IMG/VR virus record: IMGVR_UViG_3300036860_000514
Span: 1-64,000 of that record
Source: a virus
DNA: 64,000 nt
Direction: 5' to 3' (one strand)
The stretch's first letter is position 1. Each line of letters opens with the position of its first letter. The position numbers and the translations under genes were made by a program. The notes beneath the pieces were generated by a model. It searched no databases. It saw nothing but the letters and a program-made list of their open reading frames with translations, and had not been told where the DNA came from. This document shows, in pieces, positions 1-64,000 of the stretch.

Positions 1-780
1 TCCGCCTGGACCTACGAGAAGCTGATCAAGCCGGCGAAGCTCGGGACCCTCGAGGCGATGATCGGCAAACTCGATCCCGACTTCGACCAGGTGATCTTCG
101 GCGATGGGGTCGGGGCCCAGATCAAAGAGAACCTGATCCAGATCGATCGCGCCTTCCACCACGCGACCGAGTCGGGCGATGCGCTCATCGAGGCGGCCAA
201 AGAGGCGGCGGCCTCCGGTGTCGCGACGGCCCGGCGGGAGGGGGCGCGAGCTATCCGCGGCGTGCGGGGCGCGGTACGAGCCGCGACGATGGAGGCGCAG
301 CAGGGTGTGGAGGCGGCGAAAGGCGCACAGGCCGCGGGCGCTCGGCAAGCTACCACCACCGGGCGAGCCAATGTCGCGCTGCGCCGAGAGGAGCTCGCCG
401 GCACCCAGGTCGCCCGCGACGTCAGTCTCGCCCCGATCGAATCTGAACAGAAAGAGCTGTTCTATTCGCGGCTCGGGGCGTCACCGCCGATCGGGGGCCT
501 GGTTCCGTGGCGCCTCGGCCTGATCGCGCGCCTGCTCTATGGACCGCGGAGTGCGGAGCTGGTGCGCTGGGCGGCCTACTCTCGTCAGAACACGCAGCTT
601 CTCGTTGGGGCGATGACGAGTCCGCATCTGGGGATGGCCGTCTCAGATCTGCTGCGGTCCCTCGATGTCAGCGGGTTGATTGAGCCGTCGGTCGTCGCGC
701 ATCCGAAGACGACGCCCGCCTCGCCCCCGCTACCAAGGGCGCCCTCGCGCGTGGCTCAGGCGCCGCCGCCAGGACCCTGA
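1..780 (+). CDS. 3' part of a probable internal virion/DNA-ejection protein (5'-truncated by the window)
   Basis: Frame is open from base 1 (SAWTYEKLIK...). Ala-rich helical sequence; last rightward gene converging on the replication operon, a usual position for podoviral ejection proteins (inference). Confidence 0.45.
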   Translation, partial: SAWTYEKLIKPAKLGTLEAMIGKLDPDFDQVIFGDGVGAQIKENLIQIDRAFHHATESGDALIEAAKEAAASGVATARREGARAIRGVRGAVRAATMEAQQGVEAAKGAQAAGARQATTTGRANVALRREELAGTQVARDVSLAPIESEQKELFYSRLGASPPIGGLVPWRLGLIARLLYGPRSAELVRWAAYSRQNTQLLVGAMTSPHLGMAVSDLLRSLDVSGLIEPSVVAHPKTTPASPPLPRAPSRVAQAPPPGP

Positions 781-1277
781 TTGCGCATTGCTGATCCGCT
801 CGGAACCCTCGGCTGATCGGTGGGACGGACAACGACTTCGCGCTTGAGCAGCTCCACCGTGTTCTGAAACGCTCGCTCCAGGAGTTCGGACGGCAGGTAG
901 AGCGGATAGACGCTCCCGGACCGCGCCATGCCCGCCATCACGCAATCCGCGATGTAATCGAGCACGTCGATCAGATTCACATCCTCGGGGATGCCATCCG
1001 CCTCCGTCAGGTGATGCCGATTCAGCTTGCGGTGCCGGTCCCACCAGTCATGTTTCTCAAAGCCGGTCAGGAAATCAGCGTGGAAGCTATCGACGTCCTC
1101 GACCTTGTCGAAGTCATGCACGAACGCCGCTCGCTGGAGGAGCGCCCCGAAGAACTTCAAAGCCGCCCGCACGTCTTCGATATGCTGCAGTGAGCTTGTC
1201 ATGAGCGTCGCCTTCGTGACGTTCTTGAAATCGCACGTGCGTGTATCCGCCGTCTGACTCATCGGGATCTCGATCAT
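756..1277 (-). CDS. HD-like metal-dependent hydrolase (DUF5662-like)
   Basis: Motifs QH, HDFDK, NRHH and IADC. ATG overlaps the polymerase stop (ATGA at 1274-1277). Confidence 0.6.
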   Translation of the reverse strand: MIEIPMSQTADTRTCDFKNVTKATLMTSSLQHIEDVRAALKFFGALLQRAAFVHDFDKVEDVDSFHADFLTGFEKHDWWDRHRKLNRHHLTEADGIPEDVNLIDVLDYIADCVMAGMARSGSVYPLYLPSELLERAFQNTVELLKREVVVRPTDQPRVPSGSAMRNQGPGGGA

Positions 1278-4200
1278 GCGCTCCTCCTCAGCATCGATCC
1301 ATCCTCCTCGTCTTCCTCTTCGGCCGCCGTCCAGAGGCTCGGATCGAGCGAACTGAAGCCGGGTACCTGGAGATCTTCCATGTCCTGCCAATCGTCGCCG
1401 ACTTTCGCACTAATCTCATTGGAGAGGAACGGACCCAGCCCCCAGTCGAGCGGCATCGGCTGATTCAGGAGCGGGCGCTGCATCACCAGACAAATGCGTT
1501 CGAGTACCCGATCCCAGACGCGATGGGGAATCTCAAACAGATCGGAGTCATGGATCGGGGCACGCAGGGGCGTGCGACCATAGTAGGCATCGCCGATGTA
1601 GTACGGGCTGTCCGGATCGAAGAGCTCGAGATTGACGGCGTCGAGATCGCCGGCGCCGATCGATTGCGGATAAAAGGCGAGCGCCCGCTTGGCGTCCTCC
1701 CCAGGCCCGACCTTGAAGTACTCCCCGTTGATGATCGTGATCGGCGGTTCCAGCCCCGCCTTCTGGTAGCGGGCGATCAGCCGGTAGTACTGCGCAGCGG
1801 TCAGCCGCTTGAAGGTAAAGACAGACCAGAGCTCCAGCTTCGTCCCGTAGGGGTGGTCGCCGGGCCCCCCGAGGTATTTATCGCGGTGCGCGCGTTCCTG
1901 CGTCTGACGCTGCCACGCCGTGACCTTCGGCGCCATCTCGTGAAAGAGCCGTTCGAACTTCTGCGCCGTCGCGAGATTGGGGAAGAGCGTCGGGTACTGG
2001 AGCAGCATCCCCATGAGGGTCAGCCCGTAGTTCTTCGCGTGGACGTAGTGCTTCGTCTGGTCGTAGAGGAAGACGTGCTTCTTTTTGTATTCCGCGAAGA
2101 GCTGCCGGAGGTCGTCGGGGCGATCGTAGAGCCAGGTCCGGTCGAAGGGAGTCCCGAGCACGTAGGAGAGCATCCCCGAGTGCACGCCCAGCTTCGCCAG
2201 GCGCATATAGTCGGGATCCTGCGCGCGATGCCCAACCTTGATCGCCTCGATCGCGCGGAAGTCCACTTCGAGGAGCCGACAGCCAGGGGAGGCGACGATG
2301 CACTTCCGGAAGCCGGCCGCGAGCGCATGCCGGCCTCCCTTGGCGACTCCCTTGTCGGCCACCACGTTGGTGATATTCGGGTCTACATAGCTTTTCCTCC
2401 CCATCGACGGTTTAAACGTCGGAACTGGATGGACCCGATCGTCGCTGTCGAGGCGTCGTTCTGTGCCTTCTACATAGGTCCCCTCCACTTTGTTGATCGC
2501 CCGGTGATCGAGCAGCGCCGTGTAGAACGGATCTTTGGTCTGCTTCTCGAGCCGTTCGAGCGTCTCGCGATCGGTCGATTCCTTGTGCGTCTTCTTAGCC
2601 CGGCCTGGCTGGTGCTTCTTGTGCTTGATATAGGCGAGCACCTGCTGCCAGCTATCCGGGTTGAAGGGCTCCTGCCAGTACCAGCGGGTGACGGTGGCGA
2701 CCTGCACCGTGATGTCGGCTGGCTGATCCGACGGCTTCCAGCGCGTCACCCCGTCCTTCCCGACGACGGCGACTTTGCACCGGTGCTTGCGGTGGACGTC
2801 CTTCTCCCCGCAGGCTTTACACACCAGGACTTCTTTGAGGACCAGCTTCTCGACGACCCGCGCTTGCTTATAGAGATCGAGTTTGATGTCAGACGGGGGC
2901 CGGCCGGCGCGGGGCTTGCCCTTTCTGGTAAAGGCGGTGGCTTTGACGTGCAGGACGTTCGGCAGCGGGGGGGCCGCGAGTCCACCCTTCGGCGTGAGCG
3001 GCGCGAGGGCCTCCGGATAGAGCGTCTGCATGATGGCGGACCGATCCTTCAGCTTCTGGATCAGGTCAGCCTTGAACAGTTGGAGTCGGGTGCGATCGAC
3101 CTTGACCCCGACGAGCTGCGCGGGCCGGAGCGCGACCGTGTGCAGCTTGTGCACATGGCGCATCGCGTTGTCGAACATCCGCATCGCGATGAGATCGCGA
3201 TAGACGCCGAACCCACAGCGGTGATTCTGGAGGCCATCGATCGCCCCATACTTCGCCGGCTCGAGGTCGGCGAGATGCTTCCAGGGCCCATAGCTGGAAT
3301 AGAAGGGGGCGACGAAGCCGAGCCCGCGAGGTGAGTCCGAGTGCAGGTAGTGCCAGAGCCACATCAGGTCGATGACGCGCCCGAAGTCCTCTTCTTTCAG
3401 AATGCCGGCGGCGACTTGGCGGGGGAAGTCATACTCCTTGTTCCACATCCAGATCGGTCCCGGCGACTGATAGAGCCGGCGGAGCTCGTCGATGTAGGGC
3501 CCTGCATGGGGCACCGTCCCGCCTTCGTCCGTGTTGATCGACCAGTTCTGGCGCAGGATCTGATAGCTGCGATCTTCGTTGGTTATTTCCCCCTCGTCTT
3601 TGCCACCCGCCTTATCCGGAGTCTCGACGTCGTTGGTGAGGGGATAGGCCCACGGGTCCTGCTGACGAGCCGCAACGGCTTGGTCGACCCAGGCGTGGAA
3701 CCAGTCCAATGGCGGATCCACGACCAGAGAACCTGTGTCAGCCGGTTTGCCATGATCGCGTGCCTCCTCCGCTTGTCGGAGATCCCACAGGACCGTGCCG
3801 ATCAGGTTGTGCGCCCCACGTTGTAAAAAGCTCGGGTGGAAGGTGGGAACGACCCAGAAGCGGTCTTTCGGCTCTCGCAGGATCGCGCCGTGAAAGTCGT
3901 GGACGCGGATCTTCTTGTACCCGACCAGATTCATGACCCGCTTCAGCGCATTCCCGCCGAAGGTGACCACGACTTTATGCTTCTCGTCGAGGGTGGGCTC
4001 GAGATAGGGACACGCCATCGCGGCGTGGTACCAGGGCGCCCGCTCATCGAACCAATCACCGGGCGGCCGACATGAGGCCACGTTATGCAGGCGAATGCTG
4101 TCCCGCGACCACCCCAGTAGGTTGAGCAGTCGTTGGAGCATCCCGCCCGCATCACCCATGAACGGCCGCCCAGTGAGGGCTTCGACTTTCCCGAGGGCCT

Positions 4201-4312
4201 CGCCCACCCCTAACAGCCATGCCTGGGGCGGACCGTCCGCGGGCGCGAAGCCCTCAGCCTGACGGTCGAGCGTGCAGCTACGGCAGGCGCTCGGTCTCGG
4301 GAGGGCGGGCAT
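1274..4312 (-). CDS. polA: Family A DNA polymerase with N-terminal family-4 uracil-DNA glycosylase domain (SPO1-type architecture)
   Basis: UDG motifs: CxxC, GEALG, PFMGDAG, SCRPP, PTFHPSF. Exonuclease motifs: DVET, NKEYD, YGAID. Polymerase motifs: FNPDS, GRKSYVDPN, motif A DFRAIE, motif B KHYVHAKNYG, motif C IHDS. Confidence 0.93.
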   Translation of the reverse strand: MPALPRPSACRSCTLDRQAEGFAPADGPPQAWLLGVGEALGKVEALTGRPFMGDAGGMLQRLLNLLGWSRDSIRLHNVASCRPPGDWFDERAPWYHAAMACPYLEPTLDEKHKVVVTFGGNALKRVMNLVGYKKIRVHDFHGAILREPKDRFWVVPTFHPSFLQRGAHNLIGTVLWDLRQAEEARDHGKPADTGSLVVDPPLDWFHAWVDQAVAARQQDPWAYPLTNDVETPDKAGGKDEGEITNEDRSYQILRQNWSINTDEGGTVPHAGPYIDELRRLYQSPGPIWMWNKEYDFPRQVAAGILKEEDFGRVIDLMWLWHYLHSDSPRGLGFVAPFYSSYGPWKHLADLEPAKYGAIDGLQNHRCGFGVYRDLIAMRMFDNAMRHVHKLHTVALRPAQLVGVKVDRTRLQLFKADLIQKLKDRSAIMQTLYPEALAPLTPKGGLAAPPLPNVLHVKATAFTRKGKPRAGRPPSDIKLDLYKQARVVEKLVLKEVLVCKACGEKDVHRKHRCKVAVVGKDGVTRWKPSDQPADITVQVATVTRWYWQEPFNPDSWQQVLAYIKHKKHQPGRAKKTHKESTDRETLERLEKQTKDPFYTALLDHRAINKVEGTYVEGTERRLDSDDRVHPVPTFKPSMGRKSYVDPNITNVVADKGVAKGGRHALAAGFRKCIVASPGCRLLEVDFRAIEAIKVGHRAQDPDYMRLAKLGVHSGMLSYVLGTPFDRTWLYDRPDDLRQLFAEYKKKHVFLYDQTKHYVHAKNYGLTLMGMLLQYPTLFPNLATAQKFERLFHEMAPKVTAWQRQTQERAHRDKYLGGPGDHPYGTKLELWSVFTFKRLTAAQYYRLIARYQKAGLEPPITIINGEYFKVGPGEDAKRALAFYPQSIGAGDLDAVNLELFDPDSPYYIGDAYYGRTPLRAPIHDSDLFEIPHRVWDRVLERICLVMQRPLLNQPMPLDWGLGPFLSNEISAKVGDDWQDMEDLQVPGFSSLDPSLWTAAEEEDEEDGSMLRRSA

Positions 4313-4493
4313 ATTTCAATCTAGGTTTCCCAGACCACTCCGCAGGGCAGGGCTCCGTGATGTTATAGATCCCCGTCTTCGGGTTCCGCTTCTCGACTTT
4401 GTCCCAGCGCGCCCCGCAGTCCATGCAATATCGCGGACTCACCGTGGAATTATAGCGGTGACTGGGATGGGGGATCGGGAGGCCCTTGGCCAT
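4278..4493 (-). CDS. small Cys/His-containing hypothetical protein
   Basis: Fills the gap in the operon; contains CMDC. Confidence 0.45.
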   Translation of the reverse strand: MAKGLPIPHPSHRYNSTVSPRYCMDCGARWDKVEKRNPKTGIYNITEPCPAEWSGKPRLKYARPPETERLP

Positions 4494-4764
4494 TCAGATA
4501 CTCCGCGATCACATCCCCATGGCAGTCCTTCGGCTTACACCAGCAGCCGAGGACCTTGTCTTTGAGCTCGGCGCGCGCCTGGGCTCTGAGCTCCGCACAT
4601 CCGTCGGAGTACCAGTACTGTCTGTACAGTTCGATCGCCTTCGCGCGCGTGAGTCGCCCCCTCGGTCCGTAGCTGCCGCCAATCGCGAAGGGGTTGCCCC
4701 ACTTCGACGGCCGGCCGATATACACATCGTAGAGCGTGCTCCGGACATTGACGACGGTGGTCAC
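4450..4764 (-). CDS. DUF4326-family protein
   Basis: Signature YDVYIGRPSKWGNPF...LGCWCKPKDCHGDV; GTG start overlaps the upstream stop (GTGA). Confidence 0.85.
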   Translation of the reverse strand: MTTVVNVRSTLYDVYIGRPSKWGNPFAIGGSYGPRGRLTRAKAIELYRQYWYSDGCAELRAQARAELKDKVLGCWCKPKDCHGDVIAEYLNGQGPPDPPSQSPL

Positions 4765-5543
4765 GCCTCTGAGGAACTCGATCCCCTTGGCGGTTCCGGC
4801 AACGCGCCGCAGGCACATCGCTCGTCGTCGCGCATCACATGAATCATGAAGCCTGGATGGCATGGGTCTGGGTAACACATGGAGATTCGCTCTCCACGGA
4901 CGGCGGCGAGGGCGGCCTCGACAAGCGCCTGTCCGAATCTCTCCAGCGCCTGTTTCTGCTCGTGATACTCGCCGTGAAACAGTGTCGGCCCGTGGCTCGA
5001 ACCCCACGACCAATCGGAAATAAACTTCCGCACGTTGAATGACTGCGCTTTCTCCAGCGCCTCGGTGAGCATGGCGTTCTGATCGTGATACTTGATCGCG
5101 AGATGTTCGTAGGCTTTCAGACGCTCCAGTTCTTGAGTGAGCGTGGCGACCTGCTCCTGGAGGCTCTCCCCGGTGTTCGTCACCATCTGCACGCACCGAT
5201 CGTCATAGAAGGCGACCATCTGCCAGTCCTTCGTCGCCGTGACGGGCAGGATCTGGCCGAAGACCTTCAGACACCACTCCGCAATGAGGGCGCGCTGATT
5301 CGCCGCGAACGCCCGATCATCGGTCGCCACACTCGACCGCGCCCCGCAGGCCGCCACGCGCGCCGTCATGATGCGGACGCGCTTCCCCTCAGCGAGCCAG
5401 GCCTTGACGCGCTCGACCATCGTGGGGATCGGTGGGCCGATGCCCAGGACCGCGTCATTTCCCGTGGTGTGATCGGTGGGCTGCTCGATCCATTCGGCGA
5501 GCACCCCGTCGAGATCGACCCCGATCCAGCTTCCGTCAGACAT
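4761..5543 (-). CDS. HAD-superfamily phosphatase-like protein with C-terminal extension
   Basis: HAD motif I GVDLDGVL, motif II MTAR, K, motif IV YDDR. Confidence 0.75.
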   Translation of the reverse strand: MSDGSWIGVDLDGVLAEWIEQPTDHTTGNDAVLGIGPPIPTMVERVKAWLAEGKRVRIMTARVAACGARSSVATDDRAFAANQRALIAEWCLKVFGQILPVTATKDWQMVAFYDDRCVQMVTNTGESLQEQVATLTQELERLKAYEHLAIKYHDQNAMLTEALEKAQSFNVRKFISDWSWGSSHGPTLFHGEYHEQKQALERFGQALVEAALAAVRGERISMCYPDPCHPGFMIHVMRDDERCACGALPEPPRGSSSSEA

Positions 5544-5594
5544 AGAAAAGTTTCCTTCAGACTTTCCGAAGTTTCCTTCAGACTCCGTCGGGCA

Positions 5595-5852
5595 TCAGTT
5601 GACCTCACTCACCAGCACGCCGGCCTCTTTGAAGCGCTGCTTCAGGGTCGCCTTATCTTTCTCATGAAAGATCACGACCTGCGTCAGATTGGCGAAGCCA
5701 GCCCCCGGCGGGTTCACGAGCAGGGTCTTCTTCTCAGCCCCGACACCCGCCTTGAGATAGGCGAGCCCGTCGTCGGTGAGCCCCACGATCAGCACCTGTC
5801 CTTGCCCGTCGTCGCGCTCCCCATAGGCCCAGACAATGTGCTCGTTCTTCAT
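5595..5852 (-). CDS. hypothetical protein
   Basis: GGAG RBS and ATG (MKNEHIV...) overlapping the upstream stop. Confidence 0.55.
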   Translation of the reverse strand: MKNEHIVWAYGERDDGQGQVLIVGLTDDGLAYLKAGVGAEKKTLLVNPPGAGFANLTQVVIFHEKDKATLKQRFKEAGVLVSEVN

Positions 5853-6061
5853 AAGATCTCCACCTTCGACGAGGTGACTGAGAGTCGGTGGAGCACCCGT
5901 GCACACTCATCGCCCTCGGCTCGGAGCGTGACGTACCCGCCTCCGACGAGAAAGATCGTCCCTGACGCTGTGATCCCGTCGGGGTCCGGCTGAATCGTCG
6001 CGATGTGGTCAATATTGACGAGGGTCTCCCCCTCTCGAGCCTGCACTCTAATCAGCGTCAT
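5849..6061 (-). CDS. hypothetical protein
   Basis: Overlaps both neighbouring genes by 4 nt. Confidence 0.55.
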   Translation of the reverse strand: MTLIRVQAREGETLVNIDHIATIQPDPDGITASGTIFLVGGGYVTLRAEGDECARVLHRLSVTSSKVEIL

Positions 6062-6507
6062 AGGTCCCTCTCGACAATCACAAACCGGTCATCGAGGATC
6101 GGCTCCAGAATGCTCCGCACCTCACTCCAGAGCAGCTTCCCATTCCCGCAGCCTGCGCGCGGCAGGAGCACCCGGCGGAAGTTGCGCACCGTCGTCTCAC
6201 CGACGAGTTGACACGCGCTCCGGTGGATCAGCTCGAGATCGGCCGTCTCCCACCAGTTGTGTTTCACGGGGAACGCGTAGAGCGGACAGAGGGTCGGATC
6301 CTCGAGGAGGAGCTGCACGACGTTGCCGCGTACGCGCAGGAGCTCCCCGAGCGTCACCTCGATGGTCGGATAGCGTTCTTTCGCCTGTCGGGCGACGCCT
6401 CGTCCCATCACGCCCCGCCCACTGATGGAGATCGTCCCGTTGGTCGTAATGCAGAGGGCGTCGGCGTCCTGCGCTTCGATCCAGAGGTCGCCAGCGATCT
6501 CGATCAT
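6058..6507 (-). CDS. Macrodomain protein (DarG/TARG1-like ADP-ribose hydrolase)
   Basis: GDLW, CITTN, GVMGRGVA, FPVKHNW, PRAGCGNGKL.W; start reassigned to MIEIAGD. Confidence 0.85.
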   Translation of the reverse strand: MIEIAGDLWIEAQDADALCITTNGTISISGRGVMGRGVARQAKERYPTIEVTLGELLRVRGNVVQLLLEDPTLCPLYAFPVKHNWWETADLELIHRSACQLVGETTVRNFRRVLLPRAGCGNGKLLWSEVRSILEPILDDRFVIVERDL

Positions 6508-7487
6508 GACTCGCCCTCGAAGATCTCCGCGATCTTGTCGAGCGCGGGCCGACAGGCCTCGACGATGTCGGGCATCGTGATGATCGTCGGGCGCTCCTCT
6601 CGCTGCTTCCGGAAGTAGTCCTGCAGCGCCGGCGTCGTCGGCTCGGTGAGCGTCGCGAGCTGATCGAAATCGCTCGCGTAGGTGCGGTCGTTGAAGGGTG
6701 TCCAGAAGGTCTCCTGATTCACCGGCCCACCCCACTTCCGCTGGTAGTACGCCCGCGCGCCCCGCTCGATCCCTGCCCTGATCGCCTCCGCCTTGCGCGG
6801 ATCGATCTGCGCGAGCGTCTGGGACGCCAGATGGAGGTACGGCCAATTGATCCCGAAGATCCGATCCGCCTCCCCCGCCAACATCAGTCGCCGGTGATAG
6901 TCCAGGTCTTCGCAAAAGGCCGGCGTGAAGTGCTCATCGAACCGGAACCGCACATGGCAGGCATACGAGATCAGAAAGCACGAGAAGTCCGGCCCCCCAT
7001 GCCCTACGGAGTTCATCTCAATGGGGGCGCGCAACCACTGAGCGGCGAGCTGATCACTGACGTCGCCAGGATCGGGGTACCAGCCATCCCTGTTCACACC
7101 CAACGCTGAGACAAACAGACTCTCAGTACTAGCTAGTACAGTACATAGGACGTGCATCGTCTCTCGATGCAGCCGGACGTCGTTGTTGACGACGAGCGCC
7201 TTCCAGGTGTCCATCTCCCCGAGCGCCTGCTCCCAGACGAAGTCGAGCGCGCGGTTCCAGGTCGCCGCCAGACTCGGCAGCGGCGGGTCGTGCGACCAGA
7301 GCAGCACCTCCGGATACAGCTCCGCGAGCCGTTCGAGTCGCACGCGGAAGTCCGACGGGACGCCCTGATTGACGATCAGGATGCGTGTGGGAACGGTCTG
7401 ATCGAGCAGATCGTCGACGACCGCTTCAGTCATCTCTGGGCCGGCGAGGACCGGCATGATGGCCCAGACGGGCTCAATCGTCGTCAT
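6504..7487 (-). CDS. Glycosyltransferase, GT-A fold (GT2-like)
   Basis: AIMPV start, LIVNQG, TWNRAL, VVNND, FDEHF.PAFCEDLDY, HLASQT. Confidence 0.85.
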   Translation of the reverse strand: MTTIEPVWAIMPVLAGPEMTEAVVDDLLDQTVPTRILIVNQGVPSDFRVRLERLAELYPEVLLWSHDPPLPSLAATWNRALDFVWEQALGEMDTWKALVVNNDVRLHRETMHVLCTVLASTESLFVSALGVNRDGWYPDPGDVSDQLAAQWLRAPIEMNSVGHGGPDFSCFLISYACHVRFRFDEHFTPAFCEDLDYHRRLMLAGEADRIFGINWPYLHLASQTLAQIDPRKAEAIRAGIERGARAYYQRKWGGPVNQETFWTPFNDRTYASDFDQLATLTEPTTPALQDYFRKQREERPTIITMPDIVEACRPALDKIAEIFEGES

Positions 7488-7708
7488 GAGGGCCTCCGGT
7501 CGACGTCGGCCATCAGCCGATCGAACCACATGAGGAAGGCGGTCATCGTCTCGATCTCGAGATAGATCACGTTGGTCACCTCGATGCCATTCTCGGTTGT
7601 GAGCTCGATGCAGCCTCGTGTGCGGTTGACGGCTGCGTAGACGCCATCCCCGAGATACGTCTTTCGGTCCGTGGTGGTTATGAGAGGGATCGAGGTTTTG
7701 TCAGCCAT
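7484..7708 (-). CDS. hypothetical phage protein
   Basis: YLGDGVY...IYLE pattern; AGGAG RBS. Confidence 0.6.
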   Translation of the reverse strand: MADKTSIPLITTTDRKTYLGDGVYAAVNRTRGCIELTTENGIEVTNVIYLEIETMTAFLMWFDRLMADVDRRPS

Positions 7709-7878
7709 GCGTACACTCCTGCCCAGAAGATCCACCCGACCCCGCTCGCGACGAGCGTGGTCCCGAGATTGTTCGTTAGGTACCAGACGCCCGTCGTCCC
7801 GAGCGTGAGCCCGAGACTGATACACGCGAGAATGACGCCGCGACGGAGAATCATCTCAGTCCGTCCAGGTGTGCCCAC
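7678..7878 (-). CDS. small membrane protein with two hydrophobic segments
   Basis: Two hydrophobic stretches in 66 aa. Confidence 0.5.
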   Translation of the reverse strand: MGTPGRTEMILRRGVILACISLGLTLGTTGVWYLTNNLGTTLVASGVGWIFWAGVYAWLTKPRSLS

Positions 7879-7962
7879 ATCGCTGACATTGCAGCGTGTG
7901 CGATCCGATGATCAGAACGGGCGAGTGTCCGAGGCGCAACCAACAGAGTAACCGTTTCCAGT

Positions 7963-8655
7963 TCATCGGCCGCTCCATCGCCAATACTGATTGCCCCCGT
8001 TGATCGTCTCCTCGTCGTACCCGTGTCGCACTCGCCAGCGTCGGTAGTCCTCCGCACTGTGTCCGTGCCGACTGAGGAGATCGGCTTCGTACTCGATCAG
8101 AATATCGGGGTGATCGCGTTGGATGATTTTCTCCGCCCCGAGGAGGACGTGGAGATCGGCGCCCTGGGTATCGACCTTCAGGACATGGACTGGAGCCGCC
8201 CACGCCCACCCCCACGCATCTAACGGGCGGGCGAGCGCGCCCTGCCTACGCGGGCGTACATGCGCCTTCCTCGCAGGGAGCCACGTGTTCGAGGCACGCG
8301 TCGGATGCTCACGCACTTCGTAGAGATTGATGTCTCGGCTATAACAGAAGGTCGGCCTGACGTGCACACGGTGGCCCCAGTCATTCGCGTGGACGTTCCG
8401 TTCGAGCAGAGGCTGGTAGGCCGGATTCGCCTCGACCGCCTCCACCAAGCACCCCCGAGCCGCAAGATACCCCGCGTAGAGCCCGACGTGCGCCCCGACA
8501 TCGATCACGTGTGATCCCACAGGGACCGCGTCGAGGACTGGCTTGAGGTTGAGGTCCCAGAAGCCGTCTCGTTGGATGTCCGCGTTCATGTAGTCGGCCG
8601 CCCGCGTCCAGAAGGTGCCGTACGGGAGAGTCAGCAGGGTCTCCTCGTCGGTCAT
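7963..8655 (-). CDS. FkbM-family methyltransferase
   Basis: VIDVGAHVG, AVEANP, LKVDTQGAD..VL.GA; start reassigned to MTDEE. Confidence 0.88.
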   Translation of the reverse strand: MTDEETLLTLPYGTFWTRAADYMNADIQRDGFWDLNLKPVLDAVPVGSHVIDVGAHVGLYAGYLAARGCLVEAVEANPAYQPLLERNVHANDWGHRVHVRPTFCYSRDINLYEVREHPTRASNTWLPARKAHVRPRRQGALARPLDAWGWAWAAPVHVLKVDTQGADLHVLLGAEKIIQRDHPDILIEYEADLLSRHGHSAEDYRRWRVRHGYDEETINGGNQYWRWSGR

Positions 8656-9350
8656 CGGTAACTCCAGTAGCGAACCGCTGGCTGCCACGGTCCCACATAG
8701 CCTGGGTTCGGTTTCCAGACGATCACGCACGAGTTGACGCCGGCGTTCGCCGCCGCTGAGCCGTCCGGCCGGAGGAACGAGATCCGGTGCGGCAGTCGGC
8801 GCTCTTCCATCGCGGCGTGCCCGGCCCATCCCAGATCGTTGACAACGAGCTTTCCGTTCGCTTGCTGCCCACGGATCTCGTGTCCCTGGACGTACGCGCG
8901 AAACCATTCGGTCTGTGGGGCATACGGGAGGATGGCGTAGGTGGTGAAGCCCTGCCGGCTTTCCTGCCAGCACTTCTCCGCCCAGCTCTCGACCTCGTAC
9001 CAGCGAGCCTTGGTCTCGTTCTTCTCGTGCTCGACCCACGTGCCGTCGATCTCGATCCGCCCCGTCCGATACGCATTCGCCAGCTTCTTGCTAAAGGGTG
9101 GATTCAAAAAGCCGGGCCCCCGGCCGAACTTGCTCGACCACTTGACGGCGAAGGCGTCCTCGCTGATCACACTCCCCGGCCCGAGGAACGTGTAGCTCTC
9201 CCCATCGCGCGAGACGAGGGCATTGTCAAGATCCGCGGCGAGGTCGACCACGAAGCGCGCCTCGTCGTCGAGCTTGTTATAGCAGTCCTGGGGCGTCCGC
9301 CAGTTAGACTCCTCGCTCGAATGGATTACACGGCGATCGTGGTCTCTCAC
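8652..9350 (-). CDS. Phage DNA N6-adenine methyltransferase (Dam-type)
   Basis: WRTP, DLAA, catalytic NPPF, TEWF, RISF. Confidence 0.88.
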   Translation of the reverse strand: MRDHDRRVIHSSEESNWRTPQDCYNKLDDEARFVVDLAADLDNALVSRDGESYTFLGPGSVISEDAFAVKWSSKFGRGPGFLNPPFSKKLANAYRTGRIEIDGTWVEHEKNETKARWYEVESWAEKCWQESRQGFTTYAILPYAPQTEWFRAYVQGHEIRGQQANGKLVVNDLGWAGHAAMEERRLPHRISFLRPDGSAAANAGVNSCVIVWKPNPGYVGPWQPAVRYWSYR

Positions 9351-10588
9351 GTTGTTACCGCCCGCTCGCTGACGATCTCGACCTTTGGGAGTGGGAAGAT
9401 CATCGACCCGCCCCGCCGGAGATACTCCGCTTCCCGTCGTAGGATGGCATCACGAAACTGCCAGATCCCCACCAGCAGCGCCGCTGGGGGTTCATCTCGT
9501 CCAATCGTCTCGTCGATGATCGGAATCTTCGTGACGGTCTGCAGGCCCCACTTCGCTTGGTCTCGCTCCCAGGCATACCGGATAACGTCCCCAGTGACGT
9601 CACACCACTGCGCCAACGTATTGAATTTGGTCGACGCCCCGTAGACGTCGATCGTCTTGCCGTGCAGCACACCGTAGCGGCTGACGATCGCGCGAATCTG
9701 CCGGCGTACTTCGCCGGCGCGGTAAGCGAAGCGCGGGAAGGTCTGCCAATCTTCGGCGTTCCTCTCTCGGATGTGCAAGAGCGAGATACGTCGGCCGTCG
9801 ACCTCCGCCCCCTTGTGGCGGATGTAGAGGCGATAGCTGCCCCCGTTGATCGGGCGCTCCTCGGCGTCAACCACGACCAGTCCCAATGGTTCGATCAGCC
9901 GCTGAAAGCTGGCGAGCGTGTAGTAGACCAGATGCTCGTGGCAGATGTTGTCGAAGGCCGCGATCTTCTGCATCTGATCCCAGTCCTGGAACTGCACGAT
10001 CCAGATCCCGTCCGGATGCAGGAAGTCGCGGATCGCGTCGACGAACGCCCGGGGGTCGTCCGCGTCATAGAAACAGGCGATCGAGGTGATGATCTTGACC
10101 CGCGCCCGCTGCGAGTTGAGCCAGCGCGCGCCGACCGGGAAGTAATCGCGCACGATCAGCTCGGCATGCGGATAGAGCTCCTGATAGAGGTTCTCCGCCG
10201 GCTCGAAGGCGACCCGATTGATCCCGAGCGGATAGTTGGCGAGCAGCGTCCCGTCGTTCGCCCCGATGTCCATCACGTGATCCCCTGCCTGGAGATCGAC
10301 GCGGGCACGCGCCTGCTCGACGATGTCTTTCAGTTCGGCACACATCGTTTCGTTGATCCGTGACCGGTACCAGTACTTCCGGAATAAGAGGTCTGGATCG
10401 ACCGTGTGCTGAAGCTGCACCAGTCGACACTGGGTACAGACACAGAGCACGAGCGGGGCTCGCAGGGGAGGCTCCGCTCCGGGCTGCAGGAAGTCTGAGA
10501 GCACCGGTTTACCCAGATCGAGGAAGGGCTCCAGAGCCGCACCGCAGGCGCGACACTCACGCGACTGATAGGGTTCGGGCGTAGTCAC
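9347..10588 (-). CDS. NDP-sugar C-methyltransferase (TcaB9/TylC3-like, Zn-binding N-terminus)
   Basis: CRACG...C.QCRLVQL zinc site, DIGANDG, HEH, NGGS, YGASTKFN, IFPLP. Confidence 0.9.
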   Translation of the reverse strand: MTTPEPYQSRECRACGAALEPFLDLGKPVLSDFLQPGAEPPLRAPLVLCVCTQCRLVQLQHTVDPDLLFRKYWYRSRINETMCAELKDIVEQARARVDLQAGDHVMDIGANDGTLLANYPLGINRVAFEPAENLYQELYPHAELIVRDYFPVGARWLNSQRARVKIITSIACFYDADDPRAFVDAIRDFLHPDGIWIVQFQDWDQMQKIAAFDNICHEHLVYYTLASFQRLIEPLGLVVVDAEERPINGGSYRLYIRHKGAEVDGRRISLLHIRERNAEDWQTFPRFAYRAGEVRRQIRAIVSRYGVLHGKTIDVYGASTKFNTLAQWCDVTGDVIRYAWERDQAKWGLQTVTKIPIIDETIGRDEPPAALLVGIWQFRDAILRREAEYLRRGGSMIFPLPKVEIVSERAVTT

Positions 10589-11024
10589 GGAGGGCCTCCA
10601 GCGCGGGAGCCAGGACGGCTCGAACCTGCGCGACAATCTCGGGATTGACCGACTCTCGGTTGCCCGCGACGTTCAGGATGGTGATCTGGTGGAGGATGAT
10701 GAAGCCGATCAGGGCCTCGACGGACGGGTTCACCGTGTACGGCTTGTTGTAGCGGATGCAGGTGTACCGAGTGCGTCGACTCCCCGAGGAGTCCACGTCG
10801 CCAAACAGGACCGTGCCATCAGCCGCCTGCACGTTCTTATCTGTCCGCCCCTGATAGTGTTCACTGTCATCCTCGATGAGGCCATAGTCGGCGAGCCAGG
10901 GGGCGGGGCCGTACTCGGTACGCCAGCCGAGTGGCGCGGTGCCGCCCGTCTCATAGCCCAGCTCACGAGCGACACGGATCCCCGTCTGATCCGCGCCGCT
11001 CTGCCCGCCGGAGATGACCTTCAT
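10557..11024 (-). CDS. SLOG-superfamily protein (circularly permuted YpsA / 'putative molybdenum carrier')
   Basis: ISGGQSGAD, GG.AP.G, RT..NV..ADGT, LNVAGNRES. Confidence 0.85.
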   Translation of the reverse strand: MKVISGGQSGADQTGIRVARELGYETGGTAPLGWRTEYGPAPWLADYGLIEDDSEHYQGRTDKNVQAADGTVLFGDVDSSGSRRTRYTCIRYNKPYTVNPSVEALIGFIILHQITILNVAGNRESVNPEIVAQVRAVLAPALEALRDYARTLSVA

Positions 11025-11073
11025 AGCTTCCCTTCCCAGATGCGATCTTTCAGGGCTGGCCAGCCTTTCTTAA

Positions 11074-11352
11074 TTACAGTGATCCCTTTGACTGTTCGTG
11101 ATCCCGAATCCACTGCTGGGCCTCGCGCGCCGCCTCGACGTACGCTCGACTCGGGTGTCCCGAGACCTCCTGGCCCGGTTGGTAAGCGCTCCAGATCCGC
11201 TGGCGTATCGACCGTGGCAACTGGTACCAGTGGGCTCGGCAGCCCCACATCGCCGGGGGTACCTGAGTTGGGCAGTTTGGCCAATGGCATGTGTGGCTCC
11301 TCGTTTGTCCTTGTCGAAGGACGTACTCGACTTTGTCGTGGATCGTCGTCAT
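11074..11352 (-). CDS. hypothetical Cys/His zinc-binding protein
   Basis: HTCHWPNC...GCRAHW pattern. Confidence 0.6.
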   Translation of the reverse strand: MTTIHDKVEYVLRQGQTRSHTCHWPNCPTQVPPAMWGCRAHWYQLPRSIRQRIWSAYQPGQEVSGHPSRAYVEAAREAQQWIRDHEQSKGSL

Positions 11353-12014
11353 GAGCGTTTCACCAGCGCGAGAGAGGCAAACGTATAGTCGTAGACCTGG
11401 TTGCCGTGATAGGTCCAGTCTTCGGCCTCCCCGAGGAGGCTGAAATCATCTAACGGATGCTGCGGGCCGACATCTTCAAACCGATGACGAGCATGCGCGA
11501 GGTCTCGCCAGTCGTCGAGGGAGAAGATCCGTTTCCGCATCCAGTGAAAGTGAGCTGTGTCGGGACCATTCTGATCCCAGCAGTCCATGGTGAGAAAGAG
11601 CAGCCCCCCAGGGGCGACGAGGCAGTTTAGGTGGTACAGAAACTGGTCGAGATCCTCGACGTGCTCGAGGACGGAGAGACAGGTCACGATACACGCGAGA
11701 TGTGGTGCCTGCTGCAGGTACTGAGCGAGGCTCATATTCACGATGGGATCGATTACTCTGACTGAGCAGGCCGTAGTTTGATCAAGCATCTCTGAGAATG
11801 GACTTCCCGCGCCACCAATGTCAGCCACGCCAGCCGAATGAGCATAGTTGCCGTGATCCATCCAGTAGCGGACTGCTCGGAGAGCCATCGCATACTCCCA
11901 CCGCCGCATCGGGTGCTGTTCTCGCGCCGAGGCGAAGTGCTGATCGACGATCCGCAGCTCCTCCGTGAGCTGATCGAAGTCAGTCGGATTGAGGACCTTT
12001 GAGAGCGCGAGCAT
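11349..12014 (-). CDS. Class I SAM-dependent methyltransferase
   Basis: RRWEY, DIGGAGS, CLSVLEHV, PGGLLFLT. Confidence 0.85.
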   Translation of the reverse strand: MLALSKVLNPTDFDQLTEELRIVDQHFASAREQHPMRRWEYAMALRAVRYWMDHGNYAHSAGVADIGGAGSPFSEMLDQTTACSVRVIDPIVNMSLAQYLQQAPHLACIVTCLSVLEHVEDLDQFLYHLNCLVAPGGLLFLTMDCWDQNGPDTAHFHWMRKRIFSLDDWRDLAHARHRFEDVGPQHPLDDFSLLGEAEDWTYHGNQVYDYTFASLALVKRS

Positions 12015-12248
12015 TCAATGCCCCTCCAACAGTCGACGATAGGCTGTGGTGACACTCTCAAGTGTGTCGAGTAATTCCTGCGACGGCGGTCCGAAGACTT
12101 GGAAGGCTAAGTCACCGGAGGGCATTCGTAGTAGCGCCGCGACGAGCGTGCCCTCGTCAACGGCACGCCGGACGATCGCACGGATCTCCGCACTTGAGTA
12201 CGGGAGAGGCCGCCCTTTCGTATCGATGGCGAAGTCATCTATAGACAT
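12015..12248 (-). CDS. hypothetical protein
   Basis: Abuts both neighbours in the operon. Confidence 0.55.
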   Translation of the reverse strand: MSIDDFAIDTKGRPLPYSSAEIRAIVRRAVDEGTLVAALLRMPSGDLAFQVFGPPSQELLDTLESVTTAYRRLLEGH

Positions 12249-12412
12249 CAGAGCTCCTGCCAGCCGTTTGGAAGGCTCTTATCCGCCGGTCGAATCACAT
12301 ACGCGCGAAGTTCGCCTTGGCTTTCCCAACAGGAGTGCACCAGGTATCCCGCGTACACCAGTTCCACGATTGCCTCCGTCCACCCAGTCGGGAGACGCAG
12401 GCGCACAATCAT
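12248..12412 (-). CDS. hypothetical protein
   Basis: Short in-operon ORF starting MIVRLR. Confidence 0.4.
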   Translation of the reverse strand: MIVRLRLPTGWTEAIVELVYAGYLVHSCWESQGELRAYVIRPADKSLPNGWQEL

Positions 12413-12432
12413 AGGCTGTCCGAGTTGGACGC

Positions 12433-13455
12433 TCACGCCTGCACCAGCCGCCGATAGAGATCCGCGTAACGCTTCCCGACTCTCGCCCAACTCTCCTGCT
12501 CCGCGAGCGCCACGATCCCAGGGTCTATTCGTTGGATCGGCATCTCACGGAGATAGTCGGCGACATCCTCGAAGGTTTCCGCCCAGCGAATCGTCGCCTG
12601 CCCGAGGGGGTCGTCGTAGAGGGCTCGGAACTGCCGGCAGGTTTTCAGGGCAATGACCGGCTTCCGCGCGCCGATGCCTTGGAGGATGGCGCCGGATTGT
12701 CCAGTGTTGTGGCAGACGTAGCAGAAGGCCGTCGCATCGCAGCCGGCGAGCAGATGCCCGACAAGTGTGCGGTGGGTGAAATCGGTCCGCACCCAGCTAT
12801 CCGGGTTCAGGGTCCGCCACTGGTCGACTTGCTCCGGCGTCGCGTGCGGCGCGATCAGCAGGAGTGCCCACCCGCACGCTCGTGTCACCCGCGCGAGTTG
12901 GTCATAGTTCTTCCAGGGGAACGGGAATCCGACGGTACCAAGCACCGGTTGCTGCTCCCATCCTTTGAAGCACACTTCTGGCGAGCCTCGTCCCGCCCCG
13001 AAGAGATACGGGTTACGGGGCCCCGGCACACCCATCCGCCAGTAGTAGGGTGCTGGCCGCGTGAGGCTACTCCGCAGATCATCTGCTGGCTCGTGAATCA
13101 CGAACGCGTCAGCGACCTCGAAGAGTAATCTGGACAAATACGAGTTCGGGACCCCGGTGTCGTGATAGGTGATCACGACCTTGACACCCCGCTTCTGGTA
13201 GTGCTGGACCCAGTCTGGTGACCAACGCGAGAGCAAGGCTGCTTGGTAGTTCAGGTGCAGGACGTCGAGTCGTGGGTTCCCTACCGGATCGTGGGGGCTC
13301 TCAAAGTCAGCGGGGGGCATGGTGGGATCGAGATGCTCCTGAGGGATAATTCGGATATCACCCCCGTCGGCTTCGACCGCCTCTTTCAGATAGGCGGAGT
13401 GCTCCGCGATCCCGCAGGGCTGATCCCACGTGGTGACCAGCAGGACGTTGATCAT
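12433..13455 (-). CDS. Glycosyltransferase, GT-B fold (GT4-like)
   Basis: VTTW..PCGIAEHS, ITYHD, GF.FPWKN, QSGA...GARKPVI, SWARVG..Y. Confidence 0.8.
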   Translation of the reverse strand: MINVLLVTTWDQPCGIAEHSAYLKEAVEADGGDIRIIPQEHLDPTMPPADFESPHDPVGNPRLDVLHLNYQAALLSRWSPDWVQHYQKRGVKVVITYHDTGVPNSYLSRLLFEVADAFVIHEPADDLRSSLTRPAPYYWRMGVPGPRNPYLFGAGRGSPEVCFKGWEQQPVLGTVGFPFPWKNYDQLARVTRACGWALLLIAPHATPEQVDQWRTLNPDSWVRTDFTHRTLVGHLLAGCDATAFCYVCHNTGQSGAILQGIGARKPVIALKTCRQFRALYDDPLGQATIRWAETFEDVADYLREMPIQRIDPGIVALAEQESWARVGKRYADLYRRLVQA

Positions 13456-13658
13456 GCGTTCGCCTTCGCGTCTCGCACTTTCTGGAGCAGCGCCGCTTGG
13501 TCTTCGGTCGCCAGTGCGCCGAAGGCACGTGATCCGAGTAAGGCTCCCTCGATGAGGGCCCACTCATCAGCGGTGAAGCTGATACTCGTCTCGGCTGCCG
13601 GCGTCGTCGGCTCCGATGCTGGTTCTGCAGTCTCGTCGGCGGCTTTCCTCTTGGCCAT
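13452..13658 (-). CDS. hypothetical protein
   Basis: In-operon ORF whose stop overlaps the next start. Confidence 0.5.
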   Translation of the reverse strand: MAKRKAADETAEPASEPTTPAAETSISFTADEWALIEGALLGSRAFGALATEDQAALLQKVRDAKANA

Positions 13659-13744
13659 CGATGATCCATCCCATCTCAGGGGTCGCCCCTGGATAGAGTT
13701 CTACGGTCGGTTGCCCGTCAGGTTGGTCCGGGAGAGGGATCTCC

Positions 13745-14203
13745 TCAGTCGGACACTGCACGCAGATTCGTGCGATCGTCTGCGGGTCGAGGGGTAGGGG
13801 GCTTGGACGCCGGCGACGGCTCATGGGCTTTCTCCTCTCCACGGTGTTCCCCGACGTCGATATTGATACGCTGCACCAGACGCATCCGGTGATCGTTCAG
13901 GTCTTGGATGCGGCAGCCAATCCGGCCCGCCTCTTCCATCAGCCCGTCGTTCGGGTCATGAGCACGAATCTCGCGCAAGTCGTCTTCGGCATGCCACAGC
14001 GCGCCGTTGACGGCGGCTAACTCAATGGCAGTCTCGAGCCACGTGCCGCTCAGCGCACGGCTCCCGAGCTTGACCAGGAGGGCGTTGCGTTCGTCGATGA
14101 AATGCTTGACCTCCCGACTCCGCTCTTTTCCGAAAAGAATCTTCAGAGCGAGGATCGTCAGCCGATCCGTAATCTCGCCGGCGCCGTAGTTAACGAGGCG
14201 CAT
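13745..14203 (-). CDS. DUF6165-like all-helical protein
   Basis: GE..DRLTIL..K, VN..LW..ED..R, ND.R...IN pattern. Confidence 0.7.
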   Translation of the reverse strand: MRLVNYGAGEITDRLTILALKILFGKERSREVKHFIDERNALLVKLGSRALSGTWLETAIELAAVNGALWHAEDDLREIRAHDPNDGLMEEAGRIGCRIQDLNDHRMRLVQRINIDVGEHRGEEKAHEPSPASKPPTPRPADDRTNLRAVSD

Positions 14204-15035
14204 AGTTCCCCCGGTGGATGGCCTGCTTGATCGCGTCGCGCACATGCCGCGCATCGAAGGTCGGCTTGCCGTCGTTGCCCTTCACGCAGGTCACTCGCGG
14301 GCCGTCCATCCCGAAGGGCCAGAAGATCGGATGCCAGCGCGCCTCGCTCGGCTCGACGATGATCGCCGGCGTGCCCATCGCACACGCGAGGACATGCAGG
14401 GCGGAGCAACAGCCGAGGAAGACGTGGGCCCCGCCGATCGCTTCGGCTGCGCCGATCCAGCCGAGATCTGAAACGTGTCCGCCCTCCGTCCGCCAGCGAG
14501 AGCCGGGGATCCCGGAGATCGAGAGCCAGCCGGCGCCTGCTTGGTCAGCGATCGGATCTTGGCGGAGGAGTTCCCAGATCCCGTACTTGAGTTCGAACCA
14601 CTCATCGGTGAAGCCGACCACACACCGCGCCGGGACGTGCAAGGGCCCCAGTGGAGCATCTATCCACGGCGTCTTGAGATCGATCGGCGCCAGCTCGCGG
14701 CCCCACTGCGAGACGGCATTGAAGTAATGCTCTAGCGGTAGCGCATTCATCGGCCAGCGCTGATAGCCGAGATGGATCACGCGATCGTAGGCACTCGGAT
14801 CAACAGGAGCCTGCCACGGTGTCATCGGGGCCGTCTCCTGGACCTGCCAGTCGGCGAGGACATGCACGTGGCCGATGTAGGGCTGCTGGCGGATCAGGGG
14901 CGCGATCGATCCATACTTCGCACTGATCGCCAGATCGACCGCCTCACGCCCGATCGTCTTCGCGATGGCGCGCACCGTCGGGAGCGACCAGAGGATGTCC
15001 CCGAACCGGCCCGGCATGGTGCAGAGGACGGTCAC
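14190..15035 (-). CDS. Glycosyltransferase, GT9 (heptosyltransferase-like)
   Basis: GRFGDIL...P.VRA and FLGCCSALHVLACAMGTP, a variant of G.DSG..H.A.A.G.P. Confidence 0.8.
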   Translation of the reverse strand: MTVLCTMPGRFGDILWSLPTVRAIAKTIGREAVDLAISAKYGSIAPLIRQQPYIGHVHVLADWQVQETAPMTPWQAPVDPSAYDRVIHLGYQRWPMNALPLEHYFNAVSQWGRELAPIDLKTPWIDAPLGPLHVPARCVVGFTDEWFELKYGIWELLRQDPIADQAGAGWLSISGIPGSRWRTEGGHVSDLGWIGAAEAIGGAHVFLGCCSALHVLACAMGTPAIIVEPSEARWHPIFWPFGMDGPRVTCVKGNDGKPTFDARHVRDAIKQAIHRGNYAPR

Positions 15036-15286
15036 GGATGCTCCCCCGCAAGAATCCGGTGCATCTCGAAAGGCTCGGGCGTGACGCTCGTAAAGACGAG
15101 TTGCACGTGCGCCGCCGCCTGCTCGGCGAAGGAGGCCTTGGGATCGATGGTGATGGGGGTCGTCGGGAAGACGAGCACGGCCTCGGCGAGCGGGATCGAG
15201 GGCTTGTCCGGTCCCCCGAAGCGCAGGCGGACCTCGGCCTCCCCAGGCACACGTTGCAGGAGTGTGGCGAGTTCAGAGGCTTTCAT
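15032..15286 (-). CDS. hypothetical protein
   Basis: Overlaps both neighbours by 4 nt. Confidence 0.55.
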   Translation of the reverse strand: MKASELATLLQRVPGEAEVRLRFGGPDKPSIPLAEAVLVFPTTPITIDPKASFAEQAAAHVQLVFTSVTPEPFEMHRILAGEHP

Positions 15287-15696
15287 GGCACGACTCCCTC
15301 CGGCGCGGCGAGTAGACAGGCGCGCGCCGCCTCGTCAGTCAGGAGATAGGCATAGAACGGCTTCCCCTCGCGGAGCGCCTTGATACAGCGATGCGTGCCG
15401 TCGATCAGGACGTACTGGATCGCGCCCTGCCAGAGGATCGGTGCCGCGATGCCCCATTCCTTCGGGTTGGCCGACGCCACAACCGCGTCGTCGTACTCGT
15501 TGTGATCCGCGATATGCTGCATCACGGCTGGATCGATTGGCGCTGGTGCGGGTTGGACGATATGGCCTGCGTCGAGCTGTCGTTTCGCTCGACCAATGTC
15601 CCAGGTGATGCGCCCCACACCAGGGATGTCGTGGTGGTACACCTCCACTTTGAAGGTCCCACTGAGATAGGCGAGGAACGGCCCCTCTTCAGTCAT
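15283..15696 (-). CDS. ParB/sulfiredoxin-like domain protein
   Basis: YVLIDGTHR motif. Confidence 0.6.
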   Translation of the reverse strand: MTEEGPFLAYLSGTFKVEVYHHDIPGVGRITWDIGRAKRQLDAGHIVQPAPAPIDPAVMQHIADHNEYDDAVVASANPKEWGIAAPILWQGAIQYVLIDGTHRCIKALREGKPFYAYLLTDEAARACLLAAPEGVVP

Positions 15697-15917
15697 CGCC
15701 CGATCCACTGCGCATGGCTCGCCCGCGGGCCCCTGTCGTTCTGATCCTGCGGGACGAAGGTGACGACGTCCCCTTCCTCAAGATCCTGGAAACTCCGCCC
15801 CTGCAGCTCGCTGTGATGGAGGAAGTAGTCACCCCGTTCGCCATCGCAACGGAGGAAGGCGAACCCGCGATCCGTGATGATGCGCGTCACGCGCCCGGTC
15901 TTTGTTATGTCAGCCAT
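15693..15917 (-). CDS. Cold-shock domain protein
   Basis: RNP-like motifs RGFAFL and YFLHHSEL, plus LEEGD.V.F and GPRA. Confidence 0.9.
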   Translation of the reverse strand: MADITKTGRVTRIITDRGFAFLRCDGERGDYFLHHSELQGRSFQDLEEGDVVTFVPQDQNDRGPRASHAQWIGR

Positions 15918-15920
15918 CGT

Positions 15921-16799
15921 TCACACTCTGATTGGAAGGACGTCTCGAAAGTTGTCGTACCAAATACGATGGGCGTCTGCCCAGAGTCCCTGATCCCCGT
16001 CGGGATGCTTCGTCTTCGCCCACGCTTGATAGCCGGCGTCCCCGACGGCCGTCTGCCCGCCCAGATGGCGCGCCCGGAGCGGGAGGTACCAGACCTCCCA
16101 GCCATAGCGCTTCGCCAGACAGCCCAGCATGCCGTCATAGCCGTGGTGGATCACGCCGAGCTTCTCTAGATAGGTCCAGGGAGCATCCCACTGGCGAAGT
16201 CCACCATAGCGGTCAGGATCTCGTGCGTTCTGGAGGTTTGGTGCTAGCCCCTGCCCAAGCCAAAATTCTCGCCGGCCAATCTGTGAGAACCCATCGAGGC
16301 AGGCCACCGGCTCAGGGAGCAGCGATCGCAGCCCGTGGCGTTCGGCATCAATGAGATTGCTCCGGAACCCGACGCGGGCGAGCTGCATCGGACCATACGG
16401 CGTCGAGTAGAGCGCATCACTGCCGAGCCCGAGTGCCCCACCGAATCCCGCCAGCCCACACGCGGGATAGCGTTCGAAGTGCCTGGTGACGAGCACATCC
16501 CAGCCCGGCTGGTGAATCTCGAAGTCATCGTGCAGGCACGCGATGATCTCAGCCCCGTCCGCCAGCGCCTTCTCCACGCCCTGTCGATAGGCTCGGACGG
16601 TGCCGAGGTACTCGGCCGACACGTAGGCGCGCATGGCGGGGATCTGGAGCTCGGTCGCAATCGCCGGATCCCACGACGCTCCGGTCCCATTCGCGATGAG
16701 ATAGATCGGAATCTGCGTACTCACCAGGTGCTGCCAGGACCGGAGGCAGAGCGCCGCGCGCCGAAGGTCGGTCGTCGCCGTGACGATCGCGAGCGTCAT
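15921..16799 (-). CDS. Glycosyltransferase, GT-A fold
   Basis: IIACLHDD, G.AGFGG, CLDGF, HGYD, HLGG. Confidence 0.78.
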   Translation of the reverse strand: MTLAIVTATTDLRRAALCLRSWQHLVSTQIPIYLIANGTGASWDPAIATELQIPAMRAYVSAEYLGTVRAYRQGVEKALADGAEIIACLHDDFEIHQPGWDVLVTRHFERYPACGLAGFGGALGLGSDALYSTPYGPMQLARVGFRSNLIDAERHGLRSLLPEPVACLDGFSQIGRREFWLGQGLAPNLQNARDPDRYGGLRQWDAPWTYLEKLGVIHHGYDGMLGCLAKRYGWEVWYLPLRARHLGGQTAVGDAGYQAWAKTKHPDGDQGLWADAHRIWYDNFRDVLPIRV

Positions 16800-17122
16800 G
16801 GCTCCTTCACCTCGTCCTCCGTCAGCCGGCGCAGGGGCATCGGGCCCGCCTGCTCCGCAGTCCGCACGAGAATAAATTCGAGGTTCCGCGCGCCTCGGTC
16901 GCAGGTAAATGTGACGGTCGCCGCGATATCAACGAGCACGAGCCCGAGCGGGAGCTTCGGGTCGAGGTTCGGCCGGATGTCGACGACGCGCCAGAAGATT
17001 GGTCCCGGCACGTTCAGGAGGATCTCGTCTCCGACGTGGAGCTCCCGGTTGCGATGCTCACGGACGACGAGAGGGACCGTTGTCTGTCCCGTCAAGGGAT
17101 TGCTGCGCGCTTCGTAGCCCAT
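16796..17122 (-). CDS. hypothetical protein
   Basis: GAGG RBS; in-operon. Confidence 0.55.
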   Translation of the reverse strand: MGYEARSNPLTGQTTVPLVVREHRNRELHVGDEILLNVPGPIFWRVVDIRPNLDPKLPLGLVLVDIAATVTFTCDRGARNLEFILVRTAEQAGPMPLRRLTEDEVKEP

Positions 17123-17123
17123 C

Positions 17124-17384
17124 TCAGTTCCTCGTCGGGTCGTCTGGAGGACCCAGGACAAAGTCCACGCGATCGGTCTGTTGGATCCGACTCTGGGTTT
17201 CCTTCGGGTGACTCGCGATCGTCTGATCGACGATCTGCTTGATTACGGGGAGATGATGCCCTTCGATCGTGTACGTGTGCGTCCCGCAGTCCGGACAGTC
17301 GATCTGGATCTGCAGGATGATCGCCGTCCGCCCATCCGGAAATTCGACCAGGATGGTGCGGGCATCGGTGTGCGACTGCGCCAT
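17124..17384 (-). CDS. hypothetical protein with CPDC...HH
   Basis: In-operon ORF starting MAQSH. Confidence 0.55.
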   Translation of the reverse strand: MAQSHTDARTILVEFPDGRTAIILQIQIDCPDCGTHTYTIEGHHLPVIKQIVDQTIASHPKETQSRIQQTDRVDFVLGPPDDPTRN

Positions 17385-17385
17385 C

Positions 17386-18555
17386 TCATCGTCCTTCGAG
17401 TCCTCGCCGAATCCAGGCCTCCCAGCGGGGCCAGAGCATCTGCCAATCCAGATGAGCCACCGCGCCTCGACAATAGGCCGCGGCGGTCCCCTCGCCAATC
17501 GAGTGCTGCCAGCTCAGCACGCGCTCGATGGCATTCGCCACGTCGTCTGCGCGGAAGACTGGCCGACGCAGGGCGTAGACCGACTCAAGCCGGATCTCGC
17601 GCACAGGGAACCGCCACTCGATCTTCGGCACGAGCTCCAGCCCACCCCCGAAGTCGCCGTGTACGACGGGGGTGCCTGACGCCAGGCTCTCGACAATCGG
17701 GTAGCCGAAGCCCTCGCCGAGGCCCGGGGCGATCGTGACGTCACAGATCTGGTAGAGGGCGGCGAGCTGTCGATCCGTCATCGGCGGTGTGGTGACTGTG
17801 ATGCGCCGGCTCAATCCGAAGTCCTCCACGAGCTGTACGATCGACCAATCCTTGACGAGGGTATCGATATGGAGCCACCCATAGACGTTCACGCCTCGAT
17901 CGCGGAGCTCGGCGAGCGTATGGAAGTAGAGTCCGAGGTCCTTCCGTGGTTGATTGGTCGCGACGCAGCCGATGAGTGTGTGATGCGCGGCGGTGTGATA
18001 GGGCCCGAGCGTCTGCGCCAGCCAGTCGACCTCCTCCGGTTCAAGGGGCGCCGCGTAGACCTGGGTCACGATCCCATGTGGGAGGTAGGCAGTCGGCCCC
18101 CGCACCGTCTTCAGAATCTCCGCTGCCCAGCGTCCGTAGGCGATCACGCGATCCGCCGACTCGAGTGCCGCCCGCGCCGGGCCCCCGATCGATCCGCGGA
18201 TATTGGTCGAGTCGATCGCCGGGTAGACCCAGCGCTGGACCGGGATCCGAATGTCGCGGAAGGCTGCGAAGCGTCCCGGATCCCAGATCACCCAGAGGAT
18301 GCCCGGCTGTGTCCCGAAACACGACTGCCACATCGCCTCGACATAGGAGGCGCCCCAATCGCCGGCGGATCGGTCGAGCGGGTAGTGGCGCCACGCGGGC
18401 CACACCGGCGGCACGCCCCCACCGACCTGCACCAGATTGACGGGCAGCGTGGCCGTGCTGATCTGGCCCACCAGATCCCGCGCGATGCGGCCCAGCCCGG
18501 TCGGCTCCTGGGGACCGTCGCCGACGATCATCAGCGGGATCTCGCCAGCCATCAC
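17386..18555 (-). CDS. Glycosyltransferase, GT4
   Basis: TGLGR, HGI, NQPRKD and the E-x7-E motif GEGFGYPIVESLASGTPVV. Confidence 0.9.
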   Translation of the reverse strand: MMAGEIPLMIVGDGPQEPTGLGRIARDLVGQISTATLPVNLVQVGGGVPPVWPAWRHYPLDRSAGDWGASYVEAMWQSCFGTQPGILWVIWDPGRFAAFRDIRIPVQRWVYPAIDSTNIRGSIGGPARAALESADRVIAYGRWAAEILKTVRGPTAYLPHGIVTQVYAAPLEPEEVDWLAQTLGPYHTAAHHTLIGCVATNQPRKDLGLYFHTLAELRDRGVNVYGWLHIDTLVKDWSIVQLVEDFGLSRRITVTTPPMTDRQLAALYQICDVTIAPGLGEGFGYPIVESLASGTPVVHGDFGGGLELVPKIEWRFPVREIRLESVYALRRPVFRADDVANAIERVLSWQHSIGEGTAAAYCRGAVAHLDWQMLWPRWEAWIRRGLEGR

Positions 18556-18809
18556 GCACTCGCGAGGGTTTCACCGGACGCGGCGGCCTCCTCGGCGACG
18601 GACTCGGCGAGTGGCGTGCGAGTCTCAAGCTGCTGAAGGAATCCCATCGCGCACGCGAGCGAGCACAGATCGCGCGCATTGTAATCAGCCCAATACGAGC
18701 GCGTGCTGCTCCCCTGCTGGAGTTGGAGCCACCCCTCCGGCGCGAGCCGATAGGTGCCTTCGAGCTCGCCCTCTTTCCCGCAGTGGTCACACCGGATTGG
18801 CCGGGCCAT
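18552..18809 (-). CDS. small zinc-finger protein
   Basis: CDHC...CSLAC. Confidence 0.55.
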   Translation of the reverse strand: MARPIRCDHCGKEGELEGTYRLAPEGWLQLQQGSSTRSYWADYNARDLCSLACAMGFLQQLETRTPLAESVAEEAAASGETLASA

Positions 18810-19026
18810 CGCTGACCTCCTCTTTCTTCTCTCCGAGCATGTGCTGTCCGATCTGTTCCACGAGGTCGACCAGCACGACGATCCGGGTGTTGATGTCCGT
18901 CAGCCGTGTGCTGAGGACCTGATCGAGCTCGGCGATGCTCTGGGCGATCGCGTCGAGTCGTTTGTTCGCTGCCCGGGCGTTCCGCAGGGTGGTGTCCTGC
19001 GGGTTGCGTCGTGGTCGCTTCGCCAT
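18787..19026 (-). CDS. short coiled-coil protein
   Basis: Heptad pattern; in-operon. Confidence 0.5.
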   Translation of the reverse strand: MAKRPRRNPQDTTLRNARAANKRLDAIAQSIAELDQVLSTRLTDINTRIVVLVDLVEQIGQHMLGEKKEEVSDGPANPV

Positions 19027-19028
19027 GG

Positions 19029-19700
19029 TCAGGCTCGAATGTTGTCGAGATTCCCGAAGGCGCGAAGCATCGCCCCACACGTGCACTGAATCTGGAGCGG
19101 AAACTCGCCGTTCGGCTGCTTCTCGACGTCTTCCTGGTAGTACCGTTCGCCGCAGCCTTTCTTGTTCTCGACCTCGACGATGTTCTTGTCCTTGTCCATG
19201 ACGCGGATGTTGCGCTCTTTGCTGCAGCCCCAGGACCAGCGAATATCGGCGCCAAACTCTTTGCCACCGTAGGTGCGAATGACCTCGATGTACTCCCGGT
19301 TGCTCTTCGGCTTGCTCCGTTTGGGGTCGAAGGCGGCGATCACGTAGTCGAGATCCGAGTGCAGGCCGAGTGAGCCCTGTCGTCCCCTCGGGCGCTCGTT
19401 GTTATTCAGCCGCGTCTGGAACGGGTTGTTGTTTTCCTTCCCACCCGGGCTCTGCACGATCAGGAGCGGATGGTTCTGATCCAGGATCATCTGAACTCGT
19501 TCCTTCGCGGGTTGCCCATTCGCGGCCGCAAAGGTCAGCACGTCCCAGACCGTCGTGAGATCCCCGGGGAGTCGAAACCGGTACGCGCCGGGCTGCGGCG
19601 GCGGGGCGACGCTCCCAAAGCTCGGGAGATCGTCGAGCGGTTGACCGGCGGTTGGGAGGGGCTCGTCCTTGAGTTGCAGATCGTTCAATGACTTCGGCAT
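19029..19700 (-). CDS. hypothetical protein, possibly an ssDNA-binding partner of the AAA_24 ATPase
   Basis: Strong RBS; PG.YRF pattern; directly downstream of the Sak4-like ATPase, a usual SSB position (inference); C-terminal Cys cluster. Confidence 0.45.
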   Translation of the reverse strand: MPKSLNDLQLKDEPLPTAGQPLDDLPSFGSVAPPPQPGAYRFRLPGDLTTVWDVLTFAAANGQPAKERVQMILDQNHPLLIVQSPGGKENNNPFQTRLNNNERPRGRQGSLGLHSDLDYVIAAFDPKRSKPKSNREYIEVIRTYGGKEFGADIRWSWGCSKERNIRVMDKDKNIVEVENKKGCGERYYQEDVEKQPNGEFPLQIQCTCGAMLRAFGNLDNIRA

Positions 19701-19726
19701 AACCTTCTCTCCTCTTCAGCAGACAG

Positions 19727-21115
19727 TTAGGCCCCCGGGGCTCGTTGCGGAGGTTTCGGGCCGGGCGGGGGTGGCGCCGACACCCCCGTCCCTGGCGGGG
19801 TGGCGACTGGCGTCGCATCCGGAGCGGCGGCGGCGCGCGCCCGTCGACGGGGTTGGGGAATCGGCGTATCCGGAGCGACAGGCGTGGTGGGCGTCTGGAG
19901 ACTCACGCTGACGAGCGTCTCGGCATACCCCATTGAATGTGGTCGCGGCACGACGGGCTGTGGAGCCTCGACCGTGACGGCCTCGCCGTAGTTCGCGAGG
20001 GCCGGAGCCGGCAAGGGCTGTGTGGCGCCCTGCTGATCGGCTTCGAGGCTGCGGCGCAGATCCTCGTCGAGCAGCTTGTAGACGGAGCCGAGATGCACGT
20101 TCGTGTTGGGGCGGTTCTCCTCCTCGGGTGGATCGATGATGACGGAGGGGACGGCGCCGGGCGAAGCGGAGCTTTTGAGCAGATGACGCCGGTTTTGGGC
20201 GTCGGTGAACGGCCGGAGGTACAACGCGAAATGCGTCTTGCCCTCGGTGTCGAGCACTTTGGCCGCTTCCATGACGTTACCGAACCACGTGCTCGCTTGA
20301 TTGGTCGCGGCCCGGCCCGGCAGTTCCAGCCCGACGATCGGCAAGCCTTCCTCGCTCGCCTCCATCGTCAGGCCCGTGAAGATCGGGCCCTCGACGAGGT
20401 AGGGAATCGCCAGGCTATTCCGGACCAGTTGATCGGCGCGGGTCTGCGCAAAATAGACGTCCGCCCGGTTGTTGCCCCCGAAACTCATCGCCCCGGACTT
20501 CACGACGCCGCCGAAGGCGGGTTTCTCCCCACCAATCAGGCCTGCGCCGCGTTGACGATCCATCTCGTGCAGGACATCGGTAGACATGGACGAGAGCGAG
20601 TCGAACGCCACGCCGCCGACGAGTTCGAAGCCTTTCGTCCGCAGCACGGTTTCCTTCACCTGGAGATCGCTCGGCGTCATCATCTGTTTGCAGTCCGTGC
20701 AGTAGGTCGGGACGATCATCGAGGGCGTCGGCACGGTCTGGAGAGGATGGCCCGTCGGACACGACAGTTCGTACTTCGTTGTGACCGGGGGGACCATCTG
20801 CACCGCCGGATCGGTCTCGCCAGTCTCCGGATTAATCCGTCGCGGCCAATAGCCTTTGGTCGCCAGGTAGAGCGTCTCGATCGCGAGGCCTTCCGCGGAG
20901 CGCGTGCGCGCGCGCCAGAACCGGATCAGGCCTTGTCGCATGCGCCGCTGGACGATGGTGGGGATCGCCCCCCCATCCCAGCAATAGAGCAGGAGAATCC
21001 GCTGGTGGACTTCCCAGAGGTATTCAGCGGCTGTCGCGAGCAGCGATGATTTGCCGGAGCCGCTGATCCCGATGATCAACGTGGCGGTAAAGAGACGACG
21101 CAGCGTGTCAGACAT
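19727..21115 (-). CDS. AAA_24/Sak4-like P-loop ATPase (recombinase-like)
   Basis: Walker A GISGSGKS, Walker B VAFDSLS; inserted CxxxH..CxxC; Pro-rich tail. Confidence 0.78.
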   Translation of the reverse strand: MSDTLRRLFTATLIIGISGSGKSSLLATAAEYLWEVHQRILLLYCWDGGAIPTIVQRRMRQGLIRFWRARTRSAEGLAIETLYLATKGYWPRRINPETGETDPAVQMVPPVTTKYELSCPTGHPLQTVPTPSMIVPTYCTDCKQMMTPSDLQVKETVLRTKGFELVGGVAFDSLSSMSTDVLHEMDRQRGAGLIGGEKPAFGGVVKSGAMSFGGNNRADVYFAQTRADQLVRNSLAIPYLVEGPIFTGLTMEASEEGLPIVGLELPGRAATNQASTWFGNVMEAAKVLDTEGKTHFALYLRPFTDAQNRRHLLKSSASPGAVPSVIIDPPEEENRPNTNVHLGSVYKLLDEDLRRSLEADQQGATQPLPAPALANYGEAVTVEAPQPVVPRPHSMGYAETLVSVSLQTPTTPVAPDTPIPQPRRRARAAAAPDATPVATPPGTGVSAPPPPGPKPPQRAPGA

Positions 21116-21130
21116 ATAGGTGTCGTGCTT

Positions 21131-21616
21131 TCACTCGGCGAGTTCCTGGAGTTCCGCGATGAGGGCAAGCAGCGCCTCTGATTGGATCGCCTCCGCCTCG
21201 CCGTCCCGATCGACGATCTCGTCAGTGACTGTCTGGAGCTTGACAATGACGCGCACCAGCACGGCGTGCGGGACGATCACCACGCGTGCCTCGCTCGCGG
21301 CGGGCCTCTGCTCCACAGCCCGCTGTGCTTCAGCCCACGCCGCCATCCATGCCTCGCTCAGGAACTGACGCAGCTTGCCCCACTCAGGCGGGTGACTCGC
21401 CATCCACCGATCGAAGGCCTCGGTGCGATCGTCGTCGACGGGCGTGATCCGGACACGCTGTGGTGGCTGGACTCCGACATGCCGCGGTTTCGCGCCTCCG
21501 CTCCCGCAGGTGGTGCAGCCGTCTGAGAGCGGTCCCGTGTTGTCGGTGCCACAGCGTGGGCACTTCCAGAGCAACATCGGACCCAGGCCCGGCCCGTCAT
21601 AGTGCCGTTCCGCCAT
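21131..21616 (-). CDS. zinc-ribbon hypothetical protein
   Basis: WKCPRC...CTTC. Confidence 0.55.
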   Translation of the reverse strand: MAERHYDGPGLGPMLLWKCPRCGTDNTGPLSDGCTTCGSGGAKPRHVGVQPPQRVRITPVDDDRTEAFDRWMASHPPEWGKLRQFLSEAWMAAWAEAQRAVEQRPAASEARVVIVPHAVLVRVIVKLQTVTDEIVDRDGEAEAIQSEALLALIAELQELAE

Positions 21617-21633
21617 TGCCGTAACCTACCCGT

Positions 21634-21843
21634 TCAGAGATCCGCGGTGTCCGCCGTGCGCAGGTACTCGTCGAGCGTCGCGCTCGAGAATCGATGTTTC
21701 CGCACCCCGAGGGTCGGGAGCGTCGGGATCGGAAAGCGTCCGTCCGCGAGGAGCTTCTCGCCCGTCCGTTTCGAGATCCGCAACCGCTGGCAGACTTCCG
21801 CCAGCGTGAGGACCTCAACCAGTGTCGTTCTGTGCGCCGTCAT
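21634..21843 (-). CDS. Excisionase-like HTH protein
   Basis: VLTLAEVC..L.IS..T...L...G.FP winged-HTH pattern. Confidence 0.75.
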   Translation of the reverse strand: MTAHRTTLVEVLTLAEVCQRLRISKRTGEKLLADGRFPIPTLPTLGVRKHRFSSATLDEYLRTADTADL

Positions 21844-22091
21844 GACGTGATGCGTGTTTCGGCAGAGGCTCGCCGTCGCCGCTTCGGTCGGGCGTTCTTC
21901 GTCTCGCGGTCGGCGAACTTTGCCAGAAAGAGTCGGATTTTGTGCAAGGTGCGGTCGTACGGTTTGCGGCGGCGATTGTTGAGCAGGCGTTGTAGGGTGG
22001 CCCCCCGAATGCCGATCCGCTTGCCGAGCTTTTCGTACGACAGGTTCTCGTCCAGCCGGATTCGATTCAGTTCGACGAGTTCTGGTAGCAC
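21840..22091 (-). CDS. Cro-like XRE HTH regulator
   Basis: R....LSYEKLG..IGI...TLQRLLN; GTG start with GAGGG RBS; first gene after the leftward promoter. Confidence 0.78.
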   Translation of the reverse strand: MLPELVELNRIRLDENLSYEKLGKRIGIRGATLQRLLNNRRRKPYDRTLHKIRLFLAKFADRETKNARPKRRRRASAETRITS

Positions 22092-22137
22092 CGGTATGCC
22101 CTCACTGCGTCTCCGTGTATGACAGACCGTTGAGCGC

Positions 22138-22166
22138 ATCGTAGAGAGGCAGTACTATCATGTCAA
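22138..22166 (-). promoter_or_regulatory. sigma70-type promoter of the leftward lytic operon
   Basis: Minus strand reads TTGACA-17 nt-TACGAT. Confidence 0.8.
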
Positions 22167-22178
22167 GCACAAAATGCA

Positions 22179-22658
22179 ATGGCAGTGCAGGCGGTAACAG
22201 TGGTAATGTATGGTCTCGTGGCGACAGAGTTCCAAACACTCCTCCGGAGCGCGTCCGCGCATTACGACACACAACAAGATCTCGCTGATGCTCTGGGGAT
22301 CAGCGTGGCGAGACTCAACCGTGCGCTGAATAAGGGCGACTATCCCCTGAGCGCGCAGAACTGTTTGCGCCTCGCCCTGGTCGCGGGTCAACCCGCGTCC
22401 GTAATTCTGCGCGCGGCCGGGAAAACCGATCTCGCCGATCTGATCGAGCGGCTCTATGGCCGATCCGATCTCACACCCATGCAGCGCGAGGTGTTGGAGG
22501 AGTGGGCCCTACTGCCCCCCGAGGTGCAGACAGTGGTGCTGCAACTAATGCGCGTGGGCAATGCAGCCCGGCGGCGAAGCGGAGGAGCGTCAAGACCGCA
22601 GCCTGCGCCTCACGTGGAGCCCACGCCAGCAGCACGGCGGCGTCGGCGCGCAGGCTAG
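22179..22658 (+). CDS. CI-like XRE HTH repressor (start may be 22209)
   Basis: TQQDLADALGISVARLNR HTH; divergent from the cro-like gene; no peptidase domain. Confidence 0.78.
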   Translation: MAVQAVTVVMYGLVATEFQTLLRSASAHYDTQQDLADALGISVARLNRALNKGDYPLSAQNCLRLALVAGQPASVILRAAGKTDLADLIERLYGRSDLTPMQREVLEEWALLPPEVQTVVLQLMRVGNAARRRSGGASRPQPAPHVEPTPAARRRRRAG

Positions 22659-22928
22659 CGTGCACACACGGATGGACCAGTAGGCGCGCTCCTGATGTGC
22701 GTCTGGGGGTACACGACGTCATTCGAGCCCTCCGAACAAAAAGACCGCTAGGGAGGGGGAGCTGGGATCCGGAAGTGTAATCGAGGAAACCTGGGTGGCA
22801 ATCGACCAAAGATCGGCGAGGATACGGGTCATTGACGAGACATGGACGGACTGAACTGTATAGAACGGATCGGAATCAGACGCGACCGACACAGATTTGT
22901 GTGCAAGACGTACGCGAGGGATCACACG

Positions 22929-23129
22929 ATGTCGTTGACACACCGCGGCAGACTCACCCTGCAACAGAACGCCGCGCACGCGCGGCAAGCAAAGAAAGAT
23001 AAAGCGGCCGCACGCTGGCAACAGCAGATGGCGTGGGCGAAGCGCGGAGCCGCCGAGCGCGTGGTCGAGATTCACTTTGAGCTCCAACGACTTGAGCAGT
23101 TCCTCACCGATGGGGATCGTGAATCGTGA
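22929..23129 (+). CDS. hypothetical protein upstream of integrase
   Basis: GAGGG RBS; stop overlaps the integrase GTG start. Confidence 0.5.
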   Translation: MSLTHRGRLTLQQNAAHARQAKKDKAAARWQQQMAWAKRGAAERVVEIHFELQRLEQFLTDGDRES

Positions 23130-24175
23130 AGGATCTGACGATAGGCGTCTACGATACGCCCACGCGTCGGCGGGCGATCGTCGATCTTGGGAGGGCTGGG
23201 CGGAAGGAGAAACGCTTTCCGCTCACGACCGATCTCCGCACGATCCAACGCTGGCGCCACGTCACGACGGTCAAGCTCGAGACGCGCGCGCGCCGCCGAT
23301 CGCCAGGACCGAGGGGCTGGCTCGCCACGCTCATCAATCAGTATCTGGCGCGGCCCGAGATCCGCAAGCTGGCGTCGTGGAAGTCGCGCTGTTCTGATGC
23401 CCGGGCGTGGCTGCCGGCGCTCGGATCGCTGCGTAGCGATCGGATCACCGACGAGGTGATCGAGGCCGAGGTCCAGGCGTGGCTCGCGGCGGGCGTGGCG
23501 CGCTGGACGATTCGCCATCGCTTGACGGCGCTGCGCAAGGTGCTCGACGATGGGACGGGGTACAACCCGGCCCGCGACGTGAAGCCGCCGGCGAAGCCAC
23601 AAACGATCCCGCGCGCGCTCGACTACGCGACGATCCGCACGACGTTCAATCAAATGGAGCCGTCTGCGACCAAAGGCTTTCTCTTGATCATGGCGTTCTG
23701 CGGCTTCCGCCCGTGTGAGATTCTCCGCACCGAGCGGCGGATGGTGCGCCTCGACAGCCACGCGCCCTATGCCATCCGGCCAACCGCCAAGGGCGGAGAC
23801 ATCGTCACCCTGCCGCTCTCGGCGGAGGGCGTGCTCGGCTGGCAGATGTTTCTCGATCACGACGGCTTCGGTCTGCAAGCCAACCAGAGACCCAGGACCT
23901 TCTGCAACGCGAATCGCGATTGGCAGGCGGCGATGACTCGTGCCGGCTTCGAGCCGACCCGCGCCTACGATCTCGTGCACTCCTACTGCACACAGCTCCT
24001 GTGGGGCGGCTACGACATCACGCTCGTGCAGAAGGCCCGCGGGCACCGCGACATCCGCACGACGATGATCTACACGAAGGTGGCGATCGACCCGCGCCTC
24101 GCGCATGCCGTGCACCAGGCGTTCGACGCTCGCACGCCTCCACTGGTACTCACTAGTACAGTACACAGGACGTGA
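23126..24175 (+). CDS. int: Tyrosine recombinase/integrase
   Basis: GFRPCEI, K(GG), YDLVHS in place of HxLRHS, GHRDIRTTMIY; adjacent to attP. Confidence 0.88.
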   Translation: MKDLTIGVYDTPTRRRAIVDLGRAGRKEKRFPLTTDLRTIQRWRHVTTVKLETRARRRSPGPRGWLATLINQYLARPEIRKLASWKSRCSDARAWLPALGSLRSDRITDEVIEAEVQAWLAAGVARWTIRHRLTALRKVLDDGTGYNPARDVKPPAKPQTIPRALDYATIRTTFNQMEPSATKGFLLIMAFCGFRPCEILRTERRMVRLDSHAPYAIRPTAKGGDIVTLPLSAEGVLGWQMFLDHDGFGLQANQRPRTFCNANRDWQAAMTRAGFEPTRAYDLVHSYCTQLLWGGYDITLVQKARGHRDIRTTMIYTKVAIDPRLAHAVHQAFDARTPPLVLTSTVHRT

Positions 24176-24178
24176 TCG

Positions 24179-24412
24179 ATGACCGTGGTGTGGAGCTATC
24201 GTGAACAGGGAGCGCCGATCATGATCCGACAGGAAATCGTCGATGGACTCTCGACACTCATCGCGCGGCTCGTCAACGAGTTGCCCGCACAGCCGCCATT
24301 TGAGGAGCACGAGTGGATGTATGTGAAAGGGATCGCCTCTGGGGAGCTCCTCCGGCTGCGTGATCGGCTCGCGCAGATCTCGGATCTGGGAACGGTCTCG
24401 AACCCGCGGTGA
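24179..24412 (+). CDS. hypothetical protein between int and attP
   Basis: AGGA RBS and ATG. Confidence 0.4.
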   Translation: MTVVWSYREQGAPIMIRQEIVDGLSTLIARLVNELPAQPPFEEHEWMYVKGIASGELLRLRDRLAQISDLGTVSNPR

Positions 24413-24428
24413 TCGCCACAACAGCCCT

Positions 24429-24676
24429 GACGACCTTGGCGGGCGATCTTGGCACCCCCGGCAAACATTCGGAAAACCCCCGGATAAGTTGGCCTCCGGA
24501 GCCAAAGGCCGCAGGTTCGAATCCTGCCGGGCGCGCCAATGAAAATGGGCCTGATCTGAGGAAAACCGGCCCTCCGCTCCCACCCACTTACGCATTCAGT
24601 AACTCGCAAATCTCCGAATAAAATCGTAGGGTTCCGCGCCAGCCACGAGGACGACCTTGGTGGCCTGATCTTGGCA
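24429..24676 (+). repeat. Direct repeats flanking the attP core (putative arm-type sites)
   Basis: GACGACCTTGGcgggcGATCTTGGCA (24429-24454) and GACGACCTTGGtggcctGATCTTGGCA (24650-24676). Confidence 0.7.
24488..24538 (+). mobile_element. attP core: 3' half of tRNA-Arg(CCG)
   Basis: TTGGC-CTCCGGA-GCCAA anticodon arm, GCAGGTTCGAATCCTGC T-arm, ends CGGGCGCGCCA. The 5' acceptor strand and D-arm are absent. Lies about 300 bp after int. Confidence 0.88.
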
Positions 24677-24679
24677 GGC

Positions 24680-24955
24680 TCACTCCCCGACCTCCGTCGG
24701 CGTGGGGCCTGGCAGCGCCGGCGTGGTGGCTTGTCGACGTTTGCGGATCGGACTCGTGGTGGTAACGCTGGCAGGCGGCGTATGCTCGCGAGCGGTCTGC
24801 CCGTTGCCGGCGCGCGGCGCCGCAACGGGGCCTCGCGTCGATCGCCGACGGATGATCTCGCTGGCGACCTCGAGCCCCAGACGCGCGACCTCGATCGGCG
24901 CGGTCTCGAAGTACTGCATGACGGCGGAAATGGGGTCACGAACTTTGCGTGGCAT
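24680..24955 (-). CDS. hypothetical basic protein
   Basis: GAGGAG RBS before MPRKVRD. Confidence 0.5.
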   Translation of the reverse strand: MPRKVRDPISAVMQYFETAPIEVARLGLEVASEIIRRRSTRGPVAAPRAGNGQTAREHTPPASVTTTSPIRKRRQATTPALPGPTPTEVGE

Positions 24956-24959
24956 CGGA

Positions 24960-26354
24960 CTACTCCTCCTCGATCTCGGCGGCCTGTTCGGGCAGGAGGC
25001 CGCGGCTGATCGCTTGGGTGGTCTCGGGTCGGTGGTGCGGGAGGCGCGGCTGATAGCGCCCGGAGCCGATCGGATCCTCCCAGCCGGCCTCACGGAGACA
25101 GATCCGCACCATCTCGCACTCGTGCTCTTTGCCATAGGGGCGACAGTTCCAGCTTTGCGGGACGAGCTCGTCGAGCTTCTGCTGGAACTCGGGGGAGGCC
25201 CAGGAAAATTTTTGCTGGTACTCGTAGAGCTCCCAGAGGATAGTCTGCCAACGAAGCTCTTCGCTGAGCATGGATCGTCGGAGGCTCTGAATCTGCAGGT
25301 CCTGTCGATTCAAGGGGCCGAGCACGAAACAGATCTTGTCGAGGACCGAGGGTGGGAGCTGGCGGACCCAGAACTCATCGGCGTCGAGGGTGGGGTCCGA
25401 GCCGCGATAGGCTCGCCAGACGCCCCAGTCCGATCCCTCCAGCTCCCACACCCCGCGACGCCGGTGGGCCTTACTGGCGTATTGCTCCACCCCAGCGGCA
25501 TCGATCCATTTGTAGGCCGGCTTCCAGTCGTCCTTCGCCTGCGGCGGGTTCCCGGGTCGGCAGTAGCCGTAGCAGAGCGAGGTCTGCTGCCGCTTCATGC
25601 CCTCAAGCGGTGTGCCGATCATCTCCTTGCGATCGTCTTTCTTCCGCGCGCCTTTGGAGAGGCCGACGATGTAGAGCTCGCTGCACTCGTGGCCGTACCG
25701 CTTCTCCAGATCGAGTGTGCCGAGCCCGAGCTGCGGTTTGGTCTCCCACTGCTCCGCCCAGTTGTCAGAGTCCCAGCCTGTTGTTTTGAACTCAAAGTAA
25801 GCAAGATGCTTCGCCTGGCGATGCTGAGCTAGGGCGTCGGTCCGGAGCATCAGCGCGTGGCCGGCGCAGTCGCGGCGGATGTGCTCGTCATCGTTGAGGG
25901 GACCGGCGCCGCAGGTGCAATCGAGGAAGTGCAGACGCTCACGTTCGACCTCCAGGATCTTGTACGCCTGGTGCAGCCAGGGAAGGAAGTGCACCGTCGC
26001 CGCCCACGCGAGGCCCCCGATCAGGACGGACTGCTCGCGGATGGTCTCCTCGATGATTGGCGAGCTGAGGATCGCGCGGAACCCACGACTAGTGAGCCGG
26101 GCTTCGTAGTGGTCGCGGACCTCGCGGATGATCGCGCGGACTTCCGACGCAGTCGGCAACCGGTCGTGCACGCGGAGGATGTCGAGCAGCGCGCCCATAA
26201 TGATGTGGGTGTACGTACCCGTGGAGAGGGGTACGGATTCGCCCCGTCCCGCATAGCCGTACCCAGAGGGGCCGGCGTGGTAGCGGAGGTACCGCGCCCG
26301 CGGACAGCGCCCCGTACCAGTTTCGTAGCGGCTGCGATCGGTCAGCCAGATCAT
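24960..26354 (-). CDS. PD-(D/E)XK exonuclease (Cas4/RecB-like)
   Basis: CPR..YL.Y, GT..H, RTD...EFKT, Q, and C-terminal C-x8-C-x5-C cluster. Confidence 0.8.
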   Translation of the reverse strand: MIWLTDRSRYETGTGRCPRARYLRYHAGPSGYGYAGRGESVPLSTGTYTHIIMGALLDILRVHDRLPTASEVRAIIREVRDHYEARLTSRGFRAILSSPIIEETIREQSVLIGGLAWAATVHFLPWLHQAYKILEVERERLHFLDCTCGAGPLNDDEHIRRDCAGHALMLRTDALAQHRQAKHLAYFEFKTTGWDSDNWAEQWETKPQLGLGTLDLEKRYGHECSELYIVGLSKGARKKDDRKEMIGTPLEGMKRQQTSLCYGYCRPGNPPQAKDDWKPAYKWIDAAGVEQYASKAHRRRGVWELEGSDWGVWRAYRGSDPTLDADEFWVRQLPPSVLDKICFVLGPLNRQDLQIQSLRRSMLSEELRWQTILWELYEYQQKFSWASPEFQQKLDELVPQSWNCRPYGKEHECEMVRICLREAGWEDPIGSGRYQPRLPHHRPETTQAISRGLLPEQAAEIEEE

Positions 26355-26653
26355 GACGTCTCCCGCGGCAGCCCCGCCGCCAGTCGATCGCGTACCACTT
26401 CGATCCCATCCCGGCTCGCAATCCAGAAGAACGTCGTGAGCGCCTCTCGGAGGGCTCGGACTTCGTCGAGGGTCGGCATCTCGATCACCCAGGACAAGCC
26501 CGGCCACGGCTGGTAGCTCGCCTGCGTGGGCCGTTTCTCGGCCTTACGCAGGAGCGCCGGCTGTATCCGGACGCGGACCGGTTGGCCAATTCGCGACATC
26601 ATGATGTCGAGAATCGGTGAGTCATCTGGGTTAATTGCGGAGGTTACACGCAT
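26351..26653 (-). CDS. hypothetical protein
   Basis: Stop overlaps the exonuclease start. Confidence 0.55.
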   Translation of the reverse strand: MRVTSAINPDDSPILDIMMSRIGQPVRVRIQPALLRKAEKRPTQASYQPWPGLSWVIEMPTLDEVRALREALTTFFWIASRDGIEVVRDRLAAGLPRETS

Positions 26654-26947
26654 AACGGTTGATCAGGCTAGATCAAATGAGACAAAAGTATCAAGACCGA
26701 AAGTTCAACGTAGGTATGACAGCACTGTCAGTCGTGTACACGGGCGTGGCAGAGCGCCGTATCTTGCGGTTGCAGCGCACGACGAGAGGCGATACAACGA
26801 ATCGGTTGGTTTCGGGGGGAGTACTCGGGGGCACCGCTTAGAAGGCGGCACCCCCGCATTTGGAGAGAAGGGGTGACAGAACCGAACGATAAACCGCTCG
26901 GAAGGTTGGCGAGACCTAACGAGCCCCTACCTTTGAGGAGGTAGACG

Positions 26948-27895
26948 ATGACAAGCGTAAGCCCAGCCTCGTCCGGAAGTCAAGTCTCCTACCCTGACCC
27001 CATTCCCGGCGTCATTCCCTTCGGCACGGTCAATCTCCTCGCGGGCGCCTCCGGCGCAGGGAAGACGTCGCTGCTGGTCGAGTGGTGCCGAGCCTGGCAG
27101 CAGGGCGGGATGATCTTCGGCAAGCCGGTCAGCCACCTGTCGCGGATCGCGTACCTCTCCGCGGATCGTGTCTGGCAGAAAGATCATCAGATCTGGTTCG
27201 ACCGAGCAGGCCTGCCACCCATTCAGCATTACGCGCTCGCGAACGATGACGCGATCCCGTCGACCTTGTGGACGCAGGACAAGGCGCTCGACCTCTTTCA
27301 GCACTGCCTTGCCCAGCTCAGCCCAGACCCCGGATCGTTGCTCATCGTCGATCCGATGACGCCGCTCTTCATCGCCGGCGATCAAAATCTACCGCGACCC
27401 GTCGCCCGCACGCTCCTGGAGTTCTCGCATACCTGCCAGCGGCGGAGCCTCACGATCATCGCGATCGCGTACGTGGGCAAACAGCGGTCAAACGGATCGG
27501 ACCGGTACACACGCCTGGTGGATCGGATCGCCGGCTCGGGTGTGTTCGCCGGCTATAGTCATACGCAGATGTACCTGTTCGAACCGGAACGGCGGCAACC
27601 GTACTATCTCTTCGGGTGGCGCCCCCGTCACGCCAAAGAGGAACAGTACCGGTTACAGCGGAATGAGCAGACCGGACTCTTCGAACCGTACGAACCGGCC
27701 AAAGACGACCGCCTCTTAAAGTTCCTGGACCTCTTCCCCAAAGACGGGCTGATTATCACCTACGACGAGCTGGTCGACCAGGCGAAGACCATCCCGATGT
27801 CCGCGGCGACCGTGAAGCGCATCCTGCCTCTCCTCGTCGATTCCGGCGACATCGAGAAGGTGAAGCGGGGACATTATCGCCGGCCCATCCATTGA
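26948..27895 (+). CDS. AAA_25/RepA-like RecA-fold ATPase (putative helicase/initiator) with C-terminal winged helix
   Basis: GAGGAGG RBS, GASGAGKT, LLIVDP, IAGSG; C-terminal MSAATVKRIL..LV..G.IEK..RG.Y. Confidence 0.8.
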   Translation: MTSVSPASSGSQVSYPDPIPGVIPFGTVNLLAGASGAGKTSLLVEWCRAWQQGGMIFGKPVSHLSRIAYLSADRVWQKDHQIWFDRAGLPPIQHYALANDDAIPSTLWTQDKALDLFQHCLAQLSPDPGSLLIVDPMTPLFIAGDQNLPRPVARTLLEFSHTCQRRSLTIIAIAYVGKQRSNGSDRYTRLVDRIAGSGVFAGYSHTQMYLFEPERRQPYYLFGWRPRHAKEEQYRLQRNEQTGLFEPYEPAKDDRLLKFLDLFPKDGLIITYDELVDQAKTIPMSAATVKRILPLLVDSGDIEKVKRGHYRRPIH

Positions 27896-28157
27896 AAGTT
27901 TGGCTCACGCGGCGGGGGCCTCTGAGCCCCCCCCCCCTCTAACACAGAGTGGGGGGCGTGAGCCTTACTAGTAAGTACGTACAGATTAAATTAGTTAGCT
28001 AGGCTCAGAGCCTTGAGCCTAAGAGCGTAAGCTCACGGAGCCCAGCGATCATGAGTGAGCCTAAGCCTAGCCTGAGCCTTTCGTAACTCACTGAGCGGGC
28101 TGTCTTTAGACTAATAAGCTCAGTACTTGATTCTCTCTGTACGTGATACGGATCGAC
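27896..28157. repeat. Putative replication origin: TGAGCC repeats, AT-rich core, palindromes
   Basis: TGAGCC at 27923, 27959, 28014, 28056, 28073; GGCTCA at 27902, 28002; palindrome CTTACTAGTAAG at 27964-27975; C-run/G-run hairpin. Confidence 0.6.
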
Positions 28158-28754
28158 TCAAGGTTGGGTGGCAGCCGTGAGGAATCCCCGGAGTTTCTGC
28201 TCGATCTGCTTCGGTTGGGCGAGACTCATCGTCTGGTACTGCCCGCCACAGGCGGCCGCCAGCTCGCGTAGGAAGGCCTCTCCGCGCGTCCCGGGCGGGC
28301 CGACGTAACATACGTCAATCACCCCGCCGAAGCGTCTGGCGGCCTCCAGGGCGTGCTGCTCGCTATCTGGGGCGCCGTCGCTGACCAGGATGATGCGTCG
28401 AGCGCCTTTGTCTCGGCAGTAGTCGATCGCGGGGCCGAGCGGCGTGCTGCCGTTGGCCTCTGGGAGCCAGTCGACGAGGCGCGCATAGTCGATCGTGCCG
28501 CCGTCAGCGTTGGCGATTGGGAAGGCGACCTGCGGGCAGGCGAGCTCTTCCCGGAGCTTCGTGGTGATCGTGCGCAGGGCATCAATCTTGCGCCCAGACG
28601 ACCGGTCCTGTGGGTTGACGACCTGATCCATCGATCCGCTACAGTCGAGCAGCAGAAAGGTTTCTCGCTCGGCCTGCTTCTCTTTCAGGATGTCGCCGAG
28701 CGATCGGCTTTGCAGGGTACTTTCGAGCTTCTGTCGGACGAGATCGGTACTCAC
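28158..28754 (-). CDS. von Willebrand factor A domain protein
   Basis: MIDAS motif DCSGS, GSTPL, LVSDGAP. Confidence 0.88.
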   Translation of the reverse strand: MSTDLVRQKLESTLQSRSLGDILKEKQAERETFLLLDCSGSMDQVVNPQDRSSGRKIDALRTITTKLREELACPQVAFPIANADGGTIDYARLVDWLPEANGSTPLGPAIDYCRDKGARRIILVSDGAPDSEQHALEAARRFGGVIDVCYVGPPGTRGEAFLRELAAACGGQYQTMSLAQPKQIEQKLRGFLTAATQP

Positions 28755-28807
28755 GCCTGCGCCTCCTCTCGAGGTACGTACTAGAGATCTCAGAGCGAGC
28801 TAGGGTT

Positions 28808-29080
28808 TCAGAACGACCATTTGGCGGCTACGCCGGCTGAAAGAGGTTCGCCCCAGTTCTTGCCGATCCAGAGCGTGACGAGGAGATCATCCCGCACACG
28901 GGTGACCAGCGCCGCATTGGCACCGGTAGTGGTAACGACGGTGACAAGCGCGAGCTTCTCATCCGGCTCAAGGGTTTTGGCCGCGTTCATCACCATCTGC
29001 GTGGCCTGCGCCAGAATCGACGCGGGCGGTGCCTCATAACGCACGCCGGGGAGACTCGGTGGCGGCGGTTTGTCTACCAT
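28808..29080 (-). CDS. hypothetical protein
   Basis: In-operon ORF overlapping the lectin gene stop. Confidence 0.5.
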   Translation of the reverse strand: MVDKPPPPSLPGVRYEAPPASILAQATQMVMNAAKTLEPDEKLALVTVVTTTGANAALVTRVRDDLLVTLWIGKNWGEPLSAGVAAKWSF

Positions 29081-30756
29081 GCCGGCAGCCGGACCAGGAA
29101 GATGTCCATCCGATCACTCGCGAGGTTGCCGCTGAAGCACGCGTACTCGCCGTAGGGATCGAGATTCGCTTTGGGATGTTTTCGGTACCGGTTGTTCATG
29201 GGATCGTTCCCAAGATTCCCGCCGGGCGCCGAGAGGCTCGTTAGATTCGGAGCCACCGACAGGTACTCCTGGCTGCCGTTCAGCCGCACGAGCACGAGCT
29301 CGTTCGCCCGCGGCCGATCATCTTGCGAGGCGGAGCTCATGAGCACGAGCTGCTCGTCCGGGGGTCCCGGCCGCGCGTTGGTGTGACTGACATGCCGCGT
29401 CATCGCCGGCTCCCAGCCGTGCATGTGGTACTGCAGTCCGCCGTCAATCGGCTGATGGCGGTCAAGGCGGATCAAGCGAAAGGCCCCGGCTGGGACGCCT
29501 TCCGTGTTCGCATCCTCCCCGATGACGTAGCCGTAGCCCACGTCGGAGTGGCCGAGTGCGGCCTGTCCGTACGGGAACATCCAGGCCCGCTCGCTGGCGA
29601 GCTCGATGTACCGATTCGCCCCGCTCCAGCCCTTCACCATCAGGTACTGGCCGTCGGCCGTGATCTGACATTCATCATAGTCGTCTGGATTGATCGGGAC
29701 GGACCAGGTCTGGCCCCCCTCGCGCCACGCAATCGCCTCCCGCACGCGATAGGTCTCCCGATCGCGTACCGTCGCCGAATGCGTCTGGTCGTCGTGGCTC
29801 GAATGACACTGATCGAAATAGCAGCCGTCGGGCGCCGTGCCGGCGATCTCCGTCTCTCCGGTGCGCACGTTCAGCCGCAACAGGTGGGTGTCCCGCACGA
29901 CGTACAGCATGAGTGGGCGCTGGGCGCTCCAGTACCATTTCTCGGCGAGATCCCAACTCAGGGGATTGTCGCTGTCGAAGAGCGGCCAAGCGTGCTCGAC
30001 GGCGCCGGTCTGTTTGCTGACTTCGAAGATCGTCGGGCCCTCGCCTCCCGATCGCCGATCGATCCCGACGAGCACGAGGAGCGTCGTCTGGCCGGCATGT
30101 GCGTTGATCGTGCGCCAGTAGCTGTAGCCGGTCGGCTGGACCCCGTCTTGCCCCTGGCTATCCTCGCTATTCGTGACCCGGATCCCCTCGGTGTTCCAAG
30201 GTGGAGGAAACTGGAATCGTCCGCGCCAGCTCACGAACCGGCGCATCTCGACATTCTGCAGGCGTGGGCGCACAAGACTGTCTGCGCTCTGCCCGCGAAT
30301 GCCGCCTGTCCCGCTCGGCCTCGGTCCGACTGGTTGGGGCTGCGGTGTTGGCGGTGACGGCTGAGGCTCCGGCTGGGGGCGCTGCTCGGCCTCGGCCGTC
30401 TCGGTGTTCCACCGTGGGATCTGCTCCGAGTCATAGAGCACCAGGTTCCCGTCATTCTGGAGCACGAGCCGGGCGCCGGGCGCATCAGGCGTCCCGGAAC
30501 TCCACACGGGCTCGCCCCGGGCATCGTAGATCACGAAATTGCCATCCCCTTGCATGACGGCCATCCCGATGCTGGTCCCTGCGGTGTTGCTCGCCCAGAG
30601 CGGACGCCAGGGATTCTCCGCGATCCGGTACAGCACCAGGTTCCCGTCCCCTTGGTACACCAGCAGGTACCGCCCGTTCTCCGACACGAGCGGCTCGGTC
30701 AGGTACTGATCGCTCGTCAGCGTGTCGCGCATGCCCAGAAATGATAGCGCGGTCAT
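29074..30756 (-). CDS. Bulb-type (mannose-binding) lectin domain, Pro/Gln linker and probable beta-propeller
   Basis: Three QxDxNxVxY motifs (QGDGNLVLY, QGDGNFVIY, QNDGNLVLY); beta-rich C-terminal region ending DIFLVRLP. Confidence 0.8.
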   Translation of the reverse strand: MTALSFLGMRDTLTSDQYLTEPLVSENGRYLLVYQGDGNLVLYRIAENPWRPLWASNTAGTSIGMAVMQGDGNFVIYDARGEPVWSSGTPDAPGARLVLQNDGNLVLYDSEQIPRWNTETAEAEQRPQPEPQPSPPTPQPQPVGPRPSGTGGIRGQSADSLVRPRLQNVEMRRFVSWRGRFQFPPPWNTEGIRVTNSEDSQGQDGVQPTGYSYWRTINAHAGQTTLLVLVGIDRRSGGEGPTIFEVSKQTGAVEHAWPLFDSDNPLSWDLAEKWYWSAQRPLMLYVVRDTHLLRLNVRTGETEIAGTAPDGCYFDQCHSSHDDQTHSATVRDRETYRVREAIAWREGGQTWSVPINPDDYDECQITADGQYLMVKGWSGANRYIELASERAWMFPYGQAALGHSDVGYGYVIGEDANTEGVPAGAFRLIRLDRHQPIDGGLQYHMHGWEPAMTRHVSHTNARPGPPDEQLVLMSSASQDDRPRANELVLVRLNGSQEYLSVAPNLTSLSAPGGNLGNDPMNNRYRKHPKANLDPYGEYACFSGNLASDRMDIFLVRLPAW

Positions 30757-30762
30757 GTCAGC

Positions 30763-31176
30763 TCAGAAGATCAGTTTGATCACTTCCTGCATCGCGAGAC
30801 GCGCGGCGGCTCGGCTCTCGGTATCGAGCGTGGTGGTGCGGAGCACGATCGCTTTGGCCTTCTGATAGCGGTCCCAAGCCTTCTCCAACTCGGGCCCGAT
30901 GACTTGGCCTGAGCGGCAGAAGATCACCTGCTCGCCGGCTAGGAACCAGGCGAGCAACGCCTCGTGCGCCTTATCCTTCGTCGCGGCGGGGGTGTACGCC
31001 TGCGCGCGAGGACGTTTCTCCCGGGGCCTCGCCGGGGCTTCGTCCGCGACGCCGTCCGGGGCGCACTCGGGGTGGTACGCCTTGCGGGTATCGGGATCCC
31101 ACGCGATCGCCTCCCCGATGCTGTAGGTGCCCCAGCAGGCCTTGCACTTGCCGTCGTAACGAGACTGCAGAATCAC
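30763..31176 (-). CDS. hypothetical zinc-binding protein
   Basis: Y.GKC..C...GE.I.W...H..C. Confidence 0.55.
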   Translation of the reverse strand: MILQSRYDGKCKACWGTYSIGEAIAWDPDTRKAYHPECAPDGVADEAPARPREKRPRAQAYTPAATKDKAHEALLAWFLAGEQVIFCRSGQVIGPELEKAWDRYQKAKAIVLRTTTLDTESRAAARLAMQEVIKLIF

Positions 31177-31257
31177 GATTCCCGCTCCCCCTTGTCCCGC
31201 ACGAGGGGCGTACGCCGGGTACGCCCCGTCATGAGGGACCGATACAACGGTACCGAG

Positions 31258-31917
31258 TTAAATGTTTTCTGCCGGCAGATCCGCGACGCAGCGGGCTGCG
31301 AGGTTATGCCAGCCCAAGTGATCCTCGTATGCAGGGGGCACGCGGTTCGACAGCCAGTTCGAGACGTCCTGAATCGCTTTGACGATCGCCTCGCTCGTAG
31401 GCAGAGTACCGTCCCGGAGCGGAGTCAGGAGTTGCCCGTCTCGCAATTGCAGATCCGGCTCTTTCGGCCAGCTCGACTCGTAATCGAACCCGCCGTAGAC
31501 CAGAATCCGGCCGTCCGCGTGCTGGCGTACTTTCAGCCACCGTCGCGTTCGGCGGTTGGCTTGCACCTCGATCTCGCCGTCGTGCCAGGAATCCTCGGCC
31601 CAGGCGATACTCGGCCAGTCATCCTCGTAAATCGTGACGGGCGGTCGGTCGGTGAGGGTAATCGTCCGGCGCTTTGCTGGCTTGGCGTCGGCCGCTGGCT
31701 TGGCTTCGGCCCAGAGCGTCTGATTGACGTAGACGGTGACGCCTTGATCCAGCGCCGCCTGCACGGCGGCCTCGCGGCTGCTGGCTTGGACCTCGGCGAC
31801 GATGACGGTTTCAGGGCCGCCCTCGCGCATCGGGTTATTCGCGGTGTTGTAGCCGCGCCGATGGACGATGTAGGTATGGGTCTGGGTGGTTGGCGTGCTG
31901 CTGTCGTTGCTGCTCAT
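31258..31917 (-). CDS. hypothetical early protein
   Basis: AAGGAG RBS; RTITLTDRPPV.I.EDDWP pattern. Confidence 0.6.
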   Translation of the reverse strand: MSSNDSSTPTTQTHTYIVHRRGYNTANNPMREGGPETVIVAEVQASSREAAVQAALDQGVTVYVNQTLWAEAKPAADAKPAKRRTITLTDRPPVTIYEDDWPSIAWAEDSWHDGEIEVQANRRTRRWLKVRQHADGRILVYGGFDYESSWPKEPDLQLRDGQLLTPLRDGTLPTSEAIVKAIQDVSNWLSNRVPPAYEDHLGWHNLAARCVADLPAENI

Positions 31918-32429
31918 AGCTGCTCCTTGGTGCCGGATGATGATGGCCCGTCCGGCTGCGGGCTCCCCGTCTGGGGCATGTCGGTAATCGGCTCGAGAAT
32001 ATTGGTCGGTTCCCCCTTGCCTTTGACTCGCTTTGCCCAGATCCCCCGCGCGTACTGGCGGATCTCGGCGAGTTGATGCGGCGTCGGCACCTGATCCGGC
32101 GGGCGCGAGTCGGGCTGTCCCGGTCGTTCCGGCGTCGGTCCGGATCGCAACGGCCAGGCGACGATGCCGAGTAAGAACTTCCGGCCGCATCCTCGCACCG
32201 TCGCGTGCGTCTCGTCGCCTGCGCGGTCCGCGCACGTGACCACAGAGGTCAGCCGGTCGTACCGCTTGTTGTCCGGCTTCCCTCGACCGACCTGGATCAG
32301 CCGGCCACAGTACGGACACTCGCAATCGAAGGCGGCGAGCCGGGCGAAGAACCGGACCGACTCTTCGATGATCGGATTTTCAGGCACGATTCGTCCCATC
32401 GATCCGAGCGAGTAGCACACGAGCCTCAT
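31914..32429 (-). CDS. Cys-rich hypothetical protein
   Basis: CECPYC, CGRKF; start uncertain. Confidence 0.5.
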   Translation of the reverse strand: MRLVCYSLGSMGRIVPENPIIEESVRFFARLAAFDCECPYCGRLIQVGRGKPDNKRYDRLTSVVTCADRAGDETHATVRGCGRKFLLGIVAWPLRSGPTPERPGQPDSRPPDQVPTPHQLAEIRQYARGIWAKRVKGKGEPTNILEPITDMPQTGSPQPDGPSSSGTKEQL

Positions 32430-32826
32430 CAGTGATCTGCGCCACGTGATCACGATTGACGGAATAGCCGCATCGGGCGACATCCGCGATGAATGCCCGC
32501 ATCGCAGCCACCTGTGCGGGCAACTCGACCTCGACCTCGTTGACATGCCAGTCGTCCGCCCGCGTACTACAGTAGTTATCCAGGTGTTCCCGTAATGTGT
32601 CGTTGTCGGAGTCCTCTAACCGCCCGCGACCTGCAATGGTCTCCAATTGCCCGTTGGGTAACACGACGGTCTCGCCCTCGTCTTCGTCGAAGTCCAGCCC
32701 TAGCGCCGAGACCACGGCCTCTAATGCCTCTCGCTCCGTCGCGTGCAAGCTGATCTCGCTCCCGTACGCGCTGCCAGCATAGGCCGCCCACAGCGTCACT
32801 CGTTCAGGTTGCTCTATCTTCGCCAT
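32380..32826 (-). CDS. acidic hypothetical early protein
   Basis: GAGGAG RBS before MAKIEQ. Confidence 0.55.
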   Translation of the reverse strand: MAKIEQPERVTLWAAYAGSAYGSEISLHATEREALEAVVSALGLDFDEDEGETVVLPNGQLETIAGRGRLEDSDNDTLREHLDNYCSTRADDWHVNEVEVELPAQVAAMRAFIADVARCGYSVNRDHVAQITDEARVLLARIDGTNRA

Positions 32827-32839
32827 GTCCACTCTCCTC

Positions 32840-35800
32840 TCAGTCGGCCCACCGATCAAAATCAGCCGGAACTTCCACCTCCCGGATCTTCGTCTTAGAC
32901 TCGTCGCGCATCTTGTCGGCTGCCGCCCGCGCGGCTGCCTCGGTTCGGTAGTACCAGAACGAGGCCGCCGGCATGGTGCGAGAGAGCCACGCAAGCGACC
33001 ACGCGGTGATCGTCCGTCCCGGCGTCATACGCCAATCCTCCTATCTCGCCGTCTGGCGGCCTGCCGCGCGAGGATCGCCCGCCCGTGTTCGAGACAACAA
33101 TCCTTCTTACTCCCCGGCAGATACGCGTAGACCGCCGGCTTGTCACAGCCTTTGAACGCACACGTCGATCGATGGCCCATGAACGACCAGCCGGGCAATC
33201 GACCGTAGTAGCAGACCGAGCAGCAGCCCCGCGCGCCTCCGCGACTGTGGCACTGGACCGCTCCGCACGCCTCACAGGCGATCTGCTGACAGCGCCCCGG
33301 CGTCGCTCGCCAGGTGTGACAATCGGTGCACCAATAGCTCATGATCGGACCTCCATGTACCGATGCCCTCGCTTGACCGCTACTACGTGATCACGAATGC
33401 TCAGCGTCCACGGGCTACCGAGACTCCGCGTCGTACGCATCAGCAGAAAGACGGGACGCCAGCCGGTCGTAATGCCGATCGTCCCGGTTAATTCCTCAGG
33501 CTCAGAGGCATAGCCGAATCGCACTCTAACCCGTTCCCCCGTATTGAAATAGCGTACAAACTCAGGGGTTGGCGGAGGTACGAACCGCGCGCCGTACTGC
33601 TGTCGTTTGCGTGCGCAGTACTCCTCGTACTTCGTCATGGCTCAGCCCTCCGCCCCGTCAATGCGCGCGAGCAGGGTACGGGCTTCGCACCTGTTACAGT
33701 CCGACTCTCCCTCTGTGAGTGCCCAACGGCTGCATTCGCACGGCTGCTGAGCGATAACGGCGAGCAGAGTGCGCATGGCCGGCGCTTCCGCAATCAGGCG
33801 GGCGTTCGCCTCGTTTTCTTCGTGCCCACGCCTAAGCCCCTGACGGTCGTGTGCGACTTCGCAGATAGATTGCACCGCGATATACGGAAGGTTTCCTTTC
33901 TCCCCTGGTTGCCAATCGCGATAGATCCGGAATCCTTCTTGTCGCCACGGTCCCGGCGTGTGTTTGGGATGCATCACAGCCCCCATGGCGCCGCCTCAAA
34001 TCCAGGCAGAGCAGTAATCGCCGTCCCGATGATCTGCCGCGTGATCTTCTGCGCTTCCGACGTCGCCCAGCCGTCATGCTCGCACGCCTGGTACTCGTAG
34101 CACTGCGCCTGCTTAATCGCCGAGACTGGTTCGAGCGTCGGGTACTCACTGAGCGTACGCGTCGGTCGGACGCACGTGGGAGGATCTGACGGGTAGCGTG
34201 CTCTCAGCGATCGGACGTTCTCCCGTGCCAGCTCACGGAAGATCAGACGCCAATCGACTTCCCGAATATTGACGCCCACATAGCTCCCGTACCGATCGTG
34301 CTCGACCCAGAACCGGACGAGCGCGCCGATATGCGTCTCTGAACACATGAAGGCAGACATGACTACACCCCCAACACGCGCGCCAGCAGTCCCGCCAGCT
34401 TCACCGCTGCGTCATGTCCGCCAAAGGTTTTGAGCAGGAACAGGGAAATGCGCCCCTCCCGGTAATCCTCTTGCCATACCAGATCGATATGGACGTAATG
34501 GCCCTCGTTGCCGCCCGTCACCGGAAAGACCGCAATCCAGCGGTACCGGATGTCCTCCAGCTTCGTCTGCTCCGTCAGTGTCGGAATCGGCCGCGGATCC
34601 TGTGCGTACTTGCGGTGCTCGGCTTCGTGGATGTCGTACCGGACCATGTCCGAGAAGTACTCGATCGCCAGATCCGGATCGACCTCCAGCGGTCGAATGA
34701 TCGCGCGTAGCTCGCCGTACAACTCGGCTAATGTGAGACTCTCCCGGCGTGACGCCCTTTGAAAGTCAGATGCGCCGGTCGCCTCTAACTCCGCGAGTGT
34801 CGAGGTACGCCCTTTCTCGACGTAGGATTGGACGTCTGCCTCAGTTTCGCTCGGTCCTAACATGATGTAGCGTGCTTTGATCTCCATGTCCTTCTCTCCC
34901 TTTCTCTTGCGCGCGAGGATGCCCGTCCCGATCGCCAGTCAGGACCTATCAGTTGTTTTATGCCCGCATGCCCCCGTCCGCCTTTGCGCAGTCCATCAGC
35001 GCGACCGCCAGCAGGCGAACCGTATCCCGTCCCGCATGCAGGCGGAGTTCTGCCTCGGCGGTCGCCATCTTCTCAGCGGGAAACATGCCGAAGCGTACGA
35101 GTGTCTTCTCCTGATTCGTGAATCCTGCCCACAGTACGCCTGCGATACCTGCCGCGATTACCTCTGCCTCTCGGTTCCGTGCCATGATCGTCTCTCCTTA
35201 TCCCGATCCTGATCGCCCGTCAGGATCGATCGCGCTTCGCCCTTTCAATCGCTCGCCCTGCATCCCAGATAGACGGTTTACGCTCGACTGTCCCACGTCG
35301 CCCGACGTCCCGGATCGCTTGGTGTGCGTCCGCTCGCCCCTTGCCCCGCAGATCCTGTAGATACCGGATCTGTTTGTCCGTCGGCCGTTTGTATGCCATG
35401 AAATTAGCCTTTAATTTCCTACGCGCGAGGATGCGCCTCCTGCTGTTCGTCCCGTAGGGAACCAATCACCCGTATCTGGATCCTGGAACTCGACGAACGC
35501 GTACGCTCCGTACTCCTGTCCCTGGAGCTCGGCGAGATAGCGCAGGCAGGCGCGCTTGTCTCCCGGTTCGTGTACTTGCCCGTTGCCGAAATTGACCCGG
35601 TACCGTAGTCGATTCTCAGTCATATCCTCTCGTCCCAGATTGCAGACCAGTGTTTGACGTCGATCGGACCGAAGATATTCGGAATCTGTGTGATCCCTCG
35701 CGCGAGTAGTTCGTCTGTCACGAGGTCGCCGAACTTGCGCGCGTGATGCCCGAACAGGCGGTTGAATCCGTCTCGTTTCGACTCCAGGTAGCGATCGATC

Positions 35801-36272
35801 AATTGCTGGTCGTCATACCCTGCGAGTCGCTTACGGGTTTCCGGGTATCCCGCCTGTTCGTCTCGCAAGGTAAAGTACGGTTCCGCCAAACCGATAAACG
35901 CCCGTCCTGTGCTCATACGGGTTAGCTCCGCCCTTTGAGTTGCTCGTTTGCTTGCCTGAGTTGCTCTGCCCGTTCCTGTTGCGTGATCTCCCATTCGGCA
36001 GCCGTTCTGATCTTGCCCGCATGCTCGGCGTATATGTGGGCTGCCCGATCGCACGTCTGCCAGTCGGCCGGACCGGCAACTAAGGTACCGCTGGCGTAGA
36101 TATAGCCGTGCTCTCGTTGCTGTCCCGCTGTCGAGCGCCATGCATGCTCGTATTTCGGACTGTCAATGACAATCCAACGGCGTGCCGATACTTTCACGAT
36201 TACGATCACGTCTGTACCCTCTGCAAACAACTCAGGACCGACGATCGATCCTGAGTTGCAAGCACAATGCAC
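32840..36272 (-). CDS. Cluster of about 11 small early hypothetical genes (32840-33028, 33025-33342, 33339-33638, 33642-33974, 33974-34360, 34363-34887, 34958-35185, 35220-35400, 35411-35623, 35620-35916, 35922-36272)
   Basis: Tightly packed co-oriented ORFs with RBSs or overlaps; one has the common phage HTPGPW...ANARLIA.AP pattern. Confidence 0.55.
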
Positions 36273-36276
36273 AGCC

Positions 36277-36645
36277 TTAGAATGGACTGTCAGACTTCGT
36301 CTGACGCACCTGCCATTCCTCGTGAGCCTGTTCGATCGCCTTCGGCGTACCTTCCTGTTCGTACTCGGCGTACGCTTGCAGGATCAGATCCCGGATCCGT
36401 TCCTGCGCCGTGACATCCGCGATCGGCCGGAGCAGAGCAAACGATCGCCGCTCTCCATTGACGCTGTACTGGCGCGCCGGAAACGTCACATTGCGTCGAC
36501 CTGCCGATCGTGACTCCCAGATAGAGAATCCAATCAGCTTGAGACCATCCAACGGCGCATCGGTAAAATCGGTAAAGTGGAGCTCGACGTCCGCCAGCTT
36601 GCCCGGAGGGTTGCCCTTGTCGTTCGCGATGATCTTGATCTGCAT
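36277..36645 (-). CDS. SpoVG-like nucleic-acid-binding protein
   Basis: LAD.EL.F...L.G.KL.GF.IW...VTFPAR...IL.AY follows the SpoVG fold pattern; acidic tail ending PF. Confidence 0.6.
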   Translation of the reverse strand: MQIKIIANDKGNPPGKLADVELHFTDFTDAPLDGLKLIGFSIWESRSAGRRNVTFPARQYSVNGERRSFALLRPIADVTAQERIRDLILQAYAEYEQEGTPKAIEQAHEEWQVRQTKSDSPF

Positions 36646-36664
36646 TGGTTTACCTCTACTTGGA

Positions 36665-37066
36665 TTAAAAGACAGTGGACGGCGTACCAGCGTACGCGCC
36701 TGCTGGCGGACGATTGATCGGAGTCGGCTGCAATGGTGCTGGCCTGCCTTTCTGCGTTCCGGTTGTCGGAAAGAGCTCAGCCAACCACGTATCGTGCTCG
36801 GCCGATCGCTGTCGTCTCAGTGCTTGCACGCCGATGATCAACAGACGAGCGGTGCTGAATCGGTCCGCCAGTACGGGACTATCGGTACTCGAGCTCGCAC
36901 GAGCTCCACCCATTTCGGCGAGCTCCAATTGCCGATCGGTCAAGATCGCTGTGTCCTGCGTCACAAGCACAAACCGGAAGATCCGGGATGCGTACTCGCC
37001 TAACGTTTCGTACGGCCGTTGCTCACGAAAGCATCGGCGACGAGTCGACCATCTAATTTGTCTCAT
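36665..37066 (-). CDS. hypothetical protein
   Basis: GAGGT RBS and ATG. Confidence 0.45.
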   Translation of the reverse strand: MRQIRWSTRRRCFREQRPYETLGEYASRIFRFVLVTQDTAILTDRQLELAEMGGARASSSTDSPVLADRFSTARLLIIGVQALRRQRSAEHDTWLAELFPTTGTQKGRPAPLQPTPINRPPAGAYAGTPSTVF

Positions 37067-37099
37067 ATGTTACCTCTGTTACCAGTGCAATCGAGACGA

Positions 37100-37127
37100 C
37101 AGGCTAGACACTGATGTATCTAGCCTG
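37100..37127 (-). terminator. Intergenic hairpin after the DUF932-like gene (terminator or processing site)
   Basis: CAGGCTAGA-10 nt-TCTAGCCTG; no clear U tract. Confidence 0.4.
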
Positions 37128-37141
37128 CCTGATGGTCTGTT

Positions 37142-38263
37142 TTAGACGGTGACCAGCTTAGCGCCCCGAGCCAGTACGGCCGATGCGAGGGAATCGAGCG
37201 TATACCGATCATCCTGATACCCGCTCTGTTGGCTGATGCGTGTCGTACCGCTCACGATTCCCCAGTACGACAGCGGGTTAAACGGTTCGTACTGTTCGCA
37301 GGATGCAATCGCCGAGTCAGCCTGTTCTTTGGTGTACTTGAGACTGCGGAGCGCATCCACAACACTGTCACGCGTCGATGCAATCTGATTCGACATCAGA
37401 GACCGGATGATCTGCTCATCCTGCGATGCGGACCGTCCGTTGAATCGGTTCGCAACCTGGATTAGCTCACGCAAAGTGTCGCGCGTGATCTTGTCGCCAA
37501 CGTGCCGACGTCGAAACGACCGATCGATCACGGCACCCCATAGGATGTGGTTGCCGCAGATGCGATCGAATAGGACGCATTCCAACGAGATGGCCGCATG
37601 GCCTACCTCGGAATTTCTCACCATGATCCCCCGGTGAATGCCCCCGCCATTGGTGCCGCGTCCATCGTTCACCATGGATCCCCCGTCAATCCTGATGACG
37701 AAGGAATCACGATCGCCTCTGTACTGACCCGCAGGTTCACCGGTCCAGGTTGCTGGCGACTGCCACGTACCGCCGGCTGACCGCATGCCGTCACCGAAGT
37801 ATCGATTGACTTCGCTGTACAAGGTCGCATCCCAGACGCGGCCGTACGTCTCAGACGTGGCGGACCGAATAACGGGTAACCCGCCATTCGCCTTGACGAG
37901 TAATTTCAGGTCCGTACCGCTCAGCGTACGTCCGTTCTGTATGCCTTCGTTGACGCAGCGTGCGCCGAGTTCGGGTGACAAGGTGCGCAGGTAGGATGCT
38001 GGCGCGCCGATGACACGGGACAATTGCCCGAAGGCGTAGTGTGTAAAGGTTGCGACCTTGCCCGTAGGCGATTGCAGGCCGACGGTTGCCGGTTGCCCGT
38101 TTGCCGGCACTTCGACCGCTCGCAGATCTCGTAGGCTATAGGTCGCCTCCCGACTGATCTCTTTCTCAGCTTGCGCGGCACTGATCAAATCCTGTAGCGA
38201 CGCGTACCGCTCGTCTGCTGGACGGTTCGCGTATTCGGTTGCCGCTGTCGTGATGTTTGCCAT
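37142..38263 (-). CDS. DUF932-family protein (first early gene)
   Basis: RPADERY.SL, T..AFGQL, GAPASYLR, YGRVWD, NSEVG, CGN.ILWG, RRH. Confidence 0.75.
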   Translation of the reverse strand: MANITTAATEYANRPADERYASLQDLISAAQAEKEISREATYSLRDLRAVEVPANGQPATVGLQSPTGKVATFTHYAFGQLSRVIGAPASYLRTLSPELGARCVNEGIQNGRTLSGTDLKLLVKANGGLPVIRSATSETYGRVWDATLYSEVNRYFGDGMRSAGGTWQSPATWTGEPAGQYRGDRDSFVIRIDGGSMVNDGRGTNGGGIHRGIMVRNSEVGHAAISLECVLFDRICGNHILWGAVIDRSFRRRHVGDKITRDTLRELIQVANRFNGRSASQDEQIIRSLMSNQIASTRDSVVDALRSLKYTKEQADSAIASCEQYEPFNPLSYWGIVSGTTRISQQSGYQDDRYTLDSLASAVLARGAKLVTV

Positions 38264-38462
38264 GATCTTCTCTCCGTTGTACTGACCGGTTCCCAGTGTT
38301 ACCGCGTGATTACGGTCCTGTCGGAGTACCGGTGAACCCTTTCGCTGTCTGATCCCTATTTGTGCGTCCTAGTGACCTCCGATCGCTAAGTGCAAGGTTC
38401 GCCTTGCCTTGCACCGGTTGACCGCTCTGTCACGTCCAGGTGATATGACAGCGCGAGCAAAA

Positions 38463-38491
38463 ATCGTCTCGTACTTGAATCGGCAAGTCAA
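38463..38491 (-). promoter_or_regulatory. sigma70-type early promoter
   Basis: Minus strand reads TTGACT-17 nt-GACGAT, with an AT-rich upstream tract. Confidence 0.6.
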
Positions 38492-38997
38492 GAAAAATCT
38501 TGATCTCGTGAGATAAAAAGAATGTAGTGAATAGCGACGCTCGATCCTGGCTTCAGGCGGTACAGCCTGCGAGCGTTCACGTACTCGGCACAAAATAGCT
38601 CGTACTTCGCCGCTCGTAACTTATTTACAGGCCTCGATTTAGCGTCGCATAATAGCGGATTATGTTAACTAGACCTCAGCACAGAGCTTGCAAGGCGCGA
38701 TTGGTGCGATAATTGCATGCGTATCTAGCTCGACCATTGTCCGAAGGGTGCCGGCGGGGGGTGGCGGGCGTACATGCGCCCAGGTTCAGCAATTTAAATT
38801 TTTTCTGGAAGCGTCTTTGCTTGTGCAGTCATGTCACGTGACCGAGTCGAGCGCCCAGGAAGGCCTCAGTCGCACCAGCGTGGTGAGGTCGCACGGGACG
38901 ACGGGGGTTGGCAAGCGTCCCGACTCGGTCGCCACCAACCCTCAGCGCTGCGGCGCTAGCGTTCGTTCCTGTCGCGACGCGTCCGATCCGGTGTGAG

Positions 38998-39033
38998 AAG
39001 GGCTTGACAGTCAGGTCACAGAGCGGGGAGACT
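38998..39033 (+). promoter_or_regulatory. Putative late promoter 1 with overlapping operator
   Basis: AAGGGCTTGACA, -10-like GAGACT at 18-nt spacing, ATG 7 nt later (possibly leaderless). Confidence 0.55.
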
Positions 39034-39040
39034 CCCGAGT

Positions 39041-39379
39041 ATGCGGATCCCCCGACTCGTCGCGGTGGGATTGCTCGCCCGCCGCCTGACGCGGACGCTG
39101 GAGGCCATCGATCGGCACCTGGTCGACCAGAACGTGCTCCTCACACGCCTCGTCGATCACCTCGCCCCGGTCCCCCCGCCTGGTGAGGATGTCCGCACCG
39201 CGAGCGCGATCGATTACCTGAACCAGACGGAAGCCGGATTGGTGCTCAGCTACATCGAACGCACCGTGCACGAGCTCGGCCGCCAACCGACTGAAGACGA
39301 GATCCTCGCGTATCTCGCCGATGAGGCGACCACCGATCTGCAGGCGCGACTCGCCGGCGCTGATCCGAGGGCCGTCTGA
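39041..39379 (+). CDS. hypothetical protein
   Basis: First rightward gene; TGATG coupling to the next gene. Confidence 0.6.
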   Translation: MRIPRLVAVGLLARRLTRTLEAIDRHLVDQNVLLTRLVDHLAPVPPPGEDVRTASAIDYLNQTEAGLVLSYIERTVHELGRQPTEDEILAYLADEATTDLQARLAGADPRAV

Positions 39380-40131
39380 TGCCACGCACCAAACGCCCGG
39401 CCCTGCTCCCACCGGCCTCGCTCGTCTCCGAGGACGAGGCCTTGGCGGTCGATGTCGCCGCCGACGCGATTCACGGCTTCGAGAAGGCGCTGGGCGGCCG
39501 CCGGGCCTTTATCGAGGCGCTCGCCATCGACGGCAGCCCGGCGATTCGCGTCCTGCTCTCGCTGCTCCTCGACAGTCACTACGATCGCTACAGCCTCGGC
39601 CAGCTCGCCGTCCACGCGAAGATCGGCCTCACCGACCTGCTGCGCGCCTACCGGAACAACCGCCTGGCCCGGGCGCAGATTCTCGCGGTCGATCGCATCG
39701 CGGCACGCCTGCCCGCCGTGGTGGAGGACGTGATGCGCCGCGCGATGCCGCACGAAGGGCAATGCTCGATCTGTCGGGGCACGGGGAAGGTGCTGCCGGA
39801 GCCGACCAAGCGCCGGCCCGACCCGACCCCGGTCAAATGTGGGGTCTGCAACGGCAAGGGGACGCGGATGATCCTGCCCGATCTCGAGCGTCAGAAGCTC
39901 GCCCTCGAGATCGGCGAACTCCTGCGTGTACCGAAGAATGGCCCGACCGTCCTCCAGCAGTTCAACTTTCCCGGCGGCGGCTCGGGGCCCGTGCCCGGCA
40001 GCAGTCTCGTGCCGGGCGCGCTCGAGCAGATGCAACAGGCCGTCGCCCGGGTGCTCTACGATCCGCGGCGCCCGATCGAATTGCCCCCCATCGAGGCCGA
40101 GGCGGTCCCCGAGGGCGAGAGATCCCCATGA
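39379..40131 (+). CDS. Putative terminase small subunit with DnaJ-type zinc finger
   Basis: Position upstream of terL; helical; CSICRGTG and CGVCNGKG motifs. Confidence 0.5.
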   Translation: MPRTKRPALLPPASLVSEDEALAVDVAADAIHGFEKALGGRRAFIEALAIDGSPAIRVLLSLLLDSHYDRYSLGQLAVHAKIGLTDLLRAYRNNRLARAQILAVDRIAARLPAVVEDVMRRAMPHEGQCSICRGTGKVLPEPTKRRPDPTPVKCGVCNGKGTRMILPDLERQKLALEIGELLRVPKNGPTVLQQFNFPGGGSGPVPGSSLVPGALEQMQQAVARVLYDPRRPIELPPIEAEAVPEGERSP

Positions 40132-40403
40132 GCGACACCCTCGTGCTCGCCTCGCTAGCGCTGGTGCTCCCAGCGCTCACGCTCCTGGTCGTCTACCACG
40201 CCATCACGCGGAGCAGTCGGGCGATCACCCTGGAGATGTCGAACATCCTCGGCAAGCTCGAGCTCTCGATCAACGGCAAGGTCGACAAAGTCATGGAAGC
40301 CATGGGGGACGTCCGGGAAGTGAAGGGCAAGGTCGAGGGGCTGATCGAAGGCCAGAAGACGATCCAGGTCGTCGACCGCCGCAAAGAGAATGAGCCTCAT
40401 TAA
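40128..40403 (+). CDS. Membrane-anchored coiled-coil protein (lysis-associated)
   Basis: N-terminal hydrophobic helix; precedes the endolysin candidate. Confidence 0.5.
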   Translation: MSDTLVLASLALVLPALTLLVVYHAITRSSRAITLEMSNILGKLELSINGKVDKVMEAMGDVREVKGKVEGLIEGQKTIQVVDRRKENEPH

Positions 40404-40899
40404 CGAACGGCTCTGGTACTTGCAGGATTCCGTCCTCCCCGGTGCCCTCGCCTTGCTGCCGCAGCGGATGGATTCGGTCGAGGCGCGGGCGGAACTGCTG
40501 ACCATTGCGCTGCACGAGAGCGGACTCACCGCGCGCCTGCAGACACCGAAGGACGTCGCCCATGGGTTCTGGCAGTTCGAACAAGGGGGTGGCGTGACCG
40601 AGGTCCTCACTTCCCCCATCACCCGTCCGCTGCTTCTGCCGATTTGCGATCTGCTGCTTATCGACTTGACCCCCGGCGCCTGTTGGCGGGCCATCGTCTA
40701 CCAGGATGTGCTCGCCTGCGTCTTTGCTCGGCTCTTGCTCTGGCTCGTCCCCTCTGCGCTCCCGCTCCGCACCGAACCGGGCAAGGGGTACCGGCAGTAC
40801 CTCTCGGCCTGGAAACCGAACGCACACGCCGCCTCGGCGCACGCGAAGGACTGGCCGGCGCACTTCGCGCGAGCGTGGGCCGTCGCGGCTGGAGACTGA
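40390..40899 (+). CDS. Putative lysozyme-fold endolysin
   Basis: TIALHES catalytic Glu pattern, A.GFWQFE.GGG, Y...WKP. Confidence 0.7.
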   Translation: MSLINERLWYLQDSVLPGALALLPQRMDSVEARAELLTIALHESGLTARLQTPKDVAHGFWQFEQGGGVTEVLTSPITRPLLLPICDLLLIDLTPGACWRAIVYQDVLACVFARLLLWLVPSALPLRTEPGKGYRQYLSAWKPNAHAASAHAKDWPAHFARAWAVAAGD

Positions 40900-40905
40900 C
40901 CGATC

Positions 40906-41115
40906 ATGGCTGATGATTTCGTGCAGCGCGCCCTCGGCGCCATCGTCCGGCACGGGCTCACGGTGCTCGCCGGCTATCTCGTCGCCAACGGTATCTGGAC
41001 CGAAGACGTAGCGACCAACTTCGCCGGCGCCGCAGCCGTCGCTATCGTCGCGCTCGGCTGGTCCCTCTACAAGAAGGCCACGACGCGCGAGCTGCCAGTC
41101 CCGAAGAAACTCTGA
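40906..41115 (+). CDS. Putative holin
   Basis: VRH.LT..AG.LV..G pattern, two hydrophobic segments, basic C-terminus. Confidence 0.7.
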   Translation: MADDFVQRALGAIVRHGLTVLAGYLVANGIWTEDVATNFAGAAAVAIVALGWSLYKKATTRELPVPKKL

Positions 41116-41121
41116 GCCCCC

Positions 41122-43401
41122 GTGTACCATCCGCTCGTCATCGCGGCGAAGGAACGCGCGCTGCTCACCGAGGCGCGCTTGGCGGGCCTCTTTCCCGCCG
41201 GCACGATTCCCCGCTACGACGTCGACACCTCTGCGGAGTTCACGGCGCGGGTGATGCAGATCCGCGACGAGACCGGGGTCTTCAGCCGTCCCTTCACGGA
41301 CGAGGAGGAGCTCTTCCTCGCCGCCACGCGCCTGCGCATCACGATCGACTTCCCGTACTTTGCCGAGCGCTTCGTCTGGATTGACCAGGAAGGCCATGGC
41401 CTGCGCCCTTTATATCCTCTGTGGGAGAGTCAGCGCTGCTTCCTCGACAAGGTCGCCGCGATGGAGCTCGCCATCTACCGGGCGGGGGCGCCCGACGGCA
41501 TCCTGATCAACGAACTCAAAGCGCGCCAGCTCGGGATCTCGACGATCTCCGAGGCGATGGTGGCGCACCGGGTGCTCACCCGCCCGCACGTGCGCGCGCT
41601 CTGCGGCGCCGACGTCGAAGATCAAGCCAAGTACCTCTGGGACATGGTCGAGCGGATCTACGACAACCTGCCCTGGTTCCTCAAACCCGATCGCCTGACC
41701 CGGGTCAAAGGGCGCGAACTGAGCTTTTCGAACGCCTCGATGCTGCGCTCGGCCTGGGGCAAATCCACCCGCGGCGAACTCCAGGAAGTGACCGGGCGCC
41801 AGAAGGGCCACATCGGCCGCGGCAAGACCTTCTCGGTCGTCCACATCTCGGAGCTCTCGACCTGGGACAACCCGCAACAGCTCGACGGCTCGCTGCTGCA
41901 GACGATCCCGATGGATCCGGACACCCTGGTGATCCTGGAGTCGACCGCCAAAGGCGCCGGCAACTGGTGGCACAACCACTGGCTGACGACGGAAGAGGGC
42001 CACGGGCGCTATCAGAATCACTTCGTCCCATGGGGCGCCGAGCCGAGCAAGTACACGCAGCCCGCGCCAGGCGACTGGATGCCCTCGGAGACGACGCTGC
42101 AGGAAGCGACCAAAGCCGAGCGCATCTGGCCTAAATATTTGGGGCATCCCGTCTATCTCACCCGCGATCAGTTGTACTTCTATGAAAGAACCAGGGAGTA
42201 CTTCGTCCGCAAGAACAACCTTGCGGAATTTTTGGAAGAGTACGCGAGCGACCCCGAAGCCTGCTTCCTCTATTCCGGCCGCTCGGTCTGGTCGCTGGAA
42301 CAACTCGAGCTCCTCGACCGCCTGGCGCGCCCACTCCTCGATGTGTGGGAAGTCAAGCCGGCTCGCGATGTCGCCGAGCTGAAGCGCCAGGAGCTCGCCG
42401 ATCCGACCTCGGTGCACTACGATCTGCGCTCGCCGTCGCCGCCGCTGGCCCCGCGCGCGCCACAGGCTCGCACCGGCGAAGACGTGCTCATGCCGGCCGG
42501 CTACGGCTTCCGCCGGCTCTCGAAAGCGGAGCTCCAGGCCCTGCCGAACCTCCGCGGGGGCGTGCTGGCGATTTGGGAGTACCCGCGCAAGCGGGGCCCG
42601 CGCCGCTACATCCTCGCGGGAGACGTCGGCGATGGGCTCGGAGGCGATTACTCGGTGGGGACGGTGGTGCGCCTCGGGACGATCGAAGAGCCGGCCGAGG
42701 AGGTCGCGCAGTTCGTCAGTAACGAGCTCACGCCCACACAGTTCGCCTTCACCTTGGATGCGATCGGGCACCTCTACACGGATGAGGATGGGATCGAAGC
42801 CTGTGCCGCGATCGAGTGCAACAACCACGGCCTCTCGACCCAGGACACGCTCCAGCTTCACCTCGGCTACACCCACTTCTACGTGTGGGAGTACGCGGAC
42901 TCGGCCTCTCCCGAACGTCGCTTCTCGACTCGCATCGGCTGGCTGACGACCGAACGGACGAGACCCATCCTGCTCGACAAGTTCTACGAGGCGACCACGA
43001 CCCTCGACCCCGTCACGGGCCTCCCCGACTTCCGCCTCAACTCGCCGATCACGAGGAGTGAACTACGTCACTTCCTGGTTCCTGACGAGCTCGGCGCGAC
43101 GCTCGGCGATGCCCGCGCCGTCTCGGGGCAACACGATGATGCGATTCTCGCGGGAGCAATCGGCTATTATGTCGCCTATCGGCACGCGGGCGGAGAAACG
43201 GAGCCGATCGCCGAACGTCGCCGGCGGCGGGAGGCCCTCAGAGCCCTGCAAGCCGCGCGCTCGAGTGAGCGTCCGGACTGGCGGAACACGGCGACGACGG
43301 CGGAGGAAACCCAGCATGCCCTCGACACCGACCTCGACGAACGCGACGACCCCGTCGGCCTCCACTTCGACCCCCGAGGGAGCATCGATTTCGATACCTA
43401 A
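41122..43401 (+). CDS. terL: Terminase large subunit
   Basis: LKARQLGIST, VHISE, ILESTA, nuclease motifs GDVGDG.GGDYS, IECN, HDD. Confidence 0.93.
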   Translation: MYHPLVIAAKERALLTEARLAGLFPAGTIPRYDVDTSAEFTARVMQIRDETGVFSRPFTDEEELFLAATRLRITIDFPYFAERFVWIDQEGHGLRPLYPLWESQRCFLDKVAAMELAIYRAGAPDGILINELKARQLGISTISEAMVAHRVLTRPHVRALCGADVEDQAKYLWDMVERIYDNLPWFLKPDRLTRVKGRELSFSNASMLRSAWGKSTRGELQEVTGRQKGHIGRGKTFSVVHISELSTWDNPQQLDGSLLQTIPMDPDTLVILESTAKGAGNWWHNHWLTTEEGHGRYQNHFVPWGAEPSKYTQPAPGDWMPSETTLQEATKAERIWPKYLGHPVYLTRDQLYFYERTREYFVRKNNLAEFLEEYASDPEACFLYSGRSVWSLEQLELLDRLARPLLDVWEVKPARDVAELKRQELADPTSVHYDLRSPSPPLAPRAPQARTGEDVLMPAGYGFRRLSKAELQALPNLRGGVLAIWEYPRKRGPRRYILAGDVGDGLGGDYSVGTVVRLGTIEEPAEEVAQFVSNELTPTQFAFTLDAIGHLYTDEDGIEACAAIECNNHGLSTQDTLQLHLGYTHFYVWEYADSASPERRFSTRIGWLTTERTRPILLDKFYEATTTLDPVTGLPDFRLNSPITRSELRHFLVPDELGATLGDARAVSGQHDDAILAGAIGYYVAYRHAGGETEPIAERRRRREALRALQAARSSERPDWRNTATTAEETQHALDTDLDERDDPVGLHFDPRGSIDFDT

Positions 43402-43849
43402 GAAACTGCGCGTCCGCCGGCTCGGGGCGATCCTGACCGCAGTCGAAGCCCAGAAGAAAGAGACGATCACGCTCGCCTCCGGAGACGCCCGCGAGGTGCG
43501 CAAGGGCGATTGGATCATCCACCAGGGCGAGACGGTGCTCGCCGCCCTGACGACCGACGAGCTCCTGAACCAGTACGATCTCGTGCAAGAGCACAGTCTG
43601 CTCCTCGACCGGCCGACCTGTGAGGCGGTTGAACAGCGGATCGGCCTCGGCTCCACGCGCACGTCGGCCGACTTGCTGCGCGCACTCGACCGGCTGGCCT
43701 CGCTGCGGATCGGCGAGGTCCGGATCGACTTCACCCCGGGCCAACTCGAGGAGCTGGTGCACCGCGCGGACAAACGCGGCATCACGCTCGCCCAGGAAAT
43801 TGCCCGCGTGGTCGATCGAATCAAAGAGGAACTCTTCTACCGGAGCTGA
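43316..43849 (+). CDS. hypothetical protein
   Basis: GGAGGA RBS; N-terminus overlaps the end of terL. Confidence 0.55.
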   Translation: MPSTPTSTNATTPSASTSTPEGASISIPKKLRVRRLGAILTAVEAQKKETITLASGDAREVRKGDWIIHQGETVLAALTTDELLNQYDLVQEHSLLLDRPTCEAVEQRIGLGSTRTSADLLRALDRLASLRIGEVRIDFTPGQLEELVHRADKRGITLAQEIARVVDRIKEELFYRS

Positions 43850-43852
43850 GGC

Positions 43853-44234
43853 ATGCGCCTACTGCTGGTCCTGCTCTTCGTCCTCGGATCGGGGCCGACC
43901 GAACCCACATACGTCTACCAGGCGAAGACGCTGCGCGTGCTCGACGGGGATACCTACGAATTTCTGATTGATCTCGGGTTTCAGACCTCCACCACGCAAG
44001 AAATTCGCCTCTATCACTGGGATTGTCCCGAGCTCCCCACGCCCGAGGGCAAAGCCGCCGCGGCGAAGGCCGAGAGCCTCCTGAAGGATCAGACGGTTCT
44101 CGTCGAACTGATTCTCGGCCCGCGCAGTCATCAAACCCATCCGATCGTTCATTCGCTGGGTCGCGAAGGTCTGGATCGCTGGGAAGGATCTCGGCGAACT
44201 CCTCGCGCCGGCCTGTGCCTATGCCGCTCCATGA
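43853..44234 (+). pseudogene. Thermonuclease (SNase)-family protein with hydrophobic leader, interrupted by a +1 frameshift
   Basis: RVLDGDT..LIDLGF...IRL...DCPE. The expected C-terminus RSFIRWVAKVWIAGKDLGELL is in the +1 frame after about 44125-44140. Confidence 0.7.
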
Positions 44235-44739
44235 TTACGTACACTGCATGACCGTGGTGGTCGATCAGTACCGATCGGTCGAGGAAGGCGCGATCGCCAA
44301 CCCGCCGCGCTGCCCGGAGTGCGGGCAGCCGATGGATTTCATCTATGCCACGACGGCGATGGATGTGGGCGGGGTGAAGGGCGCCGGCTTCAAAGCCTTC
44401 GATACCTTCGACGGCCGGGGCCGTCCGGTCCGCATCGAGAACCTCCGCGCTCTGCGCAAGCTCGAGAAGGAGAGCGAACAGCAATACCGCGATGGTGCGG
44501 GCCAGCCCCTCACCTTCCGGATGTGGTCCCAGGGCGACTCGAATCGGGACGCGCGGGCCGATCACCGCGACTGGTCAGGTGGGGAACAGCCCACCCCCGC
44601 GGCCGCGCACACCTTTGGGGCCTCCCTGCAGCGATCGATCGAGGAACCCGATCAGGGCTTCGGACCTGGGGTGCACGAGGGCAACGCGAGCGCCCTCGGG
44701 ATGGGCGCGGACTTCACCACCGAGGACCTTGCTGAATGA
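44221..44739 (+). CDS. hypothetical protein with FmdB-like zinc-ribbon start
   Basis: MPLHDY...CPECG..M. Confidence 0.6.
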   Translation: MPLHDYVHCMTVVVDQYRSVEEGAIANPPRCPECGQPMDFIYATTAMDVGGVKGAGFKAFDTFDGRGRPVRIENLRALRKLEKESEQQYRDGAGQPLTFRMWSQGDSNRDARADHRDWSGGEQPTPAAAHTFGASLQRSIEEPDQGFGPGVHEGNASALGMGADFTTEDLAE

Positions 44740-45021
44740 ATCCCGTTGATCTCTCCGCGCTCGCGCAGGATCCCGAACCGATCTTTGTTGAGATCGCGAA
44801 GGATCAACCCGAGTACCGGACATTGCCGGCGCTGGTGTACCGCGATGGAAAGGTCCTCACTGAGTGGACGTTGACAGAGGAGGAGCGCCGACGGCCTGAT
44901 TCGTGGCGAGCGGATTCGCCTCTGGGTCTGGGTCTTCCCGACACGATGTCTAGCGTGTGGCCTGATCGCGCCGGGGAGACTGCAACCCGTCGCAATCGAG
45001 GTGACACCTGAAGATGGCTGA
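44736..45021 (+). pseudogene. hypothetical phage protein with apparent +1 frameshift
   Basis: AKDQPEY..LPA...W.LTEEER continues plausibly as LIRGERIRLWVW...LQPV only in the +1 frame after about 44890. Confidence 0.5.
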
Positions 45022-47164
45022 TTTCTCAAGCTCCGGCATCCTCGATCTGCCGGCGACCTCCGCCGAGGCCCTGCAGCGGGGCGATCCGCGCGTCCTCGGC
45101 TGGATCAAGGAAGCGATCCAGGAAGGCGATCTGATCAACAGATCCGATCCCTCCTACGACACGATCGGCCGCGCGCAAGCGTACATCGTCGGCGAACAAC
45201 TCTCGCCTGAGCATCGACGACTCAAGTACCTCCCGCAGGTGATCGTCAACGAATCGCGCAAGGCGATGCAGGCGCATGTCTCGGCGTTGACCGACCTGAA
45301 ACCTCTTGCCGGCTGGAAGAGCAGTCCCGAGTATCAGGTCCAAGCGGATCTCCTCAACAAGTACCTGCTCTACGAGTGGGTCAGCTTTTTCTTCGACATC
45401 GAGCTCGGCGAAGGGATCAAGTACGCGCTGGCCGGCGGCACGGGCGATCTCGTCGTCGAGTGGGATCCGCACATCCCACTCGGCGGGGGCAATACACTCT
45501 CCGCGCGAGACCCGCGCGACACGCTGCCGATCCGCCCGTCCAAGCACCGATCGCCCCAACTCTGGGAAGGCGTGATCCTCCGCGAAGGGCACACGGTCAA
45601 CGTGCTGCGCGCGATGTACCCCACCAAGCAGTACCTCTTCAAACCGTCGACCGAATCCGCGCTCGGCACCGTCATGGGGCGCTTCCGCACGCTCCTCTCT
45701 CGGCTGCTCACGCCGGCCGACCCCCTCGATCTGATCGGACAACGCGCCCCGCATTCCCGCGCGCTCCAGCCGGGCGGGATCGTGCTCTACCGTGTCTATC
45801 TGAAAGATCGCACGCGCAATCTCACGAGCGCGCCGATTCCGATGGGCACTCCCGGCTCGGCGTGGAGCTATGTCGTCGGGCCAAATCAGCCACTCTATCC
45901 GCGCGGCCGCCTGATCGTGGCGACCGATGACGCGATTATCTGGGATGGCGGGCAAACCTACTGGCATGGGATGTTCCCGATCGCGCGGCTGATGCTCTGG
46001 TCGCTGCCGTGGCAGTTCCTCGGGATTCCGCTCTTTAACGATCTCCTGCCGGTGCAGGATGCGATCAACGACACGGTGCACGATATCCGCCTGGGGATCC
46101 GGCAGTGGATGGATCCCGACATCGTGTACAACCGCAATGCCGTCTCCGAGACGACCATGCGCCTGCTCGACCCGCGCCGGCCAGGCAAGCGCATCAAAGT
46201 GCAGCCCGGCTTCGGCGAGCCCTACGAACGCAAGGAAGGCCCGAACCCGCAGGTACTCTCGCTCGCCCTCGAGCTCTGGCAGCAGCTCACCCAGAAATTC
46301 ACGGACCTGTCCGGGACCGCGAATCTCTCGGCGCTCCTCCAACTACGCCAGCTTCCGTCGGCCGACACGATCCAGAAGTATTACGAAGCCCTCACGCCGG
46401 AGATCCGCTTCGAGGCCCGCATGATCGAGGCCTTCCTGCGCGACCTCTCGGAGATGATCAAGGTCAACTATTTCCAGTTCCTCAGCAGCGCCAAACGTGT
46501 CCAGATCCTCGGGGTCGGCGGGACCATGCTGAGCGACTTCGACTATGACCCGGGCAAGCTGGTGCCCGCTCTCAAATCCGGGGATCCCGGCTACACGCCC
46601 GAGCTCGACGCTGACCTGACGACCGCGGATCAACGCGCGCAGTTCTTCCATAAGCAGTTCGTGTTCGTCGTCGCGCCCAACAGTGTCCTCGCCATCAACG
46701 CCACGGAAACCAAGATGGTCCGCCTGCAGTTGTCCCGGCAGGGCTATTACGATTTCTGGTCGCTGCACGAGACCTTGGAAACGCCGAACGTGGGGGCGCC
46801 GCCCGCGATTCCGCTGCCTCCGCTCGAGTCGCCGCCGCCCACGGTCCTGATGGGGCTGATCGGCCAGGCGACGCAGATGGCCGGCCAGATGGCGCAGGCA
46901 GGCGGCGCCGGCATGATGCAGCCCATGGCGCCTCCGCAGTTCACCGATCCCCAGACCGGCCGCACCTTCACCCTTGACCCCGGCTCCGGCCAGCTCCTCG
47001 AGATCCGCATTCCCACGACGGTGACCGAGCGTCTCATGGCGCAAGCCCTCGTCGGGATCGGCCAGACCGTCTCTCCGGTCGGCCGCAAAGCGACTGGACA
47101 GGAAGCACCCCAACAGGAAACGAAGAGCGACGGGCGAACCACGATCACCGAATCCGCACACTAA
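45014..47164 (+). CDS. Portal protein
   Basis: 716 aa between terL and scaffold/capsid; helical; Q..IN and G..I.V patterns; Gln/Met/Pro-rich tail as in P22-like portals. Confidence 0.8.
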   Translation: MADFSSSGILDLPATSAEALQRGDPRVLGWIKEAIQEGDLINRSDPSYDTIGRAQAYIVGEQLSPEHRRLKYLPQVIVNESRKAMQAHVSALTDLKPLAGWKSSPEYQVQADLLNKYLLYEWVSFFFDIELGEGIKYALAGGTGDLVVEWDPHIPLGGGNTLSARDPRDTLPIRPSKHRSPQLWEGVILREGHTVNVLRAMYPTKQYLFKPSTESALGTVMGRFRTLLSRLLTPADPLDLIGQRAPHSRALQPGGIVLYRVYLKDRTRNLTSAPIPMGTPGSAWSYVVGPNQPLYPRGRLIVATDDAIIWDGGQTYWHGMFPIARLMLWSLPWQFLGIPLFNDLLPVQDAINDTVHDIRLGIRQWMDPDIVYNRNAVSETTMRLLDPRRPGKRIKVQPGFGEPYERKEGPNPQVLSLALELWQQLTQKFTDLSGTANLSALLQLRQLPSADTIQKYYEALTPEIRFEARMIEAFLRDLSEMIKVNYFQFLSSAKRVQILGVGGTMLSDFDYDPGKLVPALKSGDPGYTPELDADLTTADQRAQFFHKQFVFVVAPNSVLAINATETKMVRLQLSRQGYYDFWSLHETLETPNVGAPPAIPLPPLESPPPTVLMGLIGQATQMAGQMAQAGGAGMMQPMAPPQFTDPQTGRTFTLDPGSGQLLEIRIPTTVTERLMAQALVGIGQTVSPVGRKATGQEAPQQETKSDGRTTITESAH

Positions 47165-47226
47165 GGGCTTGACAACACCCCGGTGAGTGTCCGACGCTGT
47201 CCCGTGAGTGACCTGACAGTCAGGTC
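47163..47226 (+). promoter_or_regulatory. Putative late promoter 2 and palindromic operator
   Basis: AAGGGCTTGACA-17 nt-GACGCT; perfect inverted repeat GACCTGAC-A-GTCAGGTC at 47210-47226. Confidence 0.6.
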
Positions 47227-47258
47227 CAGTACTGATGTGCAGTCCTGTCACCTCATCG

Positions 47259-47435
47259 ATGAAGACGCAGGCTGATCGCGACTATCAGGCAGAGAGTGAT
47301 CACCGCACGATGACGCAGGCGGCAGAGATCACCGCGGACCGGAAACGCCTGGCCGGCGTCCGCCGTCATCACGGCAAGGAACAGAAGAAACTCGCCCTGG
47401 TCCAGCGATCGGTTCTGCAGGCCGGGAGACGCTGA
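47259..47435 (+). CDS. small basic protein
   Basis: TGATG-coupled to the next gene; ends AGRR. Confidence 0.6.
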   Translation: MKTQADRDYQAESDHRTMTQAAEITADRKRLAGVRRHHGKEQKKLALVQRSVLQAGRR

Positions 47436-47683
47436 TGGCCAATGGGAAGGACGCAAGATCCGACGAGAAGCCGGTCGGCCAATACGATCCGAACCGTGCT
47501 CGTCGTGTGATGGCGACCGCCACTCCCGAGTACTTCGCCGGACGCATCCGGCGCAAGCTCTCCGACGCCGGCGAGAGTGCGATGGCGGCCGGTCGGAGTT
47601 TCCGCCGGAGTTTCAGCTCGGATAACCCCGGCGTGCAGAGCATCGCCCGCACGCTGCTCGGCAGTGGAGGCCGTCGACGCTGA
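47435..47683 (+). CDS. small basic protein
   Basis: TGATG-coupled; ends GGRRR. Confidence 0.55.
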   Translation: MANGKDARSDEKPVGQYDPNRARRVMATATPEYFAGRIRRKLSDAGESAMAAGRSFRRSFSSDNPGVQSIARTLLGSGGRRR

Positions 47684-47868
47684 TGGCCGAGAAGAAATGG
47701 ATCGCCGGCGCCATCAAACACCCGGGGGCCCTGCATAAACAACTCGGGGTCCCCGAGGGAAAGACGATCCCCGCGAAGACGCTCTCGAAGGCGGCGCAGT
47801 CGGGCGGTACGCTCGGGCGCCGCGCGCGCCTCGCCCAGACGCTCAAAGGCTTTCATCGAGGACGCTGA
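47683..47868 (+). CDS. small basic phage protein
   Basis: KWI..AIK.PGAL...LG...RARLA.TL pattern, which I recall from other phages. Confidence 0.7.
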   Translation: MAEKKWIAGAIKHPGALHKQLGVPEGKTIPAKTLSKAAQSGGTLGRRARLAQTLKGFHRGR

Positions 47869-48056
47869 TGGCTGCCAGTCCTGGCAAGGTCGGCACCGTG
47901 ATGCACGAGTTCAAGCACGGCACCCTCCGATCGGGGTCTGATCGGGGCCCGCGCGTGACCTCGCGCAAACAAGCCATCGCGATCGGGTTGAGTGAAGCGC
48001 GGAAGGCGGGCGAGAAGGTGCCGAGCAAGCCGCGATCGCTGGGAGGACGACGCTAG
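47868..48056 (+). CDS. DUF6496-like small basic protein
   Basis: KV..VMHEFK.G.L.SG...VTSRKQAIAIGLSEAR..G. Confidence 0.75.
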   Translation: MAASPGKVGTVMHEFKHGTLRSGSDRGPRVTSRKQAIAIGLSEARKAGEKVPSKPRSLGGRR

Positions 48057-48328
48057 TGGCCAATATCACGAGCGCGAAGACGGGGGCGGAGGGGGGCGAG
48101 TCGCTGCGTGCGGCGATCCCGAAGGCTGCCAGGGCCCTCACCAAGGCGGCTAATCAGGATGAGATCGTTCGACGCGTCCGTGACAAGACGATGCGGAGCC
48201 TGCAGCCGGGCGACATTGAACTGGAGAGTGGGGAGACCGTGACGCGTCCGATGACGCACGTGCGCGGGCTCTCGGTCCGTCGGCAGCTCGCCGGCCGGCG
48301 CTCTCACGGCAGGGGCGGGAGCTGGTGA
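48056..48328 (+). CDS. small basic protein
   Basis: GTG start; shares MRSLQ.GDIEL with the next gene. Confidence 0.55.
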   Translation: MANITSAKTGAEGGESLRAAIPKAARALTKAANQDEIVRRVRDKTMRSLQPGDIELESGETVTRPMTHVRGLSVRRQLAGRRSHGRGGSW

Positions 48329-48547
48329 ATGGAGCATCTTTCCGACCTCTGGGATCGAATCCAGGCTCAGCGTCGCGATCGGCAGATGCGTAGTCTGCAG
48401 AAAGGCGACATCGAGCTCCCGAACAAGGGCCCGATCGATCCACGCCTGCGCACGCCTGAGAAGCCCGATGTCTCCAAGGCCCTCTCGCGAGCGGTCGAAG
48501 GCGTCGGGATCCTGCGGAAGAAAGGCCTACTCGGAGGCAAGCGATGA
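48329..48547 (+). CDS. small basic protein
   Basis: MRSLQKGDIEL; ends GGKR. Confidence 0.55.
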   Translation: MEHLSDLWDRIQAQRRDRQMRSLQKGDIELPNKGPIDPRLRTPEKPDVSKALSRAVEGVGILRKKGLLGGKR

Positions 48548-48627
48548 AGATGACCGGCGGCAAGAGTAAGTCCTTCGGCGGCAAAAAGATCATGGGGGCG
48601 AAGCCGCTCAAGGGCGGGAAGCGATAG
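48544..48627 (+). CDS. 27-aa Lys/Gly peptide (not in the ORF track)
   Basis: MKMTGGKSKSFGGKKIMGAKPLKGGKR; GGAGG RBS and ATGA overlap. Confidence 0.5.
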   Translation: MKMTGGKSKSFGGKKIMGAKPLKGGKR

Positions 48628-48630
48628 CCG

Positions 48631-49014
48631 ATGTTTTCCTCTCAGCCCGGATCCTCGGGGCTCGGCCAACCACCACCCTCGCCGACGCCGATGGGCGGGG
48701 TCAATGGCACGGATCCGTTCAGTGCCGCGAGCCTCACCGGCGGAGGCCCGACGCAGATCCCGAGTAACCGGCTGCCTCCGGAAGTCATCACCGGTGTCAC
48801 CGCCTCATTTCAGAAAGTCATTGAGGTGGTCAACAGCGCCGTGCAGGTGACGCCGGATAAGGCGGCCCAACTCGGCATGATCGTCGATCTCATCAATCGC
48901 TATCTCTCGGATCTCCAAGTGGCAGGGGCTCAACCACTGTCTCCGACCGCAACCGGCCCGGCCTTTCCTGGCGGAGGTTTCGATCGGGGCGTCTCGGGCG
49001 CCGGCGCCATCTGA
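48631..49014 (+). CDS. hypothetical head-region protein
   Basis: Gly/Pro-rich ends with a helical core. Confidence 0.6.
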   Translation: MFSSQPGSSGLGQPPPSPTPMGGVNGTDPFSAASLTGGGPTQIPSNRLPPEVITGVTASFQKVIEVVNSAVQVTPDKAAQLGMIVDLINRYLSDLQVAGAQPLSPTATGPAFPGGGFDRGVSGAGAI

Positions 49015-49022
49015 GGAGGAGT

Positions 49023-49865
49023 ATGCCACTCAGTAAATCTGCACAAGCTGGCCTGACCTTTCTGCAGGGCTGGGCGCCGACGCTGCCGGAAGCCTTCCGA
49101 GCCGAGGTGAGCGCACTGCTGACCAAGATCACGAGCACGCCGGAGGCTGAGATCGAACCCTCGCTGCGCTATGTCGGCGACGGGGCGATGGCCCGCCCGG
49201 ACTACTCGCGCGCCATGAACGACCTCGCGGAGAAAACCAAGGAGCTCGATGCCATCGCGCAAGAGCACACCCAGTGGTACGCGGAGAACAAAGACGCCCT
49301 CACGGAGTACGTCCGGATCAAGCCGGAGTACGACAAGTTGAAGGGCAACGGGCATCCCAACCCGAATCCCAACCCCAACCCCACCCCGAATCTGGATGCG
49401 AAGGGCCTGACCTCTGATCAGCTCGCCGAGGAGCTCGAGCGGCGAGACCGGAGCTACGCCAGCGTCTTGGCCTTCGGGGTCAGCCTCGCTCAGCGCCACT
49501 TCGCGATGTTCAACGAAGCGCTCGACATGGGCGAGCTGGTCGCCGATCCGCGGATCGGACAAGCGGTGAAGGGACAACCGGGACGGGTCTTCGGGCTCCA
49601 GGATGCCTACAACGCGAAGTACGGGGAGCGGGTCCAGCAGAAAGCGCAGGAGGCTGAGACCGCTCGCATCAATAAACTCGTCGAGGAACGGCTCGTGGAG
49701 GAACGGAAGAAGCAGCCGCTCCAGCAGCCCTATCCGCTCGCCCGATCCGAACCCTCGGCACTCGACGCACTCGCGACCAAAGACGGCCCTGCCGCGCACA
49801 CGATCGACACCGCCGTCGCGGAGTACGAACGGCTCCAGCAGGCTCGTCTCAGCGCGTCGCCGTAG
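49023..49865 (+). CDS. Putative capsid scaffolding protein
   Basis: Coiled-coil, DYSR motif, (PN)n linker; immediately upstream of the capsid gene; strong RBS. Confidence 0.7.
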   Translation: MPLSKSAQAGLTFLQGWAPTLPEAFRAEVSALLTKITSTPEAEIEPSLRYVGDGAMARPDYSRAMNDLAEKTKELDAIAQEHTQWYAENKDALTEYVRIKPEYDKLKGNGHPNPNPNPNPTPNLDAKGLTSDQLAEELERRDRSYASVLAFGVSLAQRHFAMFNEALDMGELVADPRIGQAVKGQPGRVFGLQDAYNAKYGERVQQKAQEAETARINKLVEERLVEERKKQPLQQPYPLARSEPSALDALATKDGPAAHTIDTAVAEYERLQQARLSASP

Positions 49866-49882
49866 TGCGGGGAGGAGTCCCC

Positions 49883-51049
49883 GTGATCCGTCGTCTGCGG
49901 GATCTGCTCGCCTGGGCACGATCCCATCCGCGCCTCGTCGCACTCAGCGTCTGGGCGCTCGCCACCTATCTCCATCCGGATGCGGCGTACCTCGGGATCA
50001 TCCTGGCGATCCAACTCGACGACGTCAACACGACGACGACGAAAGAGATCGTACCCGGGGTGGTCGACAACTACTTCAAAGCGGGTCCCTTCATCGCCAT
50101 GGCGAAGGCTCGCTTCACGCGCAAGTGGATCGGGCCCCAGATTCAAGAGAACTACATGTACAAGCCGATGAAAGGCGGCGCGTACAAGAAGGGGGCCAGC
50201 TTCAACACCGACCGCCGGCAGACCCGCACGGGCCTGCTCTTCACGCCTCGCTACTATCAGTGCAACGTCACCGAGTTCCTCGAGGACATCGAAGTCGAGA
50301 TGGCCGGCCCGCGCGCCGCCTTCTCGGTGATTCGCACCGACATGCAACAGGCCGCGCTGACGATCTCCGCGATTCTCGAGATCGCCGCCTTCCATCACGG
50401 GCAGAATCTCGCCGGTGATGATCGCTCGGCGGAGATCCAGGGAGTCGAGGAAGCGCTCAACGACGGCAGCAACGCGAGCATCTTCGGCAACGTCTTCCCC
50501 TCCTACGGAGGCCAGACGCGCGCCGATGTCTCGCCGGCGCTGAATCCGCCGACGGGACTCGTCGCGGCGAGCGTCTCGCAAATGAGCTATCGCGCGCTGC
50601 GCCATAGCTACTTCTCGACCATCATCGGCAACGAACGCCCGACGGTGGGGATTACCACCAACCGCAACATGGGCTTCATCGCCGAAAACTTCCTGCCCCA
50701 TCAGATCGTGGATACGACCCAGCCCGAGATCAACTGGCCGGGCATGAAATTCGATCAAGCCACGATCGTGATGTCGCAGTACGCCCCAGGGCAGGACGGC
50801 GTCAACGACCCGGATCTGGGGAACTACAACGCCACGACTGAGAGCTTCTACTGGCTCAACTTCGGGCCGCAGGGGGACGACGCCTACATCCGCCTCTACA
50901 TCGCGCAGAGTTCGAAGTTCGCGTTTGGCTTCACGGGCTTCAAGGGCGCACGTGGGGACAACCAGGTCTCCGGCCAGATCCTCTTCGCCGGCAATCTGAC
51001 CTTCCGCGCCGTGCGGCTGTCCCGCGCGATGTTCGGCTTCACGAGCTAG
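49883..51049 (+). CDS. Major capsid protein with hydrophobic N-terminal leader
   Basis: Position after the scaffold; VVDNYF..P, G..I, I.G..AL.DG, Y.G..R and C-terminal QILFAGNL fit HK97-fold capsid proteins; GGAGGAG RBS before GTG at 49883. Confidence 0.82.
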   Translation: MIRRLRDLLAWARSHPRLVALSVWALATYLHPDAAYLGIILAIQLDDVNTTTTKEIVPGVVDNYFKAGPFIAMAKARFTRKWIGPQIQENYMYKPMKGGAYKKGASFNTDRRQTRTGLLFTPRYYQCNVTEFLEDIEVEMAGPRAAFSVIRTDMQQAALTISAILEIAAFHHGQNLAGDDRSAEIQGVEEALNDGSNASIFGNVFPSYGGQTRADVSPALNPPTGLVAASVSQMSYRALRHSYFSTIIGNERPTVGITTNRNMGFIAENFLPHQIVDTTQPEINWPGMKFDQATIVMSQYAPGQDGVNDPDLGNYNATTESFYWLNFGPQGDDAYIRLYIAQSSKFAFGFTGFKGARGDNQVSGQILFAGNLTFRAVRLSRAMFGFTS

Positions 51050-51058
51050 GAGGCAGAC

Positions 51059-51622
51059 ATGGCGATTGGTAAAGATATTCCTGTCTACCTCCAGTCCGGG
51101 GATCCGGAGAAGGAACATACACCGACGCTCCATGCGTCGGGTCTGCTGGGCGCGACCTTCACGATCACCCAGCCCCATCGCAGCCCGCCCGGCCCCGAAG
51201 ACGGGCGGCAGAAGGGCTATCGGCTCGTGCAGACCGACTCCACCATGTCCGTGGCCCCGTACAAGGGCGCCGTCGCCTGGTGGGCGGACAAAGCGCGCTA
51301 CCTCGTCACGACGGCCGCGACCAACCGGAATCGGATCGCTGGTACCTTTCAGAACGCCCCGCCCGACAATATCGCGCCGGGCGAGTACTGCTGCGTCCAG
51401 ATCAAGGGACCGGCATCGGTCAAGCTCCTCGACGCCGATATGGCCGCCGTCGCGATCGGCGATTTCATCATCCCGTCCTCGACTGCGGGCAAGGCCACGC
51501 GAGTCGCGGTCGGCACGGCCCCGACGCATGCGACGCTCGGGCAGGTGGCTGGTCCGGCACTCAGCACGACCCCTGCAGAAGCGCTCGTCGTCGTCGACCT
51601 GAACGTCGACGATACGTTCTAA
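51059..51622 (+). CDS. Putative capsid decoration/cement protein
   Basis: Follows the capsid gene; YRLVQ and GEYC.VQ..G pattern. Confidence 0.6.
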   Translation: MAIGKDIPVYLQSGDPEKEHTPTLHASGLLGATFTITQPHRSPPGPEDGRQKGYRLVQTDSTMSVAPYKGAVAWWADKARYLVTTAATNRNRIAGTFQNAPPDNIAPGEYCCVQIKGPASVKLLDADMAAVAIGDFIIPSSTAGKATRVAVGTAPTHATLGQVAGPALSTTPAEALVVVDLNVDDTF

Positions 51623-51633
51623 GGAGGTCGCTG

Positions 51634-51933
51634 ATGCCACTGGACACGACGACCATCCCGGATCGGCATGATCGGAGCGGATCGAAGACGCGGAAGATCC
51701 TCCGCGTCACCGGGCCGACCAGCTATGCGACCGGCGGCGAGGCCCTCGATCTCGGGATCGGGCGCCCCGAGCTCGTGCTGCCGGAGTGTGCCACCAACGG
51801 GACCGATCTCCGGCTCGTGCAGTGGGACTACACGAATAAGAAGCTGAAGTGGTTCGACCTCGCCGGCGCGGAGATCGCGGCGACGACGAACCTCTCCACC
51901 TACGCGGCACGCGTCGAAGTCATCGGGGTCTGA
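51634..51933 (+). CDS. small virion structural protein
   Basis: GP.SY.TGG...E...T.LS pattern; AGGAGG RBS. Confidence 0.55.
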   Translation: MPLDTTTIPDRHDRSGSKTRKILRVTGPTSYATGGEALDLGIGRPELVLPECATNGTDLRLVQWDYTNKKLKWFDLAGAEIAATTNLSTYAARVEVIGV

Positions 51934-51936
51934 GCC

Positions 51937-52884
51937 GTGGCCCAGACGTATGCGGACGTGTGGCGGGCCGTCAAGCTCCACGCGTCCGCCGCCCCGCTCT
52001 TTCTCGTACGGGAGTGGGTCAACGACGCCTGGAAGACCCTCACGCGCCACCGGGGCGGGCAGTGGGTCTTCCTGCGTACGCAAGCGGCCCTGACGATTGC
52101 GGCCGCCCGGTCAGTCGCCGTGACCGTGACGACCGGATCGACGACGGTCACGAGTGCCGGGCTCTTCGTGGCAGGGGATGCCGGGCGCCAGCTCCGCATC
52201 GCGACCTTTCCCTTCTACACGATCACCGTCGTGACGGATGCGAACACGATCACGCTTGACCGAGCGTACGGAGAGGATTCCGCGACGGCGACCGCGCAGA
52301 TCTTCGACGGCTACTTTGTCACGCCGGCCGACTTCGGGCAGTTCGACTTGATCGCGGATCCCTACAACCAACGCCGGCTCGCCTTCTGGATCTCGCAGGA
52401 CGAGTTGAATCTCCTCGACCCCACACGGCAAGCTGGGGATACCGGCCCGCGCCTGCTCGCGACGGCGATGCCCTCGACGGCGACCGCCACGCTCGGGCGG
52501 ATCCAGTACGAGTACTGGCCTCGTCCCACGAGCGCGCGGAGTTTCCCGTACTACTACTTCAAGCGGGGCGCGAACCTGGCCGACAGCTTCACCTTCAGCG
52601 GTGTGCTCGCCGACGCCGGCGACGTGCTGCAGAAAGGGGCGCTCGCCCAGGCGGCACGCTGGCCCGGGACCTCGGATAAACCGAATCCCTACTTCAACCT
52701 CGGGCTGGCCGATCGATTGGACAAAGACTTCGCGGATGGGATGCAGAAGCTGAGTCTCGCCGATGACAATCAACAGGGGAGCGACCTCCAGCGCGTCCAC
52801 TGGGACCGCTGGCCGCTCGCCGATCTAGCCTACAACGACGCGTCGTTGCGCGCGAGCGATGCGACCGTCGACGATCTGTTCTAG
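51937..52884 (+). CDS. Head-tail adaptor-like protein with a Thr-rich insertion
   Basis: WVNDAW, P.DF, YWP.P and C-terminal helices. Confidence 0.6.
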   Translation: MAQTYADVWRAVKLHASAAPLFLVREWVNDAWKTLTRHRGGQWVFLRTQAALTIAAARSVAVTVTTGSTTVTSAGLFVAGDAGRQLRIATFPFYTITVVTDANTITLDRAYGEDSATATAQIFDGYFVTPADFGQFDLIADPYNQRRLAFWISQDELNLLDPTRQAGDTGPRLLATAMPSTATATLGRIQYEYWPRPTSARSFPYYYFKRGANLADSFTFSGVLADAGDVLQKGALAQAARWPGTSDKPNPYFNLGLADRLDKDFADGMQKLSLADDNQQGSDLQRVHWDRWPLADLAYNDASLRASDATVDDLF

Positions 52885-52893
52885 GAGCACATC

Positions 52894-53187
52894 ATGCCGA
52901 CTGGAGATCTGAAGACCCCGTTCACGAACTACGTCGCCCCCATGCCCGACATGGCTGGGAATGGCGTGACGTCTCGCGGCACCGATCCGATGGTCGACAC
53001 CGGCGGCTCGGGCGCGATTCAAACGCCCTTCGAGAAGCCGATCCTCTCGAATTTCGATGGACAGGAGACAGCCAACTCCGTCTCGAATCTCCCGCTGCAG
53101 CCGAATCGGTTCGAGCCGAACGAGACGCCACCCGAGCCCCCGACCCTGAAGGATCGCAACCCGAGCCCCGACGTGACGAAGTCGTAG
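52894..53187 (+). CDS. hypothetical Pro-rich protein
   Basis: AGGAG RBS. Confidence 0.55.
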   Translation: MPTGDLKTPFTNYVAPMPDMAGNGVTSRGTDPMVDTGGSGAIQTPFEKPILSNFDGQETANSVSNLPLQPNRFEPNETPPEPPTLKDRNPSPDVTKS

Positions 53188-53191
53188 ACCG

Positions 53192-53506
53192 ATGGCTGCG
53201 AAGGACTATCAGATCGTGCTCGCCGCCGCGGCCAAGCGGCTCAGCGACGTCTATGCCAACCCGGCAGTGGGTGGGCCGGATGATATTCCGTACCGCCAAC
53301 TGTTCTTGTCGGCAGAGGCCGCGGTCGCCTACATCGGGAATGCGAGTGACGTGACCTCGACTAACTACGGGGCGCGCGCGGAGGTTGGTGCCGCGGGGAG
53401 CCAACCCCTCATGATCGGGGCGTTTGATACCGGGCCCATCAAGCTCTCCGATCTATGGGCGGCGGGCGCCGGCTCGACCCTGCACATCCTCGGCATTCCG
53501 TTCTGA
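53192..53506 (+). CDS. small virion structural protein
   Basis: YIG...VT...G beta-sandwich-like pattern. Confidence 0.55.
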   Translation: MAAKDYQIVLAAAAKRLSDVYANPAVGGPDDIPYRQLFLSAEAAVAYIGNASDVTSTNYGARAEVGAAGSQPLMIGAFDTGPIKLSDLWAAGAGSTLHILGIPF

Positions 53507-53511
53507 GGGCG

Positions 53512-54048
53512 ATGCCGGCATGGCGCGCGATCGTGTCCGCCTGGATGGCTCGCCTCCGCCGCGCCCTCCACGTCCTGCGGAAGGTCCCGATCGTGCCGGG
53601 GAATAGCTTCGTCGTCGCGACGATCTCGACGGCGCACTTCACGGGCGCGCTGGCTCAGAATGCGGCTGAGGGGATCGATCTCGACCTGCCGATGTCGATT
53701 GCGGCCGGGCTGCACAGCCGGTCCTTGGTCCGCCAAGTCATCGTGAAGAGCGTCCAGAATCTCGACTGGGAGATCTACCTCTTCGACCGGGGCACCAAAC
53801 ACACCGAGCTCGACCCGGATCGCAATGGCTTTCTCGGCCATTGGCGGCTCACGGCGAGCCAGGGCTTGCGGATCGGGGCGACGGGGCTGTTTTATTATTA
53901 CGTCGATGGCCTCGCCGTGCCCTACGAAGATCGGGATCAGCAGGGACGGCTCCATCTCGTGCTGATCAACCGGAGTGCGACCGCGAAGGACGCGGGGGCT
54001 CCCGGTGCCCTCACGATCCAGTTTCGATTGGAGCCGACCTATGGGTAA
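53512..54048 (+). CDS. structural-region protein with basic amphipathic leader
   Basis: MPAWRAIVSAWMARLRRALHVLRK followed by a beta-rich domain. Confidence 0.55.
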   Translation: MPAWRAIVSAWMARLRRALHVLRKVPIVPGNSFVVATISTAHFTGALAQNAAEGIDLDLPMSIAAGLHSRSLVRQVIVKSVQNLDWEIYLFDRGTKHTELDPDRNGFLGHWRLTASQGLRIGATGLFYYYVDGLAVPYEDRDQQGRLHLVLINRSATAKDAGAPGALTIQFRLEPTYG

Positions 54049-56101
54049 GCGACCGCTGGTCTTTCTCGGCTTGCTACTTAGCAACCTTTACTTGCTAGTT
54101 GACAACTCCCTCGCGCAACAGCCGGTGCGGGTCTTACTCACGACGCCGCAGGGCGCGGACGCCGGGACGAGTACCGATCCGGTCACGATCACCTGCATCT
54201 CTGGCTGTGGATCGCCGCCCGCGACCCCCGATAACAGTGTGTTTACGGGAGGCACGACGAGTGTCTCCCCCTTCGCCGCCTTGTTCGACACGACGCCCCC
54301 AACGATCACGGATGGGAACTACGGCATCCCGCGCATGGATAGTAGTCGCTATCTGTTCACCGTCTTTCCCAGCGCTCAGCACATCATCTGCGATTCAGGG
54401 TGTGGAGCAAGCTCATTTCCGGATAATAGTGCATTTACATTCGGAACTACCAGTGTCACGGTTGGGGCGGGTGTATTAGATGATGTATCGCCTAATGCTG
54501 CTACAGAGAATAGTGCGGCCGCATTCAGGATATCGTCTAATCGAATGCAATTATTTCAGCTAGCCGATGGTGATGGAAACGAGAGACGTGCATTCGTCAA
54601 CTCTGATAATCAGCTAGAAGTCAGAGTAGGTAACGTCGCCTCTGATAGCGTCAAAATAGATGTGGTCCGATGGGGTGGAGCTACTCCATCGGGGGCTATT
54701 GCTGGCCCTCAAACTGATGCACAACCCAACACTCATGCCTTACCTCCTATGGCTGGATTTGGATTCCTCTTCAATGGGACCAGTTGGGATAGATGGCGTA
54801 GTGTGGTCAATGGGGCTAATTCAGTTGGAACTGGAATAGCTGCTGCTGGATTAGTTGGTCAATTTGATGATACGACTCCCACATCAATCACCGAGAATCA
54901 ATTCGGTAATTTGCGAATAAGTGCGAACAGGAATCTGTTTGGCACCATTCGAGATGCTGCGGGGAATGAACGCGGAGCGAACGTCACGGCGGCTAACGCT
55001 CTTGTCGTCGATGGATCTGCGACCACGCAACCGGTTTCTGGGACCGTCACGGCGAATCAAGGGACTCCCACGAATTGGGCAATGAACGTGGCTCAGTGGG
55101 GGGCGTCAAACGTCGCAGCGGCTGCCGTTCCTATCGATGATATGTCGAACTCTTTCGCGCTTCCAAAGGTGGTTGCCTACAATGCTGTATTTGATGGGTC
55201 TACCTGGGATCGTCTTCTAGAGGCCGCGCACGCGTTAAATTCGACTGGGACGGGGATCCCCACGGCACAGATCGTAGGGCAGTTTGATAACGTATCCCCA
55301 ACCACAATTACCGAAGATCAATTCGGTAATCTGCGAATGTCGGCGAATCGTAACTTGTTTACGACGCTGCGTGATGCGGCCGGCAACGAGCGTGGGGTCA
55401 ACGTCACGGCCGCCAACGCCCTCGTCACGGATGGATCCGCCGTCACACAGCCCGTGAGCGGGACGGTCACCGCGAATCAAGGCACGGCGAATGCGACACC
55501 CTGGAACATGAACCTGGCTCAGGTGGCGGGGACCACTACAGTTACCGCCGCCGCAGGTGTCCAGAGGGTCGGGATCGTCGGCAACGCCAATGCGGCCTTT
55601 GACGCCGCGAACAATGCGGCGGCGCCGGCGAATGTTCTGGTTCCTGGCGTCGAGGTCATCGCGCAGGGATCCCAACCGACCGCTGCGAGCGCCGGGAACG
55701 TGCGACGAGTGCTGGCCACGACTGAGGGTGTGCAGTTTGTACAGGAAGGCTCGTCGAACCGCTTTTCGTGTTTTGTCCAGGCTGTCACAGCCACGACGCA
55801 ATGTCAGGCCGCACCAGGTGCAGGTCTACGAGCCTATGTGACCAGTGTGATGATGTCGAACCAGGCTGCGACGGTGCAAACTCTCGACATCGTCTTTGGA
55901 ACTGGAACGAATTGCGCGACGGGTACCACAGCCCTAACGCATAAGGTCCAGATGGGGACCAATGCCACGACGACCAGCCCGTTTTTCGTGCCGATGCAGT
56001 TTCAAACACCGCTGATCCCGACGGCCGCAAACGCCATCTGTGTTCGGCCGTCCGCTGCAACGGCGTTCGGGGCGACCATTACTGGATTCATCGCTCCCTA
56101 A
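54041..56101 (+). CDS. Fiber-like repeat protein with signal-peptide-like N-terminus
   Basis: MGKRPLVFLGLLLSNLYLLVDNSLA|QQ; two close copies of a long repeat plus a diverged one; Thr/Asn/Ala-rich; partly lower GC. Confidence 0.65.
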   Translation: MGKRPLVFLGLLLSNLYLLVDNSLAQQPVRVLLTTPQGADAGTSTDPVTITCISGCGSPPATPDNSVFTGGTTSVSPFAALFDTTPPTITDGNYGIPRMDSSRYLFTVFPSAQHIICDSGCGASSFPDNSAFTFGTTSVTVGAGVLDDVSPNAATENSAAAFRISSNRMQLFQLADGDGNERRAFVNSDNQLEVRVGNVASDSVKIDVVRWGGATPSGAIAGPQTDAQPNTHALPPMAGFGFLFNGTSWDRWRSVVNGANSVGTGIAAAGLVGQFDDTTPTSITENQFGNLRISANRNLFGTIRDAAGNERGANVTAANALVVDGSATTQPVSGTVTANQGTPTNWAMNVAQWGASNVAAAAVPIDDMSNSFALPKVVAYNAVFDGSTWDRLLEAAHALNSTGTGIPTAQIVGQFDNVSPTTITEDQFGNLRMSANRNLFTTLRDAAGNERGVNVTAANALVTDGSAVTQPVSGTVTANQGTANATPWNMNLAQVAGTTTVTAAAGVQRVGIVGNANAAFDAANNAAAPANVLVPGVEVIAQGSQPTAASAGNVRRVLATTEGVQFVQEGSSNRFSCFVQAVTATTQCQAAPGAGLRAYVTSVMMSNQAATVQTLDIVFGTGTNCATGTTALTHKVQMGTNATTTSPFFVPMQFQTPLIPTAANAICVRPSAATAFGATITGFIAP

Positions 56102-56129
56102 GCGTTGATGTGTGTGAGAGGAGACCGCG

Positions 56130-56582
56130 ATGGCACGCTACATGGTGGAGGCGAACCGGACCGCTGGCACGGCCGTGACCCTCGGCACGGTCGGCGCCGA
56201 TGCGACGCGCCCGCGACGAGGCAAGTGGTACGACGTGATGATCGGATCCGAGGCGGCACCGGCGGATAACGCCTTTCTCTGGACCGTCACGCGCTGCACG
56301 GCGCTGGGGACGTCGACGAGCGTCACGCCGAGCCCGATCGACCCGGCGGATGCCGCGACGGAGTCCGACGCCGGGGAGAATCACACGGTCGAGCCGACCT
56401 ATACCGCCGGCGCGGTCATGCTCTCGATCCCGCTGAATCAGCGGTCGACGTTCCGCTGGATGGCGGCCTTTCCCGGCGCGGAGATCGTCTACCCCGCGAC
56501 GGCGGCAAACGGGTTCGGGATTCGAACCCCAACCGCCTCCGCCGTCGCGATCACATCGACCGTCTTCTACGAAGAACAATGA
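56130..56582 (+). CDS. structural-region protein
   Basis: GAGGAG RBS; beta-rich. Confidence 0.55.
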   Translation: MARYMVEANRTAGTAVTLGTVGADATRPRRGKWYDVMIGSEAAPADNAFLWTVTRCTALGTSTSVTPSPIDPADAATESDAGENHTVEPTYTAGAVMLSIPLNQRSTFRWMAAFPGAEIVYPATAANGFGIRTPTASAVAITSTVFYEEQ

Positions 56583-56881
56583 GCCACCGACGGCAGGGGT
56601 ACGCCTTCATCCTCGATCCCGACCAGCCCATGCAGGAATGGGATACCTGTCAGTGTGGGCACTGCCAGCGGATCATTTTTACGAAGCCGAACAGTGCGAG
56701 CACCGTCTATCTCCTCCCGCTGGCGGTGGGGCGCTGGAAAGAGGAACCCGGCGCCTTCTGCCGTGTCTGTATGCGGCCGGTCTGTTTGCCCTGTCACGAT
56801 CAGGGCCGCTGTATCCCGTGGGAGAAGATGATCGAGGCGGCTGAAGATCGCGAGCGCTTTCGGCGATCGGTCGGGCTCTGA
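56579..56881 (+). CDS. Cys-rich zinc-binding protein
   Basis: CGHC, CRVC...CLPC...C. Confidence 0.6.
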   Translation: MSHRRQGYAFILDPDQPMQEWDTCQCGHCQRIIFTKPNSASTVYLLPLAVGRWKEEPGAFCRVCMRPVCLPCHDQGRCIPWEKMIEAAEDRERFRRSVGL

Positions 56882-57495
56882 TGCACAACTACTTCGAGGT
56901 CTCGCCGGGCATCGCCGTCGGGGTGAGCTTTCCCGATCGGCCACAGCCATGGCCTCGTCTGCCTCGTGCGCCGTTCCTCACCCGCCCGATCACCGTCGAC
57001 TGGGATCTCTCCCCAGTCCTGAGTTGGGCCCCGAGGTATCCGACGCGCGTGTGGAGTCGTGATCCGTACTGGCGCGCGCCGCGATCCGGGTACACCGTCA
57101 GCCCTCCGGTCCCGCCGCTCATCGCCAGCGGGATGCGGTGGGAGCCCAGCTACCCCGCGCCGCGCGTGCATCAGCGCACCTATCCCGCCGCGCGCATGCC
57201 CGTCGTCGTCGGTCCATCACCGAGTGTCTTCCTCGTCGTCGCACAGCGCATGGGCTGGGCGCCGACCTATCCCGCCCCGCGGCGCTGGACGAAGCAGTAC
57301 CGCACCGACTCGAGTGCCGTCGGGGCGATCACGCAGGGCCCACCAGCCACCGTCTTCCCGACGACGGGGCAGTGTGTCGAAGTGATCGACGGCACGCTCA
57401 CGCGCCCGGCGCTTATCTCCGAGGGGCTGACGCAGCCGGCGCTGCTCACCCAGGCGCTAAGCCGCCCTGCCCTGATCAACGAGGCGGTGTGCTGA
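56881..57495 (+). CDS. Pro/Trp/Arg-rich repeat protein
   Basis: Three W.P.YP repeats and three L.(R/Q)PAL repeats. Confidence 0.55.
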   Translation: MHNYFEVSPGIAVGVSFPDRPQPWPRLPRAPFLTRPITVDWDLSPVLSWAPRYPTRVWSRDPYWRAPRSGYTVSPPVPPLIASGMRWEPSYPAPRVHQRTYPAARMPVVVGPSPSVFLVVAQRMGWAPTYPAPRRWTKQYRTDSSAVGAITQGPPATVFPTTGQCVEVIDGTLTRPALISEGLTQPALLTQALSRPALINEAVC

Positions 57496-57872
57496 TGGCG
57501 GTCGACCCCAAAGCCTTCGATGTGCTCGAGCAGGCGACGGCCTCCTACACGGCGACCGTCGTCGGCAACGACGGCGTCACGCCCCTGCCGGCGGCGACGC
57601 TCGTCACGATGGTGCTCACGCTCTATGTGGTGAAGACTGATGGGACGATCGGGTACGTCAACGGGCGCAACGCGCAGAATGTGTTGAACGCCAACAATGT
57701 GACCATCAGCAGCGCCGGGGCGCTCGTCTTCACCCTCCAGCCGCTTGATACGACCCTGGTCGAAGCCCTCCCCTTCGAGCGCCACATCGCGCTCTTCGAA
57801 TGGACGTGGTCGGGGGGCGCCGGCAAGCACGAGGTCGTCTTCGTCGTCAAGAATCTGACCGAGGTCCCATAG
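57495..57872 (+). CDS. Ig-like/BppU-like structural protein
   Basis: Beta-rich, with G.L.FTLQP.DT pattern. Confidence 0.5.
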   Translation: MAVDPKAFDVLEQATASYTATVVGNDGVTPLPAATLVTMVLTLYVVKTDGTIGYVNGRNAQNVLNANNVTISSAGALVFTLQPLDTTLVEALPFERHIALFEWTWSGGAGKHEVVFVVKNLTEVP

Positions 57873-57875
57873 CCC

Positions 57876-60596
57876 ATGGCCCAGTACACCGCGTACATGG
57901 GCTGGGTGATCGTCTACTTCGACCGCACGAAGTACGATGCGGCGGTTGCGGCCTACGGCCAACGCGTCGCGGGCGCCCCCGACGCGGTGATGGCGACGCT
58001 CGGGGTCGCCGGAGGGCCGGTCGATATCGCGGCTCGCCGCGCCGCCGGCGAGTCCTATGCCTACTTCGTCTATCCCTTTTGGCCGGGGAGTGAGTTTCGG
58101 CATCCTGGCCCGTCTGGGCTCTTCGTCGATAGCGCCGTCGCCTCAACGCTGGTGCCGGGTCAGCCCAGTGCGGTCGACCCGAGTCCGCCGGATGGCCTCT
58201 TCGTCTGGGACGGGGTCCTCAGCTTTCAGGGCGGCGGAGAGGCCCCCGGGGTGCCGCCCACGCCAGGTCCGATCCGCCCCCGGCAATTCATCTGCGGCTG
58301 GGAGATGCCGGCGCAGGGCGAAGGCGGGAGCTTCTCGGGATCGGGGGGCAACGGGGTCAGTCGCGACGCCTCACGCACGATTGATGGCTACGGGTTCGCG
58401 ATGCGCTCGACCACCGGCAACCGCACGCAGCAGGCCAATGAGTTCGGCGCGTCGGCGGCCCAGTCGGTCTGGGAGCGGATCTACATCCGGCTGCGTGCCG
58501 CCCCGTCGACCAAAGAGCAGTTCTGGGCGATGAGCGGATCGATCAGTGGCGTCGCCATGCGCGCGCGCATTCTGCCGAGCGGCGCGATCGAAGTGTTTGA
58601 CGCGGGCACGGCGGGCGTCGCGGGCACGTCGGCCGCCCTCACGGTGGGCCGCTGGTACAAGGTCGACTTCGTCTGGACCTTCTCCTCGGTGAATACGCCC
58701 TCGCGCCTGGGGCGCTTCCAGCTCTATCTCGACGGCGTGCAGGTCTTTGAGTACACCTCCTCGACCAACGCCGGGATCGGGGCCTTCCAGACCCACCTGA
58801 GCTCGATTGCCGGCAACAGTGAAGGCACGAGCTTCGGCCTCGAGCTCGATGTCGACGACTGGTCCTCGATGAGCCTCGACAACGGCGTCAATCCGGGCGA
58901 CATCGTGCTGCCGACGGGGATCGACTGGCTCTACGGCACGCACATGCAATTGGTCGGCGCCGACGGCTTCGCCGCCTCGCACAACGGCGCGGCCTGGACC
59001 GGCGCGGACTGGCGGTCGACGCTGCAGAATCCCATCTCCGCGGCCGCGACGACCGCGCAGTTGACCTCGACCACCTCCGGCCCCACGCTCGCCGTCACGG
59101 TCAGCGAGGGGTTGGCGCTGCAGCAGGTGCAGCTCGGAGCCGCGGCGATGGTCGTCGGGATTCACCTCCAACGCTTCGGCAGCAATGGGCAGCTCGGCTA
59201 CTCGATCGCGGGCGGCGCGCCCGTGCTCGTCGCCGACACGACGAACGTCGCGAGCTTCGAATGGGACAGCATGATGTACCGGCCGTCAGGGATGATCACC
59301 CCAGCGGTGATTGCCCCGGTCGAGCTCGTCCACGTCAAGGCCTCCGATACGAGTCAGGAGAAAGTCGACGCCCTCATGGCGGTCGTCGAGTACATCGGCA
59401 CCTGGGAGGTCGAAGACGCCCCGTCGGGGACCTCCACCGTTGGGCCCACCGGCCTCCACAATGCGCCGTACCCCTTTTCTGCGTGGGCGCTCGATCAGCC
59501 CCCACCGAGCTCGCCGGTCTACGTCGGCGGAGGCACCTATACCGGTAATGGGGCGGGGCAGGACGTCACCCTGCCGTGGCCCGGGCACTGGTGGCATCTG
59601 CACCGCGTCCCCGCGAGCTCGAACGATCTGTACTGGTGGCCCTCCCTCCTCGGGACGCACGAAGGCCTCGCCACGGGACATGAGCCGGCGGGGATGGTCC
59701 AGGCGCTCTACGACGGGGTCAATGCGAACCTGCGCGTGACCGGGATCGGCCCGCAGATCAACGAGAACGCCGCGAGCCTGCAGTGGATCAGCTTCATGGA
59801 TCCGGGTGGGCGCTTCAACCTCACCGGCGCGCTCGCGCATGCCAATAGCGTCTCGGTCGCCGACACCGCGCTCGTCGACACCGGCTTCACGCCTGAAGCC
59901 GGGTTCTTCTTCATCGACGAGATCAACGGCTCGACCAACCGCCTCTGGTACAAGGGCCTCGGGCACGCGGCTGACGCGGCTTCCCCGCTCGATGGGGCCG
60001 AGAACACGAGCGCCATCACCTTCTCCACCGGATCGATTCGCACGCGTACCGTCATCCATGCGGTCAACAACGCGCAGATCGGCTATAGCCTCTGGCGCCG
60101 GAACGACGGCTCGGGCGGGAACGCCGTGCACATCGGGTTCTACACCGGCGATGGGACGGCCTCGCGTGTGATTGCCTGCGTGCTCGGCGGGCGCTACCCG
60201 ATGTACGCGCTCGTGGTCCCCCACAACGCCACCTCGATCTATCGCGATCCCTCGCACACGTCGAACAACAGCACGACGGCGACGGGGAGCACCACGACGA
60301 CCGGGATCACGGCGGGTGGGGTGGACTCGATTACCGTGGGGATCACGCTGAATGCGAATGCCATTGTCTATGACGTCTTCGTCATCCCGGGCTGTTCGTC
60401 GAGCTCCTGGTCCAACGGCATCTGCTCGCTGACCGCGCCCGTCGCGGCTCCGGGGAGTCAGTACACGAGCACCACGCCAGGTGGACCGGTGGGGCCCGCC
60501 CTGCCCTCGTCGGGCGGTGGCTGTCCGACGTCGGGGTTTCCGCTGCCGGGCGCGAGTTCGGCCGCCAGCGGCTGCTCACCTCCGTTATTCTATTGA
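57876..60596 (+). CDS. Tail fiber/receptor-binding protein (LamG-like domain plus YTG.G repeats)
   Basis: GRWYKV...LYLDG LamG-like pattern; YTGNG and YTGDG repeats; GFTP. Confidence 0.65.
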   Translation: MAQYTAYMGWVIVYFDRTKYDAAVAAYGQRVAGAPDAVMATLGVAGGPVDIAARRAAGESYAYFVYPFWPGSEFRHPGPSGLFVDSAVASTLVPGQPSAVDPSPPDGLFVWDGVLSFQGGGEAPGVPPTPGPIRPRQFICGWEMPAQGEGGSFSGSGGNGVSRDASRTIDGYGFAMRSTTGNRTQQANEFGASAAQSVWERIYIRLRAAPSTKEQFWAMSGSISGVAMRARILPSGAIEVFDAGTAGVAGTSAALTVGRWYKVDFVWTFSSVNTPSRLGRFQLYLDGVQVFEYTSSTNAGIGAFQTHLSSIAGNSEGTSFGLELDVDDWSSMSLDNGVNPGDIVLPTGIDWLYGTHMQLVGADGFAASHNGAAWTGADWRSTLQNPISAAATTAQLTSTTSGPTLAVTVSEGLALQQVQLGAAAMVVGIHLQRFGSNGQLGYSIAGGAPVLVADTTNVASFEWDSMMYRPSGMITPAVIAPVELVHVKASDTSQEKVDALMAVVEYIGTWEVEDAPSGTSTVGPTGLHNAPYPFSAWALDQPPPSSPVYVGGGTYTGNGAGQDVTLPWPGHWWHLHRVPASSNDLYWWPSLLGTHEGLATGHEPAGMVQALYDGVNANLRVTGIGPQINENAASLQWISFMDPGGRFNLTGALAHANSVSVADTALVDTGFTPEAGFFFIDEINGSTNRLWYKGLGHAADAASPLDGAENTSAITFSTGSIRTRTVIHAVNNAQIGYSLWRRNDGSGGNAVHIGFYTGDGTASRVIACVLGGRYPMYALVVPHNATSIYRDPSHTSNNSTTATGSTTTTGITAGGVDSITVGITLNANAIVYDVFVIPGCSSSSWSNGICSLTAPVAAPGSQYTSTTPGGPVGPALPSSGGGCPTSGFPLPGASSAASGCSPPLFY

Positions 60597-60602
60597 CGGG
60601 AC

Positions 60603-61328
60603 ATGGCCTACCAAGCGGTCACGCTCGAGGATCTGCGGAAGGCGATCGCCGCCAAACGGGATGGCATTCTGCAGTGGACGCCCGAGGAGGAACGGCTCGC
60701 GATCAATGAAGCCCTGCGCCTCTGGAACCTGCTGACGGGGCGCTGGCGTCGTCGCGCATCCCAGAACACCGGAGTCGGTACGGTGGAGTACACGCTGCCC
60801 TCGACGATGGTCTATGGGATGCGCGTCGTCGTCAGCGGCACCCCGCTCGCGGTCGCCTCGACGACCGAGCTCGATCTCATGCGCCCGAGCTGGCGCAGCG
60901 AGACCGTCGCCTCGGGGGGTGACGTGCCGACGGCGCCAACGGTCTGGGTCCCGATCTCGCTGCTGCGGATCGCGATCTGGCCGGCGATGAACAGCGTGGT
61001 CGTGAACGGGCTGCAGGTCGACGGCGTCTCGGCGACGCCGATCCTCTCCGAGCCAGGCGACTTCGTCGATCTCGGGCAGGAGCTCTTCGACCATCTCCTC
61101 AACCTGGTGCTGCACCTGCTGGCCTTCAAGATCGGTGGCCAGACGTGGAAGGCGACGCTCCCGGCCTTTCAGCGCTTTCTCCAGGCCGCCGCCGAGGAGA
61201 ACGGCGTCCTCAAGGCGAATCAGAAATTCCGGCGCTGGGCCGGGCTGAATCGACGCGTCGATCTGCAGAAGGCCAAGGGCGAGTCGACCCAGCTCGATCT
61301 GATCGCGGGAGGCGGAGGCGTCCAGTGA
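60603..61328 (+). CDS. Head-tail adaptor-like protein
   Basis: WT.EE...AINEA, YTLP, IWP. Confidence 0.6.
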   Translation: MAYQAVTLEDLRKAIAAKRDGILQWTPEEERLAINEALRLWNLLTGRWRRRASQNTGVGTVEYTLPSTMVYGMRVVVSGTPLAVASTTELDLMRPSWRSETVASGGDVPTAPTVWVPISLLRIAIWPAMNSVVVNGLQVDGVSATPILSEPGDFVDLGQELFDHLLNLVLHLLAFKIGGQTWKATLPAFQRFLQAAAEENGVLKANQKFRRWAGLNRRVDLQKAKGESTQLDLIAGGGGVQ

Positions 61329-61957
61329 CCGATCAAGAGCTCCTCACCGCGATCCAGTACGCGCTCGTCGAGCCCCCGGATGGCGGCTCGAGCTGGCCCT
61401 CGGGGCTCTGGACGCGCGATGAAGTGATCCAGGCGCTGAACACGCGCCAGCGGCAGCTCCTGCGCGACACGCATCTGATCGTCACCCGCACAGAGACCCC
61501 GGTGACGGCGAACACCAACCCCGTCACGCTCCCTGCGGATTGGATCGCGACGCTCGGCGGCGTGTGGCGGACCGCCGGCGGCGTGCGGACTCCGCTCTCC
61601 CCCGCCGACGCCTTCGAAGCGGATCTCGCGCTGCCGTCCTGGGAAGTCACGCCAGATATTCCGCTCGCGATCCTCGACGGGGATGAGGGCACGCTCACCC
61701 TCCGCCTCTCGCCGATCCCGGTCGCCGATGGCACGCTCGAACTCCTCTACGTCGCCCTGCCGACGGCGGCGACGGGCCACGGCGTTACCTTGTCGATGCC
61801 CGATGAATTTCTGGACGGCGTGAAATACGGGACGCTCGCGGATCTCCTCGGCGGGAAGGTGGGCCGAGCGAGTGATCCCGCGCGCGCGCAGTACTGCGAA
61901 GAGCGCTTCGGGCTGGTCGAGATGGCGGCGGAACTGATCCTCGGGGGCTGGGCCTAG
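61325..61957 (+). CDS. Head-tail adaptor-like protein (DUF6682-like)
   Basis: WT..E....LN..Q, LPAD, L.P.P, LYV..P. Confidence 0.6.
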   Translation: MTDQELLTAIQYALVEPPDGGSSWPSGLWTRDEVIQALNTRQRQLLRDTHLIVTRTETPVTANTNPVTLPADWIATLGGVWRTAGGVRTPLSPADAFEADLALPSWEVTPDIPLAILDGDEGTLTLRLSPIPVADGTLELLYVALPTAATGHGVTLSMPDEFLDGVKYGTLADLLGGKVGRASDPARAQYCEERFGLVEMAAELILGGWA

Positions 61958-62457
61958 CGGAGCTGCTCGGCATTTGCGCGGATCCAGGTCCGCAGGTCTT
62001 TGACGATCTGATCCGCGCAATAACTCCACGCGCCCGCGGAGAACGCGAAACTCTCTCGAGTCAACGTGCCGATGACCGGCCGGTGGTAGTCCCGGACATC
62101 CATCCGGGTGGCGATCCAGTACGTCTCGGCGGTCATCGGGGTCGTGGTGATGTCGCCAAAGAGATCGTAGGGCCGGATGCGCTGCCCGTAGGCCTGCGCG
62201 CCCACCCCGCGACCGAAGACGGTCACGACGATCAGAGCCGCCTCGCGTCGATCGACGACCGCGAACTCCTTACCCTTCGCCAGTCGCGATCGGAGATCCT
62301 TGACGGAATCGAGGATGTCCTGGTCGGCGTCGACAAATCCACCCTTCATCGGTGCCGAGACGAAGATCGGAACCCGCCCGTTCGGTTGGCCAATCGCCGT
62401 GGATCCGAGGGGGAACAGCGCGAAACACAGGAGTAGCCGCGCTATGCGGTGTGCCAT
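61954..62457 (-). CDS. Moron: exported protein transcribed against the structural operon
   Basis: GGAGGAGG RBS; signal-peptide-like MAHRIARLLLCFALFPLGSTAIG. Confidence 0.7.
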   Translation of the reverse strand: MAHRIARLLLCFALFPLGSTAIGQPNGRVPIFVSAPMKGGFVDADQDILDSVKDLRSRLAKGKEFAVVDRREAALIVVTVFGRGVGAQAYGQRIRPYDLFGDITTTPMTAETYWIATRMDVRDYHRPVIGTLTRESFAFSAGAWSYCADQIVKDLRTWIRANAEQLR

Positions 62458-62503
62458 CGGGGGACCTCCTCCGTTTCGAGTTTACTGACACAGCCGCCAT
62501 GCT

Positions 62504-62538
62504 CGCTAGTACACTAGCGGTATGACCATAGGGTCATA
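62504..62538. promoter_or_regulatory. Two adjacent inverted repeats in a divergent intergenic region
   Basis: CGCTAGT-AC-ACTAGCG (62504-62519) and TATGACC-ATAG-GGTCATA (62521-62538). Confidence 0.5.
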
Positions 62539-62539
62539 G

Positions 62540-64000
62540 ATGCCTGAGCAGCAGACGCAACGCGGGCAGGCGGTCACCCGGGCGAACTTCGATCAGCCGT
62601 TCGAAACCCTCCTCCTGCGTCTCGGCGTCCGGGGGCTCAATCTCCAGGACGAACTCGACGTCATCCCCCCCGATCAGCTCGCTCGCTTCACCAACGGCGA
62701 GCATGACGCCAACGGGGCGATTACCAGCCGGCCGGGGCAGACCTCGCTCGCCACCGGCGGCACCAAGCATCACAGCATGCGGATCCTCCGCGATCCGCAG
62801 ACCGGCGCGCACACACGCATCTGGGGCACCGACACCGACCTGCGGATCGGCCTGTCGGGCGCCCTCTCGGTCATCGACTCCGGCTACTCCGGCAATCCGC
62901 TCGCGCTGACGCCCGATCATCCCCCGCTCTCGGGTGATCCCTGGATGTTCGTCGGCGATAGCGCACGGATGCGCAAAGTGCGGGCGGATGGCCTCGATCT
63001 GCCGATCGGTCTGCCGGCGCCTTCGGTGGCCGCGACCGCGGTCCTCGGCACCGAATATCGGCGCGGGGTCGCCGCCTTTGATTCGACCGATGGGACGCAG
63101 GCGGCGAACTGGACGGGGGTGGCTGGCAAAGATACGACTGGCGTGGCCTCCGGCACCCCGACGGCGAGTGATGAGGCGAGCCCGGTCACCGCCAGCAACT
63201 GCGTCGCCTTCTTTACCGTGCCTGGCGGGATTACCACGACGTATGACTCCTGGTGGGTGATCCCGATTACGCGTACGCTGGCGACGCTCTCGCCGGTCTC
63301 GGGCGCCGGCGATATTGCCGCCTCCGACGACGACATCCTGCATCTCTGGATGAAGGCGTCCCACCCGCACCTACTGCAAGAAGTGCGCGTCTATATCATC
63401 TGTTCCGCGAGCGTCGATCTCACGAAGATCCCGGGCAGCCCTGGCTCGACGAGTACCGATGCCTACGTCAAGAGCTTCCGCCGGAATGACTTCGCGATCT
63501 ACGCGCAAGCGACCCAGCCGCAGGTCGATGCGGCCGCGACCGCTCGGCTGCAGGCGATCGACGATGACAAGCTCAAGGAGCGCAAAATCGACGACGATCG
63601 CGCGTCCTGGGAGGTGCCCCGCGCGGAGCGCGATCCGAACCGCGCGCGAGCCGTCCAAGCGCCTGCCGGCAGTCATCAGTGGATCGAGTTCGGCTCGATT
63701 GGGATCAGTTTGCGGCGCGGCGATTTCCAGCGCCTCGGGACGACCACCGGACGCGACTGGTCGACCGTGACGGGCGTGGCGATCTATCTGCGATCCGATA
63801 TCACGACGGGCGACCGGCTCTTCCAAGTCAACTTCGATGATCTGTACCTGACGGGCGGCTTTGGGCCCGACACGGTCGAGCCTGGCGCGCAGCAGCTCGA
63901 TTGGCGGTACACCAACTATGACCCGCGGAGCGGCGCGGAGAGCAACGGCTCCCCGATCATGTCCACCTTCCTCGACAGCCGCCGCCAGTCGGTGACGGTC
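62540..64000 (+). CDS. Large tail protein (nozzle/tubular-protein-B-like), 3'-truncated; not in the ORF track
   Basis: ATG at 62540 gives MPEQQTQ...GLNL.D..D...N...G...RPG; follows the adaptor genes and appears open to the window end. Confidence 0.6.
   Translation, partial: MPEQQTQRGQAVTRANFDQPFETLLLRLGVRGLNLQDELDVIPPDQLARFTNGEHDANGAITSRPGQTSLATGGTKHHSMRILRDPQTGAHTRIWGTDTDLRIGLSGALSVIDSGYSGNPLALTPDHPPLSGDPWMFVGDSARMRKVRADGLDLPIGLPAPSVAATAVLGTEYRRGVAAFDSTDGTQAANWTGVAGKDTTGVASGTPTASDEASPVTASNCVAFFTVPGGITTTYDSWWVIPITRTLATLSPVSGAGDIAASDDDILHLWMKASHPHLLQEVRVYIICSASVDLTKIPGSPGSTSTDAYVKSFRRNDFAIYAQATQPQVDAAATARLQAIDDDKLKERKIDDDRASWEVPRAERDPNRARAVQAPAGSHQWIEFGSIGISLRRGDFQRLGTTTGRDWSTVTGVAIYLRSDITTGDRLFQVNFDDLYLTGGFGPDTVEPGAQQLDWRYTNYDPRSGAESNGSPIMSTFLDSRRQSVTV

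Follow-up and report, generated by a model that had tools for sequence, protein, structure and literature searches.

A hydrophobic leader on the HK97-fold capsid protein of an uncultured tailed phage: translation, distribution and possible roles

HK97-fold capsids are generally viewed as assembling from soluble cytoplasmic subunits that are helped by scaffolds or delta domains. The capsid gene considered here lies in the window, a 64,000-nucleotide stretch of DNA from an uncultured tailed phage with a 72-kb genome, and its reading frame opens with 41 codons for a hydrophobic leader. This raises the questions of whether the leader is made as part of the capsid protein and, if so, what it might contribute to assembly. 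An earlier note on this DNA had proposed that the leader tethers capsid assembly to the membrane, may be removed by a host peptidase and could place capsids next to membrane-linked glycosylation machinery. The features on which the argument draws are the following.

49023..49865, + strand: putative scaffolding protein, 280 aa (label assigned from position, charged helical composition and a conserved C-terminus)
49871..49877, + strand: GGAGGAG Shine-Dalgarno (SD) motif serving the leader start (read from the sequence)
49883..49885, + strand: GTG initiating the capsid precursor (same start position in P0001, the closest homologue)
49883..50005, + strand: hydrophobic leader, 41 codons, residues 1-41 (AF2, alignment of 44 leaders, leader HMM)
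50003..50008, + strand: leader/mature junction, Leu41 (CTG)/Ala42 (GCG) (homologue alignment; ATG or GTG at codon -1 in leaderless relatives)
50006..51049, + strand: mature HK97-fold major capsid protein, residues 42-388 plus stop (AF2, Foldseek, VIA-align)

The leader is translated as part of the capsid protein

As the earlier note had read it, GGAGGAG at 49871-49877 precedes GTG 49883, which opens an ORF of 388 aa that remains in frame to its end at 51049; residues 1-47 of the encoded precursor are MIRRLRDLLAWARSHPRLVALSVWALATYLHPDAAYLGIILAIQLDD. The accompanying claim that no ATG or GTG lies ahead of the mature N-terminus also held, and extends to TTG: a codon scan found no in-frame ATG, GTG or TTG between GTG 49883 and GTG 50060, the latter being residue 60 within the conserved N-arm. 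Only two canonical in-frame starts, 49865 and 49883, precede the conserved N-arm, and GTG 49865, six codons 5' of 49883, overlaps the upstream gene's stop codon and lacks an SD.

We also considered that the leader might lie outside the capsid protein, with translation beginning at CTG 50003 or another internal codon. CTG occasionally initiates, and leaderless relatives start exactly at the junction, in line with this alternative. Against it, no SD motif is present in the 20-33 nt upstream of CTG 50003, whereas in each of the 15 leader-bearing loci a GGAG or stronger motif precedes the leader's start codon by no more than 18 nt, and none of the 15 has an SD plus start at the leader/mature junction. 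In the 14 junctions read (13 leader-bearing loci and the window), codon -1 encodes Gly in nine and Leu in five with no SD nearby, and is GGG or GGC in nine and CTC in one, which also argues against an internal start; at the 43 leaderless loci read, codon -1 is ATG or GTG without exception, and most of these starts follow an SD-like GGAG/AGGAGG run. Finally, the leader frame stays open despite indels that give leaders of 36-52 codons, a further point against internal initiation. We conclude that the leader is translated as part of the capsid protein; initiation at the downstream CTG, which the earlier note had named among the outcomes that would count against its reading, is highly improbable. 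The leader DNA gave no sign of an RNA element (fold z-score -0.78; 47 of 200 shuffled sequences fold equally well) and had no Rfam match at E up to 1.

The capsid ORF has no match in Pfam or PHROGs, and its identity comes from structure prediction. The AF2 model of the precursor has a pLDDT of 89.7, and its best Foldseek matches are all HK97-fold capsids or encapsulins. VIA-align superimposed model residues 43-388 on the capsid protein of cyanophage A-1(L) (7f38_I) with Z 22.4 and an rmsd of 4.0 over 310 aligned residues, and gave Z 17.9 to HK97 (1ohg_A) and Z 16.6 to SU10 (7z45_C). A 'major head protein' of a Tunturiibacter phage is a distant match (24.9% identity, E 3e-14). By gene order and gene sizes the region would suit a putative head module of terminase, portal, scaffold and capsid genes, and the neighbouring genes are kept in 10 related genomes; no Pfam or PHROGs family matches the terminase, portal and scaffold candidates, and an SU10_adaptor family member by Pfam is encoded downstream of the capsid gene. 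From these models we are confident that residues 42-388 are a major capsid protein, as the earlier note had supposed, and that it has the HK97 fold.

The same note had assumed a separate scaffold gene. A gene at this position (49023-49865) was indeed found in all relatives examined, leader-bearing and leaderless, in the window 17 nt separate its stop from the capsid start, and its C-terminal motif is conserved in 58 of 59 related loci; its function is assigned by position and composition and is therefore putative.

Composition, distribution and evolution of the leader

AF2 predicts three helices in the leader (residues 2-14, 16-30 and 32-42; block pLDDT 94, 89, 90 and 77), with conserved His-Pro pairs at residues 15-16 and 31-32. 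The predicted architecture is a basic amphipathic helix followed by two short hydrophobic helices with a His-Pro-Asp turn between them, and the early mature region downstream is acidic. To place this hydrophobicity on a scale, we used Kyte-Doolittle (KD) values and a transmembrane (TM) criterion of a 19-residue mean of at least 1.6, with 4,363 stop-free 47-aa six-frame segments of the phage genome as background. The window leader reaches a maximum of 1.35, below the classical threshold of 1.6. Among the background segments, 3.9% reach 1.35, 1.8% reach 1.6 and 0.6% reach 1.85. In 30 of 44 related leaders the maximum is at least 1.6 (median 1.85), and for the mature parts of the same 44 proteins the corresponding median is 1.07 and the highest value 1.38. 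The hydrophobicity of the leader is far above chance, in agreement with the earlier description of a real leader that is first basic and then hydrophobic.

The hydrophobic stretches are short. Both His-Pro motifs could be located in 42 of the 44 leaders, and the span between them is 14 residues in 24 of these 42; the second stretch measures ~8-12 residues, and a polar, often charged turn, HP(D/E) or RP(D/E), separates the two helices. Because the helices are short and a polar turn lies between them, a classical bilayer-spanning helix or a double pass is doubtful. Of the membrane tether originally proposed, the hydrophobic character therefore stands, whereas the anchor is conjectural, given stretches of ~14 and 8-12 residues, the split at HP(D/E) and a maximum of 1.35 in the window copy. 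A complex prediction with four copies of residues 1-46, run without controls, scored 0.01, which weighs neither way, and a search of the ESM Atlas with residues 1-46 returned no usable match.

A homologous leader is present in 49 of 120 close homologues, recognisable by the pattern W..HP, 14 hydrophobic residues, HP, a further hydrophobic stretch and G/L, so that the second outcome the earlier note had set against itself, homologues lacking a conserved hydrophobic leader, did not materialise. The other 71 of the 120 are leaderless, with their Met or Val start exactly at the junction. In these alignments the leader behaves as an optional in-frame cassette directly after the start codon. Its sequence drifts quickly: mean pairwise identity is 28% for the leader versus 77% for the mature part (946 pairs), dN/dS in the two closest pairs is 0.29-0.31 versus 0.07-0.08, and at larger distances leader pN equals or exceeds pS of the adjacent mature DNA. 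A conserved pattern in a drifting sequence is the usual profile for membrane or signal segments.

These data also bear on the possibility that the leader is a tolerated, nearly neutral extension, that is, an in-frame insertion after the start codon that does little harm. Its absence from 71 relatives, its very fast evolution with pN at or above mature pS at larger distances, and the lack of compensating changes in the mature part are what such an extension would look like. We nevertheless regard this as improbable: 30 of 44 copies retain hydrophobicity far beyond the background, conservation extends to the W, HP, HP and G positions and to the length of the helix, dN/dS is about 0.3 in the closest pairs, and hydrophobic extensions are seen again in forms unrelated to this one. 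Among 105 judgeable 50%-cluster representatives, nine have an N-terminal extension of at least 18 residues; eight of the nine are hydrophobic (KD15 at least 1.87), and three are unlike the window leader. One distant lineage (L104) has AGGAG and ATG before a 35-codon hydrophobic extension that is unrelated to the window leader.

No mature-domain site was found to co-vary with the leader, the best column differing by 0.56 in frequency. The leader HMM matches only the capsid ORF in the six leader-bearing genomes (E 1e-13 to 1e-8) and found no free-standing copy in the five leaderless genomes (best E 0.74). A separate leader gene in leaderless phages was rejected on this ground, and also because the gap from scaffold stop to capsid start is merely 18-60 nt where the scaffold tail is recognised. 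A search for short leader homologues in the protein database gave one candidate, and none scored.

Gene content does little to single out leader-bearing phages. No ORF is present in at least five of the six leader-bearing genomes and absent from all five leaderless ones, and the ORFs limited to four of the five leaderless genomes look soluble or are shadow frames. Of the glycosylation link suggested in the earlier note, the co-occurrence stands in part: glycosyltransferase (GT) cluster genes are found in all six leader-bearing genomes, but also in two of the five leaderless ones, and the one scanned GT-cluster enzyme that matches a glycosyltransferase family has no membrane feature. The link between leader and GT cluster is weak. 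As for hosts, the sole cultured relatives are Tunturiibacter (Acidobacteriota) podophages, at the 24.9% identity given above, and four MAG matches are labelled Gemmatimonadota (two), Patescibacteria and Binatia, three of the four being on short contigs.

Possible roles of the leader in capsid assembly

In the VIA-align superposition, model residue 42 lies opposite HK97 residue 104, and the mature starts of T5 (165), D3 (114), HTV-1 (101) and Mycofy1 (251) align to model residues 39-41. Among the 44 leaders, the residues flanking the junction are G/A in 19, L/A in nine, G/P in five and other G/x in 11; residue +1 is A, P, V, I, D, S, E or L and never Cys, and no uniform cleavage motif runs across the 44.

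Signal peptidase I acts on signals of about 18-30 residues with small residues at -3 and -1 and no Pro at +1. The -3/-1 rule is nominally met in 28 of the 44 junctions, and this, together with the basic N-terminus, the hydrophobic core and the acidic early mature region, would suit a Sec, Tat or lipoprotein signal that moves the capsid protein across the membrane. We consider such export very unlikely. In the window, positions -3 and -1 are Ile and Leu and the leader has 41 residues, five of the 44 relatives have Pro at +1, and the leaders, at 36-52 residues, have a polar turn in the middle; Arg-Arg at window residues 3-4, as for a Tat signal, is not conserved in the 44-leader alignment, and a lipoprotein signal would need the Cys at +1 that none of the 44 has. 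Moreover, an exported HK97-fold protein would be unable to package cytoplasmic DNA. Leu at -1 in the window and Pro at +1 in the five relatives likewise tell against host signal peptidase as the agent of the host-peptidase removal that the earlier note had entertained.

A rhomboid-type motif (small P1, large hydrophobic P4, hydrophobic P2', no Pro at P1', as given in PMC2941825) fits 27 of the 44 junctions, but not the window copy, which has Leu at P1 and Gly at P4; the motif is of low specificity, and a hydrophobic stretch ending in Gly fits it easily. The earlier statement that no prohead protease is recognisable was borne out by Pfam and by six-frame searches. Pfam detected no peptidase family among the 56 ORFs scanned, which leaves room for proteases that are unrecognisable, and the 100%-complete phage genome had no six-frame match to Rhomboid, Peptidase_S78 or CLP_protease, for which the positive controls gave 14/14, 4/14 and 13/14 control genomes, respectively. 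A conserved ORF at ~44218-44739, between the terminase and portal candidates, was examined as a hidden protease and rejected; it encodes a small zinc-ribbon-like protein.

If the leader were cleaved, it could be a product in itself, a short peptide that acts on membranes once freed, such as a holin-like timer of lysis coupled to capsid production, or one expelled along with the DNA. For the two-TM N-terminus of gp9 of Gordonia phage EpicDab, cleavage and possibly a holin-like function have been proposed (PMC9671378), and no holin or endolysin family was found by Pfam among the 56 ORFs scanned. Such a role seems quite improbable here, since cleavage of the leader is only hypothetical and the leaderless relatives have neither an extra membrane-protein gene as a substitute nor a free-standing leader copy, the family confined to four of the five leaderless genomes looking soluble.

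Together, the results hint that the leader serves a membrane-linked or helper step in capsid assembly. Our working hypothesis, held tentatively and at somewhat less than even confidence, is that the leader is a transient membrane-partitioning hairpin. The precursor consists of a modular 41-residue leader joined to an otherwise ordinary HK97-fold major capsid protein; the join coincides with the start of leaderless relatives and the end of the HK97 delta domain. The two hydrophobic helices would insert as a hairpin into the inner membrane's cytoplasmic face, leaving both termini on the cytoplasmic side, and newly made capsid protein would be held or concentrated at the membrane until it meets scaffold and portal. 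Since a leader in the position of a delta domain faces the interior, it would afterwards have to be pulled from the membrane, or cut close to the junction by a protease not encoded in the phage genome. This membrane step would be accessory, not essential. The recurrence of hydrophobic N-terminal extensions, including versions unlike the window leader, the KD maxima of 1.6 or more in 30 of 44 leaders, the conserved pattern in a drifting sequence and the two TM helices predicted at the N-terminus of the EpicDab capsid protein (PMC9671378) speak for this hypothesis. Against it, the window leader itself stays below 1.6, the hydrophobic helices are short, the junction has no uniform cleavage motif, ~400 interior-facing leaders per shell would need to leave the membrane with no phage protease found, and the leader is missing in 71 of 120 close relatives that show no compensating change in the mature domain.

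Nearly as likely, although still tentative, is that the leader acts without a membrane, as a miniature delta-domain-like assembly helper. It would then face the procapsid interior and stabilise capsomers, either by bundling with leaders nearby or by packing against shell or scaffold, and would later be degraded or stay inside, its basic first helix perhaps touching the DNA. The leader sits exactly at the place of the cleaved delta or scaffold domains of HK97, T5, D3, HTV-1 and Mycofy1, and no extraction from a membrane is needed; its three helices are confidently predicted, the nearly fixed length of helix 2 suggests a defined fold, and ordinary TM helices would need longer hydrophobic stretches. 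On the other hand, a separate scaffold-position gene is present in both leader-bearing and leaderless forms, known delta domains are described in the EpicDab paper as coiled-coil without defined TM helices (PMC9671378), and the unrelated leaders of distant lineages are likewise TM-like in hydrophobicity. The absence of co-varying mature-domain sites and of a detected protease also weighs against it.

A bolder and unlikely extension of the membrane hairpin would take several unrelated tailed-phage capsid families to be membrane-anchored precursors. Here a short hairpin would insert, assembly would nucleate at the inner membrane, and a host intramembrane or membrane-proximal protease, rhomboid-type at Gly/Ala junctions, would release the mature protein, the leader-bearing and leaderless forms being exchangeable cassettes for host adaptation. 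Either way, hundreds of close capsid genes that differ mainly by an optional membrane-type leader at the delta-domain position offer a clean natural experiment. Membrane binding by the leader would reveal a membrane-linked step in tailed-phage capsid assembly; otherwise the leader would represent a new and minimal type of assembly pro-region.

Comparison with known systems

In M13 procoat, whose mode of action the tether first proposed resembles, a hydrophobic leader keeps the coat protein in the inner membrane and a host peptidase releases it. The M13 coat assembles in and through the membrane, whereas an HK97-fold shell must close in the cytoplasm, and the window junction with Leu at -1 does not suit signal peptidase I. 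Providencia TatA shares with the leader an N-terminal extension in or beside a hydrophobic helix, which in TatA is reported to be removed by a rhomboid (PMC2941825); the window junction departs from the rhomboid-substrate motif and the phage encodes no rhomboid.

The delta domain of HK97 gp5, also of the T5 and D3 types, resembles the leader in being an N-terminal helical extension directly before the N-arm, in ending at the maturation cleavage point and in being more variable than the shell domain. It differs in size and character, ~100-160 residues, coiled-coil and charged, against 41 hydrophobic residues, and it replaces a separate scaffold, for which the present phage has a gene in the scaffold position. 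Nor is a prohead protease found here, and the leader is optional among close relatives.

We found no literature on a membrane-type leader for this capsid family (supplements were outside the scope), and the only near case is EpicDab gp9, described as a capsid-protease fusion with two predicted N-terminal TM helices, for which the authors also considered a delta-like or released role (PMC9671378). Both proteins combine a membrane-type N-terminus with a tailed-phage capsid protein, in both cases by prediction only. EpicDab gp9 is described with an N-terminal domain of 116 aa that contains a coiled coil and two full TM helices, and its polypeptide also includes a peptidase domain; the leader here has 41 aa, short hydrophobic helices and no protease, and the phage lineages are unrelated.

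In Staphylococcus phage 80alpha, the N-termini of capsid and scaffold proteins are reported to be processed by the host protease Prp (PMC5744158). As here, a short N-terminal piece of the capsid protein coexists with a separate scaffold and no protease of the phage's own. The 80alpha leader mimics the extension of ribosomal protein L27, a motif that the leader here does not have. It is presumably also shorter than the window leader and not hydrophobic. 80alpha phages with pre-cleaved or uncleavable capsid protein are described as viable, so that the N-terminal piece is dispensable (PMC5744158), which parallels what the natural leaderless forms imply here.

Start codon and translation of the leader

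The source record, a single virus of 72,037 bp rated 100% complete, of which the window is the first 64 kb, carries the following features around the capsid start:

49023-49865, +: putative scaffold gene, so labelled by position and composition
49871-49877, +: Shine-Dalgarno (SD) sequence GGAGGAG, five bases before GTG 49883
49883 (GTG) to 51049, +: capsid precursor ORF, 388 codons
49883-50005, +: leader, residues 1-41, joined at Leu41 (CTG 50003) to Ala42 (+1) of the mature part

The ORF begins MIRRLRDLLAWARSHPRLVALSVWALATYLHPDAAYLGIILAIQLDD (first 47 residues). The alternative GTG 49865 is placed 5' of the SD and shares bases with the stop codon of the gene before it, so the capsid precursor likely initiates at GTG 49883. 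No in-frame ATG, GTG or TTG follows before GTG 50060 (residue 60), and because residues 42-59 are kept in all homologues, translation must start upstream of them. The earlier note had also considered a start at CTG 50003, which would leave the leader untranslated. Among 59 related IMG/VR loci, 14 have an in-frame extension, 44 have none and one is cut at a contig end. All 43 leaderless loci read have ATG or GTG immediately before Ala/Pro+1, most with a preceding SD-like GGAG/AGGAGG run; at 13 leader-bearing loci and in the window the codon there is CTG or CTC in five cases and GGG or GGC in nine, with an SD nearby in none, including CTG 50003. GGAG or better lies within 18 nt of the start codon of the leader (36-52 residues) in 15/15 leader-bearing sequences. 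These codons and SD positions argue against the internal start, to which we give little weight, and on this genomic evidence we conclude with high confidence that the leader is translated as part of the capsid protein.

Just 3' of the scaffold stop (49863-49865), the minimum-free-energy fold places the SD region and the start GTG on opposite strands of a 7-bp hairpin (49867-49884), which could couple translation of the capsid gene to that of the scaffold gene; the whole-region fold around the capsid start is no better than shuffles.

Fold of the mature part and place of the leader

Pfam and PHROGs returned no match for the capsid ORF. Its AlphaFold2 model, built on 82 sequences (pLDDT 89.7, pTM 0.79), retrieved only HK97-fold phage capsids and encapsulins as top Foldseek matches, with at least 349 matches at E <=0.001, and VIA-align gave Z 22.4 with the cyanophage A-1(L) capsid over model residues 43-388, 17.9 with HK97 and 16.6 with SU10. 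The only GenBank phages matching the protein were two phages of Tunturiibacter (Acidobacteriota; 24.9% identity, E 3e-14), described as podophages (PMC11924767), in which the matched genes are annotated 'major head protein'. Downstream of the capsid gene lie two adjacent, overlapping ORFs:

60603-61328: SU10_adaptor (Pfam, E 2.9e-7)
61145-61957: SU10_adaptor (Pfam, E 6.2e-16)

The pair may be tandem paralogues, the second of which probably begins further 3' than given here. Taken together, the structural matches, the 'major head protein' annotation and the SU10_adaptor matches indicate that the virus is podophage-like and that residues 42-388, as modelled, are its HK97-fold major capsid protein. 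The source of the leader-bearing homologue P0028 calls it 'subtilisin family serine protease', which is probably an annotation error; its precomputed Pfam field is empty, and the window's own capsid protein has no Pfam match either.

In the model, the leader forms helices at residues 2-14, 16-30 and 32-42, followed by a lower-confidence linker (block pLDDT across the leader 94, 89, 90 and 77). An alignment of 44 leaders of at least 35 residues revealed a shared pattern: a basic amphipathic start and W-x-R-x-H-P; a hydrophobic stretch, 14 residues long in 24 of the 42 leaders with both motifs located; another H-P, in many cases with D or E next; and 8-12 hydrophobic residues closing in Gly (35) or Leu (9). 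By VIA-align, model residue 42 faces HK97 residue 104, and model residues 39-41 are matched by the first ordered residues of T5 (165), D3 (114), HTV-1 (101) and Mycofy1 (251); the separate-scaffold capsids A-1(L), SU10 and Mic1 start at their own residues 2-6. These alignments place the modelled leader where other capsids carry cleaved delta or scaffold domains, which in HK97 face the procapsid interior.

Other genes in the window were noted. Between the portal candidate and the putative scaffold gene, a series of small basic ORFs (47235-48547) ends in Gly-Gly-(Arg/Lys)-Arg-like tails that may resemble encapsulin C-terminal cargo-loading peptides; the capsid protein itself has encapsulins among its best structural matches. 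An ORF of about 165 aa (44218-44739), lying between the candidates for terminase and portal, is conserved in 10/10 relatives, with CxxC...CxxC zinc-ribbon-like motifs in most. In a comparison with 10 related genomes, no homologue at E <1e-5 was seen for a 686-aa late-operon protein (54041-56101), which has internal repeats and a signal-peptide-like N-terminus (basic, hydrophobic, small-x-small site) and probably serves as a variable fibre or in receptor binding. Finally, 21840-24412, which holds small genes and the integrase listed here, has no counterpart in any of 10 related genomes and looks like a strain-specific insertion.

23126-24172: tyrosine integrase (Phage_integrase, E 2.3e-11)

Long and short forms of the capsid protein

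Leader-bearing (long) and leaderless (short) forms share one layout of scaffold stop, short spacer with SD, and start codon; long forms carry 35-51 additional codons immediately 3' of the start codon. At loci with a recognised scaffold tail, Ala+1 follows the scaffold stop after 18-60 nt in the short forms and after 132-193 nt in the long ones. The protein database yielded 462 homologues, 120 of them listed; a tree of 119 of these (the N-terminally truncated P0093 was left out) plus the window's protein has 49 long and 71 short rows. The forms are interleaved, with 12 changes on the ML tree and at least three forced by well-supported branches. Rooting on six leaderless outgroups with long branches, after removal of nine near-duplicate or truncated rows, divided the ingroup into a clade of 15 long forms and a clade of 96 in which both forms occur. 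No alignment column of the mature domain distinguishes the two classes. The simplest reading, whose polarity we infer, is that the leader was gained once and then lost repeatedly, or that a cassette was exchanged by recombination via conserved flanks.

Mean pairwise identity is 28% in the leader versus 77% in the mature part (946 pairs). For dN/dS, the two closest pairs of equal length gave 0.29-0.31 over the leader versus 0.07-0.08 over the first 100 codons of the mature part; at greater distances the pairs are saturated, and alignments of them without gaps cannot be relied on. A neutral extension would also diverge quickly; considering these values together with the shared pattern, we give that explanation little weight.

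Nearly all distant relatives begin at the junction. Among 105 judgeable 50%-cluster representatives, nine have an extension of at least 18 residues, hydrophobic in eight; four share the W..HP..HP pattern and three (24-29 residues) appear unrelated. The unrelated type is also seen in a distant capsid lineage (46% identical to the database homologue P0214), whose extension shows no likeness to the window's leader:

L104:2896-3303: stretch of this locus (54% GC) with AGGAG and ATG before a hydrophobic extension of 35 codons

Judged from these sequences, this capsid superfamily seems to have acquired hydrophobic leaders on more than one occasion.

Possible roles of the leader

Maximum Kyte-Doolittle (KD) 19-residue means
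Window's leader: 1.35
44 related leaders: at least 1.6 in 30/44; median 1.85
Mature parts of the same proteins: median 1.07, maximum 1.38
4,363 stop-free 47-aa six-frame windows of this genome: 1.35 reached by 3.9%, 1.6 by 1.8%, 1.85 by 0.6%

The leader is a real, translated and optional hydrophobic cassette that evolves fast and keeps its pattern, and it occupies the place of the delta domain in an HK97-fold capsid protein. The phage carries a gene at the scaffold position and lacks a recognisable protease. On the latter point the earlier note was borne out: Pfam identified DNA polymerase A fused to UDG, methyltransferases, a GT4 glycosyltransferase, an integrase, an AAA ATPase, cpYpsA and GNAT among 56 ORFs and no peptidase, lysin or holin family, and Rhomboid, Peptidase_S78 and CLP_protease gave no match in six-frame searches whose positive controls worked. 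The proposed link to glycosylation is not convincing. By tblastn, no gene strictly tracked the leader across the window's genome and five other leader-bearing versus five leaderless genomes; glycosyltransferase-cluster genes occur in 6/6 versus 2/5 (one-sided Fisher p ~0.06, the genomes not being independent).

Our tentative first choice, at somewhat less than an even chance, is that the leader would form a transient membrane-held hairpin facing the cytoplasm. We rank it first because of the transmembrane-level hydrophobicity, the composition-constrained evolution and the recurrence of unrelated hydrophobic extensions, three features typical of membrane-interacting segments and unlike known delta domains. 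Several points count against the hairpin: the hydrophobic helices are short and are separated by a conserved polar turn, the KD score of the window's leader is sub-threshold, hundreds of interior-facing leaders would need extraction or clipping, and the junctions have no consistent cleavage motif. A membrane-free, delta-like helper in the capsid interior, in keeping with the position of the leader, is doubtful in itself and nearly as likely as the hairpin. A true export signal receives little weight. Of the 44 junctions, 28 fit the nominal signal-peptidase rule and 27 a published rhomboid motif (PMC2941825); that of the window, with Gly at -4 and Leu at -1, conforms to neither. Of the earlier interpretation, the conserved, translated leader stands, and the membrane role and peptidase removal stay conjectural.

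N-terminal pro-regions on capsid proteins are well known, the HK97 delta domains being one case. A delta-like extension is reported in about 35% of actinophage capsid models (10.1101/2022.09.09.507160). In 80alpha, capsid and scaffold proteins are trimmed by the host protease Prp, and the phage is still viable with pre-cleaved or uncleavable capsid protein (PMC5744158). The capsid protein of Gordonia phage EpicDab has a predicted membrane-type N-terminus, for which release of a membrane-active peptide was raised (PMC9671378), an idea to which we give little weight for the present leader. The literature searched contained no description of a membrane-type leader on this capsid family. What is new here, compared with these systems, is a capsid pro-region that is hydrophobic, optional and without a protease partner.
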